Shown here: positions 1 to 64,000 of the stretch, piece after piece | Numbering within the stretch: the first letter of the stretch is position 1 | Layout of the letters: every line of letters starts with the position of its first letter | Virus record (IMG/VR): IMGVR_UViG_3300037502_002304 | Coordinates: 26,012 to 90,011 of that record | Source: a virus | Length of the DNA stretch: 64,000 nucleotides | Reading direction: 5' to 3' (one strand) | The notes under the pieces: model-generated | Told to the model about the DNA's origin: nothing | Databases searched by the model: none | What the model saw: the letters and a program-made list of their open reading frames with translations, nothing else | Position numbers and translations under genes: made by a program

Positions 1-2910
1 TTAGAAACTGACCCTACACAGTTAGGGGCTGAAAGAATCGATCATAAAAAGAGTGACCCTTTAGTAGCTGAATTAATGAGTGGCATCAATAGGATGTTTA
101 AAAGGGCTGACATATTAGAAGCTAAGAGTGCTGAAGAACAGGATGAAAATAAAGCAGAATCTCTTAGAAGAGCTGCAGCTATGATACGATATAATTTGTA
201 TACTAAAAGGGAGCCAGAAGCAGCCATTGCTCTCTACTTAGATTATATAGATAATGAAGAATTAAGTATTATTATTAATCAGATTCGTAAGTTTAGAGAA
301 GACCCTAAGAAAAATAAACTTACTAGTTTTCAAATAAACCGTATTCAAGATATTATAGATGCTAACGAAGCCAGTATATCAGATATTAATAGAATACTTA
401 AATGGACTCCAGAGTTTAAGGATATTTATAATAAAGTAGAAGAAAGGCTTAAATCTGCTTTAAATCACTTATCAGAAGCTAAAGAATTTGTAGATATTCT
501 CAATAGAAATAGGACTCAAGAGATTATTTTAGAAAACAGAGTAGAGGGTAGTAAGTTATCTGTAGAAGATATAGTAAATTCAAGTATAGGAGATATAGGT
601 TATTTATCTAGATGGTTTGGGCCTTTAAGGACTTCTAGTAATGAAGTCCTTAGAATGGTCTATAATATGGTTGCCAATGTATACAATGAAACTCATAGAG
701 AAGTTATTTCAGAAGGAAATGAAATGCTTCTCCTTCAAGAAGATTTTGAGAAAGCAGGTTTCAGTGGTAAAGACCTACATGAATTAGATGAGAATGGTAA
801 GAAAACTGGTTTCCTTATAGCTGAAAGAAAATGGGGTGAATATTATAAGGCTAGAGAAAAAGTCAGACAAGACTTAATGAAACATTTTAATAAAGAAGTA
901 TATTCTGATATTATCCCAGAAGAATTAGATGAAGAGGAATTAAAATATTATAATAAGAAGTGGTCTGAATTTTTTAAGAAATATCATAAGTATGTAGATG
1001 GACAATCTATACCTAATCCTCCTATAAATGAAGAGTTTCAGAAGCGAATGAAAAATAAAGCATTTGCTGCTTATTATAATAAAGTTTTAGAGATTCATAG
1101 GAGGTCTAAAGAAATGCTTCCTAGAAAGTATAAAACTGGTATATATGAATGGATGTTACCTCAGATAAGAAAAGATATTATGCAGACTATTAAAGACTCT
1201 GAAAACCCTCTGTTTAAAGAGTTAAAGTCTCGTATAAAAGAAAACTTTACTATTACTGAAGATGACATCGACTACGGTAGTCAAGACGTATTATTAGATA
1301 TTAACGGTAAGGTAGTTAAAAAAGTACCTGTTCATTACACTAAAAGATTAGAAGATCCTAATCAATTATCTAATGATATTACATCTATGTATGCTCTCTA
1401 TTATGAAATGGCTTTAAATTTTAGAAGCCTATCTTCTAGATTAGAAGATATTATGGTTATAAAGAGAGTTATGGGTAGTTCTGTAATACGTCCTCAAAAT
1501 AAGACTGATAATGAAGGTAATAAGCTTGGTTATGAAACAAATGCTTATCAAGCTCTAGAAGACTTTATTAACGCTTATATTTATGGTGAAGAGAAGAATA
1601 AATCTTATATTACTTTACCTAATGGTAAAAGAGTAGAAATTAGTAAACTTGTAGATAAATTTAGGTCATTAGTAAGAAGTAGTAACTTGTTCTTTAATAT
1701 CCCTACTATAATAAGTGGACATGTTAAAGGTAGTATAGATTCTAAATTAGAAGATGTTATGGGTTTATATACTACCCAAGAATCTAAACTATTTGCAGAA
1801 GCTGAATTTGATAGGAATCTGCCTAAAGTTCTCTTAAATGCTGGTAAAAGATATAAAGAAACTAAGATGGAGCATCTATTCATGAGATTTGGTGTTTCTA
1901 AAGATACCAGAGAAATATTTAAGAGACTGGATATGCAAGATAGACTTTCTAGAACTACTTCTGATGACTTATTATATGGTATATATGAAGCTTCAGACTT
2001 TAGAGTTAAAGGTAAGTTTGCATTAGCTGTAATGGACAATTTTAGGCTTGTAGACGGCAAATTTATCACTAAAGCACAGTTTGATAGACTAATCCATAAA
2101 AAGGGTCGTAAATGGTCTGATTTTAAAGATAAAACCTTATATAATGCTTATGATTTTAAGAATAATAGATTGATAGTTAAGCCTGAATTTAAGAAGTATG
2201 TTACTAAAGATATAGAAAATAGAGTAGCTAATATCATAGCAGATAGAACAGCCTCATTAGAAGGAGTTCCAGGAAGGTTAGACAGAGCACAAATATATAG
2301 AGGAATGTGGGGTAGGATGTTAATGCTTCACAGAGGTTGGATGATTACTGGTGCTGCAGATAGGTTTAAAAAGGGTGGAATTAACTATCAAACAGGTGAA
2401 TTTGAAGAAGGTTATTATCGTACTGTAGGTAGAGTTATAGCTAAACTGATTAATGATAAAAATGTAATTAAGTATAAATTATCAGTATGGGAAACTCTTA
2501 GTGAATATGAAAAGCGTAATGTTCGTAAATTCATGACTGATATGCTTGTTACAGCAGGATTTATGATATTAGCTAGAATAATTCAAGGAATAGCAGATGA
2601 TGATGACGATGATTGGGAATTGCAATATCTAGCATATCAATTTAATAGAATTGAGTTAGAACAAGCTGCATTCTTTAATCCACAAGAAATTCCTAATATT
2701 TTGAATTCTCCGTCTGCAGCTGTTAGTACTTTTGAAGACTTACAGAACTTATTTTTTGCTATATGGGATAATGATGAGATTGAATATGGAGCTTATGAAG
2801 GAATGACCCAACGTGAGAAATTTCTCATCAAAAGAACTATATTAAAGAATATTTGGGAACTTCCTTATATTAAGGATAAAAATAAGTACATTAAGACTCA
2901 GATTCTATAA
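1..2910 (+). CDS. C-terminal part of giant virion cargo/ejection-type protein (5'-truncated by window)
   Basis: Frame is open from position 1, upstream of the ORF-track start at 76. Long helical protein with a C-terminal hydrophobic segment followed by an acidic run (MLVTAGFMILARIIQGIADDDDDDW). Lies at the end of a + strand block, like the large cargo genes of crAss-like phages. Confidence 0.6.
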   Translation, partial: LETDPTQLGAERIDHKKSDPLVAELMSGINRMFKRADILEAKSAEEQDENKAESLRRAAAMIRYNLYTKREPEAAIALYLDYIDNEELSIIINQIRKFREDPKKNKLTSFQINRIQDIIDANEASISDINRILKWTPEFKDIYNKVEERLKSALNHLSEAKEFVDILNRNRTQEIILENRVEGSKLSVEDIVNSSIGDIGYLSRWFGPLRTSSNEVLRMVYNMVANVYNETHREVISEGNEMLLLQEDFEKAGFSGKDLHELDENGKKTGFLIAERKWGEYYKAREKVRQDLMKHFNKEVYSDIIPEELDEEELKYYNKKWSEFFKKYHKYVDGQSIPNPPINEEFQKRMKNKAFAAYYNKVLEIHRRSKEMLPRKYKTGIYEWMLPQIRKDIMQTIKDSENPLFKELKSRIKENFTITEDDIDYGSQDVLLDINGKVVKKVPVHYTKRLEDPNQLSNDITSMYALYYEMALNFRSLSSRLEDIMVIKRVMGSSVIRPQNKTDNEGNKLGYETNAYQALEDFINAYIYGEEKNKSYITLPNGKRVEISKLVDKFRSLVRSSNLFFNIPTIISGHVKGSIDSKLEDVMGLYTTQESKLFAEAEFDRNLPKVLLNAGKRYKETKMEHLFMRFGVSKDTREIFKRLDMQDRLSRTTSDDLLYGIYEASDFRVKGKFALAVMDNFRLVDGKFITKAQFDRLIHKKGRKWSDFKDKTLYNAYDFKNNRLIVKPEFKKYVTKDIENRVANIIADRTASLEGVPGRLDRAQIYRGMWGRMLMLHRGWMITGAADRFKKGGINYQTGEFEEGYYRTVGRVIAKLINDKNVIKYKLSVWETLSEYEKRNVRKFMTDMLVTAGFMILARIIQGIADDDDDDWELQYLAYQFNRIELEQAAFFNPQEIPNILNSPSAAVSTFEDLQNLFFAIWDNDEIEYGAYEGMTQREKFLIKRTILKNIWELPYIKDKNKYIKTQIL

Positions 2911-2963
2911 AAAATCGATTATTCTGACAATCAGGTTTCGGAAAAATAGTTATAAATCCAATA

Positions 2964-2992
2964 GTAAGGGGGGTAATAAATACTCCCCTTAT
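2964..2992. terminator. Hairpin between convergent transcription units (probably bidirectional terminator)
   Basis: GTAAGGGGGGTA-ataaa-TACTCCCCTTAT inverted repeat between convergent stops at 2910 and 2989. Confidence 0.6.
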
Positions 2993-3483
2993 TCTATTGA
3001 ATTCTTCTTTAATATCTCTGATAATAATTGTGGTTTATAATTAATAGCTTCACAGGATACATTTATATACCTACTATCGTTTATTTTTTCTTCATGAATA
3101 TGACCATGGATATTAATACATCCACGTAATTCTGAAGGATGAATAGGTATATGAGATAAAATGAATCCATCATGTTTACTAATTATATAACCACCTATAC
3201 AATTTACGTAGTTGAGTAACTCTGTATTATGAGCTCTTCTACATAATTCATGGTTTCCAAGTAATACTTTTTTATACCCTTTTAATAACTTTAACTTAGA
3301 GTACTCTTTAGATTTTTCAAGACTTATATCTCCTAAAATCCATATAGTATCTCTTTTAGTAACAGTATTATTCCAAGTATTAATTATGTAATTATCATGC
3401 TCTTCTACAGAGTTGAATCCTCTACGTAAGGCCATATTAGTATGACCTAAATGTAAATCTGATATTACATATACATCTCTCAT
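2989..3483 (-). CDS. Calcineurin-like metallophosphoesterase
   Basis: Motifs SDLHLGH, LGD, LGNHE, SHIP, HGHIH. Confidence 0.9.
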   Translation of the reverse strand: MRDVYVISDLHLGHTNMALRRGFNSVEEHDNYIINTWNNTVTKRDTIWILGDISLEKSKEYSKLKLLKGYKKVLLGNHELCRRAHNTELLNYVNCIGGYIISKHDGFILSHIPIHPSELRGCINIHGHIHEEKINDSRYINVSCEAINYKPQLLSEILKKNSIE

Positions 3484-3698
3484 TACTGTAAATTACTATA
3501 ATAAAGATAAGGACTTCCAGCATCTGGAATTTCTTCAGTCTCTGGAAATTTAATCTTATAGTCAGGTTCAAATTTTATGTAATATTCTACCAATTCTTCT
3601 TCACGTATGACCTTTTTAAGCTCTTTATTCAGTTCTTCTAATTTTACCATGTTGTGTATGGTAATTACTTTATTATCAGTATCTATTGTGAAATTCAT
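3483..3698 (-). CDS. Hypothetical protein
   Basis: ORF abutting the next gene on the coding strand. Confidence 0.65.
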   Translation of the reverse strand: MNFTIDTDNKVITIHNMVKLEELNKELKKVIREEELVEYYIKFEPDYKIKFPETEEIPDAGSPYLYYSNLQ

Positions 3699-3722
3699 AG
3701 CAATTTATTTTAATTAGTTATA

Positions 3723-3953
3723 TCAAATTAATTTAGAAAATCCTCTAACCACTTCAAGTTCTATAAGTTCATGACTATTATCTTTAACATAGTTATAAAC
3801 AGTTTCAGCCTCTTCATCAGTTTTAAAATAAAATCCAACCCTATCTCCTGATGTTTTTACTATAATAAGATAAGGTTTATTTCCTAGATTGAATCCATCT
3901 GCAGGATAATATACAATCTCTTCAATATTTTTTACTTTAATTAAGTGTTTCAT
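3723..3953 (-). CDS. Hypothetical protein
   Basis: Packed ORF, 4-nt overlap with upstream gene. Confidence 0.65.
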   Translation of the reverse strand: MKHLIKVKNIEEIVYYPADGFNLGNKPYLIIVKTSGDRVGFYFKTDEEAETVYNYVKDNSHELIELEVVRGFSKLI

Positions 3954-4294
3954 AATGCTACAATATTATCAATTCTTTTTAAAACTTTTTTCATCCATTT
4001 TCTAGAAGGACGACATAAGAATCTACCTAAAAAACTTATAAGATCTACTCTAATACGATTTATTTCAGATAAAATTTTATAATAATTACTTTGAAATTCT
4101 TCATCACTATATCTAATCATATAAAAATGAAATTTTTCATTAGTACCGTATATTTGAAATATAGTAGGGGATATTACTTTTTTAATAGTAACTGCTTTTT
4201 GTGAATATTTAGCATGTGTATCATTTGCTATAATATCCCCAAATCTATATCCTTTAGATATTTTATTTAAATAAACAATATCATATTTTTTCAT
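3950..4294 (-). CDS. Hypothetical protein
   Basis: Packed ORF with A/T-rich leader. Confidence 0.65.
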   Translation of the reverse strand: MKKYDIVYLNKISKGYRFGDIIANDTHAKYSQKAVTIKKVISPTIFQIYGTNEKFHFYMIRYSDEEFQSNYYKILSEINRIRVDLISFLGRFLCRPSRKWMKKVLKRIDNIVAL

Positions 4295-4351
4295 AACTAT
4301 AATTTTTAAATTGTTTTAAATACTTACTTAATATTATAAAGGTTTATTCTA

Positions 4352-4678
4352 TTACTCAGGAAGTACTAACAAACTAACTGCATTTATACAATCATCAGTA
4401 TTCCAATCTTTATCACAATCAAACTCATAAGGTCCAGGATAATTAGGATCTACTAAAGTAATATATACTTTATTTTCCACCCAATCATAAGTTACTGTCT
4501 TTATAGACTTATCAACCTTCCTAGTCTTTTTCCTCATTCTGTCTTTAAAATAATCTTGTAGATATTCTGGAATAGGTTCAAATAGAACTTTATTATTTGA
4601 GTAACGAGATATTATAGTTTTATCTCTAATATATTCTATATCTTCTTCAGACAATGTTATATATTTTCGCCCCTTCAT
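4352..4678 (-). CDS. Hypothetical protein
   Basis: Packed ORF on coding strand. Confidence 0.65.
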   Translation of the reverse strand: MKGRKYITLSEEDIEYIRDKTIISRYSNNKVLFEPIPEYLQDYFKDRMRKKTRKVDKSIKTVTYDWVENKVYITLVDPNYPGPYEFDCDKDWNTDDCINAVSLLVLPE

Positions 4679-4729
4679 GATTTTAAGTTTTTTCTAAGTT
4701 CTAAGAAATTCAATTAATTCATCCGAACC

Positions 4730-5014
4730 TTACTTTTTACTCTTTACAATTTTCTTTACTTCATCTACTGGCATACTTAACCAATCGAAAGGAATACTAA
4801 ATATTACTTCTCCATTCCATTCTTCAAGGCTATCATCTATAATATAACATTCTTTAAAATCATCACTAAATGTTAAATAACAAGGATAACCGTCACTTAA
4901 CATTGGATATTCTTTTGGTCGTATTTCATGTAATTGTTTTCCTAGAGATAATACCTCATTATAAATTTGTTTATGAAATTCAATATGTTTTTTAAAATCT
5001 TCCTTTGCTATCAT
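4730..5014 (-). CDS. Hypothetical protein
   Basis: Packed ORF on coding strand. Confidence 0.65.
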   Translation of the reverse strand: MIAKEDFKKHIEFHKQIYNEVLSLGKQLHEIRPKEYPMLSDGYPCYLTFSDDFKECYIIDDSLEEWNGEVIFSIPFDWLSMPVDEVKKIVKSKK

Positions 5015-5031
5015 CTTTAATTTATTTTATA

Positions 5032-6153
5032 TTATAATGCTTCCCAATTATTCTCAACCATATACCTATATTGAATAAATCCTCTAAAGTTATTACACCA
5101 TCCTGGAATTCGTTTTACAGTTCTACCATCTTCAGAAAGAACAAATTTAATAAAAGATTTATACTCATCGTCAGTCATTGCTCTAGCACAGTGCTCAAAT
5201 GGACTCATATGTTTAGATTTCAACAATCTATCATGTAATTCAATATCTTTCTGATAATCAATTTTACCATCGAAAGTCATGTATGATAAACGAGCACATC
5301 TAGCTGTAGCTATTTTAACTTTATTCTGTTCGTCATAGTCTTTAAAACCAGTATTATCAATTTTTTCAACTTCAATACGATTTCCTACAAAATCAATCAT
5401 ATCTCCAAATGGGATATGCCATTCCCCAGGTTCAAGAACTTTAGGTTTAGATTCATTCACTGCATCCCATAAAGATTCTGCTAATGCTTGGATATGTATT
5501 TCTGCAGGTGATTTAGATATTTTCCACCATTCTTCTTCAGTAAAATTTTGTTTACCATAGTAAGCTTCATAATCTTTCCTACTCCTAAAAACTATATTAT
5601 CAGTATCAGATAATTTTTCATTTGGATTAATATATTGTGGGCATCTAAGTTCGAAGAAATTATCTAATTCAGTAGTAGTAACTAATACAGTATGCCACAT
5701 AAATGGTTCAAGAAGACGATTACAGAGTTGCTTTGTTACATCTAATAATAAATGTTTATTTTCTGGTTCTATCCAGTTATCTCCATGCAATTCACAAGCT
5801 CTTTCCACAGCATTGTCTTTTGCATGTAACCAACCTTCTTTACACCTATTAATAAGTTTCTCATCAGTAATATACGCACTTCCTTGCATTCCTTTATGGT
5901 CTTTTTGCCATGCTATAGGAATAAAAGGGCATTCTTCAATCTGTTTAACCATTTTATTAAATGGAATAGCACGACTACTAGCTGAATTCCTACTAAACAT
6001 TCTATGAGTCATTAACTCTGAATGAATAAATCTAGGATATGTAGCTAAAAATGATATAATTCTATCTCCTTGTTTATTTATACTATCTTGTACTATCTCT
6101 ACTCCAATCTTTTTCATATAATCTATTTTAATTAAATTAAAGGGAAGTCCCAT
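5032..6153 (-). CDS. thyX: Flavin-dependent thymidylate synthase (true start probably MKKIG, near 6117)
   Basis: PRFIHSELMTHRMFSRNSASSRAIP signature; KQLCNRLLEPF; ARCARLSY; HMSPFEH. Confidence 0.9.
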   Translation of the reverse strand: MGLPFNLIKIDYMKKIGVEIVQDSINKQGDRIISFLATYPRFIHSELMTHRMFSRNSASSRAIPFNKMVKQIEECPFIPIAWQKDHKGMQGSAYITDEKLINRCKEGWLHAKDNAVERACELHGDNWIEPENKHLLLDVTKQLCNRLLEPFMWHTVLVTTTELDNFFELRCPQYINPNEKLSDTDNIVFRSRKDYEAYYGKQNFTEEEWWKISKSPAEIHIQALAESLWDAVNESKPKVLEPGEWHIPFGDMIDFVGNRIEVEKIDNTGFKDYDEQNKVKIATARCARLSYMTFDGKIDYQKDIELHDRLLKSKHMSPFEHCARAMTDDEYKSFIKFVLSEDGRTVKRIPGWCNNFRGFIQYRYMVENNWEAL

Positions 6154-6179
6154 TAAGAGACCTCCCTATAAATTTAACG

Positions 6180-6788
6180 CTATGGATTTAACAGGATAAA
6201 TTCATGTTTTGAGAATTCCAGTAGGTAATCACTTAATCTAGTACCATAACTATCTGCCGGATTATATCTACCATTAGTTCTTAAGAATCTTTTTACTCCT
6301 GAAGCTCCTGCTAAATGTGCAGCAGCTAATAATCCAGCTTCTGTTATCTTTATACCTGCTATGTATTTACCTTCATATTTCTCAATAGTACTTTCCAAGC
6401 GTTTTCTGTTAATTTTTAGAAGCATTATTATTGCTTTATCTTGAGCTTCTTCTGGAAAAATACTTGGATTTTTTCTAAATTCAGAAACTCTAAGTGACCC
6501 ATATCCTACCTCTTTAAGTGCAGCCCTACCAAATTGGTATTTTCCAATATACCCTAATGTATTTACTACATTTGGATTATTAGAAGATTCTTTGTATGCT
6601 AAATGATTTAGAAAATTTTCTAATCCTAATGAATTTAATTTATGAAACTTTTCAGTTTCAACTTTAACTTTAAATCTCTCTAAATCATATTCCATATTCT
6701 CTTCTAACATCTCTACAGGTAAAGTAGAGGTACTAGTAAATGTAGCAAAAGCTACACTTAAAATTAATAGAATAATTACTCTTTTCAT
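6180..6788 (-). CDS. Secreted lysozyme-like/lytic transglycosylase
   Basis: N-terminal signal peptide; catalytic-like KESS followed by GYIGKYQFG; LAAAHLAG helix motif. Confidence 0.7.
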   Translation of the reverse strand: MKRVIILLILSVAFATFTSTSTLPVEMLEENMEYDLERFKVKVETEKFHKLNSLGLENFLNHLAYKESSNNPNVVNTLGYIGKYQFGRAALKEVGYGSLRVSEFRKNPSIFPEEAQDKAIIMLLKINRKRLESTIEKYEGKYIAGIKITEAGLLAAAHLAGASGVKRFLRTNGRYNPADSYGTRLSDYLLEFSKHEFILLNP

Positions 6789-6799
6789 ATAATATAAAT

Positions 6800-7036
6800 T
6801 TACTGTTTACTTCGTCGCTTTATTCTAAATAAAGTCTTATCTCCAAAGATTTCTAGACATAAATTTACAACTAAAAATGCTGGCCATAATAAGATTATTA
6901 GTAAAAATATACATAAATCCATTAAAGTTATTTCAACTTCTTCTCTAAGATAAAATCTTTCTTTAACTTCAATGAAAGCCATAATTGAAGCTACAATAAG
7001 TCCTACTAATAAATACAATAAAACAAGTGTGTTCAT
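6800..7036 (-). CDS. Small membrane protein (2 TM)
   Basis: Two hydrophobic segments with LLWP motif. Confidence 0.65.
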   Translation of the reverse strand: MNTLVLLYLLVGLIVASIMAFIEVKERFYLREEVEITLMDLCIFLLIILLWPAFLVVNLCLEIFGDKTLFRIKRRSKQ

Positions 7037-7063
7037 AATATAAATAATTTAAATAGTTAATAA

Positions 7064-7615
7064 TTAGTCAATTAAATCTTCAAAATTTGTCCATCCTTTA
7101 TCTTTACAAATAAGAACTAATCCTCCAATAATATCTGCTACATCATTTTTACGTAGTTCTTTAGAATTCTTAACTCTAGCTAATTTTTCGTCAAGTCTTG
7201 ACCCATAAGGATGGTGTTTAGCAAATATATCTAGAGGTTTTAATGCAGAGTTACCATAAGCTTTATCCTTAGCTTTCTGCATTTTTAACAAACTACTATA
7301 AATCTTTTCAAAGTCATCACCTTCTACAAAATTTGGTATCTTTAATTTATTTACTGAATCAGTTTTAATGTAAAGATCATTCTCCTGTTTTTTCATAAAA
7401 TCAGAATATACTTTCATTGAAACTTCATCATTATAACATGTTCCTACAAATTCCCAATCTTCTGGAATCAATTCTGCTAATGTCCCTACTGTATCAGAAC
7501 TAATACTGTATTTGTGATGTTCTGAATAATTTTTACCTTTTTTAAAAAATTCGTTACTTTCCCCCACAAATTTATAAATATTCTCCATATTATTATATTT
7601 TAATGATTCCACCAA
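7064..7615 (-). CDS. Protein with C-terminal nucleotide-modification-associated (Nmad1/DUF1599-like) all-alpha domain
   Basis: KAKDKAYGNS...RLDEKLARVKN...DVADIIGGLVL pattern; adjacent to DNA polymerase. Confidence 0.6.
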   Translation of the reverse strand: MVESLKYNNMENIYKFVGESNEFFKKGKNYSEHHKYSISSDTVGTLAELIPEDWEFVGTCYNDEVSMKVYSDFMKKQENDLYIKTDSVNKLKIPNFVEGDDFEKIYSSLLKMQKAKDKAYGNSALKPLDIFAKHHPYGSRLDEKLARVKNSKELRKNDVADIIGGLVLICKDKGWTNFEDLID

Positions 7616-9630
7616 TCTACTACTTTAGGGTCAGCTTTTAAAGGTACTCTTGTATAAAATTTAGCTCCAGCTCTTTCCATACAATCTTGTACTATAACAG
7701 CCACTTCATCTGCTAAATCTTCTTCAGCTTCTAATAATACTTCATCATGTACAATATTAGTAAACAGTACTTTAAAAAGCCATCCTCTTTTTTGCAATTC
7801 ATTAAATATATAAACACCTGCTAATTTAGTTATTTCTGCCGAAGTACCTTGAATAGGATAATTATAGGATTTACGTTCTATTATCCCCTGCATTTTAAAG
7901 AATTTACGTACTTTTGGCTTATAATAACTATAAAATTTATCAGTTTTAGCATATTTATGATGTCTATATTCTTCCCAAAATTTAGAATCAATTTCTTTTT
8001 CTAATTGCTTATATTCATCAAAAAAATCTATAAAAGATTTTCTTCTACTAATGTCATTAAATTGCACATAACCATATTTAAGAGCATCTTCTTTACACTT
8101 TTTAAAATAATTTTTTACCCCTTTAAAACTATTAAAATAAGCTTCATAAATAGCATTTCCTTCTTCTATAGGAATTGATAAATTTTGAGCTATAGTAATA
8201 CCTTGCCCTCCATATTGAATAGCAAATCCAGCACTTTTAGCTTTTTGTCTAAGATCTGGACGCTCCTTTTTAACTTTCTCTAATGGAATATCTTTTAAAT
8301 CTTCATGGAAACATAATTTAGCAATATAGCTGTGCATATCTCCTAATTTTCTGTCGTAAAATTCCAACAGAGCAGGGTCTAAAGTCTTATTAGCAAATAC
8401 TACAGCTTCTTGACCACTATAGTCACAATTCACTAATTTATAACCTTTAGGTGCAGTAAAGCATCCTCTAGTTTCTCCATCAGCTGGGATATTTTGTAAA
8501 TTAATATGATCTATTCCTGTAGTACTATCTTTACCACCACAGGACATTCTTCCAGTTGCTTTAATTTGTGTAAAATTACTATGAAGCCTACCAGATACTT
8601 TATTTATCTGGTCTAAAAAAGTTTGTCCATAAGTAGTTACAACCTTTTCTGCTTTCTTATACTCTAAATATAAAGGAATTATTTCAAACTTATCTTTTTG
8701 AGGTATTAGTATCTTAGCTTCTACTGAATCTTTAGGCAATCCAGTTTTATCATCTATAGTAGTGATATCAATTCCTAATTCTTTAAATAAAGGTATCACT
8801 TGCTTTTGTGATGACCAATTTATAGAACATTTTCTTTCAGGATTAAACAGGTCTAATTGTCTATCAATATATTTAAATAAATTATGAGAAATGACCCAAT
8901 TATCTAATTTAATTTTACACTCCTGAAATCTCTTATAATCCTTTTCCATCTTTGCAGCCCATTTATCTCTATCAAGATAAATACCGCAATATTCTATATA
9001 AGCAAGTACTTTTACAAAAAGATTATCTAAAGCTAGAGCTCTTCTTAAATCCCATTTATCAATCTCTTTAAGCTGTTTGTTCATAATGGGTTTTAGGTAT
9101 TTTACATCATCTGCTCCATATATAATGACTTTTTCCGATAATCCTTCTGTAATAATTTTACCTCTAATTTCCTTATCTAATTCTACCCCCCAATATTTAT
9201 AAGCAATATATTTTAAAGATTTCCTAGCTCCTTCTATACCAGTATTTAGTACCATCTCTGCCAACATAGTATCATATATATTTGATGGTACTATCCTTTG
9301 ATGGTATAGAAACTTTAGATCAAATTTAGCATTTTGAAATATAAATGTTTTATCAGGATCTTCTAATAGTTTTTTATATTTCTGTAAATTTACAGTAGAA
9401 GCATCTATAACAAACTGATCATTATAAGTACCTAACTGTAAGGAAAGGATCCTTTTAGTGTAAGGATCCAAACCTTCAGTTTCGGTATCAACTCCAATAT
9501 ACTTAAATTTATTAAGATATTTTAAACTATCTTCTACTGTGCAGTGCTTAATATTATTGCTTTCAAATATTATTGGTTGATTAGTTATATAATATATCAT
9601 AACTACTTCCCTCCTTATCCAACTGCACAA
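7600..9630 (-). CDS. polA: Family A DNA polymerase with 3'-5' exonuclease (start probably MIYYIT, near 9600)
   Basis: Exo motifs DTETEG, QNAKFD, YGADD; pol motifs TGRMS, NLQNIP, DYSGQE, RQKAKSAGFAIQYG, NYPIQG, VHDE. Confidence 0.95.
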   Translation of the reverse strand: MCSWIRREVVMIYYITNQPIIFESNNIKHCTVEDSLKYLNKFKYIGVDTETEGLDPYTKRILSLQLGTYNDQFVIDASTVNLQKYKKLLEDPDKTFIFQNAKFDLKFLYHQRIVPSNIYDTMLAEMVLNTGIEGARKSLKYIAYKYWGVELDKEIRGKIITEGLSEKVIIYGADDVKYLKPIMNKQLKEIDKWDLRRALALDNLFVKVLAYIEYCGIYLDRDKWAAKMEKDYKRFQECKIKLDNWVISHNLFKYIDRQLDLFNPERKCSINWSSQKQVIPLFKELGIDITTIDDKTGLPKDSVEAKILIPQKDKFEIIPLYLEYKKAEKVVTTYGQTFLDQINKVSGRLHSNFTQIKATGRMSCGGKDSTTGIDHINLQNIPADGETRGCFTAPKGYKLVNCDYSGQEAVVFANKTLDPALLEFYDRKLGDMHSYIAKLCFHEDLKDIPLEKVKKERPDLRQKAKSAGFAIQYGGQGITIAQNLSIPIEEGNAIYEAYFNSFKGVKNYFKKCKEDALKYGYVQFNDISRRKSFIDFFDEYKQLEKEIDSKFWEEYRHHKYAKTDKFYSYYKPKVRKFFKMQGIIERKSYNYPIQGTSAEITKLAGVYIFNELQKRGWLFKVLFTNIVHDEVLLEAEEDLADEVAVIVQDCMERAGAKFYTRVPLKADPKVVDWWNH

Positions 9631-9638
9631 AATTACAA

Positions 9639-10082
9639 TTATTTTCCTGTATGACCAAACCCTCCTCCACCTCTTTTAGTATCTGATAGAGAATTTACTG
9701 TATTCCATTCTACTGGAATTACTTTTTCAAAAAATATTTGAGCTACCCTATCACCTACTTTATAAGGAAAAGGACAATATTCATTACATTCAAACATTAT
9801 TTTCCATTCCCCTCTATAATCACTATCTATCTGTCCTGGACTATTCTTAATTGATAATTTTTCATCAAAGAATTTAGTAATACTACTTCTAGGAACAATT
9901 ACTCCTTTATATCCTTTAGGAATTTCAGTAGCAAATCCTAGATTAACTAGATAATGACTAGGGAAAACTTTAGTTATTTCAGCAGCAAATACATCAAAAC
10001 AAGCAGCTTCTTCAGTTGCTTTTACTGGAAGTTTTGCATCAGGATGTACTAATTTAATTTTTACATCAATAGGTTCTGTCAT
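9639..10082 (-). CDS. dut: Trimeric dUTPase
   Basis: PRSS, GQIDSDYRGE, GDRVAQ, RGGGGFGHTG. Confidence 0.95.
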   Translation of the reverse strand: MTEPIDVKIKLVHPDAKLPVKATEEAACFDVFAAEITKVFPSHYLVNLGFATEIPKGYKGVIVPRSSITKFFDEKLSIKNSPGQIDSDYRGEWKIMFECNEYCPFPYKVGDRVAQIFFEKVIPVEWNTVNSLSDTKRGGGGFGHTGK

Positions 10083-10093
10083 GCTAATAACTT

Positions 10094-11013
10094 TTAAACA
10101 ATTTCACAATTACCTCCACCACAAGCGACTTCTCCTCGTAAGTCTGTATTATCAAATGTTTCTACTACTTTAGACAAATCAATATCTTTTAAGCTTTTAT
10201 AAGCCTCCTCATACTCTTCTTTAGTACAAGATTCAAATGGGGCTTGCTTATAAGTATGTTCAACATAAGGAAGTACAGATATTCCACTATATAAATCCCT
10301 ATTTATCCACATCCAATTAGCAACTTCATCCCATTCATGTTCTTTAATAGATACAGTACAGCTTACATTATGAGAATTATAACCTTTAATAAATCCAGGT
10401 TTAATCCACTTATCTGTAATTGCATGTACTCTATTCAATAAATCTATAGCTGATTCATCTCTAGTAACTGCTCCTTCTGGTGCTTTTTGCGGAACTTTGA
10501 TAATAGCAGTAGTATCAGGATTAAAGTAATCATCTTCTAAAAGTTCTGGATGATGTATTGTTAGATAAGTATATAAAGCTTCTGTTTTATTAAGCCTAAT
10601 ACGTCTCCAATAATATTTATCATGCCAAGCATGTATTCCAGAAGATGTTCCTAATACCAAACTAGTAGTCCCTGCAGGTTTTACAGTAGTAACCCTAGCA
10701 GCAGGATTAATACCTATTTTAGCTGCATATTCTCTATTAACTTGTACAGCTAAATTAGCAGCTTCTTCTATATTATAGTCAAATACCTTCATTGAAGCAA
10801 TACCTGTTTGAGAAACCCCCAATAATGCCTCTTTTTCACAATTTCTACGCCAACTATCTCTTAGATAGTGGAAATCTGTATAACTTGCTTGAAGAGTACC
10901 AATAATAGTAGCAGCTTTAACTCTATCATTAAAGTCTTGCTGTGATACTAAATTAGAAACATTTACTTCAGTAAGATTACACATTTGTTCAGAATGTAGT
11001 GATACCTCATGAC
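10094..11013 (-). CDS. nrdJ: Class II (B12-dependent) ribonucleotide reductase, exon 2
   Basis: After splicing reads NP-C-HEVSLHSEQMCNLTE; TTVKPAGTTSL; C-terminal ACGGGNCEIV. Confidence 0.9.
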
Positions 11014-11851
11014 CTTTATTGTTAACACTCTATAAAGAGTGTGCCTAGTCATTTCTGCTAGGCTCTGCATATTACTATGCAGAACAGACTATATCATCAC
11101 CCATTACTGGGGCCTTTCGTCCAATAATTTGTATTTAAAAGAATCTGTTATGTATGGTCTAATACCTTTCATAAATTTATTAATATCTTTTGTTCTTAAA
11201 GTTAGATAATAATACTTACCGTTCTTATTTATATTCCACTCCAAATTTAATTTATCTTTTAAAGCCTTCTTTAAGATGAATAAATCTCCATAAGAAAGTC
11301 TTTTAAGATTTAGAGTTACTTTATATGAAGGATTGACCATACCTATATTAGGTCTAAAATCTTTATAAATAGACCCATCACTCATATATAAAAAGGATAA
11401 GGCTTCATAATCTAATAATTTTAAGGCGTGTACATCAATACTTTTATAGTTACCTACATATATTCTATCTCTTAATTTAGTAAAGAATGGGTGTGTTTTT
11501 GTTTCTAACCTATATTGAGGTTGTCTGCCTTCTCCTTTATCTACAGAATATATTTTAGTACTGGTAATGTTTTCTAAAATATCTCTACATAAAAGAACAT
11601 AATCTTTATTTTTTTGTATCATATTCATTATAAACTTGGCATTTTTCTTATACTTATACACGCCTCCGTCTCCCATTACCATAAAAGAGACTAACTTAAC
11701 CAATTCCTTTTTATCAGTGATTTTTCTCATAACAAATTATTATAGTCGTTACACAATTCATATCGAATTAGCACGGTATTGTCCTAGTAGGAGTTCTACC
11801 GTTTTTAGAAAGGTTTTCATAGTAGATTACTCTATTATGCCGCTATCATTA
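11014..11851 (-). mobile_element. Group I self-splicing intron in nrdJ
   Basis: Removal restores AAT CCG T|GT CAT GAG (NPCHE). Exon 1 ends in U and the intron ends in G. P1 CCGU/GCGG and P10 AUGAU/GUCAU pairings are present, with P7-like strands GUAACGACUA and GAUAUAGUC. Confidence 0.9.
11104..11730 (-). CDS. Intron-encoded LAGLIDADG homing endonuclease
   Basis: Two LAGLIDADG-like helices, VSFMVMGDGG and LSFLYMSDGS; lies between the two P7-like strands. Confidence 0.88.
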   Translation of the reverse strand: MRKITDKKELVKLVSFMVMGDGGVYKYKKNAKFIMNMIQKNKDYVLLCRDILENITSTKIYSVDKGEGRQPQYRLETKTHPFFTKLRDRIYVGNYKSIDVHALKLLDYEALSFLYMSDGSIYKDFRPNIGMVNPSYKVTLNLKRLSYGDLFILKKALKDKLNLEWNINKNGKYYYLTLRTKDINKFMKGIRPYITDSFKYKLLDERPQ

Positions 11852-12803
11852 ACGGATTAAATCCCATTTCTGGATTATTAGTCCAAGAAATACCAGGCTC
11901 ACCACTTCCTGAAGCTTTAATGTATTCCCACAAATCAAAGAATGTTTCTTTAGTAGCTCTTGACCTTACTAAAACTACACTATTATTAGCTCTACCTCTT
12001 TGTGGATTTAATTCCCACCAGTTACCTGTTTTACAAGATAACATTTCTTTATCATCCACAGAGAATAATGATATTAGTGCTGCTCTTCTAATACCTCCAG
12101 ATAGTACAGAATCAGCTATATGACACATAATATCATGTACTTCTATAGGCCTTAACTTACTATTATCAGGTTTATTATCTAATATACCACGTACTTTGGT
12201 AATACATTCTTTTAATGGTTGAGGACCAGGTGCTTTACCTCCAGAAGTAATTAATAAACTACCCTTAGGTCTAATTTCCCTATAATCGAATTCTATTGTA
12301 GAAGAAATCATACCAAAGTAGGATTTCATCAACATTTTAATAGCATCAGCCCACCCAACTATACTATCTTCTATTACATATCTCCTAACTCTATTAGGAT
12401 TAGGTTTTCTGATATAAGGTAACTGTTCAACATGATGTTTTTGAACGGAATATCCTACACCAGAACCACTTAGTAATAGAAACATAGCTTCTTGGAAGGC
12501 TCTATAATCATTCATAGCCATGAAGCTACAATTATAAAGTCTAGCAGGGTTAACATCTGCTGCAGGCCCTGCAAACTGCATACTCCTCATTGAAGGAAGT
12601 ACCTTTTTGTTTAAAACAAATGAATATGCCCATTCAATATCATCCTTTAATTTAGGAAATTTCTTCAGGTGCATATTCTTATTCCTATCTACAATCTCCT
12701 GCCAAGTTTCCCTACGATTTAAATCATAAAGATACCTAGCATACTTGTTAAAAATAGTAATCTCACTCAAAATCTCTCTACTTCTATCCATATTACTATT
12801 CAT
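11852..12803 (-). CDS. nrdJ: Class II ribonucleotide reductase, exon 1
   Basis: KYARY...RRETW, LPSMR, YNCSF, GSGVGYSV, GGIRRAALI, GEPG, ends GFNP. Confidence 0.9.
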
Positions 12804-12820
12804 ATTAAAATATTTAGTTA

Positions 12821-13474
12821 TTAATAATTTTTAAGTAATTCATCAATTATTGGATGTCTCCAATTAGTCTTAAGACTATAATATCCTACTCCTTCTACAA
12901 TTTGGCTTAATTCACATAATCTTTTAAATCCAGATTCTTCTTTATTAATTAAAGCTTGATCTATATCACCACAGAAAATCATTTGAGAACTACGACCTAA
13001 TCTAGTAAAGAAAGCAATAGTGTCTTCTTTATTAAGATTCTGTGCTTCATCTACTATTACTATTGAATTATTAAAAGTTCTACCTTGTACAAACATAGTA
13101 GGTACTATCTTCAATACTTTATCTTTAACTAGTTTATCGTAATTTTCACATCCTTCTATATCTGTGATAATTTCGATTATAGGGGCAAGCCAAGGGTCAA
13201 GTTTTTGTACAATATCTCCAGGAAGAAATCCAATATTATGTTCTTTTTTAAAAACTGGGGGTCTAGTAATTATAATATTTTTAATTCCTGAATTCTTACG
13301 CCCTAGAGCATACTGCTCTAGAGCATAAGTTGAAGCTAATCTAGTCTTCCCAGTTCCTGCTCTTCCTGCTAGACAAGTAATTACATTACTTTTTATGACC
13401 TTTTTAGCTTCTAATTGATCTTTACTAAGACTTTCATTATACTTCTGGATTGGTGCTTTTGGTACTCTTCCCAT
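12821..13474 (-). CDS. phoH: PhoH-family ATPase
   Basis: GRAGTGKT, ITRP, GFLPG, GRTF, VDEAQN, TRLG, GDIDQ, RHP. Confidence 0.93.
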   Translation of the reverse strand: MGRVPKAPIQKYNESLSKDQLEAKKVIKSNVITCLAGRAGTGKTRLASTYALEQYALGRKNSGIKNIIITRPPVFKKEHNIGFLPGDIVQKLDPWLAPIIEIITDIEGCENYDKLVKDKVLKIVPTMFVQGRTFNNSIVIVDEAQNLNKEDTIAFFTRLGRSSQMIFCGDIDQALINKEESGFKRLCELSQIVEGVGYYSLKTNWRHPIIDELLKNY

Positions 13475-13490
13475 AGATTATCTTTTAAAA

Positions 13491-13997
13491 TTAATCATCA
13501 TAATAGGTTTCCTTAATTATATCAATTTTACTACTTAAATCTACATCTTCTGGAAATTCTTCTAAGTTAAGATAGTCTATCCATTGCTGAATCAATTCTG
13601 GATCTCTGTATACTACTTTACTGATTAAATCATATACATGCAGCGGATAATACTCAAAAGTAAATTTAATAATCTTAGCTTTACTTTCTTCACTAATCTT
13701 ACTGTATTTACCGTTAATAAATTTAATATAATCTTCTAAATACTCATCTTTAATTTTTAAGATTAAAATATACTCATTAGTATTTTCTTTGTGAAAAAGG
13801 GCGTCAAAGATAGGAATATTTTTATAATAATCAAAAAAATCTTCGGAAATATTTTCACCGTCGATTAATAAGACTAATACTTTATCCTTATCTCGATACC
13901 TTATAAAAGTATTTTTAAGATTATCTAATAATGTCTGAACATTTTTTTGATAATCAGATAGTACTAACGGTAAAATGTAATTTTTTGACTTATTCAT
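13491..13997 (-). CDS. Hypothetical protein
   Basis: 168-aa packed ORF (FINGKYSKISEE). Confidence 0.7.
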   Translation of the reverse strand: MNKSKNYILPLVLSDYQKNVQTLLDNLKNTFIRYRDKDKVLVLLIDGENISEDFFDYYKNIPIFDALFHKENTNEYILILKIKDEYLEDYIKFINGKYSKISEESKAKIIKFTFEYYPLHVYDLISKVVYRDPELIQQWIDYLNLEEFPEDVDLSSKIDIIKETYYDD

Positions 13998-14030
13998 ACG
14001 CCTCTACCAACTTCACGATTAAACTTACTA

Positions 14031-15242
14031 TTAAGATGCTTTAAAATTATAAATAGGTTTTAAAATATCTATAACTTCTACAGTACCTTTAATATTATTT
14101 ATAATTTCATCTATAGGCTTATAAGCCATAGGTGACTCATCTAAGGTATCTTTAGTTACAGAACTACTATAAATACCTGACATACTCTTAACATATTCAT
14201 CATAATTAAGAGTTTCAAAAGCTTTTTTACGACTCATTAACCTTCCTGCGCCATGCGGTGCAGAACAATTCCATTCAACATTTCCTAATCCTCTACATAA
14301 TAATGTCCCCTCCTTCATATTAATAGGTATAACAACTAATTTATTTAATAGGGCACTTATTGCTCCTTTTCTTACAATATAAGTGTCATCATCTATACTT
14401 TTTGCTATAAAATTATGAATAGTATTAATAGTTTTCACCCTAAAATTTAGATTCATATTTCTTAAAATAATATAAGCTATATAAGTTCTATTTAATAAAG
14501 CATAAAGGGTTACTTTTTGTACATCTTCAATATAATTATCAAAGTTTTTTCCTATTAAAACAGCATTTTCTTCATTAATAGATCTTTGCTTAATCTTATT
14601 AATAGCACTCTGTATTTCCTTTTGTCTACCAGCAGCTTTAAGCCTATTAATAGTACGCTGTATTTTCTTCCTTTTAGAATCTTTTAAGAAATCTATAGCT
14701 ACTTTCTCATAATATTTAGCTACTTGATAACCTAAACTTCTACTACCAGAATGAATTATAAGATATAAATTACCTTCTTTATCTTTATCTACTTCTATAA
14801 AATGATTTCCTCCTCCTAGAGTTCCTATAGACTGTTTAGCTCTTTCAATATCTACATGATCTTTACATTTTAAACTATTTAAAAGTTTAGTGATAAGTAT
14901 ATTATCATTGTAATTTTTATGAACATTTTTACCACTGGGTACAGTATATTTAATAATAGCATCTAATTTTTTAAGATCAATATCTTTTTCTTGAAGCTTA
15001 AAAGCAGTGACCCCACAGCCAATATCCACACCTATTAATTTAGGTGAAATCTTATCTTTAACAGTCATAGTAGTACCTATAGTACATCCTTTTCCAGAAT
15101 GTACATCAGGCATAATTCTAATTTTAGAATCTTTATAAAAGGGATTATTAGCTAGATTTTTTATCTGCTTTAAAGCCTCATCTTCAATGTTATCAGTAAA
15201 AATTTTTACTTCTGATCCAAATTTAGTTTTAAAAGTCTTCAT
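14031..15242 (-). CDS. rtcB: RtcB RNA 3'-P/5'-OH ligase
   Basis: MPDVHSG, GVDIGCG, GTLGGGNHFIE, HSGSR, HN, RKGA, SAPHGAGR, DESPMAYK. Confidence 0.95.
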   Translation of the reverse strand: MKTFKTKFGSEVKIFTDNIEDEALKQIKNLANNPFYKDSKIRIMPDVHSGKGCTIGTTMTVKDKISPKLIGVDIGCGVTAFKLQEKDIDLKKLDAIIKYTVPSGKNVHKNYNDNILITKLLNSLKCKDHVDIERAKQSIGTLGGGNHFIEVDKDKEGNLYLIIHSGSRSLGYQVAKYYEKVAIDFLKDSKRKKIQRTINRLKAAGRQKEIQSAINKIKQRSINEENAVLIGKNFDNYIEDVQKVTLYALLNRTYIAYIILRNMNLNFRVKTINTIHNFIAKSIDDDTYIVRKGAISALLNKLVVIPINMKEGTLLCRGLGNVEWNCSAPHGAGRLMSRKKAFETLNYDEYVKSMSGIYSSSVTKDTLDESPMAYKPIDEIINNIKGTVEVIDILKPIYNFKAS

Positions 15243-16261
15243 GTTAAAGGTGTTTGAATTTCAATCACTCCATTATTTTCTGCAATATGCCTAGGAAGAA
15301 TAAATTCTTCATTTTCTAGATACCATTTATAATCATCTACTATTTCTAGGATACCTTTATATTCTTTTCCAGTTCTGGTAATCCAGCCTTCAGCAGCCAT
15401 TTCAATGAATTTATTAGGCATCTTATAAATTAAAGGTAATTCTGGATTTTCTCTAGAAATGTAAATGAATTCAAATGGTGCTACTTCAAAGTCTTTGAAA
15501 TAAGGAACTGTTTCTCTAATATAGTATACTGCTATAGTATACATAGCAGCTTGTAGATAATATTTATATTTATAAAAGTTTTCCATAAAATTAAAGAAAG
15601 TTCCTGTCTTTAAATCTTTAGGGTAAATAACCTTATTTTTATGATCTACTATTACAATATCAAGCATTCCCTTTACTTCTACTCCTCTTATAGTAAAGAA
15701 AATAATTGCTTGTTTTACAATCTCTATATTTTCATCATAACTTTCTCTAAATATATCCCTAGTATATTCATGAGATTTTAAAGTAGCAACCATTGTTTGT
15801 GCCAACTCTAATTCATCAGGACTTATATATTTTTTGCCCCTTAACATAGCTTTCACCATATTAAGTTGCACCTCAAAGAACTTATCCTTTAAATTAGGGG
15901 ACTTCTTAAAGTTTAATTTCTTACAAATATCCTTTAAATCAGAGTCTTGTATATTAATTAAGTTATTATCAAATATATACTTTAATATTTTACTATGGTG
16001 AGTCCTTCCTGATAAATCAGGTGATACATTACTAATAGTGTATTCTTCATTTACATCATAATCCTCACCTGTTAAATATTTATCAACTATACTTCCAAGT
16101 GTAAGACTTGGACTTCTTTTTTCAGGGATACCCTCCATTATTACGGAGGGTCCCTTTTCTTCTAATTCCTTAAAGAATGAATAAGAAGGTCTAGGATCTG
16201 CTCTATATTCTTTTTCTGGAATGTCTTGACAACAACTTTTAAATTCTACCATATCTTTCAT
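15239..16261 (-). CDS. PD-(D/E)XK exonuclease (RecE/Exo VIII-like)
   Basis: SYS, GSIVD, KGMLD...DLKT, YYLQAAMY. Confidence 0.8.
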   Translation of the reverse strand: MKDMVEFKSCCQDIPEKEYRADPRPSYSFFKELEEKGPSVIMEGIPEKRSPSLTLGSIVDKYLTGEDYDVNEEYTISNVSPDLSGRTHHSKILKYIFDNNLINIQDSDLKDICKKLNFKKSPNLKDKFFEVQLNMVKAMLRGKKYISPDELELAQTMVATLKSHEYTRDIFRESYDENIEIVKQAIIFFTIRGVEVKGMLDIVIVDHKNKVIYPKDLKTGTFFNFMENFYKYKYYLQAAMYTIAVYYIRETVPYFKDFEVAPFEFIYISRENPELPLIYKMPNKFIEMAAEGWITRTGKEYKGILEIVDDYKWYLENEEFILPRHIAENNGVIEIQTPLT

Positions 16262-16264
16262 ATT

Positions 16265-16471
16265 TTAACCAAAATAATATTCTGTAACCATTGTATCCAA
16301 TTCAGATAATTTCTTACTTCTAGGATGTCTCTCACAAAGAGATTCTGTAATAATTCTAGCTACATGACCTTCAGATTGGTCAGTATTTACTGCTTCTATA
16401 AATGCTTTCTTTACTTGTCTATCCCTTATATATTTTTTAGCATGCTTAATAATATCTTCTTTATTATACAT
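16265..16471 (-). CDS. Hypothetical protein
   Basis: Packed ORF. Confidence 0.6.
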   Translation of the reverse strand: MYNKEDIIKHAKKYIRDRQVKKAFIEAVNTDQSEGHVARIITESLCERHPRSKKLSELDTMVTEYYFG

Positions 16472-16474
16472 ACA

Positions 16475-17116
16475 TTATTTCTTTAAGTTAAACAAAAATT
16501 CATTTAAAGTTTTTACATCATAATTTAACTTACTTTCTCCAATTCTATTTTTAGAAGTATTTCTCCTATATACTTCTAGATTAATTACTTTTCTAGGAGT
16601 AAAAGTTAAATTAAATAATGTATCAGCTCTTTTACTTTTTTTAGGGGAAAAAGGTTTTATCTTTTGGATATAAATTCCAGCCTTATCATATAACCATTTT
16701 TGTTTGTATGGAAATGAAATACTACTACTAGTATTCTTTTCATAATAAGCTTTTATTTCTACATAAGAAATAAATTTTCTTTCTCCATCTTCTTCTACTG
16801 TAGTATTTACTCTAAATGGAATATCTCTTACATTACCTTTTATAGGCACTTCAGTATTTAAATAAAATATATTTTCAGCCTTTTTATTCCATAAAATAGA
16901 GAAGTCAGCAGTAATACTGGCTTCCCTTAATAAATGTTCTGATTTTACAACTGTCTTACCTCTGACATTTTTATAATAATAATTTACTACTGGCTCACTA
17001 AGAGGAAAAGTATTTACTTCATATCCCCAATCTTTTACAAATCCAGCTTGTTTTAATTCTTCTAAATAATAAGAAAAATACTCTTCTTCCCTAGACTTAA
17101 AATCATAATCAATCAT
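16475..17116 (-). CDS. Putative PD-(D/E)XK endonuclease
   Basis: FKSREE...YE...TADF...VEIKA...KQKWL pattern. Confidence 0.55.
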   Translation of the reverse strand: MIDYDFKSREEEYFSYYLEELKQAGFVKDWGYEVNTFPLSEPVVNYYYKNVRGKTVVKSEHLLREASITADFSILWNKKAENIFYLNTEVPIKGNVRDIPFRVNTTVEEDGERKFISYVEIKAYYEKNTSSSISFPYKQKWLYDKAGIYIQKIKPFSPKKSKRADTLFNLTFTPRKVINLEVYRRNTSKNRIGESKLNYDVKTLNEFLFNLKK

Positions 17117-17987
17117 CTGAATCCTCCTCTTCTAAATAATTCTCTGCATTACTATTATATCTCTTATTATATTCATCTACAGAAAAAGCAATTCCTAAAT
17201 ATTTAGAAATAGCTCTTACATACCTTAAATGAGTTGTAGTACCTCTTTTCATTCCTGGTGCAGTATTAATTTCTAATACACGAGCTTCTCCTGTATTTGA
17301 ATTATATGCAATATCTACTGCACCAAATACTAATCCAAGAGCAGGAATAGCAGCTAATGCTACCTCTTTTACTATATCTGGAACTTCTATTCCCTTCCTA
17401 CAAAATGACCAACCTTTTTTAAAGTTTCTAATATATTTAGATTCTTCAGTAATAACTATATTCTTTTCTGCACGTCTACTGCTAGACATTTTCTTTTTCT
17501 GTACAGCATCTATTACTTCTCCATTAAATACATGAATCCTATACTCAGCATCATTTTCAAAATATTCTGTATATAATTTAGCATCTACTAACTCATCTTC
17601 AGTAGTAGCTAATACAATACCTTTACCTTCTTTACTAGATACTAAAGTTCTACAATAAATTATTTTACCATTTCTAATAGCTTTGGCTGCATCTTTCTTT
17701 TTTAGATAAAAAGTTACATGAGGTACATCACTTAACTCTAAGTTAATAAGAGTCTTAATTTTATTAGAAGCTAATGCTACATTTTCAGGTCTATTTATAA
17801 TAATTATATCAGCATTACCACGTCTTAAAGCAGGGGCATCTCCTGCATACCCCCAATTTAATACAACATGTCCAGTTCTTGGGATATAATTTCTATTTGG
17901 ATATATTCTTTTACATTTAAAATGTCTTGAAATAGCCTTAGAAGATAGACTATTCATTTTGTAAGGAAGAACTTTTAAATTTCTCAT
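17109..17987 (-). CDS. ATP-grasp peptide ligase (RimK/phiEco32-like)
   Basis: LNWG, ASNK, GKGI, EYRIHVF, IRN, LGLVFGAVD, VLEINTAPG. Confidence 0.88.
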   Translation of the reverse strand: MRNLKVLPYKMNSLSSKAISRHFKCKRIYPNRNYIPRTGHVVLNWGYAGDAPALRRGNADIIIINRPENVALASNKIKTLINLELSDVPHVTFYLKKKDAAKAIRNGKIIYCRTLVSSKEGKGIVLATTEDELVDAKLYTEYFENDAEYRIHVFNGEVIDAVQKKKMSSSRRAEKNIVITEESKYIRNFKKGWSFCRKGIEVPDIVKEVALAAIPALGLVFGAVDIAYNSNTGEARVLEINTAPGMKRGTTTHLRYVRAISKYLGIAFSVDEYNKRYNSNAENYLEEEDSDD

Positions 17988-18012
17988 AGTAGTTTATTTA
18001 AAAAGATTTAAC

Positions 18013-18426
18013 TTATTTATATATATTTAAATATACTAAACAAATTGCCATTCGAGATTTATTAGTGCTAGTATACTTTTTAACTTCAACCTTGTCATAA
18101 TAAGGTTTAAGTTTTTCTAATATAGTATCTAAATATTTTTCTCTAACATCAATTGCCATTATTTGTTTACCTACATACTCTTTGAGTAATGACATAATTT
18201 TGTCAATATACTCTTGTTTCCTGAGATTAACAAGTGATTCAATATTTCCTACAGTAAATAATTGACAATTTAATGTTGGATCTACTGTGACTAATATACT
18301 AACATAATTAGCATTTAAAAATATTATTTCTCCAATATAAGGAAAATATTTATGTTTCCATTCAAATACTATTTCTACATCTTGTGTCATTTTAGTAATA
18401 TTTAAATTATATAAGTTTTTCGTCAC
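18013..18426 (-). CDS. Hypothetical protein, paralog of 18407-18799
   Basis: Shared PTxNCQL, xGKxI..ID.R, KKYTSTNxSxM..CL.YL. Confidence 0.7.
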   Translation of the reverse strand: MTKNLYNLNITKMTQDVEIVFEWKHKYFPYIGEIIFLNANYVSILVTVDPTLNCQLFTVGNIESLVNLRKQEYIDKIMSLLKEYVGKQIMAIDVREKYLDTILEKLKPYYDKVEVKKYTSTNKSRMAICLVYLNIYK

Positions 18427-18799
18427 TTAAGTATAATAAACATAAAACCATTTCAGACCCATTAGTACTTGTATATTTCTTAATGTTTATTTTATTACAA
18501 TATGGCTGTACTAATTTCTCCATTTTATCTAAATAGAATTGTCTAATATCTATTAATACAATATTTTTACCAATATGATATTTAATTTTTTTAAAAATCT
18601 GTCTAACTATATCTGGAAATTCTTTTAATTCTAAAAGTTCTTCACTTCCTCCTAAAGAACATAATTGACAATTAAAAGTAGGAGAACTATATACTGTTAG
18701 AATAATATCGAAAAAAGGATCATGTTCTATAGTTATTTTTCCTGCACTAATTGGGCCAGTAACCCATTCAAATTTTACATTATTAATAGAATCTCTCAT
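18407..18799 (-). CDS. Hypothetical protein, paralog of 18013-18426
   Basis: Shared PTxNCQL and KKYTSTNxSxM motifs. Confidence 0.7.
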   Translation of the reverse strand: MRDSINNVKFEWVTGPISAGKITIEHDPFFDIILTVYSSPTFNCQLCSLGGSEELLELKEFPDIVRQIFKKIKYHIGKNIVLIDIRQFYLDKMEKLVQPYCNKINIKKYTSTNGSEMVLCLLYLSDEKLI

Positions 18800-18800
18800 A

Positions 18801-19484
18801 TTACAATAATTTTAATTCTTGATCATAATATTTTTTAACTAATCCTACTAAATTTTTAAAATCAAATTCCCATAATCTACCTTTTCTAGCAGCATATGAA
18901 GGATGTTCTGCTTCTAGAATGATATGAGCATTTGAGTTTATATATTGTTTATAATCCTGTGCATTCTTACCCCACAAACAGAATATTAATCCACTGTTAT
19001 ATTCTGATAGTCTTTTAAGCACTTCAATAGTAAACCATTTCCAATACTTAAAATGACTTTCTGGCTCACCTTTTTTCACAGTTAAAGCAGTATTATATAA
19101 AAATATACCTTGGTTAGCCCAATGTATTAAATCCTTTTTAAACTCTCCTTCATAATTAAAATCGTATTCTACACGTTCTTTTATTTTTCTGAGAGAAGGA
19201 CTTAATCCATTAGAAGATAAATCATTAGAGAAAGCTAATCCATTAGCTCTATTATTTGGATAAGGGTCTTGGCCTAATATAACTACTTTTAAATCATCAT
19301 AATTTGTTAATTTAAAGGCATTAAATACCTTATTTTTCTCTGGAAATATTAATCCTTTATTTACTTTATACTCTTTACTCAAAGAGTCTAAAATCTTATA
19401 AAAATCAGTAGATAGTAATATAGGACTTAACATCCTATACCAACTACCTACTAATTTTTGTGCAAATTCTTTACTAACTTTCAT
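18801..19484 (-). CDS. ung: Family 1 uracil-DNA glycosylase
   Basis: VVILGQDPYP, GLAFS, PSL, NTALTV, LWG, HPS. Confidence 0.95.
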   Translation of the reverse strand: MKVSKEFAQKLVGSWYRMLSPILLSTDFYKILDSLSKEYKVNKGLIFPEKNKVFNAFKLTNYDDLKVVILGQDPYPNNRANGLAFSNDLSSNGLSPSLRKIKERVEYDFNYEGEFKKDLIHWANQGIFLYNTALTVKKGEPESHFKYWKWFTIEVLKRLSEYNSGLIFCLWGKNAQDYKQYINSNAHIILEAEHPSYAARKGRLWEFDFKNLVGLVKKYYDQELKLL

Positions 19485-20909
19485 TCATACTATTTCTTTT
19501 ATTGGAAAATTAAAATTATTTAAATTGTCGCATTTAACATCTAATACTCCTATAAAATCATGATATTTACTTTGATACATATTCATAAGATCTTTTCTAT
19601 ACTTTATATAAGCTTTTAAGAACTTATTAAGCATTTTATCTTTATAAATAGTATCTATAATAGAGTTAAGAGTAATATTTTTATTAAAAGGATTTTCATC
19701 TTTAACTCTAAAAGCATATTCTACAATAGCACTGGTAATAAATATCCAAGCAGCTATCTTATCTTTATTAAAAGTACTGTTATGAATTCTAAATTCTACA
19801 GTACCACTACCAGCAAAAGCATAATGATTTAAATTACATATATAATATCTAGAATTAACAGCCCATTTATGCTCATTATATGCATCTATAGGATGGCTCA
19901 TTCCTATATGAAAAGAATCTAAATCTACATTATCAGATGATAGAAATAAAACTATATTTTCTAGATCATGTTCAAAATCATCATAAGTTATTAGATTTTT
20001 ATTTAATGGTTGACAATAATTCTTACCAGTACTTTTAAATAAAGCTGTCCTTTTTAATAATAAAGGAAACATTTTATATATTTCATCCTGAACTGTACAT
20101 ACTGTTCTATAAAGAGATACTAACATTTCATCAGAGCGGGAATAACCTCCTATATGGACATGTAAACTTTCATCTACACTTCTAGAACAGTACTTATTCA
20201 ATAGTTCAGAATGAGTTTTAATAGCTGGAAATACAACATTTTTGTCTAGAATTACAGTAGCATATTCAAAAGAAATACCTCTAGACTTTCTGAGACTACC
20301 ATCTTTTACTGGTATTAATCCATTAATTAAACATTTATTTTCAGGGATTTTACCTGCATATGTTTCATATTCTAACCCCACAGTAACATTATCTGGTAAA
20401 AATTTCCAGAAATGCTTTACTTTAGGTGGATTAAAGTGTTTATTAAAACTGTTGGTAAAACCTTGCAATAATCTATCTGCACTATAATCAAAGGGGAAAT
20501 TATAACTTCCCCCTAAAGTTGGTCTATAGAACTTTTTATTTGCTTTATTTTTACGAACAAATATACCAGTTCTTATATCTTCTACATATTTACCACTTTT
20601 TAATAAAACACTTTCATCATAAAAAATTCCTTCTGAAGGTATAGCAACACTTTTTATAGGATCAAATTTAAAATGAGCATAAACAGGTTTATCCTTCTTG
20701 TAATCAACTATACCTTTTACATGTGCTGCACTCTTTAATACATAATTCTTTACATCATAATCATACACTACTAAATTACTATCAATTCGATAATATCGGC
20801 CGTTAGGCATTTTAAAGCACTGACGACCGATTTCATAATACTTACCATTATATTTTCTACAATTATCTTTAGGTGCAAGTGTACCATCAAAAGTTTCTAC
20901 CATTTCCAT
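19485..20909 (-). CDS. Putative amidoligase (COOH-NH2 ligase fold)
   Basis: GLEYET, DGSL, EYAT, SLHVHIG, SRY..N, TVEFR. Confidence 0.8.
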   Translation of the reverse strand: MEMVETFDGTLAPKDNCRKYNGKYYEIGRQCFKMPNGRYYRIDSNLVVYDYDVKNYVLKSAAHVKGIVDYKKDKPVYAHFKFDPIKSVAIPSEGIFYDESVLLKSGKYVEDIRTGIFVRKNKANKKFYRPTLGGSYNFPFDYSADRLLQGFTNSFNKHFNPPKVKHFWKFLPDNVTVGLEYETYAGKIPENKCLINGLIPVKDGSLRKSRGISFEYATVILDKNVVFPAIKTHSELLNKYCSRSVDESLHVHIGGYSRSDEMLVSLYRTVCTVQDEIYKMFPLLLKRTALFKSTGKNYCQPLNKNLITYDDFEHDLENIVLFLSSDNVDLDSFHIGMSHPIDAYNEHKWAVNSRYYICNLNHYAFAGSGTVEFRIHNSTFNKDKIAAWIFITSAIVEYAFRVKDENPFNKNITLNSIIDTIYKDKMLNKFLKAYIKYRKDLMNMYQSKYHDFIGVLDVKCDNLNNFNFPIKEIV

Positions 20910-20911
20910 AG

Positions 20912-22741
20912 TTATCCTATTTCTGAAAGTTGTTCTTTAAAATTATTTAACAATTCAATAGTATCTTCAGCTAATTTAACTCCTGGATAAACATATAAAT
21001 CATCTATAGTATCATCTATAAAAGACACTACATTAACTATTTCTTTAGCAATTTCTTTCCTAGTCAATTCATCTTCCATACTATCTAAATAGTCATTATT
21101 ATCCTTTTCAGTAGAATAATCTGATCCTAATATAGCTTCTTTCTTTTCTTCATCGGAACTATTGAAAACCTCTTCATAATATTTTTCTGCAACATCTTCA
21201 TCTCTACTACAATCATATTCTAAAGCTTTATTAAAATCATCAAAATCTTCAGGATAATATTGTCCTTCATTTTCAGTAACAGTTCTATAATCTGCTACTG
21301 TAGCTACTGATTCTCTACCACCCCTAATAAGTTTAGAGACTTTACTAAATACAGGATATAACATTCCATTATAAACTATTCTTTCACCAATAATTGGATT
21401 CCATTCATAATATTTATTGTCTCTAAGATCTAATACAGGATGTAAAGCTATTTTAATTACTTTTTCTGCAAGAAATCTATTCTTCACTTCATCAGTATAA
21501 AACTTTTTATACTTCTTATTATATTTACGAAAACTTTTATGGTCTTTAACCATAATCCCATCTATAAAGTAATATACTTTATGATATGAAGAATTAGCTA
21601 AATCATTAGGTACAATATATCCTAAAGAATTTACGTGATAAATACCATGAACTATTTTATCTTTAATTTTATACCTACCATTTACAAATACTATTCTATT
21701 GTCTTCTAAACTAATTTTATCATCAGCAGAAGGTAAAGCTTTATTAGTAGAATTACTTTGAATTGTAGTACTCTGAGTGTTTTTACTCTTATACCTCATA
21801 TTCCAGTTAGAATATCCACCATAATTATTATACCAATAGTCATCATAGTCATAACTATGGTTATAATTAAGAAAGCCATTGCCTTGGATATTCTTTCTAG
21901 TTATATGAAAATCATCTACTAACTTACCTTCTTTAAAAGTTAATACAGTATTAGCTTCTATTTCTTCAATATTTGGCTCAGCTTCTTCTGAAATTACATA
22001 TAATGAATTTTCTACTGAAGAAAACCAAATATTATTTCTTCCTTCATAAATATATAATGGCCGCTCTTCTTCATTATCGTTAGAATATTTATTCATAGGA
22101 CTTTCACCTCTAAATAATTTCAAAGTACTGTCCCTGAAATCATACCAAGCTAATGCAGCCCCTCCTTGATATTCTTCTAAAATAGAATAATCTTTCTTTA
22201 CAAGTAACGTCCATAATAATACTTGAGAATCATTAGGGGCATGTTCAATTTTCTTACCCTTATCGTAATAAACTAATTTTTCAGGAACATTATATTTCTT
22301 CATAAGTTCCTCTTTATTATAAAGAGTACCATTATGAAGTCCCATTCCTATGATATTATCATTCTCATCCCTAATAGCAAAGGGTTGAGTATATTCAATA
22401 CCCATAGTTAATTTAGCATTTGCAGAAGTTTTTCTAGTATGACCAAATATAGTTGTCTCATTTTCAATATCAGGGTTTAATCTATAAACAACTATATCAG
22501 TATATTTTTTGATAGGGCTAGAATTAAAATGTTCATAATATTTTCCTATCATTCTTCCTGCAGCATCACCACCTCTGGGATCATTCATAATACCAAGGAT
22601 ATTAAACTTATCCCATTTAAATTTTTTATTAGTCTTACCATGAAATCCCCAGATACCACAATTAAGAGTATCATAATTAGGTTTGAAGAAATAAGTTATA
22701 ATCAAATGAACTAACAATGCTACTAAAATAATATTTACCAT
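20912..22741 (-). CDS. Class II glutamine amidotransferase (Ntn hydrolase) with N-terminal leader and acidic C-terminal extension
   Basis: CGIWG at residue 28, RGGDAAG, GHTRKTS, HNGTL, NDSQ, RPL, FSS. Confidence 0.85.
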   Translation of the reverse strand: MVNIILVALLVHLIITYFFKPNYDTLNCGIWGFHGKTNKKFKWDKFNILGIMNDPRGGDAAGRMIGKYYEHFNSSPIKKYTDIVVYRLNPDIENETTIFGHTRKTSANAKLTMGIEYTQPFAIRDENDNIIGMGLHNGTLYNKEELMKKYNVPEKLVYYDKGKKIEHAPNDSQVLLWTLLVKKDYSILEEYQGGAALAWYDFRDSTLKLFRGESPMNKYSNDNEEERPLYIYEGRNNIWFSSVENSLYVISEEAEPNIEEIEANTVLTFKEGKLVDDFHITRKNIQGNGFLNYNHSYDYDDYWYNNYGGYSNWNMRYKSKNTQSTTIQSNSTNKALPSADDKISLEDNRIVFVNGRYKIKDKIVHGIYHVNSLGYIVPNDLANSSYHKVYYFIDGIMVKDHKSFRKYNKKYKKFYTDEVKNRFLAEKVIKIALHPVLDLRDNKYYEWNPIIGERIVYNGMLYPVFSKVSKLIRGGRESVATVADYRTVTENEGQYYPEDFDDFNKALEYDCSRDEDVAEKYYEEVFNSSDEEKKEAILGSDYSTEKDNNDYLDSMEDELTRKEIAKEIVNVVSFIDDTIDDLYVYPGVKLAEDTIELLNNFKEQLSEIG

Positions 22742-22753
22742 AATTTAAAGATT

Positions 22754-23602
22754 TTAATAATTTACACTTTTTAATTTCCTATAAACATGAGTATTTCTAA
22801 GACTACCTGAAAATCCATTAGAAGGTGGTATTTGTTCTACTAAATCTATACCTAGAAAATCATAATCTTCATAAGAAGGTTTCTTAAGAGACTCTAGTTT
22901 TTCACAATTTTCAGCAGAAGAACAATATTCTACTACTTTTTGTACTTGGTTATAAATCCAGAAAGTATATGCTGGATTTCCAAAATATCCACCTAAAGTA
23001 CGGAATTCAATTCCATAAGGTGTAGGTCTAAATGCTCCATATGCACCATAATTTTCTCTACGTTGTTTAGTATATGATACTATATCTGAAGGTAAACTAA
23101 CAAAATAATCATATGCTCTTGCTAGATACAGATTCATAATCATAGGGTCTACATTATCATCTAATACATCATAACCTAGATGAATATGAGTTCCTACAGG
23201 TCTGTAAAGAGAATCTCCTAATTTAGGTGATTGCTTAGAACATTTTTCCCAAGCATCTATATAACTGCTACATCCAAATTCTTGACCATCTTTTGTATAA
23301 ATAAACCTTTTATCAAATTTAGCTATATCTACAAAATCTATATGAGCTCCAGGTTTTTTAGTTTCAAGCAAAAGATTAATCATAGTAATTAAGTAGCTCA
23401 TATTACTGTAAAATGAGTCTTCAGTACTAGATGGTGGGATATTTCCTTCTATTAAGAGATTATCTTTTAATACAGCAAAACCATTTCCTTTATCTTCTGG
23501 ATTTTGTTTAGTACCTTCAATAAACATAAAAGAAGGTAAATATTTATTTTTATATCTGATTACAAATTCAGGATCTGCACCGATAGTTTTAAATTCTAAC
23601 AT
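22754..23602 (-). CDS. phiEco32-like COOH-NH2 ligase type 2
   Basis: TIGADPEF, GTK..P, DN.L.E.NIPP, FGC, GTHIHLG, RRENYG..GAFRPTPYGIEFRTL. Confidence 0.88.
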   Translation of the reverse strand: MLEFKTIGADPEFVIRYKNKYLPSFMFIEGTKQNPEDKGNGFAVLKDNLLIEGNIPPSSTEDSFYSNMSYLITMINLLLETKKPGAHIDFVDIAKFDKRFIYTKDGQEFGCSSYIDAWEKCSKQSPKLGDSLYRPVGTHIHLGYDVLDDNVDPMIMNLYLARAYDYFVSLPSDIVSYTKQRRENYGAYGAFRPTPYGIEFRTLGGYFGNPAYTFWIYNQVQKVVEYCSSAENCEKLESLKKPSYEDYDFLGIDLVEQIPPSNGFSGSLRNTHVYRKLKSVNY

Positions 23603-23633
23603 AGTTATATATTTTAAAGGTTATTTAAAATTA

Positions 23634-23987
23634 TTAGTCAAAATTAGGTTCTTCCCAAATACCAGTTTCAACTAGTAAATCATAGTTAGGATTAAGTTCC
23701 ATGTTATATACATAAATAATAGCTTTACCATATTTAGTATCTACTATCTGTTTATCATATAACTGAGGATAACCTTCTAATCTATCTAAAGCATCCAGAC
23801 CCTCTTGGTTATCTACATCATAGACTTCGATAGATATACTACCATCTCCTGGTTTAATTCCAGGAAAGGCTCCTAAATTATACATATCAAAGCCTTTAAT
23901 TCTATCTGTACCTAGATATTTATAAGGCCTAATCAATTCGTGATTGTAGAATCCCCTTTTTAATGAACCATAAACTGCTACTAACAT
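23634..23987 (-). CDS. Gamma-glutamylcyclotransferase (AIG2-like)
   Basis: VYGSLKRG..NH, FPG, EVY, LDRLEGYP. Confidence 0.9.
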   Translation of the reverse strand: MLVAVYGSLKRGFYNHELIRPYKYLGTDRIKGFDMYNLGAFPGIKPGDGSISIEVYDVDNQEGLDALDRLEGYPQLYDKQIVDTKYGKAIIYVYNMELNPNYDLLVETGIWEEPNFD

Positions 23988-24005
23988 AATTATAAATTTT
24001 AATTA

Positions 24006-24500
24006 TTAACTATTAAAAACAATTCTTCTTGTGAAAAAATTTTCATTTAAAGGAATATCATTTAAAGTAAACTTCTTACTTTTTAAAGCTAATTTTACTA
24101 TTTGACCAAAGCTAGGACCATGTTTTAAATAATCTTTATTTAAATATACACTACTATAGTCGCCAGAATTTATAAAACTTGTTATACCACTATATCCGTA
24201 TGGATCATGTGTGATTGTTAATTTTTTAATTTCATCACAATAATATATACGAATATTAGAATTCCTTTTATCTAATAACATTCTAGCTAATTCTCCTTTG
24301 GTAATAGTTTTAAATTTAGACTTCATTAACCAATAAATATCCATAAAACTCCTACCTTTTGTAGGATAACATTGAATACGATCATTATCTACATAATAAG
24401 TAGCTTTAAAATATCTGTCTGATTCATTAGGAAAAAAACTAAATAAATATTCTTTTTTAGTTTTAATATCTTTACCTTCCTTATAATATATTTTTCTCAT
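24006..24500 (-). CDS. Hypothetical protein, paralog of 24513-25001
   Basis: Shared PNE, TYY, QCY, RSF, ELA.MLLDKR.SNIR.YYCD. Confidence 0.72.
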   Translation of the reverse strand: MRKIYYKEGKDIKTKKEYLFSFFPNESDRYFKATYYVDNDRIQCYPTKGRSFMDIYWLMKSKFKTITKGELARMLLDKRNSNIRIYYCDEIKKLTITHDPYGYSGITSFINSGDYSSVYLNKDYLKHGPSFGQIVKLALKSKKFTLNDIPLNENFFTRRIVFNS

Positions 24501-24512
24501 GATTATTAAATA

Positions 24513-25001
24513 TTAAAATACATCTGGATTCAAATTAATATCATCATAAGTAAAATCTTTATTTTGTAATGCCAATTGTAACACATCTTCAAAAGTTTCT
24601 CCATATTCATGAAAATACTCATCTAAATGCATAGAATATTCATGTCCTTCTGCATTTATAAAACTCGGAATAGCTGAATACCCATGATTAGTAGTTACCA
24701 TTAACATTTCAACATCATCACAATAATACATTCTTATATTAGAATGTCTTTTATCTAGTAAAATTTTAGCTAATTCTTTTCTAGTAGCTGTTTTAAATCT
24801 GGTTTTAAATAGCCAGAATAATTCCCTAAAACTTCTTGCTGCTTTTCGGTAGCATTGTAACCTATTTGTATCTGAATAATAAGTTTCAGGAAAAAAACCT
24901 CTATTTTCATTTGGCAGAAGTTTTAAAATAAACTCTTTTTTTGAACGAGCCTTTATATTTTTGCAATAAATCCTTTCTATTGGATAATCTTTTTCACTCA
25001 T
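24513..25001 (-). CDS. Hypothetical protein, paralog of 24006-24500
   Basis: Same shared motifs; tandem duplication. Confidence 0.72.
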   Translation of the reverse strand: MSEKDYPIERIYCKNIKARSKKEFILKLLPNENRGFFPETYYSDTNRLQCYRKAARSFRELFWLFKTRFKTATRKELAKILLDKRHSNIRMYYCDDVEMLMVTTNHGYSAIPSFINAEGHEYSMHLDEYFHEYGETFEDVLQLALQNKDFTYDDINLNPDVF

Positions 25002-26017
25002 AATCCTATTTCTTTTAATTGTTCTTTAATTAATTTTAAAGACTCCTCTTTACCGTTAAAATAATAATAATCAGAAATATCCTTTAGCATACTTCCAGTA
25101 TTAATATAAGGAATATTAAATTTTTCCTCTAATTTTTTAGAGAATTTTATACCAGCATCATCAAAATCATAGAATGTAACTATATGATTAAATCTACTTT
25201 TAAATTCTTTAATCAAAGAATCTTTAAACTCATAGTTTTCTGATTGAGGTGCAACAAAATTATAACCTAAATCATGCAAGCACATTCCATCTTTTAATGA
25301 TGAGGCTATGAATAATAATTCTCCTTTTTCTGGAAGTTGTTCGTAACCACTTAATGTATTCGGTAAAAAGCCACTAATCCATTTTAAAACTTTACTTTCT
25401 GGTTGATAAACTTTAAATCTAATTACATTGTTTTTATTCTCTACATAAGCATATGCTAAAGGATCTGCTTTAATTACATCATCATTAATAAATATATATA
25501 GTAGAGGTCTAACCCGATACTTTTTTAAAGTATCTAGGCTTACTCCATATGATTTCCAATACTCCACATCTCTCCTACGCCACTCTCTACTTTTAATATT
25601 TAAAGAAAAGTGCTTCTCTAATTTTTTATAATCAATATTTTTATGAACTTTAGGATTTTTACTAGAACTTCTAGTTCTTATAGTATCTATATAAAATTTA
25701 TCTTGTAGGTTAAAATCTACTATTATTTGTTCAAGAGCTTCTCTATAATTTAAATGAAATAAGTTCTTTACAAAATGAATAGAATCCCCTTTATCTCCTG
25801 TAGCTAAATCATGATAAAGTATCTTATTTGAATATTTTCTAGAAGTATAAACAGAAAATGAAGGGTGGTTGTCTTTTCTTAATGGTGAATGATTTACACC
25901 ATTTATAGTTACTTCAGGAAAGTAATATTTAAATATATCATAATCACTTATGAACTTATAAATATTTTCTTCACTAACTTGTAATTTAGGATTAAATCTT
26001 TCATCTCTTAAATCCAT
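24998..26017 (-). CDS. DNA primase (crAss-type; N-terminal SPLR.D..PSF domain plus TOPRIM)
   Basis: SPLRKDNHPSF, D...G..GD, SSLKDGMCL, APQSE, YDFDDAG, KDISD. Confidence 0.85.
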   Translation of the reverse strand: MDLRDERFNPKLQVSEENIYKFISDYDIFKYYFPEVTINGVNHSPLRKDNHPSFSVYTSRKYSNKILYHDLATGDKGDSIHFVKNLFHLNYREALEQIIVDFNLQDKFYIDTIRTRSSSKNPKVHKNIDYKKLEKHFSLNIKSREWRRRDVEYWKSYGVSLDTLKKYRVRPLLYIFINDDVIKADPLAYAYVENKNNVIRFKVYQPESKVLKWISGFLPNTLSGYEQLPEKGELLFIASSLKDGMCLHDLGYNFVAPQSENYEFKDSLIKEFKSRFNHIVTFYDFDDAGIKFSKKLEEKFNIPYINTGSMLKDISDYYYFNGKEESLKLIKEQLKEIGL

Positions 26018-26032
26018 AGTTATAGTAAATAA

Positions 26033-26060
26033 AAAAGGGCAGCCATTATGGCCACCCTTT
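26033..26060 (-). terminator. Rho-independent terminator after SSB-like gene
   Basis: Minus strand AAAGGGTGGCC-ataat-GGCTGCCCTTTTTT. Confidence 0.7.
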
Positions 26061-26083
26061 AATTTTAACTAACTTAACTTCTA

Positions 26084-26683
26084 TTAAAGCCATCCATCAG
26101 TCGCTGGTCCATCGGAAGTAAAACCTTCAGTATCTTCACTACCACCTGAAGCTCGCATGTTCATGCCTTCCTCAGGATCGGGCTCTGGACGTGTAGTAAG
26201 GGCTTTACTACTAAGTCGAGGCAACCCATCTTCTACATTCTTAATACCCCAAAACCCATCAATTTCTAAGAAACGACGAGGACGGGTAGTTGTACCATAA
26301 CATACTGCAACATTAACTTTAATGTTATCTTGATTATCATGGCAGCATTTAAGTACACCATCCAAAGCTTCAGTAGGTGATTTATATGCTTTAACAGCTT
26401 TATCTTCTACTCGAAATACTTTAGCCAAATGTTTCAATTCACGACCAAACATTTCTTCACGAGTACCTTCAATATCATCTAGACCTCGTTTAAAATAAGC
26501 ACGGTTAACTTCACCTCCATTTTCATCAGTTACAATTAATCTATAATCAGGTGCATTTTCAGATTCATCTGCTGATTTCTTTTCAATCCTTACAGAACAG
26601 TTCTTTACTACTCCTGCTTCTCCATTGTTGAATACTTTTACTTCTTTGTCATCGAATCTTTTTTCACTTAAATCAAATGCCAT
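26084..26683 (-). CDS. Putative single-stranded DNA-binding protein
   Basis: Between primase and AAA ATPase; acidic flexible tail ending ..DGWL; own promoter and terminator. Confidence 0.55.
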   Translation of the reverse strand: MAFDLSEKRFDDKEVKVFNNGEAGVVKNCSVRIEKKSADESENAPDYRLIVTDENGGEVNRAYFKRGLDDIEGTREEMFGRELKHLAKVFRVEDKAVKAYKSPTEALDGVLKCCHDNQDNIKVNVAVCYGTTTRPRRFLEIDGFWGIKNVEDGLPRLSSKALTTRPEPDPEEGMNMRASGGSEDTEGFTSDGPATDGWL

Positions 26684-26736
26684 AGTTGTTAGTTTTTATA
26701 AAGTTAGACAATAAATTATTTTTCTAAATAGGGTTA

Positions 26737-26744
26737 CAAAGATA
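26737..26744 (-). promoter_or_regulatory. Bacteroidota-type -7 promoter element TATCTTTG
   Basis: Matches TAnnTTTG upstream of 26683. A second match, TAATTTTG, lies at about 9628-9635 before polA. Confidence 0.55.
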
Positions 26745-26777
26745 ATAATTTTATTTATAAATACTAGTTAAAGAATA

Positions 26778-27533
26778 TTAATCATTGTTTTTAATAAAGA
26801 TCCTGTCCCAATAAGCAGTAATATTGTTATTTTCATCAGATTCTGCTATAACAATTTCTTTACCTCGAAGATGAGGCGGTCTTGCTTCTACAATAGAATC
26901 TTCACCTCCATTAAAATTAATAATAGTTTTATTTTTATCTCTATAAATATAACCAAGAGCATCAGATTCTGCTGCTACTAATCGTTCTAATTTTCCAGAC
27001 AAATCAATTGTATTTTCAAATAATTCCTTACCTTGTCTGTTAATATTCTTATCTTTAGTATGCGCTAATAGAATCAAGTGAGGTGTTAGTTTTCTAAAAG
27101 TATTAATAACTTTAAAGAAAGCTTCCCTTAGATATAAGTAACCTGCACCATTAGGAAGACTACGAACATCCTCAAAGCGATATTTACCTGTTTTTGGATC
27201 TAAACCAAAGTTCTTACCCATAGGTGTCTTTTGATATAAATTCTGAGCTAAAGGTAGAACCATTTCTTCCAAATCAGTAGCAGTATCAATAGTAATGTAT
27301 TCATAAGGACAATTTGCTTCTTTAATTGCCTTACTTACTTCCATTAACTCATTTAAATCAGAGGCTTTTATGATTAGGCCACTGACATAATCTGATCCAT
27401 CATTAATGTCAACAATTAGGTTATTGTCCAGCATGGAAGCTATAGTAGTTTTACCACTCTTAGGCTTTCCAAATAATACCAAAAATCTTGGATTAACTGT
27501 CTTAGGCTTGCTTTTCTGCGTTGGTAACTTCAT
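26778..27533 (-). CDS. AAA-family ATPase (Sak4/AAA_24-like recombination protein)
   Basis: GKPKSGKTT, ITIDT, GAGY, LLAH, ESDALGY. Confidence 0.85.
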   Translation of the reverse strand: MKLPTQKSKPKTVNPRFLVLFGKPKSGKTTIASMLDNNLIVDINDGSDYVSGLIIKASDLNELMEVSKAIKEANCPYEYITIDTATDLEEMVLPLAQNLYQKTPMGKNFGLDPKTGKYRFEDVRSLPNGAGYLYLREAFFKVINTFRKLTPHLILLAHTKDKNINRQGKELFENTIDLSGKLERLVAAESDALGYIYRDKNKTIINFNGGEDSIVEARPPHLRGKEIVIAESDENNNITAYWDRIFIKNND

Positions 27534-27601
27534 AATTAATACTATTTTATTATATTATTAAATTTATATTTATAAATCTTATTATATTTTTACTCATACG
27601 A

Positions 27602-28732
27602 CTAAGTTATAGCGTAACTTTCTTCTTTTTCTCTCATATTACTAACAAATTTATAAACTTCATTAATAGGTTCTCTTGGCAATTCTTTAAAAAAGTTTAC
27701 CGCCCCATTAAAATAAGTTTGAATAGTAGCATTAGCTTTACCATTTCTGTTAAGTATTATGCTAATTTCTCTGTGATAATCTCTTAGTCTTGTTAAGTCC
27801 CAATTTTCATACGATGTTTCTTTATATTTATAAGGTGAAAATATCCCCAACATCAAAGTAGCATCCATTGCTGTATCTTTACAGTTAGCTAGTCCCTCTC
27901 TATCAGGTCTTACTTTATCTAATATTACACTACCATTATTACTAAACTGTTGTCTAGTAGAATCACTTGACTGCTGTTGTACTAATACCGGTGAATATTT
28001 GTATCTAGTTACAAATCTAATTAGATATTCACTAGATAAATTTTTTATACATTCATAAACAGTCTTACCTCTTTCTGATAAAAGAGAAGCATGGTCAATA
28101 ATGGGTACTACTATTTGATTAGGATTATTAGGGGTATAATAGTCAAATACCTTTCTTTTTCTACCAGGATTTTCCCAATCATCTACTTCTATATAATGAG
28201 ATTCACCATGTTCTTTGGCGTAATTCTCTATTTTTACTGAAATTCCAGTAGGATGCCTAATATTATCTATAATTTCTACTTTAGACTCAAAGAATTCCAT
28301 CCATTCTTTAAATTCTTGACTGTCCAAAATAGATAATATTTGGTCGTCTACTGTATAACTTTCAAATACAGATTGTAAATGGTCAGGATTTATAAGTATA
28401 CCATATTTAGTAAATAACCTATAACAGATTGCTTGTAATATCTTAAATTCTTTAGATAATTCTAAAGAAAAATATATTACTTTATAATCTATATCTATAT
28501 CTGGATGTTCTAATAAGAAGTCCAGTGGTTGATATACAAATAAAAAATCTGTTAACTGAGTTTTACTCTCTTTAGGACCACTTGTTATAATGGTATACAT
28601 ACCTTTTCTAACTCCTGGTAAGACTTTAGACAGTCTAGGAAAGTGTTTAGACCAAGGTATTGCTATTATACCCCCTGATTCTTTAATACGCTTATTTTCC
28701 TTAATATTATCTAAGACCCTCTCATAAATCAT
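27602..28732 (-). CDS. Replicative DnaB-like helicase (crAss-type)
   Basis: Degenerate Walker A SGPKESKTQ, YFSLE, IIDH, VQQQ, ILNRNG. Confidence 0.8.
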   Translation of the reverse strand: MIYERVLDNIKENKRIKESGGIIAIPWSKHFPRLSKVLPGVRKGMYTIITSGPKESKTQLTDFLFVYQPLDFLLEHPDIDIDYKVIYFSLELSKEFKILQAICYRLFTKYGILINPDHLQSVFESYTVDDQILSILDSQEFKEWMEFFESKVEIIDNIRHPTGISVKIENYAKEHGESHYIEVDDWENPGRKRKVFDYYTPNNPNQIVVPIIDHASLLSERGKTVYECIKNLSSEYLIRFVTRYKYSPVLVQQQSSDSTRQQFSNNGSVILDKVRPDREGLANCKDTAMDATLMLGIFSPYKYKETSYENWDLTRLRDYHREISIILNRNGKANATIQTYFNGAVNFFKELPREPINEVYKFVSNMREKEESYAIT

Positions 28733-28744
28733 AAATGTTTTAAT

Positions 28745-29365
28745 TTATTTTACAATTACTCTATAATCTTCTCCTATATACCCCCCAGATAATCTAAATT
28801 TTACTTCTGAAGGCAGATATTGTTTTCTTAACTGCCTTATCATAGCTTTTATCGTTCTAGGATGAGAGACATTAGTATGAGTTGGATAATACATTGAAGT
28901 ATGTACCCATCTTCTTGTTTTCTTATTATATTCCCAATCATAAGACTCTGGACTTAACCACCATTCTTTAAATGGTGAATAGGGTTTGTTATGAAGTGGG
29001 AACTCTGTTATTTTAGGAATTTTACGAATAATGATTTTCCTGTTTTGTCTATAGTCTTCTGGAAGTTTCACAGGAAACTCTTTATTTTTAAATTCATTAT
29101 AAGTTTTCTGACTGTATACATCTTTCATCCGTTTTTGAACAAATTCAAATGGACAGTTTTGGATGAGGTAAATATCCACCCAATTAGGTGTGTTCATAAT
29201 CGGACGTTCTTGCGTAAAATCTTCCTCTCCCCACCAGTCAAACACATAGTCCCCTATACATTTCTTAAAACCATCAAAGAAGACTACAACTTGTTCACTG
29301 GCCCAGCTCTTGAATTTAATATATTCTTCATATGAATCTGTATATGTTTTGTCAATTCCTGCCAT
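28745..29365 (-). CDS. Hypothetical protein
   Basis: 206-aa packed ORF. Confidence 0.7.
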   Translation of the reverse strand: MAGIDKTYTDSYEEYIKFKSWASEQVVVFFDGFKKCIGDYVFDWWGEEDFTQERPIMNTPNWVDIYLIQNCPFEFVQKRMKDVYSQKTYNEFKNKEFPVKLPEDYRQNRKIIIRKIPKITEFPLHNKPYSPFKEWWLSPESYDWEYNKKTRRWVHTSMYYPTHTNVSHPRTIKAMIRQLRKQYLPSEVKFRLSGGYIGEDYRVIVK

Positions 29366-29370
29366 ATATA

Positions 29371-29571
29371 CTAACTATTTTTACTTTTAAACCCTCTAAA
29401 TAATATACTTATTAAGATATTTAAAGCTAAAGCCTTCCAAAAATTTATTTCTGGTAAATTAAATAGATAGGGCATTACATAATTCCATAATATCATTACT
29501 ACCCAAGTAGTAAAATATTCTATTGATATTATGATTAATATTGCTAATAAATATAATAATAAATTTTTCAT
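29371..29571 (-). CDS. Small membrane protein
   Basis: Hydrophobic; LWN.VMP.LF.LPEINFWKAL motif. Confidence 0.7.
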   Translation of the reverse strand: MKNLLLYLLAILIIISIEYFTTWVVMILWNYVMPYLFNLPEINFWKALALNILISILFRGFKSKNS

Positions 29572-29577
29572 ACACTA

Positions 29578-30261
29578 TTATTTTTTAATTTTAAGATGTT
29601 TAACATCTACTCCAGCTAATTTAGCTACTTCTTCCATAGTTAAAACTACCTCCTTCTCTTTAAGATCCTCTTTATATTCTTCTAATGCCTTTTTACATGA
29701 ATTATATGTTTTATATAACTCGGAAGTTTCACCACCTCCACTATAATATTCTGGCTTAATAAAAAATAGTTCTGTTTTCTTAATCTCAAAAGTTCTTTTA
29801 TTAAAATAATAAGCTATTTCTTCTAGATCTACAAATATCTCTCCAATAGAATTAGTAAATATAGAGTCTGTACATAATCTTAATCCAAAATATTTTTCAA
29901 AATTATTTAATTCTTCTTGAGTTAAAATCCTACCAAATCTTTCAAGATTATTTAAATCAGATAAGTAGTATTGGTCTCCAAATATCTTTAAAATTTTACG
30001 TTTATTCCCTTCATCACTTATTAAAACATCTCCTTCTTTATACTTCATAGTTGATGAATTTTTAGAGTCATTAGAAGTAGATTCCTTATATAATTCATAT
30101 CCATACTTATCTAACTCATGCTGAGTATAGGATACCCTTGATCTTTCATAATTATCTACCTCAGATAAAAGATATACTTCACCACATATACCTAAGATTT
30201 TACGTTTACTACGATGTTTACTTATTAAAATGTCTCCTACTTTATATTTCATAATTGACAA
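29578..30261 (-). CDS. Hypothetical protein with duplicated N-terminal module
   Basis: Two copies of MKYKxGDxLIS...KRKILxIxGxxYxLS; C-terminal LTMEEVAKLAGV. Confidence 0.7.
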   Translation of the reverse strand: MSIMKYKVGDILISKHRSKRKILGICGEVYLLSEVDNYERSRVSYTQHELDKYGYELYKESTSNDSKNSSTMKYKEGDVLISDEGNKRKILKIFGDQYYLSDLNNLERFGRILTQEELNNFEKYFGLRLCTDSIFTNSIGEIFVDLEEIAYYFNKRTFEIKKTELFFIKPEYYSGGGETSELYKTYNSCKKALEEYKEDLKEKEVVLTMEEVAKLAGVDVKHLKIKK

Positions 30262-30274
30262 ATTTTAAATTTAT

Positions 30275-30844
30275 TTATAATCGTTCTACATTTTCACCAG
30301 AATTTAGATCAAAATCTTGATGGGTACCTTCTTTTCTTTCTAAAATAGCATCTATATAAGGTTCCCAACCAGATTGATTAATATAAGTTTCTAGCTTCTT
30401 TAAGTAATCTAAGGCACCTCTTTTCTTATAAGAAGCCAACATAATTTTAGTTGCTTGAATAACTAAATCATGAACTTCTTTCTTAGTTACCTTTCTAAGA
30501 TATTTTTCTGATAATAACTTATAATCTCTAGTGATTTTACCTAATTGTTCTTTATTTTTAGCTCTAAGAACTCTTCCTGATGGTGTTTTATGAGGATATA
30601 ATTCAAATAATTCGTCAAAATTTATAGCATTTTTACTGAATATTTTATTAGCTTTTTCAGTAAATATTATTCTATCCTCTATCAGAATTAAATATCCTTT
30701 TTCTACTAAAGAATTTATAACTGACTCACTAGATTCAAATGGAACATCAAATTCACATGTACCACTTATTTTTAATAATGTTAGATACTCATTGATATTG
30801 AGTCCCCACTTTATCAACTGCACTAAATCAATCTCAATTATCAT
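30275..30844 (-). CDS. Putative replication initiator/helicase-loader-like protein (N-terminal wHTH)
   Basis: SLVEKGYL helix-wing, FDELFELYP.K, LETYINQ..WE; upstream of helicase. Confidence 0.5.
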   Translation of the reverse strand: MIIEIDLVQLIKWGLNINEYLTLLKISGTCEFDVPFESSESVINSLVEKGYLILIEDRIIFTEKANKIFSKNAINFDELFELYPHKTPSGRVLRAKNKEQLGKITRDYKLLSEKYLRKVTKKEVHDLVIQATKIMLASYKKRGALDYLKKLETYINQSGWEPYIDAILERKEGTHQDFDLNSGENVERL

Positions 30845-30856
30845 CTCCCCTCAAAT

Positions 30857-31105
30857 TTAATTCAACTCCACTCTTTCTAAATTAATAATACTATCATATA
30901 ATTCTTTTCTTGGATTAGCTTCATAAGCTTTCTTAAACTCATTTTTTACTGTCTCTAACATCTTAATTAACTCTTCATCTGGTAAATGTTTTATTACCTT
31001 TTTTTCAACCTGTTCTGGTGGGTTCCTACGCTTAATCCTGTCCTTTTCATCTAAATACCCACCCATGTCTTTTGCCCAACTAATATTGCTACTCATAACA
31101 TACAA
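30857..31105 (-). CDS. Hypothetical protein
   Basis: Packed ORF. Confidence 0.6.
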   Translation of the reverse strand: MYVMSSNISWAKDMGGYLDEKDRIKRRNPPEQVEKKVIKHLPDEELIKMLETVKNEFKKAYEANPRKELYDSIINLERVELN

Positions 31106-31108
31106 GAT

Positions 31109-31360
31109 TTAATTATTATCTTCAATTAATACTCCAAATGTAGCATTTTCTTCAAAATCTTTTAATGATGTTATTGGAACATCAGTTCCATAAAGCTCAT
31201 ATATCATATAAACTTCCTTACCATGTTTAAATCTATTTATGGCTTCTTTCTTGGTAATAACTTTATACTTACCCCCATACCTACAATTAATAATTAATTC
31301 CTTATAATTTTCTTTATTATTACCCATAACAATATTTATTATTCCTGAAGATATTATCAT
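31109..31360 (-). CDS. Hypothetical protein
   Basis: Packed ORF, start probably MGNN. Confidence 0.55.
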   Translation of the reverse strand: MIISSGIINIVMGNNKENYKELIINCRYGGKYKVITKKEAINRFKHGKEVYMIYELYGTDVPITSLKDFEENATFGVLIEDNN

Positions 31361-31523
31361 ATTCTAGAATAGAAATAGGTAATCCTTCTTCTGCCATATC
31401 TACAATAGCCTCTTTTTTAGCTAAGTCATGTAAGTTTTTTACCTCATCATGTGAATTATCTTTAATATCTTTATATTGAAAAGTATATTTAATTTTTCGG
31501 ATTAAAGTACTGATAATTCTCAT
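31320..31523 (-). CDS. Hypothetical protein
   Basis: ORF with A/T-rich leader. Confidence 0.5.
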   Translation of the reverse strand: MRIISTLIRKIKYTFQYKDIKDNSHDEVKNLHDLAKKEAIVDMAEEGLPISILEYDNIFRNNKYCYG

Positions 31524-31671
31524 AGTTATTAAATTTTAAAGTTAAAAGGCTTCCGCAGGGTTACTGGTTTGTTACTTTATAGTCTACTACTAACCCTTTT
31601 TCGACTTTAAACATGTAACCTAACAGCTCTCCTTACCTTATGGCTAGTGGGTTTTGGAAGCCTTAATTATT

Positions 31672-31944
31672 TTAAATATCTTCCAATACATCATCATCAG
31701 TAGCTACTATTGCTCCTGTAAGTCCTTTAATTGTTAAAAGTCCTATTTCTCTATCATCTTCCAGTAAAGGAAATATAGCAGCAGGTTCATTAATTTCTAG
31801 AAATTCTTCTTCAGAAATTTTCTCATTCTTAGGATCATTCATTAATTTAATGAACTTATTAATAAAGTCCTCATTTTCTTCGGTAAGTTCAACTTTAAAA
31901 AACAAACTACGTTCCTTGTCTTTATAATAAAAGGGACCAATCAT
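31672..31944 (-). CDS. Hypothetical acidic protein
   Basis: Packed ORF. Confidence 0.65.
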   Translation of the reverse strand: MIGPFYYKDKERSLFFKVELTEENEDFINKFIKLMNDPKNEKISEEEFLEINEPAAIFPLLEDDREIGLLTIKGLTGAIVATDDDVLEDI

Positions 31945-31949
31945 ATCAT

Positions 31950-32348
31950 TTAATTTATATTTCCTCCAGGATCTTTTATACTAAATATTGTAATATAAGA
32001 TAAATTCTCATTTTCTTCATATTGAATAGTAAAAACTACCCCTTCATAAGAAAACCAATAGTCTATAAAATCTTCTCTTACTTTCCAATAACTTAGTACC
32101 CTATAGTTTAATTTCTCTTTAAGTCTATCTGTAAGACTTGCTATAATATTAAAAGCATTGGAACCTACATATACTTGTACTCCTGTTATAGCTTTACCAT
32201 TATAAATAAAACTTTTTTCATCTACTTCTACTGAAGTAGGGATAGAAGATTTATAAAATATTGATATAGCTTGGGCTTCAGAGATTTCTTGAGCTTCAAG
32301 AAATTCTACAATGAATAATATTGCAAATATAGCTAATAATTTTTTCAT
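31950..32348 (-). CDS. Secreted hypothetical protein
   Basis: Signal peptide MKKLLAIFAILFIVEFLEA-Q. Confidence 0.7.
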   Translation of the reverse strand: MKKLLAIFAILFIVEFLEAQEISEAQAISIFYKSSIPTSVEVDEKSFIYNGKAITGVQVYVGSNAFNIIASLTDRLKEKLNYRVLSYWKVREDFIDYWFSYEGVVFTIQYEENENLSYITIFSIKDPGGNIN

Positions 32349-32360
32349 AACAAATAATTT

Positions 32361-33272
32361 TTAAGATTCAGTTTCAAATTCAGAATATGAATAAGAATTA
32401 TTATTGCCAGTACTTACGCTACGAGTAGCTCTTTTTAATAGACTAAGATAAGATTTTTCTGGAAGAACATATCCTTTATTATACCAATGATACATTCTTG
32501 CTAAAGCATTAATAGCAACAGCTTTATGTCTAAAAGAATAGTTAGTAGGAATAAGTATTTTAGTATCAAAACTTACCTTATCTATATAAAAGTTAGGACT
32601 TGAGTTAGAAAAAGTTATTTTACCTTGTTCTATAGTATAACAGAAGTAGTCTGGACCATTTGTTAAAATTTGTACTACTAAATCATCCTTTTTAAAAGTC
32701 ATAGCAGTTTTAGTTCCTGAAACAAATGTCCATCCTGTTTCATGGAATACATTCATAAGGTCTTGACCACCTTCTCTTTTATAGAATAAGTCATAATCTT
32801 TAGGTTTCCTATCTTCTAAAATATCTACAATAGCTCCTCCTGTTAATATTATATATCTAGGGTCTACAATAGGTTTTCTATTTTCTCTTGCTATTCTGAG
32901 ATACTCTTTAATAGAAGCATCAATTGCTTCAAATCCATTATCTTTTTTAATTTTTTCCACTAAATGGTTCATAGATGTATCAGTTTTAATGTTAAAAGGT
33001 ATGTTTAAAAAATTTGCTAATTTTTCTACATATTCAGCACTTCTATTTAGATTTTCTTCTATAAGTTTATTGTAATATATAGAAAAAGCTTCTGATCCTA
33101 TGTTTCTATAATTTATCAATACTTCAAACAAGATAAGTCTAGAGAATGCACTAGTAATATTTTCTTTTTTAATAAAAGTATATAATTTTGATAATAAATC
33201 TTGGAATTCTTCTGTATCCATAATAATTACATTAATAATAAAGGGGTTGAGACTATCATAGCGGGTTACCAT
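32361..33272 (-). CDS. Pol-beta superfamily nucleotidyltransferase (CCA/poly(A) polymerase head-like); start probably MDTEE
   Basis: ILTGGAIVD...KPKDYDLF motif, followed by T..A.TF and VVQIL. Confidence 0.65.
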   Translation of the reverse strand: MVTRYDSLNPFIINVIIMDTEEFQDLLSKLYTFIKKENITSAFSRLILFEVLINYRNIGSEAFSIYYNKLIEENLNRSAEYVEKLANFLNIPFNIKTDTSMNHLVEKIKKDNGFEAIDASIKEYLRIARENRKPIVDPRYIILTGGAIVDILEDRKPKDYDLFYKREGGQDLMNVFHETGWTFVSGTKTAMTFKKDDLVVQILTNGPDYFCYTIEQGKITFSNSSPNFYIDKVSFDTKILIPTNYSFRHKAVAINALARMYHWYNKGYVLPEKSYLSLLKRATRSVSTGNNNSYSYSEFETES

Positions 33273-33412
33273 TACTACGGTCTCTTCCCCTCTCTTTGCC
33301 TTACTTTGATAAATCCCTTGTTATTCATCATCTAAGGATAAATATAAAGTTAAAGCTACTATAATTATAACAAGTGCCATATAAATTATTTTAAGTGTCA
33401 TCATTTTATCAA

Positions 33413-33706
33413 TTAATAAAAGAAATTAGTGATTTTATCGATCCATTTAGATATATTTGTAATATTTGGGAAAACAGTTTTTAACTTTTTGTATATATAT
33501 CTAAGTACTAAGATCAATAATTTATATATTACATGGATTATAAGATACATAAAAGTAGCTGGCCAAAATGTTAGAAGAATCATAAGCCCCATTATATCTG
33601 AATTATCTGCTTTCCAATTATTTTCTTCTGATTGAACGACATATATTAACAAACCTGCTAAAAGTATCGGTAATAATCCTATTAAATATATCTTTATAAA
33701 TATCAT
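33413..33706 (-). CDS. Membrane protein (2 TM, WP motif)
   Basis: IYLIG...LTFWPA; resembles 33703-33987 and 6800-7036. Confidence 0.65.
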   Translation of the reverse strand: MIFIKIYLIGLLPILLAGLLIYVVQSEENNWKADNSDIMGLMILLTFWPATFMYLIIHVIYKLLILVLRYIYKKLKTVFPNITNISKWIDKITNFFY

Positions 33707-33987
33707 TTTGGTATAATTTTAGTTAAACAACTTTTTAATTTTCTAATTAAAAATATAATATTCTTTACTATATAGTAAGATAAATAATAAATTAGTACCG
33801 TTAATACAACTATTACTACTGCACTTAATATAAAGGGCCATGTTAATACAAAGAAAAATCCTAGAGCTATATCTTCAAAGTCTCTTTCTTTTAGTTTATC
33901 TAAATTATCAAGTGTAGCAATTAATATCAAATATAATACTGTGAGAATTATAAATCCTATGAAATAAATTGATCCCATAAGTTCCAT
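33703..33987 (-). CDS. Membrane protein (2 TM, WP motif)
   Basis: IYFIG...LTWPF. Confidence 0.65.
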   Translation of the reverse strand: MELMGSIYFIGFIILTVLYLILIATLDNLDKLKERDFEDIALGFFFVLTWPFILSAVVIVVLTVLIYYLSYYIVKNIIFLIRKLKSCLTKIIPK

Positions 33988-34043
33988 TAGAATGTTCTTT
34001 TAATATTTTAGTTAGTAACATGATTTTATAGATTTAACTGTTC

Positions 34044-34391
34044 CTAACATACTTCTATAAAATTCTTTATTAATATCTCTAATACTTTAGGTTGTATAAC
34101 ACATTCACCATATTCATTAGCGATTATATAGTTTTCTACTTCTTCCGCTAATTCTTTATAACTTTTAGGCACTGTCTTATATAACCTATCTATTTTCTTT
34201 TTAGCAGCTTCAATAGCTTCTTCTTCTGTAGGAAATCCTAATGTATAATTATCTAAATTACTACGATAACCAAGAAGAGCTTTTCCACATATTGAATCTG
34301 CATGAAAACTATTATCTTCAGTACTTTGATATACTGTAATCTCAATATTCCTATATTGTATATCTTTAATCTTTTTTAATTCACTTGTCAT
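34044..34391 (-). CDS. Hypothetical protein
   Basis: Packed ORF (FPTEEEAIEAAKKKID). Confidence 0.65.
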   Translation of the reverse strand: MTSELKKIKDIQYRNIEITVYQSTEDNSFHADSICGKALLGYRSNLDNYTLGFPTEEEAIEAAKKKIDRLYKTVPKSYKELAEEVENYIIANEYGECVIQPKVLEILIKNFIEVC

Positions 34392-34406
34392 AACTTATAA
34401 TTTTAA

Positions 34407-34736
34407 TTATCTCTTTATATAATCTTCGGTTAAACCAGCTTCACTAACTTGATTTCCATATTTATCTGCTACAAAAAAACCATAGCAAGTAAATATTTCT
34501 GCATCAAATTTTCCAAAGGCCACATAACCTTCTTTAAGAATTATTTCTTCTTCTGTACCTATATTTACACCAAATACTACATGATCTCATACTTTGTATG
34601 TAGTATCTCCTATTGTTACGAATGTTGCATCAGAATGTATTTTTGAGTCTTTATGCACATCTTTTTCAGAGGATTCATTTGTTAAAATCGAAACAAATTT
34701 TCTATATGATTGTTCCAATTCTTCTGAAGTTTTCAT
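34407..34736 (-). pseudogene. 110-codon gene interrupted by an in-frame TGA (absent from ORF track)
   Basis: MKTSEELEQ...TTYKV*DHVVFGVNIG...DYIKR*; TGA at 34587-34589, frame continues to TAA at 34407. Confidence 0.6.
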
Positions 34737-34841
34737 AGTTATAATTTTAATTATATTATAATAAAAAGTGCCAGTCTCTCCTGGCAGTCACACCTATAGA
34801 GTTTTTAAACGATAATCATTTTATTATAGAAATATAAATTA

Positions 34842-35042
34842 TTATTCGTTTAAATATTCATCAATTTCATGTGATTCTACATAACCTTCTGAAATTTCTT
34901 TTAATCTGTGTTCAGGTACAAAATAAGCTGAAGAGCCTACTTTAGATAATAGAGGTTCATCATTAATGAGAATACACTCATCAAACCATTCTTTATCCAT
35001 TAATATCTGAGAAAATGGCCATTCTACAATTACATATTTCAT
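34842..35042 (-). CDS. Hypothetical protein
   Basis: YVIVEWP.SQ.LM...WF...GSSAYFVP. Confidence 0.7.
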   Translation of the reverse strand: MKYVIVEWPFSQILMDKEWFDECILINDEPLLSKVGSSAYFVPEHRLKEISEGYVESHEIDEYLNE

Positions 35043-35059
35043 AATAATTTCATTATTTA

Positions 35060-35356
35060 TTATTGTTGAGGTTGAATATACTTTTTATAAATAGTATTTG
35101 CTATTTCATCACAATCAAGTTCTCTATCTTGGGGATAGTAATTTTCTAATATTATATCTTGTATGTCTTTGATAATTGCATATTTATCTAAAAACTTAAA
35201 GTTTTGATTATGTTCTTTTACTAAATTTTCAGCACTTTCTATATTAGTACATGTACCAATTACCTTTCCTTCTGCAGTTCTAATTTCATGTCTAAGTTTG
35301 TCTAAAGGACATACAAACCATTTTTTAGCATAAACGTTTATATTATTTGCTTCCAT
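35060..35356 (-). CDS. Hypothetical protein
   Basis: Packed ORF. Confidence 0.65.
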   Translation of the reverse strand: MEANNINVYAKKWFVCPLDKLRHEIRTAEGKVIGTCTNIESAENLVKEHNQNFKFLDKYAIIKDIQDIILENYYPQDRELDCDEIANTIYKKYIQPQQ

Positions 35357-35433
35357 TGTTATAAAGTTTTATTTAGATATGGTTAATAAATTAAATAGTA
35401 GCAGTACTATAATAGTACCACTACTAAAGATAA

Positions 35434-35820
35434 TTAAATTATTTCCCAACTCTTCACTTTGCCCCCTAAATGTTCGGCAATCTCTTGAAGATGTGGTTCA
35501 ATCTTTTCTTTGAATGAAGCATGTTTCCAATTCTGAGCAAGTTTACCCATCGGTGATCTTAACCACCTATGTAATCCTTCCTCAGGTGGAACAGGTCTTT
35601 CTAAAGCATGTTTAATGAAATGATAACTTAAAGTAATGACCTGAGTAGCTTCTTTATACTCTGGTCTTACTACTGCCTTCATTGGTTCAGTAATAGTCAT
35701 CTTCTCTTCTTTAGAGAAAGAATTTTTGACATTAATTTTGGCTTCTTTATAAACACCCTGGCGTACCAAGTACTTGCCTCTGCTAACAGTCAGCAAGATT
35801 TTTGAAGTAGAATCAATCAT
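35434..35820 (-). CDS. Hypothetical protein
   Basis: ORF followed by hairpin TAGTAG...CTACTA. Confidence 0.7.
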   Translation of the reverse strand: MIDSTSKILLTVSRGKYLVRQGVYKEAKINVKNSFSKEEKMTITEPMKAVVRPEYKEATQVITLSYHFIKHALERPVPPEEGLHRWLRSPMGKLAQNWKHASFKEKIEPHLQEIAEHLGGKVKSWEII

Positions 35821-35855
35821 TATAATAATATAGGTTATATAATAATATAAATTTA

Positions 35856-36299
35856 TTATTTGTTTTGGTTTATAGCTAAATTCTTAGGATTCCAGTAGGT
35901 AATACATACTGGATAATATAACATACTCATATCTGTACCAATCTCAGCAACTACTTTATTAGTAACTGCATCAGTTATCTCAAGTATATCATAACAAGCT
36001 TGTATACTGAAAGCATCTAATATGCTTGGTTTCATTTGGCATATTACTTTCTGTGGTGGAAATGTATTAGACACCTTCTCTTCTGTTATCTCTAGCTCTC
36101 CTAAGAATGACCTTTGTCCATCATCAGGGTTTTCTACTGCTTCATAAGTAATGCCATCTAATATAAACCTGACAACATTTACTTCAACAGTTTTATCACG
36201 AGTATCTTTTATAGTCTTTTTAGAAATATCAAACCCTGACAACATATGCTCCCCTACTAAGTCTTTCAAAGTAATATTATCTCTTATCGGGTATTCCAT
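35856..36299 (-). CDS. Hypothetical phage protein
   Basis: F.LDG.TY.A.E.P.DG.RS and EIGT...YYP motifs. Confidence 0.72.
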   Translation of the reverse strand: MEYPIRDNITLKDLVGEHMLSGFDISKKTIKDTRDKTVEVNVVRFILDGITYEAVENPDDGQRSFLGELEITEEKVSNTFPPQKVICQMKPSILDAFSIQACYDILEITDAVTNKVVAEIGTDMSMLYYPVCITYWNPKNLAINQNK

Positions 36300-36380
36300 A
36301 GTTACAAATGATTATTTTGGTTAATGAATAAAAGACTCCTTACCCTAATGGTTAGAGTAAGAAGTCCATATTATATTATC

Positions 36381-36935
36381 CTATGCTTCTCCAGAGATGA
36401 GGGTTTCAAGGCTTGCAGATGGGGTGGATTGTTTAGCAGCCTCTGCAGCTTCTTTCTTCACATCCACTCTCTCAGTTACTTCAAGAGTATCGTGTCCTTT
36501 CTTCTGGAACTCATCGTGGCTACAAATTTGGGTAGTCCTATAGATAGGTTTACCATTATTCAGAAGGATATTACCATTTCTATCAACTCTTGGTTGTTGT
36601 CCATCAAACCAAGCTTTAAGGCTATCCTTCACCCTAATAGTTCCAGGAATAGTAGCTCCTTTTGGAAGGTCTTGAGCCACTTTTGCAGAAGCATTCTGTA
36701 TAGCTCTCATATATACTTCTGTAGAGCTCCATCCTAACAACTGAGCACCCAAATCAGATACTTCAGTATTAGAGCTAGGAAGTCCTGTTACTTTAGCCAT
36801 GAAGTACAGATTTACATACTCTTCATTAGAGGTCTGTACTTTATCAATAAGCACTAATTTACCTTCATCCAGAGCTTTTTTAATCTCTGCATTGGCTAAC
36901 AGTTCTTCATTGGTTAAATTCCTGTTCAAATCCAT
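36381..36935 (-). CDS. Hypothetical early protein
   Basis: 184-aa ORF behind promoter copy 1, followed by hairpin GACTTCTTACTCTA..TAGGGTAAGGAGTC. Confidence 0.75.
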   Translation of the reverse strand: MDLNRNLTNEELLANAEIKKALDEGKLVLIDKVQTSNEEYVNLYFMAKVTGLPSSNTEVSDLGAQLLGWSSTEVYMRAIQNASAKVAQDLPKGATIPGTIRVKDSLKAWFDGQQPRVDRNGNILLNNGKPIYRTTQICSHDEFQKKGHDTLEVTERVDVKKEAAEAAKQSTPSASLETLISGEA

Positions 36936-37508
36936 AATTTATGATTTTAAAGTTAGACAATATATTAATTTAATTTAAGCACTGTGCAGTGCCATAGTTT
37001 CGAAAGGGATGCAACGCAGCGAGTCCCATTTTACTATAGATTATAGGTTATAGGATTATTGATTAAGGGACTATTGAGTTTTGGGCTATGGGCTCTGGGC
37101 TTGGGGGGTTGCGGGGCGGCGTAGTAGTGGAAATAAAGAGCAGTTTAACCACATGCTCAGGTGGGATGTTTAACCTTTAGGCCACACTCTACGTCTATGT
37201 GGCCTGTAATTACGATTAGTACAAGCATAATATTGCCCCTGTACTATCGATTCTTTAGCAGCCTGATTAATTTTTTCACAAACAATCATAGCTGACCTAC
37301 TGTAACCTACCCTCGTCCCTGAATATATCGGACTAGATAGGGTATTTTTTCTATCCCCAAGTTCACATAATATATTATGAACTTTAGGGTTTGTGGAATA
37401 TATTAACTTACCCCTCATGATTCTTCCTTTTAACATTATTATACCATACAATAATAATTATACTCCATACTGCTAATGTTGCTAAGAATGTTATCATAGT
37501 ACTATGTT

Positions 37509-37727
37509 TTAATGATTAATAAATCTCAATCGTACTCCAACTTTACCATTACCATAACGATACATCCCATCAGTTGGTATATTTAGGTCATCGCATTTCT
37601 TCAGGAATAGATAGGCATCAGATTCATTATTAAAACCTTCTATAGTATCCCATACTGCCCTAAAGTTTAACTTTATATTAGGCTCTAATTGTCTACCATA
37701 CTCCATTAATTCCTCTATAATAGTCAT
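37509..37727 (-). CDS. Small early protein
   Basis: Behind promoter copy 2. Confidence 0.65.
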   Translation of the reverse strand: MTIIEELMEYGRQLEPNIKLNFRAVWDTIEGFNNESDAYLFLKKCDDLNIPTDGMYRYGNGKVGVRLRFINH

Positions 37728-37874
37728 GATAATATATTTTAATGGTTAATATTAAGAGGTACACATCAGGATTTAGAAAGGGAAGCGTAGCTACGAGTCG
37801 CATTTTACTATTGAGTATAGATTATAGTATTCTAGGAAAGGAAAGGCAATAGCTAATAACTACTGCCTATTATC

Positions 37875-38102
37875 CTAATAAGTATCTACTATAGAAGCAT
37901 CCTCAGGGTCAAATTCTATGTAGTCATCAGGTATTTTAGGAACATCTAATCCCCTGCGTTTAGCCTCTTTTGATATCCTCTGTATCCACTTAAAACTACC
38001 ATTATTTCTTATCAAATACTTAATGGTGTTTAATAAATGACTATCAGTCATATCTTTGATGGCTATCTTTCTGCCATCTCTTGTAGTCCACTTCTTTGCC
38101 AT
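37875..38102 (-). CDS. Small early protein
   Basis: WTTRDG..I.IKDMTDSHL.NTI motif; behind promoter copy 3. Confidence 0.72.
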   Translation of the reverse strand: MAKKWTTRDGRKIAIKDMTDSHLLNTIKYLIRNNGSFKWIQRISKEAKRRGLDVPKIPDDYIEFDPEDASIVDTY

Positions 38103-38214
38103 GATTATTATAGATTATAGATTATAGAACATAAACCATAGAACTGTTTGACTTTAGAGTTATAAACTTGAGCCCATTTTTAGAAAAGAACAGAGCCGAA
38201 GCCCTGTTATACTG

Positions 38215-38502
38215 CTACAACTCCATGACGATGTTTCCATCAGCCATGTTATGCAGCAGCAAAAACTCACCACCATCGTTCTCTACCAGAGAAACAGCGA
38301 GTTTATTTGGGTCTACTTGTTTAAGATCCACTTGGCTACTAACGTGGCCAATTAACTTACCACAACGAAAGAAATAACTTCCCCCATCCTTCCGTTTAAT
38401 AATGCGGAAAGAATCTTTCTGTTGCTCTTTTACTTCACTGATGCTAAGAGTTTTGTGAAAAATAAGTGCTTCCATGATAATTGAATTTAATTGGTTAAAC
38501 AT
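38215..38502 (-). CDS. Small early protein (start probably MEALIF)
   Basis: Behind promoter copy 4; stop overlaps a hairpin. Confidence 0.65.
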   Translation of the reverse strand: MFNQLNSIIMEALIFHKTLSISEVKEQQKDSFRIIKRKDGGSYFFRCGKLIGHVSSQVDLKQVDPNKLAVSLVENDGGEFLLLHNMADGNIVMEL

Positions 38503-38581
38503 CAGAGATTAGACAAGGATGTATACAACGAGCCCATTTTATCATTATTTCAGTAGAAGAAAAGAGTAGTAGCCTTAGCCA

Positions 38582-38827
38582 CTACTCATCTCCTTCGAAG
38601 ATGTGACCATCGATATGACAGCCACCCCCCAGCTCTTCATTGAGAGCAAGGGCTTGGTCAAAGGTTAACCCTTGTATGAGCGTAGGTACATAAGTACCTT
38701 TTCGCCCAACACTATTAAAGTTATAAGTTGTTAACCCGTTTTCACGGGTTTCAACCTTATTCTCAGCTAATTCCATAGCTTTAGCATCCATATAAAGTCT
38801 CATAATACTTAATTTAAAGTTAAACAT
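38582..38827 (-). CDS. Small early protein (start probably MRLYM)
   Basis: Behind promoter copy 5; stop inside GAGTAGTGGC-taa-GGCTACTACTC hairpin. Confidence 0.65.
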   Translation of the reverse strand: MFNFKLSIMRLYMDAKAMELAENKVETRENGLTTYNFNSVGRKGTYVPTLIQGLTFDQALALNEELGGGCHIDGHIFEGDE

Positions 38828-38925
38828 CAGTGTAAATAAAAGGATGTATTCAATGATTCACATTTTACCATTGAATATATCTTATAATATTTCCAGTAAA
38901 GAAAAGAGAGTAGCAGCCATAGCCG

Positions 38926-39279
38926 CTACTTCTCCAATAGTTGGTAAGCTTCCAGGGCAGTCTCGTAACGCATCCCCTTATCATCTGCTTCTCTGCACGT
39001 AGCGTGCATTAAAGCGTCTTCCCACAGCTCTTCCAACTCCTCCTCGTTTAACCTAGCCCTCTTCCACTCCATAGTGTAAAGGGCCGAAGTGTACCCTTCG
39101 TAGATGGCCTTCTCTACTTCGGGGTTTACTTCTACGCAAAACCCCGAGTATTTATTTAGCATAAACTTTCCATCTGAGGTTCTCAAGAGCCAGTCAGGGC
39201 TGGCTTTACAGGACGTCTCAATCCCAAGTTTTAGGTGCTTGAGATCCTCTGCATATAATTTCAGTAAGTCATTATCCAT
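38926..39279 (-). CDS. Small early protein
   Basis: Behind promoter copy 6; stop inside AGTAGCGGC-tat-GGCTGCTACT hairpin. Confidence 0.68.
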   Translation of the reverse strand: MDNDLLKLYAEDLKHLKLGIETSCKASPDWLLRTSDGKFMLNKYSGFCVEVNPEVEKAIYEGYTSALYTMEWKRARLNEEELEELWEDALMHATCREADDKGMRYETALEAYQLLEK

Positions 39280-39355
39280 AGCAATAATATTTAAAGTTAA
39301 ACATCAGGGCTAGTGAAGGGATGTATTCAATAAGCCCCATTTATTCATTAATTAA

Positions 39356-39541
39356 AGTGGTCTTGAGAGGAATCGAACCTCTTATTGCGTGGTCTTTACC
39401 CTGATACTATGGTGTTAACAGACTTATCTTACGATAAGCGGCTTGTATCACTACAAGACCATTACTCTGTCCCTATCACTTCTGATTCCCAGAGCAGCCA
39501 GAAGTCTCCCTTATACCACGCTTAGCAAACCTGCCAAGACC
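39356..39541 (-). ncRNA. tRNA/tmRNA-shaped structured RNA, about 185 nt
   Basis: Acceptor stem GGTCTTG/CAAGACC+A; T-arm AGAGG-TTCGATT-CCTCT; GCGTGGT/ACCACGC helix enclosing a pseudoknot and two GNRA hairpins; begins exactly at promoter copy 7. Confidence 0.7.
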
Positions 39542-39673
39542 ATAGGTTACAAAAGGATGTGTAGCAACGAGTTACATTTTGTTATAGATTATTTATTATA
39601 GATTATTATAGATTATAAACTAATTAATTTGTTTTAAAAGAGAACCTGACCAGTTGGCCAGGCCTCTTCCCCT

Positions 39674-40009
39674 TTAAACTAGAGCAGGTTCAACCTTGGT
39701 ACTGGGGTCGGGGGTTCCCCAGTACTCAGATTCTACGATGTGAGGGTTACGGTATTCGTAGTCCTCGTCATCAAAATAAGCCTCCATTTCTTCACGTACT
39801 TCCTCAAGAGTCTTTCCAATAAGACTCTCAAGAAAGCCGTTACCCCAACCGTCCCAGAACCAGTTGGTTTCATAGGACGAATCGTCATAAACATTAATTA
39901 TGATATTTTTACGGTTAACCTCCACAATGCAGCTTGTAGAGGCACCATAGGTGCTCTCGTGAATAGCAAATCTATAACGTTTCATACATACAGATTTAAA
40001 GTTAAACAT
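39674..40009 (-). CDS. Small acidic early protein (start probably MKRYRF)
   Basis: Behind promoter copy 8. Confidence 0.65.
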   Translation of the reverse strand: MFNFKSVCMKRYRFAIHESTYGASTSCIVEVNRKNIIINVYDDSSYETNWFWDGWGNGFLESLIGKTLEEVREEMEAYFDDEDYEYRNPHIVESEYWGTPDPSTKVEPALV

Positions 40010-40126
40010 CAGAGTTAATATAGGGATTTTAGTCCCATTTTATCATTGATTATAAGCACATTTTGTTATTTCTAACAGAACTTACTCACTAAAAACCAGT
40101 CAAGAAGACTGGCAAAGAGACCCTCC

Positions 40127-40351
40127 CTAGAAGGGAAGGTCTTCTACTTCAGGCTCTCCGAAGGCTTCATCACGAAGCCTCCTGGCCTCATCAAGGGAGA
40201 CGTTGTACTCCCTTGAGAAGCGTCTGCAGATTTCGTCAACAAAGTCCGAGCTTTGTACACTTGGATCTTGCATCACTTCCTCCTCAATCTGGAGGAAGGT
40301 CCAAGATGTTTCATTAATTTCCATGATACTTAGTTTTAATTGGTTAACCAT
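40127..40351 (-). CDS. Small acidic early protein (start probably MEINET)
   Basis: Behind promoter copy 9; ends EDLPF. Confidence 0.65.
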   Translation of the reverse strand: MVNQLKLSIMEINETSWTFLQIEEEVMQDPSVQSSDFVDEICRRFSREYNVSLDEARRLRDEAFGEPEVEDLPF

Positions 40352-40637
40352 CAGAACTAATATAGGGATTCGATACCCATTTTATTTTCCCTACATTAGC
40401 CCAAGCTGTACCTTACCTTTTTTACCAGGGGGTACAGCCCAAAATTTCTGAAGGGAGGGGACCACTATGCGCATTATCCCTCACACACATCATATACTAT
40501 ATTTTTACTACATATCATACACTACATTTTTCTAAAAACAGGTAGGGGGGGTCTTTTATATATATAAAAATATGGGGGGGCTCTTTCTCCTAAATTAATA
40601 TAAAGTCTATAATTTTTGCAAAAAAATTTGCATAATA

Positions 40638-40670
40638 TTTGGATATTTGAAAAATATTACTTATATTAGC
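40638..40670 (+). promoter_or_regulatory. Bacteroidota-like promoter (TTTG...TATATTAGC) starting the + strand arm
   Basis: -33 TTTG and -7-like TATATTAG; similar TTTG...TATATTTG at about 41550-41581. Confidence 0.55.
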
Positions 40671-41018
40671 GTCGTGACACTCAATACCAGAGTATCCCCT
40701 TGAAAGCCTATGCGAGTAGTGGGTAGAAGTCGGGTGGTAGCTGCAGCCTTGAAATAATAGGTAAACATAGCGGTGAGATGTCCCCGATAGTCACAAAAAT
40801 TACTTAGGGAGCCAGCTTCGAATCTCGAGAGGAGAAGTTAACAGTTGGGGCGGATAAGAGAGAAGGTAACTCTGGTGAAATTACACCGCAACGTCGTCCC
40901 TGGGTATCCTAGAAATAGGAAGCACTGCTGATGGCTTACGAAAGACCTAAGTTAATGAGTCCCGAAAAAACTGGGATATGAGTCTTTAAGGGCTCAGTGT
41001 ATCTTTTTAAAAGATACT
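40671..41018 (+). ncRNA. Candidate large structured ncRNA, about 350 nt
   Basis: GC-enriched stretch with no ORF in the track, many nested helices and one long-range 8-bp pairing (see findings). Confidence 0.55.
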
Positions 41019-41053
41019 AAACAGTTACTAACAATTACTTAAACTTTTAAGTT

Positions 41054-41449
41054 ATGAGAGATATTAAAAGAATTATTATTCACTGTAGTGATTCAGATAA
41101 TCCTAAACATGATGATATATCTGTCATTGATCAGTGGCATAAAGAAAGAGGTTGGAAAAAAGTAGGTTATCACTACTTTATACAATCTGATGGTAATAAA
41201 CAAGTGGGTAGAGATATAGAGGAAGTTGGGGCTCATTGTTATGGTTATAATGAAGATTCTATAGGTATTTGTCTTCATGGTAAGAATCACTTTACTAAAG
41301 AACAGTTTATAACATTAGCAGAACTTATTAAGGATATAAAAGATAAGTTTAGTATTTCAGAAGTAGAAGGACATAATCATTATAATAAGCATAAGACCTG
41401 TCCTAATTTTGACGTTAATTGGTTTAAGAAGACATATTTATACAGATAA
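41054..41449 (+). CDS. N-acetylmuramoyl-L-alanine amidase (T7 lysozyme-like endolysin)
   Basis: IIIHCS, GYHY, GAHC.GYN..SIGICL, GH...KTCPNF. Confidence 0.92.
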   Translation: MRDIKRIIIHCSDSDNPKHDDISVIDQWHKERGWKKVGYHYFIQSDGNKQVGRDIEEVGAHCYGYNEDSIGICLHGKNHFTKEQFITLAELIKDIKDKFSISEVEGHNHYNKHKTCPNFDVNWFKKTYLYR

Positions 41450-41497
41450 CATACTTATCTCTAATACATCCCAACAAGGTTACCCAAGCATTTAAAT

Positions 41498-41529
41498 CCC
41501 TAGGTAAAACGTTACTTAGGGATTTTTTT
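41498..41529 (+). terminator. Rho-independent terminator
   Basis: CCCTAGGTAA-aacg-TTACTTAGGG-ATTTTTTT. Confidence 0.75.
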
Positions 41530-41603
41530 ATAAAAAATATTACAAAATATTTGCATATATAAGAAAAAATACTTATATTTGTACTGTAATTAAAGAATGG
41601 TAT

Positions 41604-41993
41604 ATGGATGGGAAAGTAGTTAAATATAAACTACCTGATGTTAGATTAGGTATAGATGATTTAAAATCAGAATATGCTTTTGTATCAGCTGACCAAGGTG
41701 GGGGGAGATATACAAATTCAGTAGAAGAATATAAAAATAGTGGAGGGTGGTTAATATGTATATTTCCTGATATTAACCCATACGATCAAGAAGCTGTTAA
41801 TAAAGAAGCTGCTAGAAGAGCGGATTTTAATAGAAAGTATATTGAGAGTTTGAAAAAATCAGGAGAATATGGGAGAATAGTAGATGGTGGTTATATGTAT
41901 TTAAAACATTGTGATAAATATGATAATCCAGTTAATAACAATGAAACGTTAGAAAATTATAGATTAGCAATCTTAAATTTTTCAGAAGAATAA
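41604..41993 (+). CDS. Hypothetical protein
   Basis: ORF downstream of promoter. Confidence 0.65.
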   Translation: MDGKVVKYKLPDVRLGIDDLKSEYAFVSADQGGGRYTNSVEEYKNSGGWLICIFPDINPYDQEAVNKEAARRADFNRKYIESLKKSGEYGRIVDGGYMYLKHCDKYDNPVNNNETLENYRLAILNFSEE

Positions 41994-42013
41994 TAATTAA
42001 AACAACTTAGCAT

Positions 42014-42391
42014 ATGGAAAAGAGAGTATTTTTAAAGTTACCTGGTAAGACTTTTATAAGTGAGAAGGCAAGGTCAGAGTATTTTGATAGGGTAGAAAAA
42101 GCTCAGAATCTTAAGATTGATCCTTCTTCTATAGACATAGAACCTTATCTAAAGGATGATGACCTTTATATAGATTCTAATGAAATTATTTCCTTTAAAA
42201 GGGCTGGTAAGTATGTAGATATACTTTTAGCAGGAGACCCTGAATATACTAGAATATACATGCCTTTTGAAGAGTTTTTAAGATACTCTGAATTTGTAGT
42301 TAAAGTTAATCAAGAATCTTTAAGTTCAGAAAATATTGAAAAATATTTAAATGAGGTATATAATAATACAGATGACAATAAAGAGGTGTGA
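42014..42391 (+). CDS. Hypothetical protein
   Basis: Packed ORF. Confidence 0.65.
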   Translation: MEKRVFLKLPGKTFISEKARSEYFDRVEKAQNLKIDPSSIDIEPYLKDDDLYIDSNEIISFKRAGKYVDILLAGDPEYTRIYMPFEEFLRYSEFVVKVNQESLSSENIEKYLNEVYNNTDDNKEV

Positions 42392-42421
42392 AGATATTTT
42401 TTTAACTTAAAACAATTTAGT

Positions 42422-42712
42422 ATGAATAGAGATGTATTTTTACTTAATTTATTAAATGTATTAACTCCTATGTATGGAAAAGATACAGGGGCCACAGAGT
42501 TGTATCAAAAAGTTATTGAGGAACTCTCACAATATTTTTCTTCTACTGAAGAAGATGAAGAGCAGGAAGAGATTCCTGAAGAATTAAGAGATAAGTTTAA
42601 AGAGTTAGAGAAATTAGCTGATGAAGTTGCGGAAAGTATTTCTAAAGCTACGCAGAAAAATACTGAAGATATTTTTAAAATACTTTATGAATACCCTTTA
42701 AATAGAAAATAA
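42422..42712 (+). CDS. Hypothetical acidic protein
   Basis: Packed ORF. Confidence 0.65.
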   Translation: MNRDVFLLNLLNVLTPMYGKDTGATELYQKVIEELSQYFSSTEEDEEQEEIPEELRDKFKELEKLADEVAESISKATQKNTEDIFKILYEYPLNRK

Positions 42713-42750
42713 TTTTAGTACATTAATCTTTAATTTAAAACTTAGTAATT

Positions 42751-43104
42751 ATGGAGACAGGCAACAATCAAAAAGTACAACAGTACGCAACAGATTTGAA
42801 TAAAGTAAAGGACATTAAAAAGGTAAATATAGCTCCAGGACATGTAATGATTGAGTTAATCCAGAAGAAAGATAGTAAGATTATCCTTCCTGAAGGTTCT
42901 GGAGTTAACTCTCTAGTAATAGCTAAAGTTGTTAAAGTTGGGGAGAATGTAAAGACAGTAAAGACTGGAGATATTGTATTAGAAGTTAAATCATTTGGTC
43001 CACATTCTTTTTCTAGATGTAAAAAAGATGATAAAATTTATCTTGTAACTGACCAATATAATATTTTATTATGGACTTCCTTAGATAATTACGAAGCTAA
43101 GTAG
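42751..43104 (+). CDS. GroES/Cpn10-like co-chaperonin
   Basis: SKIILPE mobile loop; AKVVKVGENVKTVKTGDIVL. Confidence 0.7.
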   Translation: METGNNQKVQQYATDLNKVKDIKKVNIAPGHVMIELIQKKDSKIILPEGSGVNSLVIAKVVKVGENVKTVKTGDIVLEVKSFGPHSFSRCKKDDKIYLVTDQYNILLWTSLDNYEAK

Positions 43105-43121
43105 AGAAGTAGTGAGTTTAA

Positions 43122-43191
43122 AGCTGGTTGGTGTAAGTAGGATAACACGCTGGATATTCCAGAGATATAGGATCGAATCCTATACCAGCTC
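43122..43191 (+). tRNA. Atypical tRNA-like gene with shortened anticodon arm (undetermined identity)
   Basis: Acceptor AGCTGGT/ACCAGCT, D-stem GTGT/ACAC, T-arm ATAGG-ATCGAAT-CCTAT; anticodon arm only 13 nt (CTGGA-TAT-TCCAG); no encoded CCA. Confidence 0.6.
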
Positions 43192-43216
43192 CTAGTTAAC
43201 ATTAAAATTTACTAAA

Positions 43217-43471
43217 ATGATAGAGGTAGGCAAGTTATTTTATAAGTATTCAAGACCTTTAAAAGAAGTAGATTATCCTGAAGAAGGAGAAATATATTAC
43301 AATGTAGAAGGTCATGCACTGAAATGTATAGGCAAAGATGAGTATGAATTTGTAGAAGGTAGTCCTTTAAAACCAGGGAATCTTATTACTGAGTTGACAC
43401 CTAAACAGTTAAATCTTTTCTGGACTTTAGTAAAGAATAAACATATATATGGTAAGAACATATATGGTTAA
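43217..43471 (+). CDS. Hypothetical protein
   Basis: Packed ORF. Confidence 0.6.
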   Translation: MIEVGKLFYKYSRPLKEVDYPEEGEIYYNVEGHALKCIGKDEYEFVEGSPLKPGNLITELTPKQLNLFWTLVKNKHIYGKNIYG

Positions 43472-43491
43472 TAACTAATAATCTTAGCATT

Positions 43492-43872
43492 ATGAGTAAC
43501 AGTAAAACTATAGTAATAAATACTACTAGGTATAAATTCTTTAGGCAATTTCTAGAATTAATAAAATCTATTCCTCCATTTAATAAATTACGTCCTAAAG
43601 AATTAGATGTATTAGCGGAACTTATGTATCAGAATGATAGATATAGTGATTTAGAGCCTAAAATCAGGCAAAAAATTATTTTTGATACTAAAACTAGGGA
43701 GGAGATAAGAAATGGCTTAAATATGACTAAAGAGAGCTTTAATAACAATCTTTCTATCCTTCGTAAACATGGAGTTCTTAGCAAAGAGAATGAATTAATG
43801 CCATTTTTAAGAAATATTTTATATGATGATAAATATGTAGTTGAATTTGTTTTTAAAGAAACACAGCCATGA
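43492..43872 (+). CDS. Putative wHTH DNA-binding protein
   Basis: LRPKELDVLAEL...REEIRNGLNMTKESFNNNLSILRKHGVL. Confidence 0.55.
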   Translation: MSNSKTIVINTTRYKFFRQFLELIKSIPPFNKLRPKELDVLAELMYQNDRYSDLEPKIRQKIIFDTKTREEIRNGLNMTKESFNNNLSILRKHGVLSKENELMPFLRNILYDDKYVVEFVFKETQP

Positions 43873-44066
43873 ATGAGTTTGATTTTGATGATAGTATGGA
43901 TTTTGGTATAGATGCTGAGGATTATGAATTCCTAAAAGAGACTAAAAATATGTTAGTTCTACAAGTCTATAATAACATTGGCGAAATAGAAGATGTTTAT
44001 ATTGGTTATGAACAAATAAAAAAGTTTATAGATGATTTTGAAAAAAGATCAAGTAGCAAGAGTTAA
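43869..44066 (+). CDS. Hypothetical protein
   Basis: ATGA overlap with previous gene. Confidence 0.55.
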   Translation: MNEFDFDDSMDFGIDAEDYEFLKETKNMLVLQVYNNIGEIEDVYIGYEQIKKFIDDFEKRSSSKS

Positions 44067-44220
44067 ATTTGATAGCTTTGAAGAGCTAGTTAAAGCTGAG
44101 CGTAGGATACGGGAAAAATTGTCTAATCACTCCCTAATTAAGGATAGATATGAGTGTAAGACAGAAATAGATGAAAAGAGTCTATGTTTAGACATATTTT
44201 TAGTAAAAATAAGAAAATGA
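44032..44220 (+). CDS. Hypothetical protein
   Basis: Packed ORF. Confidence 0.5.
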   Translation: MILKKDQVARVKFDSFEELVKAERRIREKLSNHSLIKDRYECKTEIDEKSLCLDIFLVKIRK

Positions 44221-44484
44221 TTGTTTATGCAGAATCTTATACAAAGACAAGTTAGAGATTTGATTAAAGAGATAGCTAAGGAATTTAATTTACCTTATTC
44301 TACTACTGAAGAAATAATATTCTCTCAATTTGAGTTTGTAAAGCATGCTATGTCCAAGGGAGAGAAAGGTAACCCTGATACCTTTGAAACTATTCTTTTA
44401 AGAAGATTAGGTACATTTGAGGCTTCTAAAAATAAGATTAACTATATGACAGCTAATAGTAAAAAAGGCAAGAAAGATGCGTAA
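44221..44484 (+). CDS. HU/IHF-like DNA-binding protein
   Basis: LIKEIAKEFNLP....EEII...F......M.KG......I.LRRLGTF. Confidence 0.75.
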   Translation: MFMQNLIQRQVRDLIKEIAKEFNLPYSTTEEIIFSQFEFVKHAMSKGEKGNPDTFETILLRRLGTFEASKNKINYMTANSKKGKKDA

Positions 44485-45043
44485 TATATTAGAGAATTTT
44501 TCTCCTGGAATAAACTTTTGGGATGTAAATCCACAGTTTACTACTGTAAATCCTTTTAGGAGATTATGGAAGAGTGATAAATCTAGGGGTAAGGGCACTT
44601 CTTCTAATATAATGTGGGCTATAGCTTTAGTGTATCATCCTAAATCAGATATGTATTATCTTAGTGACGCTAAAGAAAGGGTAGCTATTGATTTCTTAAA
44701 GATTAAGGAAGATAAAGTAGATGAATTTTGGGAAGAGCATAAAGCATTGGTAGATGCTTTTATAGATGCTGCCTTAACTCAAGCAGAGAAATCTTTGAGA
44801 GCTTGGGAGATTAGAATGAAGAAACGAGATGAATTTCTATCAAACCAAGATTATACATTTGGATATGTTGATGAGAATAAGATAGAGCATAAAGATAATA
44901 CTAAACAATTAGATGATATGTTAGCTAAGACTGCTAAAATTTACGAAGAGTTCTTTAAGATTAAGAAAGAACTTGAAGAAGAAGCCTTCTCTGAGGAATC
45001 TTCTAAAAAGGTTAAAAGTGCAACTGCAACTGGAGATCTATAA
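44477..45043 (+). CDS. Protein upstream of terminase (possible small subunit)
   Basis: Position only; helical protein. Confidence 0.5.
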   Translation: MRNILENFSPGINFWDVNPQFTTVNPFRRLWKSDKSRGKGTSSNIMWAIALVYHPKSDMYYLSDAKERVAIDFLKIKEDKVDEFWEEHKALVDAFIDAALTQAEKSLRAWEIRMKKRDEFLSNQDYTFGYVDENKIEHKDNTKQLDDMLAKTAKIYEEFFKIKKELEEEAFSEESSKKVKSATATGDL

Positions 45044-45055
45044 TAGAATTGAGAT

Positions 45056-48000
45056 ATGGTAAATAATGATAATTTTTTAATTAAAGAAATACCGATATTC
45101 CACCCAATTTCACAGAAATTTGAGCGTATAAACTTTTTTAAAGATATTAAACGTAAGATGTTTGAGGGGATGTGGTCTGGTAACAGATGGTGTCCCCCTG
45201 AATTATTTTTTCACGTAAATTTAAGTACCATACAGTTTTTAGGAGGTGGTAGAAAAGTTAGTGGTATAGGAAGGCCATGGTTCCGTGATATAGAATGGGA
45301 AAAAGCCTATATTTATACAGAAGCATGTGGATTTAGTGGTTTTAGAGATGACCCTGAATATACTTGTTTAAGAGAAGTTCAGGAGATGACTAAAGAAGAG
45401 ATTTATAATGAATTTTGTCTAGATCATCATGGTAATCTAATAGAAGATAATTATAAAGCCTTATTTAAAAAGGATGGGTCTCTAAAGAAATATATGCCTG
45501 CTAGAGAATATCTATGGCGTACAGATATGAACTCTTCTTTTGGCCCTCATATGTACCTAAATCAAGCTAAGAACGTTGTAGATTTTGAAGGCAGAGGATG
45601 TCTCGCAGAGGGAACTGAAGTTTTAATGTATGATGGTTCCATTAAAAAAATAGAGGATATTGTGATAGGTGATGAATTAATGGGTAAAGACTCCACATGT
45701 AGAACCGTGTTGGATATCCACTCTGGAGAAGATTATCTGTATACGCTGAGGCATTCAGACAAGAGCTTTGATGATATCACTGTTACAAAAGATCATAGGG
45801 TTTCTATAAAAAAGAGGTGTTACAACAATGGTAAATATGTAAATGGTAAAAGGACTAATGGAACTTACCATTATGAGTATGTTGACTATACTGTTGAGGA
45901 ACTTAAAAATGTAGAGAGTCAAGCATCTTTTAAAGATGTTTATCATAGATATAAACCAAATATTAGTTTGGAGTTTAAGAATAGTAAGACACCAACAATA
46001 GATCCTTATTATTTTGGACTTTGGTTAGCTGATGGCAGAAGCAATTGCACCTCTATTAAAACTACTGATCCAGTTTTATGGGAATACTTAGAGAATTTCG
46101 CTAAGGATAATAAAATTGATTATAAAGTATCCATTACAAAGGCTGCCTATAACCGAAAAGAAGCTAGAGAGTATTATTATAAAGATAATTATTTTAGACA
46201 ATGTTTTAAAGACTATGGATTACTTTATAAAAAAGGTTGTGTTCCTGATAAATATATACCAAATGATTTTTTAACTGCTACCAAAGATGTTAGACTACAA
46301 TTGCTTGCGGGTATTATTGATGGGGATGGAACCTATGATACTAACAGAAAACATTTTGTAATATGTGTAGGACTGAATAAAGACTTGGCAAATTCTTATT
46401 TAAGGCTAGTACAGTCATTGGGATTTAGAGGTAGTTTAACTTCTAGGAATAGAAAGGGTTACAAAAAAATTTTCATGGTTAGGGTAAGTGGTAATATAGA
46501 GACAATACCAACCAAGCTTTATAGAAAGCAAGCATCTAAAATTATACATAGAGTAGATTTAAATAGTTCTTCTTTTAAAATAGAACCTAAAGGATTTGGT
46601 AAGTATTACGGATTAGTGGTAGATGTAGATGGAGAATATCTGCTAAAAGATTTTAGTGTAGATCATAACAGTGGAAAATCGTATTGGGCATCCTCTTGTA
46701 TTCAACACAATCTACTTACTGATGGTGCCAGAAGTTATGATGCTTATTTAGAAGGACGTAAGACTGGTAACCTTAAATCTATTTCTCAGACTCTAGTAGG
46801 AGCTATAGAAGCTAAGTATAGCATGGATTTGCTAGATAAAGTTAAATTCTCTCTAGAACACCTTCCTGGAAAACTTACTATTCGCATTAATGGGGAGGAT
46901 AAAGACTTTCCATCACCTCTAATGCCTGAATTATCAGGTAGTTGGGCTCCTGCTAAATCTATAAGAGATACACTTTCTGGAAGTAGTATTGTACATCGTA
47001 CCTTCCAAGATAATCCATTGGCTGCTAACGGTACTCGTCCTAATAGAGCTTTTATAGAAGAGGTTGGTTTTATGAGTAACATACAGGAGGTACTTGGTGC
47101 AGTAGAAGCTACACAGCCTAATAAACAGACTAATAAATATTTACCTATATATATGCTTGGTACTGGTGGTTATACTACTACTGGTACTGCTATCTGGCTT
47201 AAAGAAATCTTTTATAATCCAGAAGCATTTGATTGTTTAGCTTTTGATGATGTTTGGGAAAATAAAGGTAAGATAGGATATTTTTTACCAGCTACTAAAA
47301 GCCAAAATGATTTCAAAGAAGGGCCTAATCTTATATCTAATGAAGAAAAGGCTTTAGAATCTATAATGAAGGCCAGAGAAAAAGCTAAGTCTTCTAATAA
47401 TAAAGTAAAATTACTTACTGAAATTATTAACCAACCTATTAAACCTTCTGAAGTATTTAAAACTATAGAAGGTAATTTCTTTCCTACTGAAGAACTAACA
47501 GAAATATTAGCAGATTTAGAATCTAAAGAATATCTATTGAATTCTACTCATAGGTATGAATTTAACATTATTAAAGGGAAAGTAGTTCCCAAAGTATCTG
47601 ATAAACAGCCGATACGGGAATTCCCGCTTCGGAAAGGATTAGAAATGGATGCTTGTGTAGAAATATTTGAGCTTCCTAAGAGAGATAAAGATGGGAATAT
47701 ACCTTATGGTAGATACTTAGCTGGTTGGGACCCAGTAGAAACAGATGGTAATGAAGATACTAATCAATCATTACAGTCATTAATAATATTAGATTCATGG
47801 ACAGATAGGATAGTAGCTGAATATACTGCTAGAACCTATATATCAGAAGAGTATTATGAACAAGCTAGAAGGCTATTAATGTTTTATAATGCTATATGTA
47901 ATTATGAAAGTAACATAAAAGGGCCTTATGGATACTTTAAAAATAAGAATTCATTACATTTATTATGTGATACTCCTGAAATTCTAAAAGATGAGTCTTT

Positions 48001-48355
48001 AATTAAAACTTCTAATATAGGCAATAAATCTAAAGGAACTAGGACTAATGCCAGTATAATTGACTGGGGATTAAGGTTAGTATTAACTTATTTAGAGACT
48101 CAAGCTTATGATAAGCCTGAAGGATATAGAAACATGGATACCATTAAGTCTCCTGCAATACTAAAGGAGCTTATTTCCTATTCTCCTGAAATAAATACAG
48201 ACCGTGTAAGTGCTTTAATAATGTTAATGATTCTTAGAGAAGATAGAGCTCGTATTACAGATATAAGTAGGAGGGAAAGAATCAAAACTAAAGCTAATGA
48301 TAGATTTTGGAAAAAACACTTTAATAAAGCATTAAAAATTCCTAATTATAGATAA
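45056..48355 (+). CDS. terL: Terminase large subunit with intein
   Basis: Spliced Walker A GRG|SGKSY; Walker B-like FIEEVG; GTGG; nuclease GWDP, YESN, NTDRVSA. Confidence 0.9.
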   Translation: MVNNDNFLIKEIPIFHPISQKFERINFFKDIKRKMFEGMWSGNRWCPPELFFHVNLSTIQFLGGGRKVSGIGRPWFRDIEWEKAYIYTEACGFSGFRDDPEYTCLREVQEMTKEEIYNEFCLDHHGNLIEDNYKALFKKDGSLKKYMPAREYLWRTDMNSSFGPHMYLNQAKNVVDFEGRGCLAEGTEVLMYDGSIKKIEDIVIGDELMGKDSTCRTVLDIHSGEDYLYTLRHSDKSFDDITVTKDHRVSIKKRCYNNGKYVNGKRTNGTYHYEYVDYTVEELKNVESQASFKDVYHRYKPNISLEFKNSKTPTIDPYYFGLWLADGRSNCTSIKTTDPVLWEYLENFAKDNKIDYKVSITKAAYNRKEAREYYYKDNYFRQCFKDYGLLYKKGCVPDKYIPNDFLTATKDVRLQLLAGIIDGDGTYDTNRKHFVICVGLNKDLANSYLRLVQSLGFRGSLTSRNRKGYKKIFMVRVSGNIETIPTKLYRKQASKIIHRVDLNSSSFKIEPKGFGKYYGLVVDVDGEYLLKDFSVDHNSGKSYWASSCIQHNLLTDGARSYDAYLEGRKTGNLKSISQTLVGAIEAKYSMDLLDKVKFSLEHLPGKLTIRINGEDKDFPSPLMPELSGSWAPAKSIRDTLSGSSIVHRTFQDNPLAANGTRPNRAFIEEVGFMSNIQEVLGAVEATQPNKQTNKYLPIYMLGTGGYTTTGTAIWLKEIFYNPEAFDCLAFDDVWENKGKIGYFLPATKSQNDFKEGPNLISNEEKALESIMKAREKAKSSNNKVKLLTEIINQPIKPSEVFKTIEGNFFPTEELTEILADLESKEYLLNSTHRYEFNIIKGKVVPKVSDKQPIREFPLRKGLEMDACVEIFELPKRDKDGNIPYGRYLAGWDPVETDGNEDTNQSLQSLIILDSWTDRIVAEYTARTYISEEYYEQARRLLMFYNAICNYESNIKGPYGYFKNKNSLHLLCDTPEILKDESLIKTSNIGNKSKGTRTNASIIDWGLRLVLTYLETQAYDKPEGYRNMDTIKSPAILKELISYSPEINTDRVSALIMLMILREDRARITDISRRERIKTKANDRFWKKHFNKALKIPNYR
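45599..46669 (+). mobile_element. Intein (357 aa) with LAGLIDADG endonuclease
   Basis: Starts CLAEGT; block B TKDH; GLWLADG and LAGIIDGDG; ends DHN followed by +1 Ser. Confidence 0.92.
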
Positions 48356-48367
48356 AGTCTATTAGAA
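48355..48367 (+). promoter_or_regulatory. Late-promoter upstream box AAGTCTATTAGAA (also 52297-52309, 58085-58097; partial at 40603-40610)
   Basis: Exact 13-mer before portal, scaffold/capsid and fibre genes, each followed by TTTG and a -7-like element. Confidence 0.7.
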
Positions 48368-48427
48368 GTTAATTTTTATTTGATTATAATAAAATATAAT
48401 TATATTATTGCAAAAATTTGATATGAG

Positions 48428-50788
48428 ATGGTAGACACAAATAGTTATCCTAATTATTTTCCTGCCCAGAAAATACCTACGTCTAAGAAGACAAAACAAT
48501 GGTATATTGACTGTATTAATGCGGCTGAAAATCTAGCATTAAGTCTGGGTTATGAAGAACATCGTAAAATGGAAGTTTGGTATAATCTATATAATGATGT
48601 TATAGATCAGGAGGAAATGGAAAGGGTATTTAATCCACTTGGATTAGATTCTTCTGCATTTCCTGCTACAATAAAAAACTATCCATTATCTGTTCCTAAA
48701 ATAGATTTATTACAAGGAGAGGAGATCAAAAGAAGATTTGATTGGAGTGTTAGGGCTCAAAATCTAGATGCTTATTCTAGTTATCAAAGTGATCTCTCTG
48801 ATATGTTAATGGAGATTCTTATAGAGGAACTGCAAAGTCAGAATTATGATGAGCAGAAATTACAACAAAGACTTTCTAGTTTTGGCAAGTATGCCATGTA
48901 TGAATGGAAAGATAAGAATGAGTTAACTGCTACTAGAATTCTACAATACTTATGGCAAAAAGAATTATTACAGTATAAATTTAATAAAAACTTCTTAGAT
49001 GCTCTTATCCTTGGTAAGGAAGTAGCTAGAATAGATATTGAGGGGGAGGAACCTGTATTTAAAAGAGTAGATCCTAGAACTTTCTACTCTATTAGAAGAG
49101 GTAATTCTGAATTTATAGAAGATTCTGATATAGTTTTAGAAATTACTTATGAACCTATAGGAAAAGTAATAGATGCTTTCTATGACTATCTTACTCCTTC
49201 AGAAATAGATGCAATAGAAAATGGGCATAGATTTGCTAAAGGCAATCAAAGCCCTCTAGGATATAAAAATCAATTACCTCCTATTTATTCTAACTTAGAT
49301 TTTGGTGGCGGTGAAGGATTTATAAATCTTACAGAATTTAATAATAGTGACTATAAATATGGATTACCTTATGATTATGAAGGTAATGTTAGAGTAGTAA
49401 GAGTGCGTTGGATAGGTTTTAGAAAAATAGGTATATTAACTTATTTTGATGAGAATGGTGAAGAACAAACACGTTTAGTACCTGAAAATTATAAACCAGA
49501 TAAAGAGGCTGGAGAACATGTTAAATGGATATGGATTAATGAAGCATATGAAGGTACTAAGATAGGTGATGGTATTTTTGTTAAGATGCAGCCTAGAGAA
49601 GTCCAAATGCGGCATTTTGGAAATAAATCTAAATGTTTCCTTGGATATGTTGGTATTGACTTTGGTAAGTCTCTTATGGCTAGAATGGAACCATATCAAT
49701 ATTTATACAATATTTACATGTATAGATTAGAGATGGTTCTGTCTAAATATAAAGGCCCAATTTATGAGTTAGATTTATCTAAAGTACCAGATGACTGGGA
49801 ATTAGATATGTGGATGTACTATGCTGATATTCTTGGATGGGCTGTAGTAGATCCATTTAATGAAGGTAAGAAAGGAGCTGCTACTGGAAAATTAGCTGGT
49901 GCCTTTAATACTACTGGAAAAGTATTAGACCCCAACGTAGGTAATTATATACAACAGATAGTTATGATGCTCCAGTATATTGAAAAAATGATTTCTGATA
50001 TTTCTGGAGTTAATGACCAAAGGCTTGGTCAGATTGAAAATAGAGAAACTGTCGGGGGTGTAGAAAGAGCTGTTACTCAATCTAGTCATATTACTGAAAA
50101 ATGGTTTTTCGCTCATGATGAGTTTAAGAAGAAAGTAATGTTGGCTTTGTTAGATACAGCTAAATATGCTTGGCGTAAGTATAAAAATAAGAAGTTAAAT
50201 TATGTACTAGACGATATGTCTAGACAATTTATAGAATTTAACGGAGAAGATATTGCTACTACTGAATTTGATTTATTTATTACTAACAGTAGTAAAGATA
50301 TGGAAATTCGTCAAGTTCTTAAACAACTTAGTCAAGCTGCTGTACAAAATGGTGCTAGCATGGGTATTATTATAGATGTACTAAGGTCTGATAGTATTAC
50401 TGATATGGCTAGAAGGATTGAGCGTGATGAACGAGAGCGTCAAGAAAGATTAGAACAGCAAGAACAAGCTAGCAGAGAATCTCAAGAAAGAATTGCTCAA
50501 CTTCAAGAAGAGTCTAAAGAAAGAGATAGAGAGCTTAAGAAGTATGAGATTGATACTAATGCTAATACTGAGATTCAGAAAGCTTTAATCTCTAATGGTG
50601 GTATTAATGGAGATGATTCTACTATAGATAGAGAAAAATTAGAACTAGCTAGGAAACAGCATGAAGATAGTATGAAGTTAGAGCGAGAAAAATTCTCTGA
50701 AGATAAGCGTCAAGCTAGAGTAGAAGAATCTATTAAACGTAAGGAATTATCTATCAAGAAAAATTCAGCAAATAAAAGTAATAAATAA
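48428..50788 (+). CDS. Portal protein
   Basis: Follows terL; crAss-like P.QK.P..KK...W start; PKIDLL.GEE; GVNDQRLGQI...ETVGGVERAV; C-terminal coiled coil. Confidence 0.88.
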   Translation: MVDTNSYPNYFPAQKIPTSKKTKQWYIDCINAAENLALSLGYEEHRKMEVWYNLYNDVIDQEEMERVFNPLGLDSSAFPATIKNYPLSVPKIDLLQGEEIKRRFDWSVRAQNLDAYSSYQSDLSDMLMEILIEELQSQNYDEQKLQQRLSSFGKYAMYEWKDKNELTATRILQYLWQKELLQYKFNKNFLDALILGKEVARIDIEGEEPVFKRVDPRTFYSIRRGNSEFIEDSDIVLEITYEPIGKVIDAFYDYLTPSEIDAIENGHRFAKGNQSPLGYKNQLPPIYSNLDFGGGEGFINLTEFNNSDYKYGLPYDYEGNVRVVRVRWIGFRKIGILTYFDENGEEQTRLVPENYKPDKEAGEHVKWIWINEAYEGTKIGDGIFVKMQPREVQMRHFGNKSKCFLGYVGIDFGKSLMARMEPYQYLYNIYMYRLEMVLSKYKGPIYELDLSKVPDDWELDMWMYYADILGWAVVDPFNEGKKGAATGKLAGAFNTTGKVLDPNVGNYIQQIVMMLQYIEKMISDISGVNDQRLGQIENRETVGGVERAVTQSSHITEKWFFAHDEFKKKVMLALLDTAKYAWRKYKNKKLNYVLDDMSRQFIEFNGEDIATTEFDLFITNSSKDMEIRQVLKQLSQAAVQNGASMGIIIDVLRSDSITDMARRIERDERERQERLEQQEQASRESQERIAQLQEESKERDRELKKYEIDTNANTEIQKALISNGGINGDDSTIDREKLELARKQHEDSMKLEREKFSEDKRQARVEESIKRKELSIKKNSANKSNK

Positions 50789-50805
50789 TTTAATAAATAT
50801 CTAGT

Positions 50806-51351
50806 ATGAATAAATCAGATAAAACTATAGAAGACCTGCTTATGGGCAAAAAGAATAAACCTATGTTATCTACTAAGGTTCAATCAATAATTAATGCCCA
50901 TATTGCTTCTGAATTAGAAGCAGCTTACATTTATCAAGCTATGTATGCTTGGTGTGAGTATAAAGGATATACAGGAGCTGCTAAATTCTTTAATTTGCAA
51001 TATTATGAGGAATTAGAGCATATGCAGAAACTTTATAAGTATATGACAGATAGAATGGCTTTACCTAAAACTCCTACACTTAAACAAGTTCCTATGAACT
51101 ATAGTAGTTTAAAAGAAGTTGTAAGTAAGGCACTAGAACATGAAATTTTAGTAGAAGAAGGGTACAAAGCTTCTTTACAAAAAGTATGGGCAGAAAAAGA
51201 TATGACTACTTTTAGTTTTCTACAATGGTTTGCAGAGGAACAAATAGAAGAAGTAGCTACATTTAGTAATTTTGTGGATAGGTTAACAATAGCAGGTAAT
51301 GATAGTGCTGCTATATTAGAAATTGATGAAGAAATGGGTAAGAGATCATAA
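50806..51351 (+). CDS. ftn: Non-heme ferritin
   Basis: E..A..IY..M..W, G.AKFF, EELEH, LEHE, FLQWF.EEQIEE ferroxidase residues. Confidence 0.88.
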   Translation: MNKSDKTIEDLLMGKKNKPMLSTKVQSIINAHIASELEAAYIYQAMYAWCEYKGYTGAAKFFNLQYYEELEHMQKLYKYMTDRMALPKTPTLKQVPMNYSSLKEVVSKALEHEILVEEGYKASLQKVWAEKDMTTFSFLQWFAEEQIEEVATFSNFVDRLTIAGNDSAAILEIDEEMGKRS

Positions 51352-51370
51352 TTAATTAAAATATAAGGAT

Positions 51371-52285
51371 ATGACATTACAAGAAGTAGTTAATAAATTT
51401 AAAAAACATCCTAAGTATTTAACTAATGGGGCAGGCAAGTTAAGTAAAAGATTTAAATGTAGTAAAGAAACTATTTATAGAGCTAAAAAGATAGTTAGAA
51501 CTAGTAGAGGTAGACTGCCCAAGATTCTAATATTTGATATAGAGACTTCTCCTTCCATTACTTATACTTGGAAGAGGTTTAAAGAGAATATTGGTGTAGA
51601 TCAAGTAATACAAGACCCAATAATGTTAACATGGGCAGCTAAATGGTTATATGGCTCTGAAATATTATCAGATTGTATTACTACTGAAGAACTTAAAAAT
51701 TTTAATGATTATAGAATAGTAAAAAGTCTATGGAATTTAATAAATGAAGCTGATATTGTAATAGCTCATTATGGTGATAAATTTGATATTCCTACATTGA
51801 ATAGTAGAGCTATTGTAAATGGTATACCTCCATTTTCTTTTACTCAAAGTATAGATACTAAAAAAGTTGCTTCTAAACTATTTAGATTTCCTTCTAGTAA
51901 ATTGGAAGCTCTTGGTACTTATTTTGGTGTAGGTCATAAAATTAAAACTGATTTTACTCTTTGGAAAAGATGTATGGAATTAGAACAAGCTGCATTGGAT
52001 GAGATGCTTACATATAATAAGCAAGATGTAGTGTTATTAGAAGAAGTATATTTGAAACTTAGACCTTATATAAAAGGACATCCTAATATAGGTTTATATT
52101 TAGAATCAGATAAACCTGTATGTGCTAATTGTGGTAGTGACCACTTACATGAAGAAGGTGAATATTATACTACTGTAGGTAGATTTAAAGTTTATAGATG
52201 TGAGTGTGGGGCTTTAAGTAGAGTGAGACATAATAATTACTCTAAAGAGTATAAAGGAGTACTTTTAACTAGTGTTTCAAAGTAA
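51371..52285 (+). CDS. RNase H-like 3'-5' exonuclease with C-terminal Zn ribbon
   Basis: FDIETSP, HYGDKFD, YNKQDV; C..CGS...C.CG. Confidence 0.82.
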   Translation: MTLQEVVNKFKKHPKYLTNGAGKLSKRFKCSKETIYRAKKIVRTSRGRLPKILIFDIETSPSITYTWKRFKENIGVDQVIQDPIMLTWAAKWLYGSEILSDCITTEELKNFNDYRIVKSLWNLINEADIVIAHYGDKFDIPTLNSRAIVNGIPPFSFTQSIDTKKVASKLFRFPSSKLEALGTYFGVGHKIKTDFTLWKRCMELEQAALDEMLTYNKQDVVLLEEVYLKLRPYIKGHPNIGLYLESDKPVCANCGSDHLHEEGEYYTTVGRFKVYRCECGALSRVRHNNYSKEYKGVLLTSVSK

Positions 52286-52371
52286 TAATTAATATTAAGT
52301 CTATTAGAACTGAAAATAAATTTGGAAGTAATAATTTAAAATCTTATAATTGCAAATAAATTATATTAGCT

Positions 52372-53562
52372 ATGAGTATGGAGAAGAATAATTTGTTCAA
52401 TTTAGACCTATCTGAATATGATGAAACAATATCAAAAATGATAGGAGAAGATACAGATGATAGTGCTGACCAGAATACGGGTGATATTATTGAAGATACA
52501 AATATTGATGTAAACGATAATTTAGACACCAATAATGTAGATAATGATAACATTGATGATGTTGATCAAGATGAGGAGGATACCGATCCTTTAAACGATA
52601 CTGATGATGACCAAGATACTAACAAAGGTGATGACCAGGAAGGGGATGATGAAGATAGCAACACTACTTCTCTTACTCCATATGCTAAGTTGTTAGTTGA
52701 GGAAGGTATCCTCCCTAATCTTGATTTAGAAAAATTTGATGGAACAGCAGAGTCTCTTATTGAGGCTGCTAGGAATGAAATTTACAATGGTATCAATTCT
52801 TATAAGGAAAATTTACCTGATGAGATTAAAACATTAATTAATGGTTATGAAGCAGGTGTTCCTTTTGATCAATTATTGGAATATAATAAAAGTATTACTA
52901 AATATTCACAAATAGATGAAAATTCTTTATCTGAAAGTGAAGAACTTCAGAAGCAAATTTTAAAAGATTATTATAAAAAGACTAGTAAATTTTCTGATGA
53001 GAAAATTGATAAGTTAATTGAGAGGAGTGCAGATTTAGGAGAATTGTTTGAAGAAGCTTCTGCTAGTTTGAAAGAACTTGTAGAGATTCAGAAAGAAGAG
53101 GAGCAATTAGCTATTGAAGAAGCTCGTAAACAACAGGAGCAAATGTTAGAGCAACAAAAGGCTCAGCTAGAGGAATTTAATAAAACTGTGGATAATATTA
53201 AGGAGATTATTCCAGGATTAAAAGTTAGTGATACTCTTAAGAATAAGATTAAGAAAAATATTACTACTCCTGTAGCTTATGATCAGTATGGTAATCCTCT
53301 CAATAAGATAGGTAAATATAGATTAGAGAATCCTATTCAATTTGAAATAACTTTAAATTATTTGTTTGAATTAACTAATGGATTTACAAACTTTGAAGTC
53401 TTAGGTAAGACTGGTAAATCTAAAGCTTTTAAAGAACTTGAAGAAGCTGCTAAGAGCATTAGCTCTAGCGATGGAGGTAGAGCAGCTACTTCTAAACCAA
53501 TGGATTCAGATATTAAGAAATCAATTGAAGGATTCATGTCAAATTTTCGTAATGGGTATTAA
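52372..53562 (+). CDS. Acidic putative scaffolding/assembly protein
   Basis: Asp-rich N-terminus, coiled coil, directly upstream of major capsid gene. Confidence 0.6.
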   Translation: MSMEKNNLFNLDLSEYDETISKMIGEDTDDSADQNTGDIIEDTNIDVNDNLDTNNVDNDNIDDVDQDEEDTDPLNDTDDDQDTNKGDDQEGDDEDSNTTSLTPYAKLLVEEGILPNLDLEKFDGTAESLIEAARNEIYNGINSYKENLPDEIKTLINGYEAGVPFDQLLEYNKSITKYSQIDENSLSESEELQKQILKDYYKKTSKFSDEKIDKLIERSADLGELFEEASASLKELVEIQKEEEQLAIEEARKQQEQMLEQQKAQLEEFNKTVDNIKEIIPGLKVSDTLKNKIKKNITTPVAYDQYGNPLNKIGKYRLENPIQFEITLNYLFELTNGFTNFEVLGKTGKSKAFKELEEAAKSISSSDGGRAATSKPMDSDIKKSIEGFMSNFRNGY

Positions 53563-53581
53563 TTTATAAAATAGATAGAAA

Positions 53582-55063
53582 ATGAGTGTAAGTAAAGCTA
53601 GTTTTCCCAACATAAGGGTAGAAGCAAAAGATTGGGCGGGTCTAACTACCCGTAACCATTTGGGAGCTCTGTTTGGAGAACAACCTGAAATTATTTCTGA
53701 TTTCATCTCTAAATTAGAGTACCTTGATCTGGGAGAAGATTTAATCTCCTATATGCAACAGTATCCTGTTTATTATCTTAATGATGATGTAGAATTTGAA
53801 TGGATGCTGAAAGGAGCTGAAGAAAAGAATATTCCTTTGGTTAAAGCTACTGATCTTAATGGTACTGAAGTTACTCCTACAGATGAATTCGGTAAAGGTG
53901 GTCAACGGTTCTTAATGTGGTTCCCTGAAAAATGGTTCTCTAAACAACAAGTAATTGTAGGTGATAATCCTGATGCCTATAAGTTACTTATTCGTAGCGA
54001 AGGAGAACAACGTGGTGCATACTTCGTATATGAAGTAGAACTGGTAACTGGAGACACTGAACTTTATGTCCCGTATGAAGAACTGGTAGCTGGTACTCGT
54101 TGGAGCATTGAATACTCTCTGTCTGAACAAACTCTGTCAAAAGATGGTTCTGACATCGTATTCAACTCTGCCTTTAGAATGAGTAACCGCATGTCTATGA
54201 TCAGGAAGAAACATCTCGTTCCTGGTGATATGATTAATAAGAAGTTGAATAATCCTATTATTTTCCAACTTGGTGATGGTAAAGCTAAGACTTGGATTAA
54301 TAAACTCGACTGGGAATTCAACCGTCAGTTCCGTCGTGAAAAAGCTAAATTGTTGATGTTTGGTATTTCTAACCGTCGTCCTGATGGTTCTTACGGAAAC
54401 ATTGGAGACTCTGGCTATGAAATTAAAGCTGGTATGGGGCTCCGTGAACAAATCTCTCCGTCTAATATTCTGTACTACAATAAGTTTAACATTGAAACTC
54501 TTGTAGATTACTGCTTAAGCTTATCTGTAGGTAAATTGCCTGAAGATTCTCGTAGGTTTGTAATCGGTACTGGTGAGCATGGATTGAAAGTAATCTCTCG
54601 TGAAATTGAGCGTTATGCTTCTTCTAGTGCTCTTGACTATGGTCGTATCACTGGAATTGAAGGAGGTTCTAAGGCTAGCTTCCATCGTCCGCAATTCGTG
54701 AAATTAGCTGACATTAATGGTATTCGCCTTGAATTTATCCATATTCCTCAATATGATGATCCCGTACGTAATAAGATTCAACATCCTGAAGGAGGTCTTG
54801 CAGAGTCTCACCGTATGACTATTATGGACTTTGGTACTTCACAAGGAGAGCCTAATATCCAGTTAGTACGGTCTAGAACCAATCCTGAAATCTTTGCTTA
54901 CTATCCTGGATTGCGTGATCCTTATACTCCTGGTGGTGGAAATCGTCCTAAAATGATTGCTACTCCTGTAGATGGATACGAAATCCACAAAGCTGATTGG
55001 CTGGGTGTTATGGTTAGAAATCCGATGCGTTTAGGTGAATTTATTCCTAACGTTTTAGCATAA
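53582..55063 (+). CDS. Major capsid protein
   Basis: W.GLT..NHLG, G.GLREQI; strong high-expression codon bias (CGT, AAC, TTC); followed by hairpin. Confidence 0.85.
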   Translation: MSVSKASFPNIRVEAKDWAGLTTRNHLGALFGEQPEIISDFISKLEYLDLGEDLISYMQQYPVYYLNDDVEFEWMLKGAEEKNIPLVKATDLNGTEVTPTDEFGKGGQRFLMWFPEKWFSKQQVIVGDNPDAYKLLIRSEGEQRGAYFVYEVELVTGDTELYVPYEELVAGTRWSIEYSLSEQTLSKDGSDIVFNSAFRMSNRMSMIRKKHLVPGDMINKKLNNPIIFQLGDGKAKTWINKLDWEFNRQFRREKAKLLMFGISNRRPDGSYGNIGDSGYEIKAGMGLREQISPSNILYYNKFNIETLVDYCLSLSVGKLPEDSRRFVIGTGEHGLKVISREIERYASSSALDYGRITGIEGGSKASFHRPQFVKLADINGIRLEFIHIPQYDDPVRNKIQHPEGGLAESHRMTIMDFGTSQGEPNIQLVRSRTNPEIFAYYPGLRDPYTPGGGNRPKMIATPVDGYEIHKADWLGVMVRNPMRLGEFIPNVLA

Positions 55064-55074
55064 TCTAATCTTAT

Positions 55075-55112
55075 GGCTATAGGTGGTTGGTTCTGCCTAT
55101 AGCCCCTATTTT
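55075..55112 (+). terminator. Terminator after capsid gene
   Basis: GGCTATAGGTGG-ttggt-TCTGCCTATAGCC followed by T-rich tail. Confidence 0.65.
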
Positions 55113-55138
55113 TAATAAATAATTAAAATAACTTAGTT

Positions 55139-56002
55139 ATGGCAGATACATTTTTGAGGAAAGAGAAAGTAGTGGTTAAACCTATTGTAAGAACTAGACC
55201 CTTTTTTAGTAAAGGACATGATGGAGAATTTATGTTTACAGGAGCTGTAAAAAGTTACATGCTTCCTTATTCTATGAGCACTCGTAGTTTTGTAAACATC
55301 TTTGAAAGTAAAGAAGAACAAGAGTTTTTTGAATCTGAAATGGGCCTAAAGAAGGGAGCTATGTCTGTATATGACAGGAATAGTGCTTTTTGGAATGATT
55401 TTAAAGTAGATATTACTAAAGAAGGTAAAACTTTAGATTTATCTATTCCTTCACATATGCTAGAGTATAAAGTGCTTAAAGCTAACAAAACTAGAATTGC
55501 TCCTTCTTGGGATGATAGAAATAAGAGTGCTACTTATGAATTCGCTTTGGTGAGTGAATCTCAAGTTATTGTAGATAATATTAAAAACGCAGAGCGGGAC
55601 GAAAAAGCCATGGAACTCTTTATGAAGATTCATAAGTCTCCTAAAAAGATGTATGATATTCTTAGAGTTCTTGGTAAGAAACCTGAACATAATGCTAAAG
55701 ATGATATAGGTTGGCTTAAAGCTCAAATTACTGAGATTATTGCTGAGAAGAGGAAATCTAAAGGTGTTACTAATGTAGATGATTTTATTGCAGCTGCTGA
55801 AGATCCTAATCTTGCTACTAAATTGTTTGTACTAGATGCTATTGATGCAGGTGAAATTGTGCAACAAAATGGTAGTTATAGATTGGCAGCAAATGACCAA
55901 CTTCTTGGCAAGAATATGGCACAAGTAGTTGACTATTTTAAATCTCCAGTAGGAAGAGAAGATAAACTTCTCATTGAGCAACGGTTAGAATTAAATAAAT
56001 AA
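55139..56002 (+). CDS. Morphogenesis-module protein, function unknown
   Basis: Position immediately after capsid gene. Confidence 0.65.
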   Translation: MADTFLRKEKVVVKPIVRTRPFFSKGHDGEFMFTGAVKSYMLPYSMSTRSFVNIFESKEEQEFFESEMGLKKGAMSVYDRNSAFWNDFKVDITKEGKTLDLSIPSHMLEYKVLKANKTRIAPSWDDRNKSATYEFALVSESQVIVDNIKNAERDEKAMELFMKIHKSPKKMYDILRVLGKKPEHNAKDDIGWLKAQITEIIAEKRKSKGVTNVDDFIAAAEDPNLATKLFVLDAIDAGEIVQQNGSYRLAANDQLLGKNMAQVVDYFKSPVGREDKLLIEQRLELNK

Positions 56003-56018
56003 TTTAAAATATTAGATA

Positions 56019-56777
56019 ATGACTGCTAATGAGATGAAATTTAATTTTCAGTTAAAATTTGATAGCTTATTTGAGTTTTCTGCACCTGCATATGATGACC
56101 GTCAAATAAGTTATCTTTTAACTGAAGCTCAATTTAGAGTATTTATTAAAAGGTATAACCCTTTTGCTAATAAATACAGGGCAGGATTTGAAGATAATGA
56201 ACAGCGCAGACGTGATTTAGAACAACTTATAAAACCTGCTTTGTACTCTACTGTAGATACTATTCCTGATGGTGTAGAAGAAATTACTTTATCTGCTCAT
56301 CAAGGAGGGGTGCATCCTAATGGTGTTTTCCTTGATATGCCTGACGATTTCTTATATGCAGTTGAAGAAGCGGCTAAATTAGAAGGGCAACCAAAAGAAG
56401 CTTGGGTTAGGCCAGTAAAACATGATGAATATTTAGCTAATATTAATAATCCATATAAGCAACCTTATAAAGATTTAATCTGGAGGATGGATATTAGCAG
56501 ATACCAACATGCTGAGGGTACTTCTATAGCTGCTACAGCTAAAAGGACAGAACTTATTTTACCTGATGGATATAATTTAGAACATTATAGAGTTAGGTAT
56601 CTATCTACACCTCCTTCTATTGTTTGTGATGAATTTGATCCTGATAATCAAAAACACTGTGTTTTGGATGAAACTCTACATAGAGAGATTGTAGATGAAG
56701 CAGTTATTATTGCACAAGCTGCTGTTAAACCTGAACAATATCAAGTAGGGGTTAATGAACAAGAAAGAAATGATTAA
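56019..56777 (+). CDS. Head-tail connector/ring protein
   Basis: M..NEM...F; YLLTEAQ; FE.NE.RR.DL..L; Y.VRY...P; C.L.E.LH.EIVD.AV, typical of crAss tail ring proteins. Confidence 0.65.
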   Translation: MTANEMKFNFQLKFDSLFEFSAPAYDDRQISYLLTEAQFRVFIKRYNPFANKYRAGFEDNEQRRRDLEQLIKPALYSTVDTIPDGVEEITLSAHQGGVHPNGVFLDMPDDFLYAVEEAAKLEGQPKEAWVRPVKHDEYLANINNPYKQPYKDLIWRMDISRYQHAEGTSIAATAKRTELILPDGYNLEHYRVRYLSTPPSIVCDEFDPDNQKHCVLDETLHREIVDEAVIIAQAAVKPEQYQVGVNEQERND

Positions 56778-56810
56778 TAATTATTTATGTCAAACTTAAT
56801 ACTATAGAAA

Positions 56811-58010
56811 ATGATCGCACAAAGTAATGTAACTCACATGATTGTAGGTAAAGACCTAGACCTGCTTTCTGCTTCTGGAACTCGAGATGACCTTGCTGTA
56901 GGTCAAATTGGAGTCTTTTTGGTTGGGTCTAAGACTGCTAAGATTGATGCTTTAGCTTCTGGAGATAGATTTACCATTGTGTATCGTAACAGTAAAGGTG
57001 TTCTCATTGAGACTCCTGTAATTGATTATGATACAGTTAAAGAAAAGTCTGCAGTTGAATATACGGCTCCTTCACAAAAAGTAGTTGCAGTAGGTTATAA
57101 TGGTACTTCTGGGTCTATAGATGTAGAGGACAATAACGATTATGTATTCCACATTTTCTTTAAAGATAACTCTACTACTTTTGCAAAGGGTACTCCTGTT
57201 AAATTCGCTGCTTATCGTAGTTCTGATGCTGCTACTCAAGTAGAAATTGCTGATGGATTGGCAGAGAACTTTAACAAGAACTTTGCACGTGAGAATCCCA
57301 AGCTGATTAAAGCTGAAGTAATTGTTAGTGCTTCTGGAGCTGCTATCACTGGTACTGGTGATTTAACTGTTAAAAATGGTAGTAAATATGTAGTTGCTGC
57401 TACAGATGTAGATGCTGTATTAACTGTAGGAGATTATATCCGATTCGGTACTAATACTTCTGCTCCTGTATATAAAGTAACTGCTATTGATGCTACTAAC
57501 AACATTATTACCTTACATATGCCTTATCAAGGTGATAGTGGAACTGTAGCAGAAGCTAATGCTAATGTAGTAACTGCTGCTGATGCTGCTTCAGCAAATG
57601 CTGGTGTACTCTTAACTGGATTACCTATTACTGCTAGTTTTGACCCTGGTATTATTAGGTATGATGTTGTAGAGTTTAATGTAGAACTTAAAGATGATTT
57701 TGGCTCTACTAATATTGAAGAGCTGTCTGCAGCTTCAGTAGGTGCTGGTACTTATTGGGAAGTAGCACAAAATGAATGGTTCTTGAAAGGTAACCGTGGT
57801 GAACCGTGGAGATTAGGTAACTATCCTAAAACTGTAGTTCTAGAAGCTACTGAGGGAAAAGTATATGATCAAATCTCCTTCAACTATGTAGACTATAATG
57901 CTAGAACTGTGGATAGACATGTAGGTTCTTTCGGAACTGTTATGATTGCTACTGAAGATGAAGATTCTTCTACTATTCATACTGATTTGAAGACTGTATT
58001 AGGAATTTAA
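56811..58010 (+). CDS. Abundant virion structural protein (auxiliary capsid-like)
   Basis: Ala/Val/Thr-rich beta protein, high-expression codons, G.G.YW.VA..E motif, followed by terminator. Confidence 0.55.
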   Translation: MIAQSNVTHMIVGKDLDLLSASGTRDDLAVGQIGVFLVGSKTAKIDALASGDRFTIVYRNSKGVLIETPVIDYDTVKEKSAVEYTAPSQKVVAVGYNGTSGSIDVEDNNDYVFHIFFKDNSTTFAKGTPVKFAAYRSSDAATQVEIADGLAENFNKNFARENPKLIKAEVIVSASGAAITGTGDLTVKNGSKYVVAATDVDAVLTVGDYIRFGTNTSAPVYKVTAIDATNNIITLHMPYQGDSGTVAEANANVVTAADAASANAGVLLTGLPITASFDPGIIRYDVVEFNVELKDDFGSTNIEELSAASVGAGTYWEVAQNEWFLKGNRGEPWRLGNYPKTVVLEATEGKVYDQISFNYVDYNARTVDRHVGSFGTVMIATEDEDSSTIHTDLKTVLGI

Positions 58011-58039
58011 TCCCCTATCCTGTCTCTTGCCTGTCTCGG

Positions 58040-58070
58040 AAGGTGGTTAGTAATTCTAGCCACCTTTTTT
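58040..58070 (+). terminator. Rho-independent terminator
   Basis: AGGTGGTTAG-taatt-CTAGCCACCTTTTTT. Confidence 0.78.
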
Positions 58071-58157
58071 ATAAAATTAATATAAAGTCTATTAGAACTA
58101 AAAAAATATTTGTAAGTAATTATTAATTACCATATATTTACGCCAAATAATGTAATT

Positions 58158-59975
58158 ATGTCTAAGTTACAAGGATATATAAAACCATTAAAGTCTACTA
58201 CTCTACGTATTTGGAGAAATGGTAGGGATGAAATAGAATTAGCATGGGATGGAAATGATCTATTGTTATATAGAAATGGTAACTTTTTAAGAAAAGTTAC
58301 GGATTCTATTTCAGTAGAAATAGAAGTTTGGGATCCTACTAAATCATATATTGCTGGAGATGTTTTTGTAAGTTACAAATCTCCAGATTTTGAACTTTTA
58401 AGTGATGATGATCCTTTAAAATATGAATACATCTATAGATGTATAGAGAACACATCTCCTGGAGAGTCCCCAGAAACACATCCAAATAAATGGGAAAGAC
58501 AGGGTAAAGTATCAGAACAAAATGATAATACTATATTTATTTCTGATATAAGTGGTTTAGAGGAAAGATTAAATGAATTAGTAAAATATACAGATTTTTC
58601 TGATGAATTTACAATAGATAATAATACAGTTTCTTTAAATATAGACTATATTACTTTATCAGACTTTAGTGGTAAAGATTATATTCAACCAGATCCTTTA
58701 CCACCAGCTAATATAAGACTATCTTCTACTTCTGTGAATGTTACAGAAGGAGATTCTACTATTATTACTGTAGTACTTGATAGAGAACCTACAGACGATG
58801 TGGTATTATCTGTTATATCGCAAGATACTAATATAGCTACAGTGGTACCTGGTTCTATTACTTTTACTACTGCCAACTATGATACCCCTCAAAATATTCA
58901 AATAAATGGCGTTTCAGACGCTAATTCTGTTACAGACAGTACAACTATTACTGTAGCTGTAAGCAGCTCAAATGATTCTAATTATACTAATCTAACGCCA
59001 AAATATATTTCAGTTAATGTAGCTGATTTAGATAACGCTGATTATATACTTTCTAAATCTAATATGTCTATTACAGAGGGTACTTCTGATACTTTTAATG
59101 TAAGATTGGCTACTGAACCAACTAGTAATGTTAATATATCAGTAAGTTCTTCTGATACTAATATAGCTACAGTAGGTAGTGACTCTCTAACTTTCACACC
59201 CTTAAATTATAATACTAATCAAACTGTTACAGTTAATGCTGTAGAAAATACAGATATAGGGGATAAAAATACAACTATAGTATTAAAACCATCATCTACT
59301 GACCCTTCTTACGGTAATTTACCTAATAAATCTGTAGCCTTTACTTCTATAGATAATGATACCTCAGCACCGAATGAAGTTAGGATAGGTAATACTATTT
59401 GGAAAACAAAGAATGAAACTTGGGATGATGGTGGTCCTGGTATTTACTATCCAAATAACAATATTGACAATGTTGATGATTATGGCTTACTTTATACTTA
59501 CGACGCTCTTTTACGTTTACTAGCAGACAATCCTGGTTATAGAATACTGAATACTGATGATTTGTTTGAACTTGTAAATACAGTATTTCCAGATAATACT
59601 AGGAATGAAACTAATGAATATTTACAGGTTTATGATGTTTATGATATTTGTAAATACAAAGAAAATTTGTGGGATATAGATAAAGTTTGGTCACCTTCTA
59701 CCGATTTGAATATAGTGCCAGCAGGTCGGGTAGGTGATGAAGGGAGGAGCAGAGGTGGTTTCAAAACCGAGTCTGAAATGTGGAGAACAATAGTTAATAC
59801 TAATAATGAAATTGATTATTATATTTTTTCTGTTTATAAATATGTTGATACTATAAGATTGCATATAAGAAAAGATAATCAATATACTGGTAAAGTGCAA
59901 TTATCCGATGGAAGTAGAATAGATTTTATAGAGACGGGATACGCCTATTCAGTTAGACTAGTAAGAGATATTTAA
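58158..59975 (+). CDS. Adhesin-like virion protein: CBM-like module, two Calx-beta/Ig-like repeats, C-terminal Fib_succ_major (FISUMP) domain
   Basis: VW...K.Y.AG..FVSY...YRC...GESP..P.KW; 2x (V/I)TEG...L..EPT..V....S.DTNIATV...TFT..NY.T.Q; IGNTIW..N, YGLLY, PAG, GYAYSVRLVRD. Confidence 0.7.
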   Translation: MSKLQGYIKPLKSTTLRIWRNGRDEIELAWDGNDLLLYRNGNFLRKVTDSISVEIEVWDPTKSYIAGDVFVSYKSPDFELLSDDDPLKYEYIYRCIENTSPGESPETHPNKWERQGKVSEQNDNTIFISDISGLEERLNELVKYTDFSDEFTIDNNTVSLNIDYITLSDFSGKDYIQPDPLPPANIRLSSTSVNVTEGDSTIITVVLDREPTDDVVLSVISQDTNIATVVPGSITFTTANYDTPQNIQINGVSDANSVTDSTTITVAVSSSNDSNYTNLTPKYISVNVADLDNADYILSKSNMSITEGTSDTFNVRLATEPTSNVNISVSSSDTNIATVGSDSLTFTPLNYNTNQTVTVNAVENTDIGDKNTTIVLKPSSTDPSYGNLPNKSVAFTSIDNDTSAPNEVRIGNTIWKTKNETWDDGGPGIYYPNNNIDNVDDYGLLYTYDALLRLLADNPGYRILNTDDLFELVNTVFPDNTRNETNEYLQVYDVYDICKYKENLWDIDKVWSPSTDLNIVPAGRVGDEGRSRGGFKTESEMWRTIVNTNNEIDYYIFSVYKYVDTIRLHIRKDNQYTGKVQLSDGSRIDFIETGYAYSVRLVRDI

Positions 59976-59988
59976 AATATAAATTGTT

Positions 59989-62900
59989 ATGGCTAAATAT
60001 ATAGCACCAATACAACCATTAATACTTACAGAAAGAGGGCAGAAACCTACTGTACCTAATCCTTCTACAATAATGCCTAACGATAGTAGGTTTAATAAGG
60101 AATCTGACCTTATGATAGGTCAACTTGCTTATAATGTAGCAGATGATATATGGTATTACAGATCTTATTCTGCTATTAAAAAGTTAACTGGTAGTACTAT
60201 ATTAGAAGTTGAAGATGTTGAAGTATGGCGTAGTGATAAAGTATATCAAGCAGGTGATATTTTTGTTAGTTATGTAAACGCTTCTTCTAGTAATCCACAA
60301 TATCAAAATGCTGCAATATACAGGTGTATAATAACAACAGAAGCTGGAGAATCGCCTGAATCAGCACCAAATAAGTGGGAATTACAAGGTACAACAATAG
60401 ATAATTCGCAGATTAGTTTTTTAGATTTGATAGATACTCCCACTGATTACACTGGATTATCTGGCAAGTTTGTAGCAATAAACGATACTGAAGATGGTCT
60501 TAAATTCGTGGATCCACCAGAATCAGAAACTATTACATTAGATACTGTAGAAGTGTGGGATGATACTAAAGCGTATACAGCAGGTAATACATTTGTATCA
60601 TATGTAAATGCAGGTTCTTCAGATCCACAATTTCAAAATGAAGCAATATATCGCTGTGATATAGATACAACTGCCGGTGAGAGTCCTGAAACTAATCCTG
60701 AAAAGTGGGTATATCAAGGTACTCAAGTAGAACTATCTAGTGGTAATACTTCTAATACTGCTGTAGATGATCTAAATACTTTAAAAGCTCTTACTGGGTA
60801 TAAGAATACTGATAGTCTATTTGTAATTTCAGAAAATGCTTGGTACAAATTTGATTCAAGTGATGACTCTGGAATAAGAGCGAATGATTATAATCCTGTA
60901 GATAATCCAGGAAGTTGGAAAAAACAGCATTCTATTGGTGATGCTATATCCGAGGAAATTCACTCTGTAACAGCAAAAACAACACCAGTCGATGCTGATG
61001 AATTTGGCATTTGGGATAGTGTTAGTGCAACATTACGAAAAGTTAGGTGGGCTAACATCAAAGCAACCCTAAAAACTTATTTTGATACTATTTATAGCAC
61101 TTTTTCTGGCAGTTATAATGACCTAACTGATAAACCTCATATACCAGTTAATAGTGATTTTACACTTAGTGGTTTAAGTGAGAAGTCATATAATAATCTT
61201 ACTGATAAGCCAGACTTGAATGCGAAGATGGATAAAGACCCATCAGCAGTAACAGAGACTACTTTAAATGATACTAGTGTTATACAGTTTTGGAAGTCTG
61301 GTATTTCTAAGATAACATGGTTAAATATTAAAAATACTTTAAAAAATTATTTTGATAATATTTATCAAGCTGTTTTAGTTTCAGGAACAAATGTAAAGAC
61401 TATCAACTCCGAGAGTATTTTAGGAAGTGGGAATATTGTTATAGGACCAGAAGATACTTCACTTTGGGAACCAGAAAAAACCATAGCAGCCACAACAGAA
61501 CATCCCCGTTGGGACGATTCTGGAGATCCCAATATTTATGGTATAGATAAGTTTGGTTTTAATGCTTTACCTGCTGGTACACGAAATACTATTGGTTTTG
61601 TAGCGTTAGGTCTTGAAGTAAATTTTTGGACAACGGATGAAATAGGCTCGTCTGGCGAAATCTTATGGATACAAAACATTTCTTCGAAATTAAATTATAA
61701 TTTGGGAACATCTAAAGAATCAGGTAATTCTGTAAGATTAGTAAGAGATTATGATGTATCGGACGGAGAAAAGGTAGATGGAAGAATTTTAAAAAATGCT
61801 TATACTGATTATGATGGGAATGTTTATGATGGAACAATAATTGGAGATCAAGTTTGGTTAACATCTAATTTAAAAGTCACTCATTATAGTAATGGTGATG
61901 CTATACCTACTGGTTTTGATAATAGTCAATGGGTAGGTTTAACTTCTGGTGCATATTGTGTATATGATTATACTCTTGTATCTGGTATAAATTCAGAGCA
62001 AGAAATGATTAATTATTATGGATTGTTATATAATTGGTATGCATGTATAGATGCAAGAAGTCTTTCGTCTGGAGATTGGCGTGTTCCAGATGGTAATGAT
62101 GTTGATACTTTGGTTACTTACCTTGTAACTAATTATGCAGAGATAACAGGAGATTGGTATAGCAATAATATAGGCGATTATTTAAAATCTATACGTCAAG
62201 TAAATAGTGCATATATAGTTGAAACTGATTACATCAAACCAAAAAATGACAAAAAAGTAAAGGCTGAACATATAGAAGGGTTAGATATAGAAGGTAGAGA
62301 CACAGCCCTAACAACCGTCCCAACAATAACAGAATTAACCGCCCTAACAGACTTCAATAATAATGATACAGTCTTTGTTGCCGAAACCAATACTTACTAC
62401 AGGTTTGACGAAACAGACGAAACAGGAGAAAAGGCGGATGACAATAGGTCTGGAAGTTGGGTTGTTGACTATGAATTGTCGCTACCAATAAGCAGGGTTA
62501 ACGGTCTTGAAGAGACTTTGGCACAGATAGAGGAAACATCACCTGCTGCTAAGGTTCTTTATTTTATTGACGATACTATAACAATAGGCGGCGAAACATT
62601 TCGTACGACAAGCGAAACACCGAGCACTGACCCACTGGCTGAAATAACGCAAACAATTACAGGTACAGACGCAGCCAATGCAGATATAATAGCCCAATTC
62701 GTTGGCGAAGCATTTACCCAAGACGACTTGCCTACGATAGAAAAGATTCAGGCACACATCTACGCCCGTAAAAATTTGGCCAGCCGTGAATGTACGCTTT
62801 TCGCAGAATTCGGTGTTTTAGATAGTAATGACACGCTAACAATATTAGGTACATCTGAAATAGCTGCGCTAACAACTACAAATGTTAGTTATAACCTATT

Positions 62901-63747
62901 TTACTCACTTTCAGAGTTCACTCCAGAAGACGGCGACCGCATTGTCATACGTTTTAAAGCTTATCGTATAGGAACAGAGCAAACCGTTACGGCTACAATA
63001 AGTATTCAGGATGAGACGTATAGCCGTTGGTCTTATGTTACGCAGGTAGATTTAGTATCTGACTTATTCCATACGCCCGTATCGTCTAATAGTGCAATAC
63101 GTGCTATCGAAAATTGGAGGGATGGGGCGTATGTGTTGAATTATGGCACCAACGACAGCTATGTATTTAATATAGCAAGCACAGCTCAGGACGACGACGA
63201 TATGGTGTTAAAGCCTGATAATATCGATATAAATGATGCTGGTAGGTGGGAAAAGATAAGTTCTTCTTCTAAAAAAGCGGATACCTTCACTGTTGGAAAC
63301 CTGAAAAGGTTTGATGTAAATGGTAATGATGAAGATAGTGGTTTGACTGGCGAAAGTCTTGACATATACGATGTAAGCACGACGGTTATAAATGAATTAT
63401 TGGACGAGAGTAATTGGGTTGATACAAGCGGAAATCCTATCACGACGCCCGTAACATTGAGCGGAGGATTACAAGGACAAAGATATTATTCAGATGACTA
63501 CTTTTTTGAGTGTGTATATGATTACAATTGGCGAAGAACGTATCAAGGTAGGCCAATTTTGGACGTGTACGGTTTCTTGTCTATTGCCGATCAAGCTTTA
63601 CTTGAGGATACTGCGAATTGGTCTAATAAATCTTATGTAGGAAGTTCCTTTTCAGAGGACATTCCAGCAGGCGTAAAGCATTACGACAATGATTATATAT
63701 ATGAATTTGTGCAAACCAACATACCTGTAAGGTATTCACGTGTTTAA
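59989..63747 (+). CDS. Mosaic tail fibre/adhesin protein with CBM-like repeats and permuted FISUMP domain
   Basis: Two CBM-like modules; FLDLIDTP.DY.G and SYNDLTDKP fibre motifs; GTNVKTINSESILGSGNI; FISUMP halves in swapped order. Confidence 0.72.
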   Translation: MAKYIAPIQPLILTERGQKPTVPNPSTIMPNDSRFNKESDLMIGQLAYNVADDIWYYRSYSAIKKLTGSTILEVEDVEVWRSDKVYQAGDIFVSYVNASSSNPQYQNAAIYRCIITTEAGESPESAPNKWELQGTTIDNSQISFLDLIDTPTDYTGLSGKFVAINDTEDGLKFVDPPESETITLDTVEVWDDTKAYTAGNTFVSYVNAGSSDPQFQNEAIYRCDIDTTAGESPETNPEKWVYQGTQVELSSGNTSNTAVDDLNTLKALTGYKNTDSLFVISENAWYKFDSSDDSGIRANDYNPVDNPGSWKKQHSIGDAISEEIHSVTAKTTPVDADEFGIWDSVSATLRKVRWANIKATLKTYFDTIYSTFSGSYNDLTDKPHIPVNSDFTLSGLSEKSYNNLTDKPDLNAKMDKDPSAVTETTLNDTSVIQFWKSGISKITWLNIKNTLKNYFDNIYQAVLVSGTNVKTINSESILGSGNIVIGPEDTSLWEPEKTIAATTEHPRWDDSGDPNIYGIDKFGFNALPAGTRNTIGFVALGLEVNFWTTDEIGSSGEILWIQNISSKLNYNLGTSKESGNSVRLVRDYDVSDGEKVDGRILKNAYTDYDGNVYDGTIIGDQVWLTSNLKVTHYSNGDAIPTGFDNSQWVGLTSGAYCVYDYTLVSGINSEQEMINYYGLLYNWYACIDARSLSSGDWRVPDGNDVDTLVTYLVTNYAEITGDWYSNNIGDYLKSIRQVNSAYIVETDYIKPKNDKKVKAEHIEGLDIEGRDTALTTVPTITELTALTDFNNNDTVFVAETNTYYRFDETDETGEKADDNRSGSWVVDYELSLPISRVNGLEETLAQIEETSPAAKVLYFIDDTITIGGETFRTTSETPSTDPLAEITQTITGTDAANADIIAQFVGEAFTQDDLPTIEKIQAHIYARKNLASRECTLFAEFGVLDSNDTLTILGTSEIAALTTTNVSYNLFYSLSEFTPEDGDRIVIRFKAYRIGTEQTVTATISIQDETYSRWSYVTQVDLVSDLFHTPVSSNSAIRAIENWRDGAYVLNYGTNDSYVFNIASTAQDDDDMVLKPDNIDINDAGRWEKISSSSKKADTFTVGNLKRFDVNGNDEDSGLTGESLDIYDVSTTVINELLDESNWVDTSGNPITTPVTLSGGLQGQRYYSDDYFFECVYDYNWRRTYQGRPILDVYGFLSIADQALLEDTANWSNKSYVGSSFSEDIPAGVKHYDNDYIYEFVQTNIPVRYSRV

Positions 63748-63761
63748 AATTATATTACGAT

Positions 63762-64000
63762 ATGGATAGATTAAAAATGAATATAACCAGCAGCGGAATT
63801 TTAAAATCTGGTAATTATATATTGGGTAGTCCGTTTGTTACAACTGAACTATTTGGTTCTTTAAGTGGAACTTATAAGTGGATGGGCGGTGTTTTAGCAC
63901 CTAATGGAAAAATTTATGGTATCCCGCACAATTCAACTCAAGTATTAGAGATTGACCCTAACACACAGACAACCACGTTATTTGGTTCTTTAAGTGGGAC
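63762..64000 (+). CDS. Beta-propeller repeat protein (3'-truncated)
   Basis: MDRLKM...LFGSLSGTYKWMGGVLAPNGKIYGIPHNSTQVLEIDP..TTTLFGSLSG; repeat restarts at window end. Confidence 0.65.
   Translation, partial: MDRLKMNITSSGILKSGNYILGSPFVTTELFGSLSGTYKWMGGVLAPNGKIYGIPHNSTQVLEIDPNTQTTTLFGSLSG

Follow-up and report, generated by a model that had tools for sequence, protein, structure and literature searches.

A conserved, uncatalogued two-domain RNA behind a host-type promoter ahead of the late genes of crAss-like phages

What is encoded between a host-type promoter and the late genes of a phage where no gene is apparent, and what might it do there? In the 64,000 nucleotides of viral DNA analysed here (the window), comparative evidence shows that the gene-free stretch from 40671 to about 41008 on the plus strand specifies a structured RNA of ~330 bases, which belongs to a conserved, uncatalogued RNA family with two domains. 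The first-pass annotation had proposed a large, multi-domain, uncatalogued structured phage RNA on this strand where the late arm, with its packaging and structural genes, begins, and this has been borne out. The features of the locus are the following.

40638–40669 (+): promoter, with TTTG at 40638–40641, a 20-nt spacer and TATATTAG at 40662–40669
40674–40794 (+): domain 1, defined by the match to covariance model R2 and by covariation
40674–40678 GTGAC with 40790–40794 GTCAC (+): helix P1, covarying in 33 distinct homologues
40679–40693 (+): local hairpin, ACTC 40679–82 with GAGT 40690–93
About 40696–99 with 40721–23 (+): helix P2, covarying in 33 distinct homologues
40724–29 (+): junction TAGAAG of domain 1, between P2 and P3
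40729–34 with 40783–88 (+): helix P3, including TCGGG 40730–40734 and CCCGA 40783–40787, covarying in 33 distinct homologues
40740–44 with 40770–74 and 40746–49 with 40759–62 (+): nested helices P4 with loop UGAAAUAAU, covarying among type A
40795–40801 (+): A-rich linker (C)AAAAAU, part of the pattern that recovered the family
40802–40952 (+): domain 2, variable in size across the family
40802–08 ACTTAGG with 40946–52 CCTAAGT (+): closing helix P5, covarying in the five closest relatives
40811–14 with 40932–35 (+): GCCA/TGGC, present in the window
40816–38 (+): variable hairpin inside domain 2
40842–40845 CAGT with 40924–40927 ACTG (+): pairing present in the window
40847–53 GGGGCGG with 40894–900 TCGTCCC (+): helix P7, covarying in the five closest relatives
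40857–60 with 40870–73 (+): AGAG/CUCU, invariant
40874–77 with 40884–87 (+): P9, GGUG/CACC, which becomes GGCG/CGCC among the five closest relatives
40907–20 (+): hairpin UCCUA-GAAA-UAGGA, covarying in the five closest relatives
40959–40977 (+): 3' hairpin 1, predicted, with a UCCC/GGGA stem and an A-rich loop
40979–41008 (+): 3' element, a hairpin (40979–40996) with UAAGGG in its loop and 3' arm, followed by the U-rich tail GUGUAUCUUUUU
40999–41017 (+): 3' hairpin 3, predicted, GUAUCUUUU/AAAAGAUAC
41054–41449 (+): N-acetylmuramoyl-L-alanine amidase (endolysin; PHROG 822, E 9.4e-44), outside the RNA

Promoter, fold and covariation

That the RNA starts right after a host-type promoter is plausible. 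A promoter scan of the window returned a sigma-70-like match (TGGATA-16-TATATT, 40640–40667), and TATATTAG differs at just one position from TAnnTTTG, the consensus that we take to be the Bacteroidota −7 box. The promoter stretch can be aligned with the sequence upstream of the RNA in L010, L145 and L150, a perfect TAnnTTTG stands just 5' of P1 in 17 of 38 family rows, and in family loci P1 begins a few bases past the −7 box.

The RNA matches no catalogued family when compared with the covariance models of Rfam. At the gathering threshold the 4227 models of Rfam 15 detected only a tRNA at 43122–43191 in the window and only tRNAs in 11 family loci. With E up to 10, the segment 40200–41300 gave eight matches, all far below gathering, the best of which (mir-729, 26.5 versus 61 bits) lies upstream of the RNA at 40388–40456 on the minus strand; with E up to 0.5, the only match in 10 further loci was a twister-P1-like one elsewhere in L378. 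A full-text literature search found no paper describing this RNA. Pieces of it may already be present, unnamed, among the 8,495 candidate structured RNAs of 29–151 nt from IMG/VR that PMC10690425 reports, and the UG27 RT ncRNAs of PMC9226505 are unrelated to it.

A covariance model of domain 1, R2, was built from L010, L145 and L169 with the window excluded. It matches the window at 40686–40802 (37.7 bits, E 1e-5) and nowhere else in the 64 kb, finds nothing in 20 non-family control loci, three chance pattern matches among them, and yields at least 35 homologues, at least 33 of them distinct. Across 33 distinct homologues, 92.8% of the pair cells of the model are paired versus 73.6% in shuffles; none of 500 shuffles reached this value, and sliding the partners gave 28–52%. 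Cells changed on both sides number 109, compared with 31.8 in shuffles, and such changes occur in all six pairs of P1. The exact 5-nt complement that closes P1 is present in 19 of 20 loci, ~95–140 nt 5' of the C of CAAAAAU, a count restricted to exact matches, as a greedy search tolerating G-U pairs picked spurious upstream partners. The A run of the linker (positions 126–129 of the stretch) is invariant in an alignment of 16 sequences. At two pairs of P3, GU is found in 25 and UG in 14 of the 33 rows, and these G-U pairs fit the plus strand only. The MAFFT alignments A6–A8, in which the variable 5' part was misaligned, did not enter the counts.

For the five rows of type A, 48 pairs were compared, which are paired in 97.1% of cases; 17 of them are changed on both sides, and two of the rows, L150 and L151, are two bases apart. 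In a near-identical strain (run X6), one contig has both A40802G and T40952C, two changes that compensate each other in P5. Furthermore, the 3' strand of P5 is placed between GARRN and UUAA in 26 of 39 distinct tails, compared with 1.3 expected from shuffles, and the window has the same context (gaaaga-CCTAAG-ttaat).

Most of the helices named in the first-pass annotation hold, in that P1, P3, P5, P7 and the TCCTA hairpin covary. The stem CTAT-GCGA-GTAG (40708–40719) is present in the window but weak: its closing pair is broken by G40719A in strain X6, and the model hairpin P2a, which lies at the same place and is not necessarily the same stem, has 84.6% of its cells paired with 20 of 33 rows gapped. 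As judged by eye, CAGT/ACTG is not kept in L145 or L010. The 8-bp cross-domain pairing suggested between ACCAGAGT (40686) and ACTCTGGT (40869) is unsupported, both halves being engaged in local hairpins. The former is the 3' arm of ACTC/GAGT, which reads CCTT/AAGG in L150 and is absent from L010 and L145, and the latter belongs partly to the AGAG/CTCT helix, which is invariant, and partly to the GGTG/CACC hairpin, which covaries. An alternative 10-bp pairing in the window, TACTTAGGGA/TCCCTGGGTA, was treated as chance because inspection by eye showed that it is not kept in L010.

The expectation that the RNA would fold better than shuffled sequence failed. Its minimum free energy is −93.4 kcal/mol compared with −90.08 (sd 4.95) for shuffles, a z-score of just −0.67; 25 of 100 shuffles are as stable or more so, and the opposite strand is also no better than its shuffles (z −0.82). 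This speaks for a chance fold, or for an element acting as DNA (origin, pac site or operator) without any function as RNA. We discount the poor z-score as counter-evidence because covariation is strong, and the strand-specific G-U pairs and compensating changes in four helices over 33 distinct sequences, together with the silence of R2 in the control loci, render such a reading very unlikely.

Three hairpins had been described at the 3' end (40959–41017). All are predicted in the window, and the element at 40979 is in addition conserved in relatives; a one-base insertion at 40964 in strain X6 falls into the loop of hairpin 1 and leaves its stem unharmed. The 3' element is likely to be either the 3' end of the RNA or an attenuator. 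Its hairpin (seven pairs, three of them G-C) is followed by GTGTATCTTT and has the form of an intrinsic terminator. The terminator call is weak evidence, since 40300–41700 contains two terminator-like sites where shuffles contain 0.9 (sd 1.0). Of 38 family rows, 9 have a 3' element that itself satisfies a loose hairpin-plus-T rule. Its motif [AG]GGG-N3-12-UAU(R)UY recurs in 19 of 39 tails versus 1.6 expected and appears in the window as AGGGCTCAGTGTATCT at 40989–41004; in the equivalent hairpins of L145 and L150 the stem sequence differs. Two further interpretations of the element were rejected. As a repeated phage promoter, AGGGN{5,10}TATRTY would not stand out, with five occurrences in the window against 6.2 expected and none at gene starts, and a conserved small ORF beginning at its AUG/AUA is not seen by eye in L177, L189 and L300, where frames and lengths differ.

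Family, carriers and genomic neighbourhood

We define the family by model R2, the linker, P5 and the 3' element. Its members are 250–330 nt long and share one order of parts: promoter, P1-P2-P3 junction, CAAAAAU linker, domain 2, and finally the AAGGG hairpin with its U-rich tail. The closing helix of domain 2 is flanked across the family by UAUAA and GAAGU, which are invariant unpaired bases, as are CAGAAG, GUCCCCGAUAG and CAAAAAU. The full-length type A model R1 retrieved nothing past the nhmmer matches. The pattern GTAACTCTGG..GTCCCT occurred in at least 116 stretches, the only real one being the known L010 contig, and the 13 stretches with AGGTAACTCTGGNGAAA contained no new member. Searches of GenBank phages by blastn ('distant') with the window RNA, L177 and L174 gave no match; with proteins as anchors, the amidase led to two unrelated loci and a 129-aa ORF to none.

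Matches to PHROG 6681, 6547 and 11589, that is crAss-type terminase, portal and major capsid protein, place the carrier of the window RNA among the Crassvirales. Its capsid protein is 36.7–38.5% identical to those of crAss-like gut phages in the 15 of 138 records listed, all values being below 60%. The phage is present in sequenced samples from landfill, compost or digesters, and none of the sequencing runs listed for it is an RNA run. The RNA has no match in phiCrAss001 and phi14:2, and the RNA models matched none of the anchor-protein relatives L013, L144, L148, L008, L154, L156 and L158–L168. One of these, L161, has a different non-coding unit, running from promoter to terminator, at the same place.

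The RNA is present in a single copy per genome. The nearest ORF on its 3' side is co-oriented in 31 of the 33 loci with data, and it still precedes this arm, that of the terminase, in phages with terminases that share only 24–34% identity with the window's over the aligned pieces. A second perfect TAnnTTTG lies directly 3' of the RNA in 7 of 38 rows, among them rows of types F and G. The first ORF past the RNA in the window is the amidase, which begins 46 nt after the last hairpin, and an amidase homologue is also found downstream in L150; these two loci speak for the proposed leader specific to the endolysin gene. The proposal did not withstand comparison with relatives. Even in L150 one more ORF stands between RNA and amidase, none follows the RNA in L010, L145 and L157, and tblastn with the window amidase found no homologue in the other types searched. 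Instead, the RNA precedes other small ORFs in L010, a TnpB-like ORF in L145 and unrelated genes in other types, such that an endolysin-specific leader is contradicted and scarcely tenable. Because the downstream gene is interchangeable, gene-specific translational control in general is unlikely.

Genes on the 5' side are on the opposite strand in 18 of the 27 loci with data, and in the window the RNA sits at the strand switch, at which the cumulative GC skew turns (minimum near 40500–40700). One could think of a primer or origin RNA, in which the transcript of the divergent junction would stay hybridised at the G-rich 3' element and serve as primer for the replication of phage DNA, in the manner of ColE1 RNA II; its single copy and the G-rich AAGGG motif followed by AT-rich DNA would fit. 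On the other hand, the change in gene orientation accounts for the turn in GC skew, the RNA lies inside a co-directional array in 8 of the 27 loci, and it is present in a small chromosomal island as well. It also has invariant, tertiary-looking junctions, and we know of no requirement for these in primer RNAs. The chance that it serves as a primer is slim.

The island in question belongs to a Bacteroidia chromosome, where a full copy of the RNA heads a three-gene operon that includes an HTH_17 excisionase-like gene. It lies between a superoxide-dismutase-like gene (named by eye from the translation) and two serine-recombinase genes ~4–5 kb on. Judged by sequence, the family is thus carried by at least one bacterial mobile island besides many uncultured crAss-like phages, and this copy points to an element that can pass from one mobile element to another.

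A predicted role in late-gene expression

The evidence leans towards a promoter-proximal leader or gate, or else a stand-alone RNA ending at the conserved terminator-like hairpin. The best explanation, to which we give a probability of about 0.4, is a cis-acting attenuation or antitermination gate for read-through into the late genes, a job that is predicted. Host RNA polymerase would start at the TAnnTTTG-type promoter and transcribe the RNA leader first. Domain 1, with its P1-P2-P3 junction and invariant junction bases, and domain 2 would together constitute a receptor for a trans-acting factor, for which a phage protein, the polymerase itself or a small ligand are candidates. The state of this receptor would set whether polymerase stops at the AAGGG hairpin and U-rich tail (40979–41008) or reads on into the late genes.

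Such a gate is supported by P1 adjoining the −7 box, by the co-oriented downstream ORF and the place kept before the terminase arm, and by the conserved 3' hairpin and U-rich tail, terminator-like in the window. A full copy at the head of an island operon is as expected of a portable regulatory leader. Several points argue against it. The second TAnnTTTG found in some rows provides the next gene with its own promoter and makes the RNA resemble a separate unit. Downstream of the window's amidase come a strong terminator-like site (41494–41525) and a further promoter-like site, so the promoter of the RNA need not feed the whole late arm. An operon of three genes has no obvious need for processive antitermination, and known RNA antiterminators need an RNA several times smaller than this fold. 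Moreover, a search of the phage record (82% complete) for a NusG-like gene came up empty, and Pfam searches of 10 neighbouring ORFs returned no candidate partner but only Cpn10 and a HU-like protein (22.0 versus a cut-off of 22.4 bits).

By analogy, the gate may tentatively be compared with the lambda PR'-6S-tR' leader or the HK022 put RNA, its fold being unrelated and much larger. In lambdoid phages, the late promoter PR' is followed by a '6S' transcript of about 194 nt and the terminator tR', which is read through in dependence on Q. A constitutive host-type promoter, an immediate non-coding transcript and a terminator-like hairpin before lysis, packaging and structural genes are common to both; in lambda, however, the leader lacks a conserved fold of several helices and Q is loaded at a site in the DNA, whereas the conserved object here is a covarying two-domain RNA of 250–330 nt. 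HK022 putL and putR, each with two stem-loops in about 70 nt, are likewise folded, promoter-proximal and on the same strand as the gene array, as are further processive antiterminators made of RNA such as EAR, and cis action on the transcribing polymerase would be possible in our case too. This RNA, in contrast, combines a three-way junction with a second domain in 280 nt or more and adds a 3' element, contains no put-type arrangement of two stem-loops (~70 nt), and resembles neither put nor EAR in sequence or model. The 5' leaders of Bacteroides capsule operons need the NusG-like UpxY antiterminators; they share with the present RNA the host phylum, to which its promoter type points, and the notion that read-through is decided in a long untranslated leader, but no NusG-family gene was found in the phage record. 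Riboswitches with a terminator platform resemble it in three respects: the 5' domain is conserved, aptamer-like and closed by P1, the 3' part varies more, and a terminator-like hairpin stands at the end. Here, domain 1 is conserved with invariant junction bases and no riboswitch class in Rfam matches, and domain 2, unlike the variable part of riboswitches, is independently closed with conserved flanks of its own.

The main rival of the gate is a stand-alone trans-acting ncRNA with its own promoter and terminator, whose conserved 3D fold would recognise a protein or form a particle. It could, for instance, be a scaffold, part of an RNP, or a decoy that draws off a host factor or a defence. We regard such an RNA as possible, if less than probable. 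It would account for the promoter and terminator-like 3' element that bracket the RNA, for the second promoter box directly behind it, for an elaborate architecture with many invariant unpaired bases and for the presence of one copy per genome. Strict downstream co-orientation and a promoter-proximal place in very distant phages and in the island are less expected of a free-standing gene, an argument that is tempered by the generally conserved synteny of crAss-like phages, and no co-occurring partner protein was found in the stretches examined. Phi29 pRNA is a packaging RNA built on a three-way junction; it is a phage RNA encoded near packaging genes as well, but there is no Rfam match, crAss-like phages have canonical terminases, and no intermolecular loop complementarity was seen. 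GOLLD (RF01998) and ROOL (RF03087) are also large, intricate, phage-borne RNAs whose biochemical role is not known. The RNA described here differs from them in giving no covariance-model match, in being ~2–3 times smaller, in its other host phylum and in its fixed promoter-proximal place.

We also considered that the RNA might act as a ribozyme, self-cleaving or processing, by which the late transcript has its 5' end trimmed. Size, junction conservation and the suggestion in the first-pass annotation are all that point to it, apart from the twister-P1-like match in L378, a sign that ribozymes can be present in phages of this kind. The Rfam ribozyme models gave no match to the element, neither in the window nor in 21 family loci, and no conserved candidate cleavage site was identified, which leaves this reading very improbable.

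To return to the gate, a bolder version of it is conceivable, which we consider doubtful. The RNA would represent a new receptor class of 250–330 nt and two domains that acts as master gate of late expression in many environmental crAss-like phages, either as a riboswitch-like sensor of an infection-state ligand or as an RNA reprogramming the RNA polymerase of Bacteroidota. It would have been copied by small chromosomal islands, which may be satellites listening to the late signal of a helper phage.

For RNA biology, the family is a new class of medium-to-large structured RNA, and at least 33 distinct domain-1 sequences should offer sufficient depth for structure modelling. The crAss-like phages rank with the most abundant phages known, and to our knowledge the timing of their late transcription with host polymerase is poorly understood. 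Since it is kept between promoter and late genes in phages with such divergent terminases, this single-copy, covarying RNA provides a concrete handle on late-gene timing.

Carrier phage and anatomy of the RNA

The RNA resides on an IMG/VR record of 90,011 bases with an estimated completeness of 82%, the window covering bases 26012-90011. Judged by its sequence the carrier is a crAss-like phage, with matches to PHROG 6681 (terminase), 6547 (portal) and 11589 (major head protein). Compared with crAss-like gut phages, its capsid protein shows 36.7-38.5% identity (best 15 of 138 records), with all values below 60%. Since the genes lie on the minus strand left of ~40351 and on the plus strand from 41054, the RNA is located in a gap between divergent genes, with the terminase gene 4.4 kb downstream. 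At 40700-40999 the G+C content is 47% versus 25-33% in the downstream plus-strand genes, and G and A are in excess on the plus strand there. Just upstream of the promoter (40470-40600) a G-poor stretch (CACACACATCATATAC...) and two G7 runs are found, and similar G runs precede the equivalent site in three relatives (L010, L161, L164). They could act as early terminators on the opposite strand; alternatively, they could be a signal to the polymerase of the phage itself.

Features of the window (P1-P4, helices of domain 1)
TTTG at 40638 and TATATTAG at 40662-40669, +, promoter
40674-78/40790-94, +, P1
40679-93, +, local hairpin, only in the window and L150/L151 sequences
~40696-99/40721-23, +, P2, with internal UUGAAAG..hairpin..AGUAG region
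40724-29, +, junction UAGAAG
40729-34/40783-88, +, P3
between the P3 strands, +, P4, two nested helices with loop UGAAAUAAU
40795-800, +, linker AAAAAU
40802-08/40946-52, +, P5, encloses domain 2
40959-77, +, hairpin
40979-41008, +, 3' element
41494-41525, +, strong terminator-like hairpin directly after the amidase gene, 14 pairs then a T run, stronger than 40979-40996
41550-41579, +, promoter-like site after that hairpin
42751-43104, +, Cpn10/GroES-like protein (PF00166, 21.5 bits, slightly above cut-off)
43122-43191, +, tRNA (Rfam, 45.7 bits)
44227-44484, +, HU-like DNA-binding protein (PF00216, 22.0 bits, slightly below cut-off)
45056-48355, +, large terminase, 1099 aa versus ~733-754 aa in L010 and L145

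The Cpn10/GroES-like and HU-like genes, both lying downstream of the RNA and ahead of the terminase gene, are conserved. Despite the Rfam call, ARAGORN reported no tRNA anywhere in the window; the tRNA may be an atypical one. In tblastn comparisons the terminase falls into residues ~1-181 and ~540-1099, which adjoin in relatives, so that the window protein carries an insertion of ~350 aa. Our guess is an intein or a homing-endonuclease-type insert; the inserted part weakly matches two PHROG families, one of terminases and one of primases.

Apart from the tRNA, Rfam 15 yielded no match in the window at gathering thresholds, and the eight matches obtained at E up to 10 for 40200-41300 were all far below threshold; no Rfam model fits the RNA in the window or in 21 family loci. 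The first-pass annotation had named folding no better than that of shuffled sequence as a point that would refute it, and the element indeed folds no better: its minimum free energy is -93.4 kcal/mol, whereas shuffles average -90.08 (sd 4.95), giving z -0.67, with z -0.82 for the opposite strand. By that measure the unremarkable folding energy would speak against an RNA, and comparison with relatives was therefore needed to settle the question.

A conserved, strand-specific two-domain RNA family

Close relatives (type A) were found via a terminase anchor (L010, nhmmer E 1.1e-21, one of 13 loci; L145, E 4.5e-31) and via a conserved 126-aa protein (L149-L152, a single sequence plus one 2-base variant, and the divergent L157). 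For an alignment of five type A rows, two of which (L150 and L151) are only 2 bases apart, 48 pairs were predicted by RNAalifold; 97.1% of the cells are paired versus 87.0% in column shuffles and 40-47% with slid partners, and 17 of the 48 pairs show both-sided changes, a count biased toward the structure because the latter was derived from the same five sequences.

The wider family was collected with a pattern from the best-conserved part of domain 1 (GGGT..TCCCCGNNANT..CAAAAAT). It occurred in 27 stretches of viral contigs, and a type A HMM matched 24 of 26 new loci; in bacterial and archaeal genomes it gave at least 120 stretches, only L300 and L224 being real among the matches listed. A second pattern, spanning P3, the linker and UAUA, gave at least 118 stretches and at least 105 new loci; among those listed, the covariance model scored 19 of the first 100 and nhmmer 22 of 105. 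The domain-1 covariance model R2, for which L010, L145 and L169 were combined with a hand-written structure (P1, P2, a small P2a, P3), matched exactly the 20 family loci when run over 40 sources (window: 37.7 bits, E 1e-5) and nothing in the 20 others, including the chance pattern matches L172, L185 and L214. Neither phiCrAss001 nor phi14:2 matched the RNA; three other records searched beside them had one match each. Full-text searches of the literature found no description of this RNA. Fragments of it may be present among the thousands of short, unnamed IMG/VR candidates catalogued in PMC10690425. The family locus L378 also has a twister-P1-like match (2637-2700, +; 48.7 bits at E 6e-8, short of the gathering score, 67.2), on the opposite strand and at a distance of 2.3 kb to the RNA.

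Covariation, whose absence the first-pass annotation had named among the refuting findings, is clearly present. Among 35 matches (33 distinct), standard pairs fill 92.8% of cells versus 73.6% in shuffles (0 of 500 as high) and about 31-50% with slid partners, in an alignment that was fitted to the model and so favours the structure. Both-sided changes occur in 109 cells versus 31.8 expected and in 13 of 19 pairs; all six P1 pairs and four of five in P2 covary. The slid controls agree, as does an earlier set of 15 rows (91.7% versus 75.7%). As an independent check, 19 of 20 loci have an exact 5-nt complement to the 3' strand of P1 at a distance of 95-143 nt on its upstream side. P3 is always paired and nearly invariant, with G-U in 25 and U-G in 14 of 33 rows at two positions; as these pairs would mismatch on the other strand, the plus strand is the folded one.

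Domain 2 varies from ~55 to ~190 nt. The P5 frame, with UAUAA (UA or GA in type A) after the 5' strand and GAAGU-like bases before and UUAAA after the 3' strand, recurs in 26 of the 39 distinct tails versus 1.3 expected. The 3' element (AAGGG hairpin, then UAU(R)UY) occurs in 19 of 39 versus 1.6 under a strict expression, and looser variants were seen by eye in several remaining tails. The cross-domain pairing proposed earlier (ACCAGAGU/ACUCUGGU) dissolves into local hairpins: ACCAGAGU is part of an ACUC/GAGU hairpin that reads CCUU/AAGG in L150 and is missing in L010 and L145, and ACUCUGGU is divided between AGAG/CUCU and GGUG/CACC, the second covarying to GGCG/CGCC. On this comparative evidence we are dealing with a real, strand-specific and conserved two-domain RNA family.

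Four metagenome runs, each from a different study and labelled landfill, fertilizer, compost and bioreactor, contain contigs of near-identical strains. One contig from run X6 carries A40802G and T40952C together, so that the A-U pair at the outer end of P5 becomes G-C. In the CTAT/GTAG hairpin of the first-pass annotation, G40719A disrupts the closing pair; C40826T lies in a variable hairpin, an inserted A at 40964 in a hairpin loop, and T40956C and G40980A 3' of domain 2. Loose ends of aligned contigs at window positions 40721/40790 and 40864/40906 reveal other family members. Contigs of such members (in X2 and X3 a new type whose match is confined to the domain-1 core, in X2, X5 and X6 an L145-like one) occur in runs containing the phage, hence several carriers co-occur per sample.

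Genomic position and possible function

In type A the promoter region and RNA align with the window, whereas the downstream DNA does not: amidase follows in the window and L150, small ORFs in L010 and a TnpB-like ORF of 365 aa in L145 (2464-3561, +; RuvC-like GLDFG motif and C-terminal zinc finger, by eye), inserted right after the RNA and before the Cpn10-like gene. In L161, a relative unmatched by the RNA models, the same place holds another non-coding unit of ~200 nt (about 585-835, +), flanked by TATATTTG and by a clear hairpin-plus-T8 terminator; this unit is perhaps an RNA of analogous kind without being related. Of 35 family loci, 18 have their nearest upstream ORF on the opposite strand and eight on the same strand, L145 is ambiguous, and eight have no upstream data. 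Downstream, the closest ORF shares the strand of the RNA in 31 of the 33 loci for which data exist. The same arrangement is seen in types D, F and G, whose terminase, portal or 676-aa protein is only 24-41% identical to that of the window in aligned pieces. The RNA is single copy, promoter-proximal and co-oriented with the genes behind it, and tied to no particular one of them.

Two of 151 sampled Bacteroidia-class genomes matched, namely the MAG holding L300 and G107. The G107 chromosomal copy (L426, G107:C3:33000-52900, about 4318-4443) is complete with domain 1, P5 and 3' element, and the otherwise invariant P3 is altered from G to A on one side and from C to U opposite (by eye). It lies behind a superoxide-dismutase-like gene (read by eye) and ahead of three small genes, one HTH_17 excisionase-like, with a resolvase and a large serine recombinase gene ~4-5 kb beyond (L426 9624-11961). 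The locus resembles a small integrated element and might be a phage satellite.

In 17 of 38 rows P1 is closely preceded by a perfect TAnnTTTG, the Bacteroidota -7 box, and in the window a prediction tool called 40979-40996 terminator-like. This bracketing promoter and terminator, like the ornate fold, would be accounted for equally well by a stand-alone RNA acting in trans, the main rival, which we rate as slightly less probable than the gate favoured below. A primer RNA, a ribozyme and all remaining options are jointly improbable. Position, orientation, terminator-like end, interchangeable cargo and the island copy lead us to favour, with a probability of about 0.4, a cis-acting gate for read-through. 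Against it stand second perfect TAnnTTTG boxes behind the RNA in some types (seven of 38 rows), the shortness of the island operon, the lack of a candidate partner in the stretches examined, and the further terminator-like and promoter-like sites behind the amidase gene, owing to which RNA and amidase may form their own unit. If the RNA is such a gate, its folded domains would receive a signal, and this signal would set the extent of read-through at the conserved 3' hairpin.
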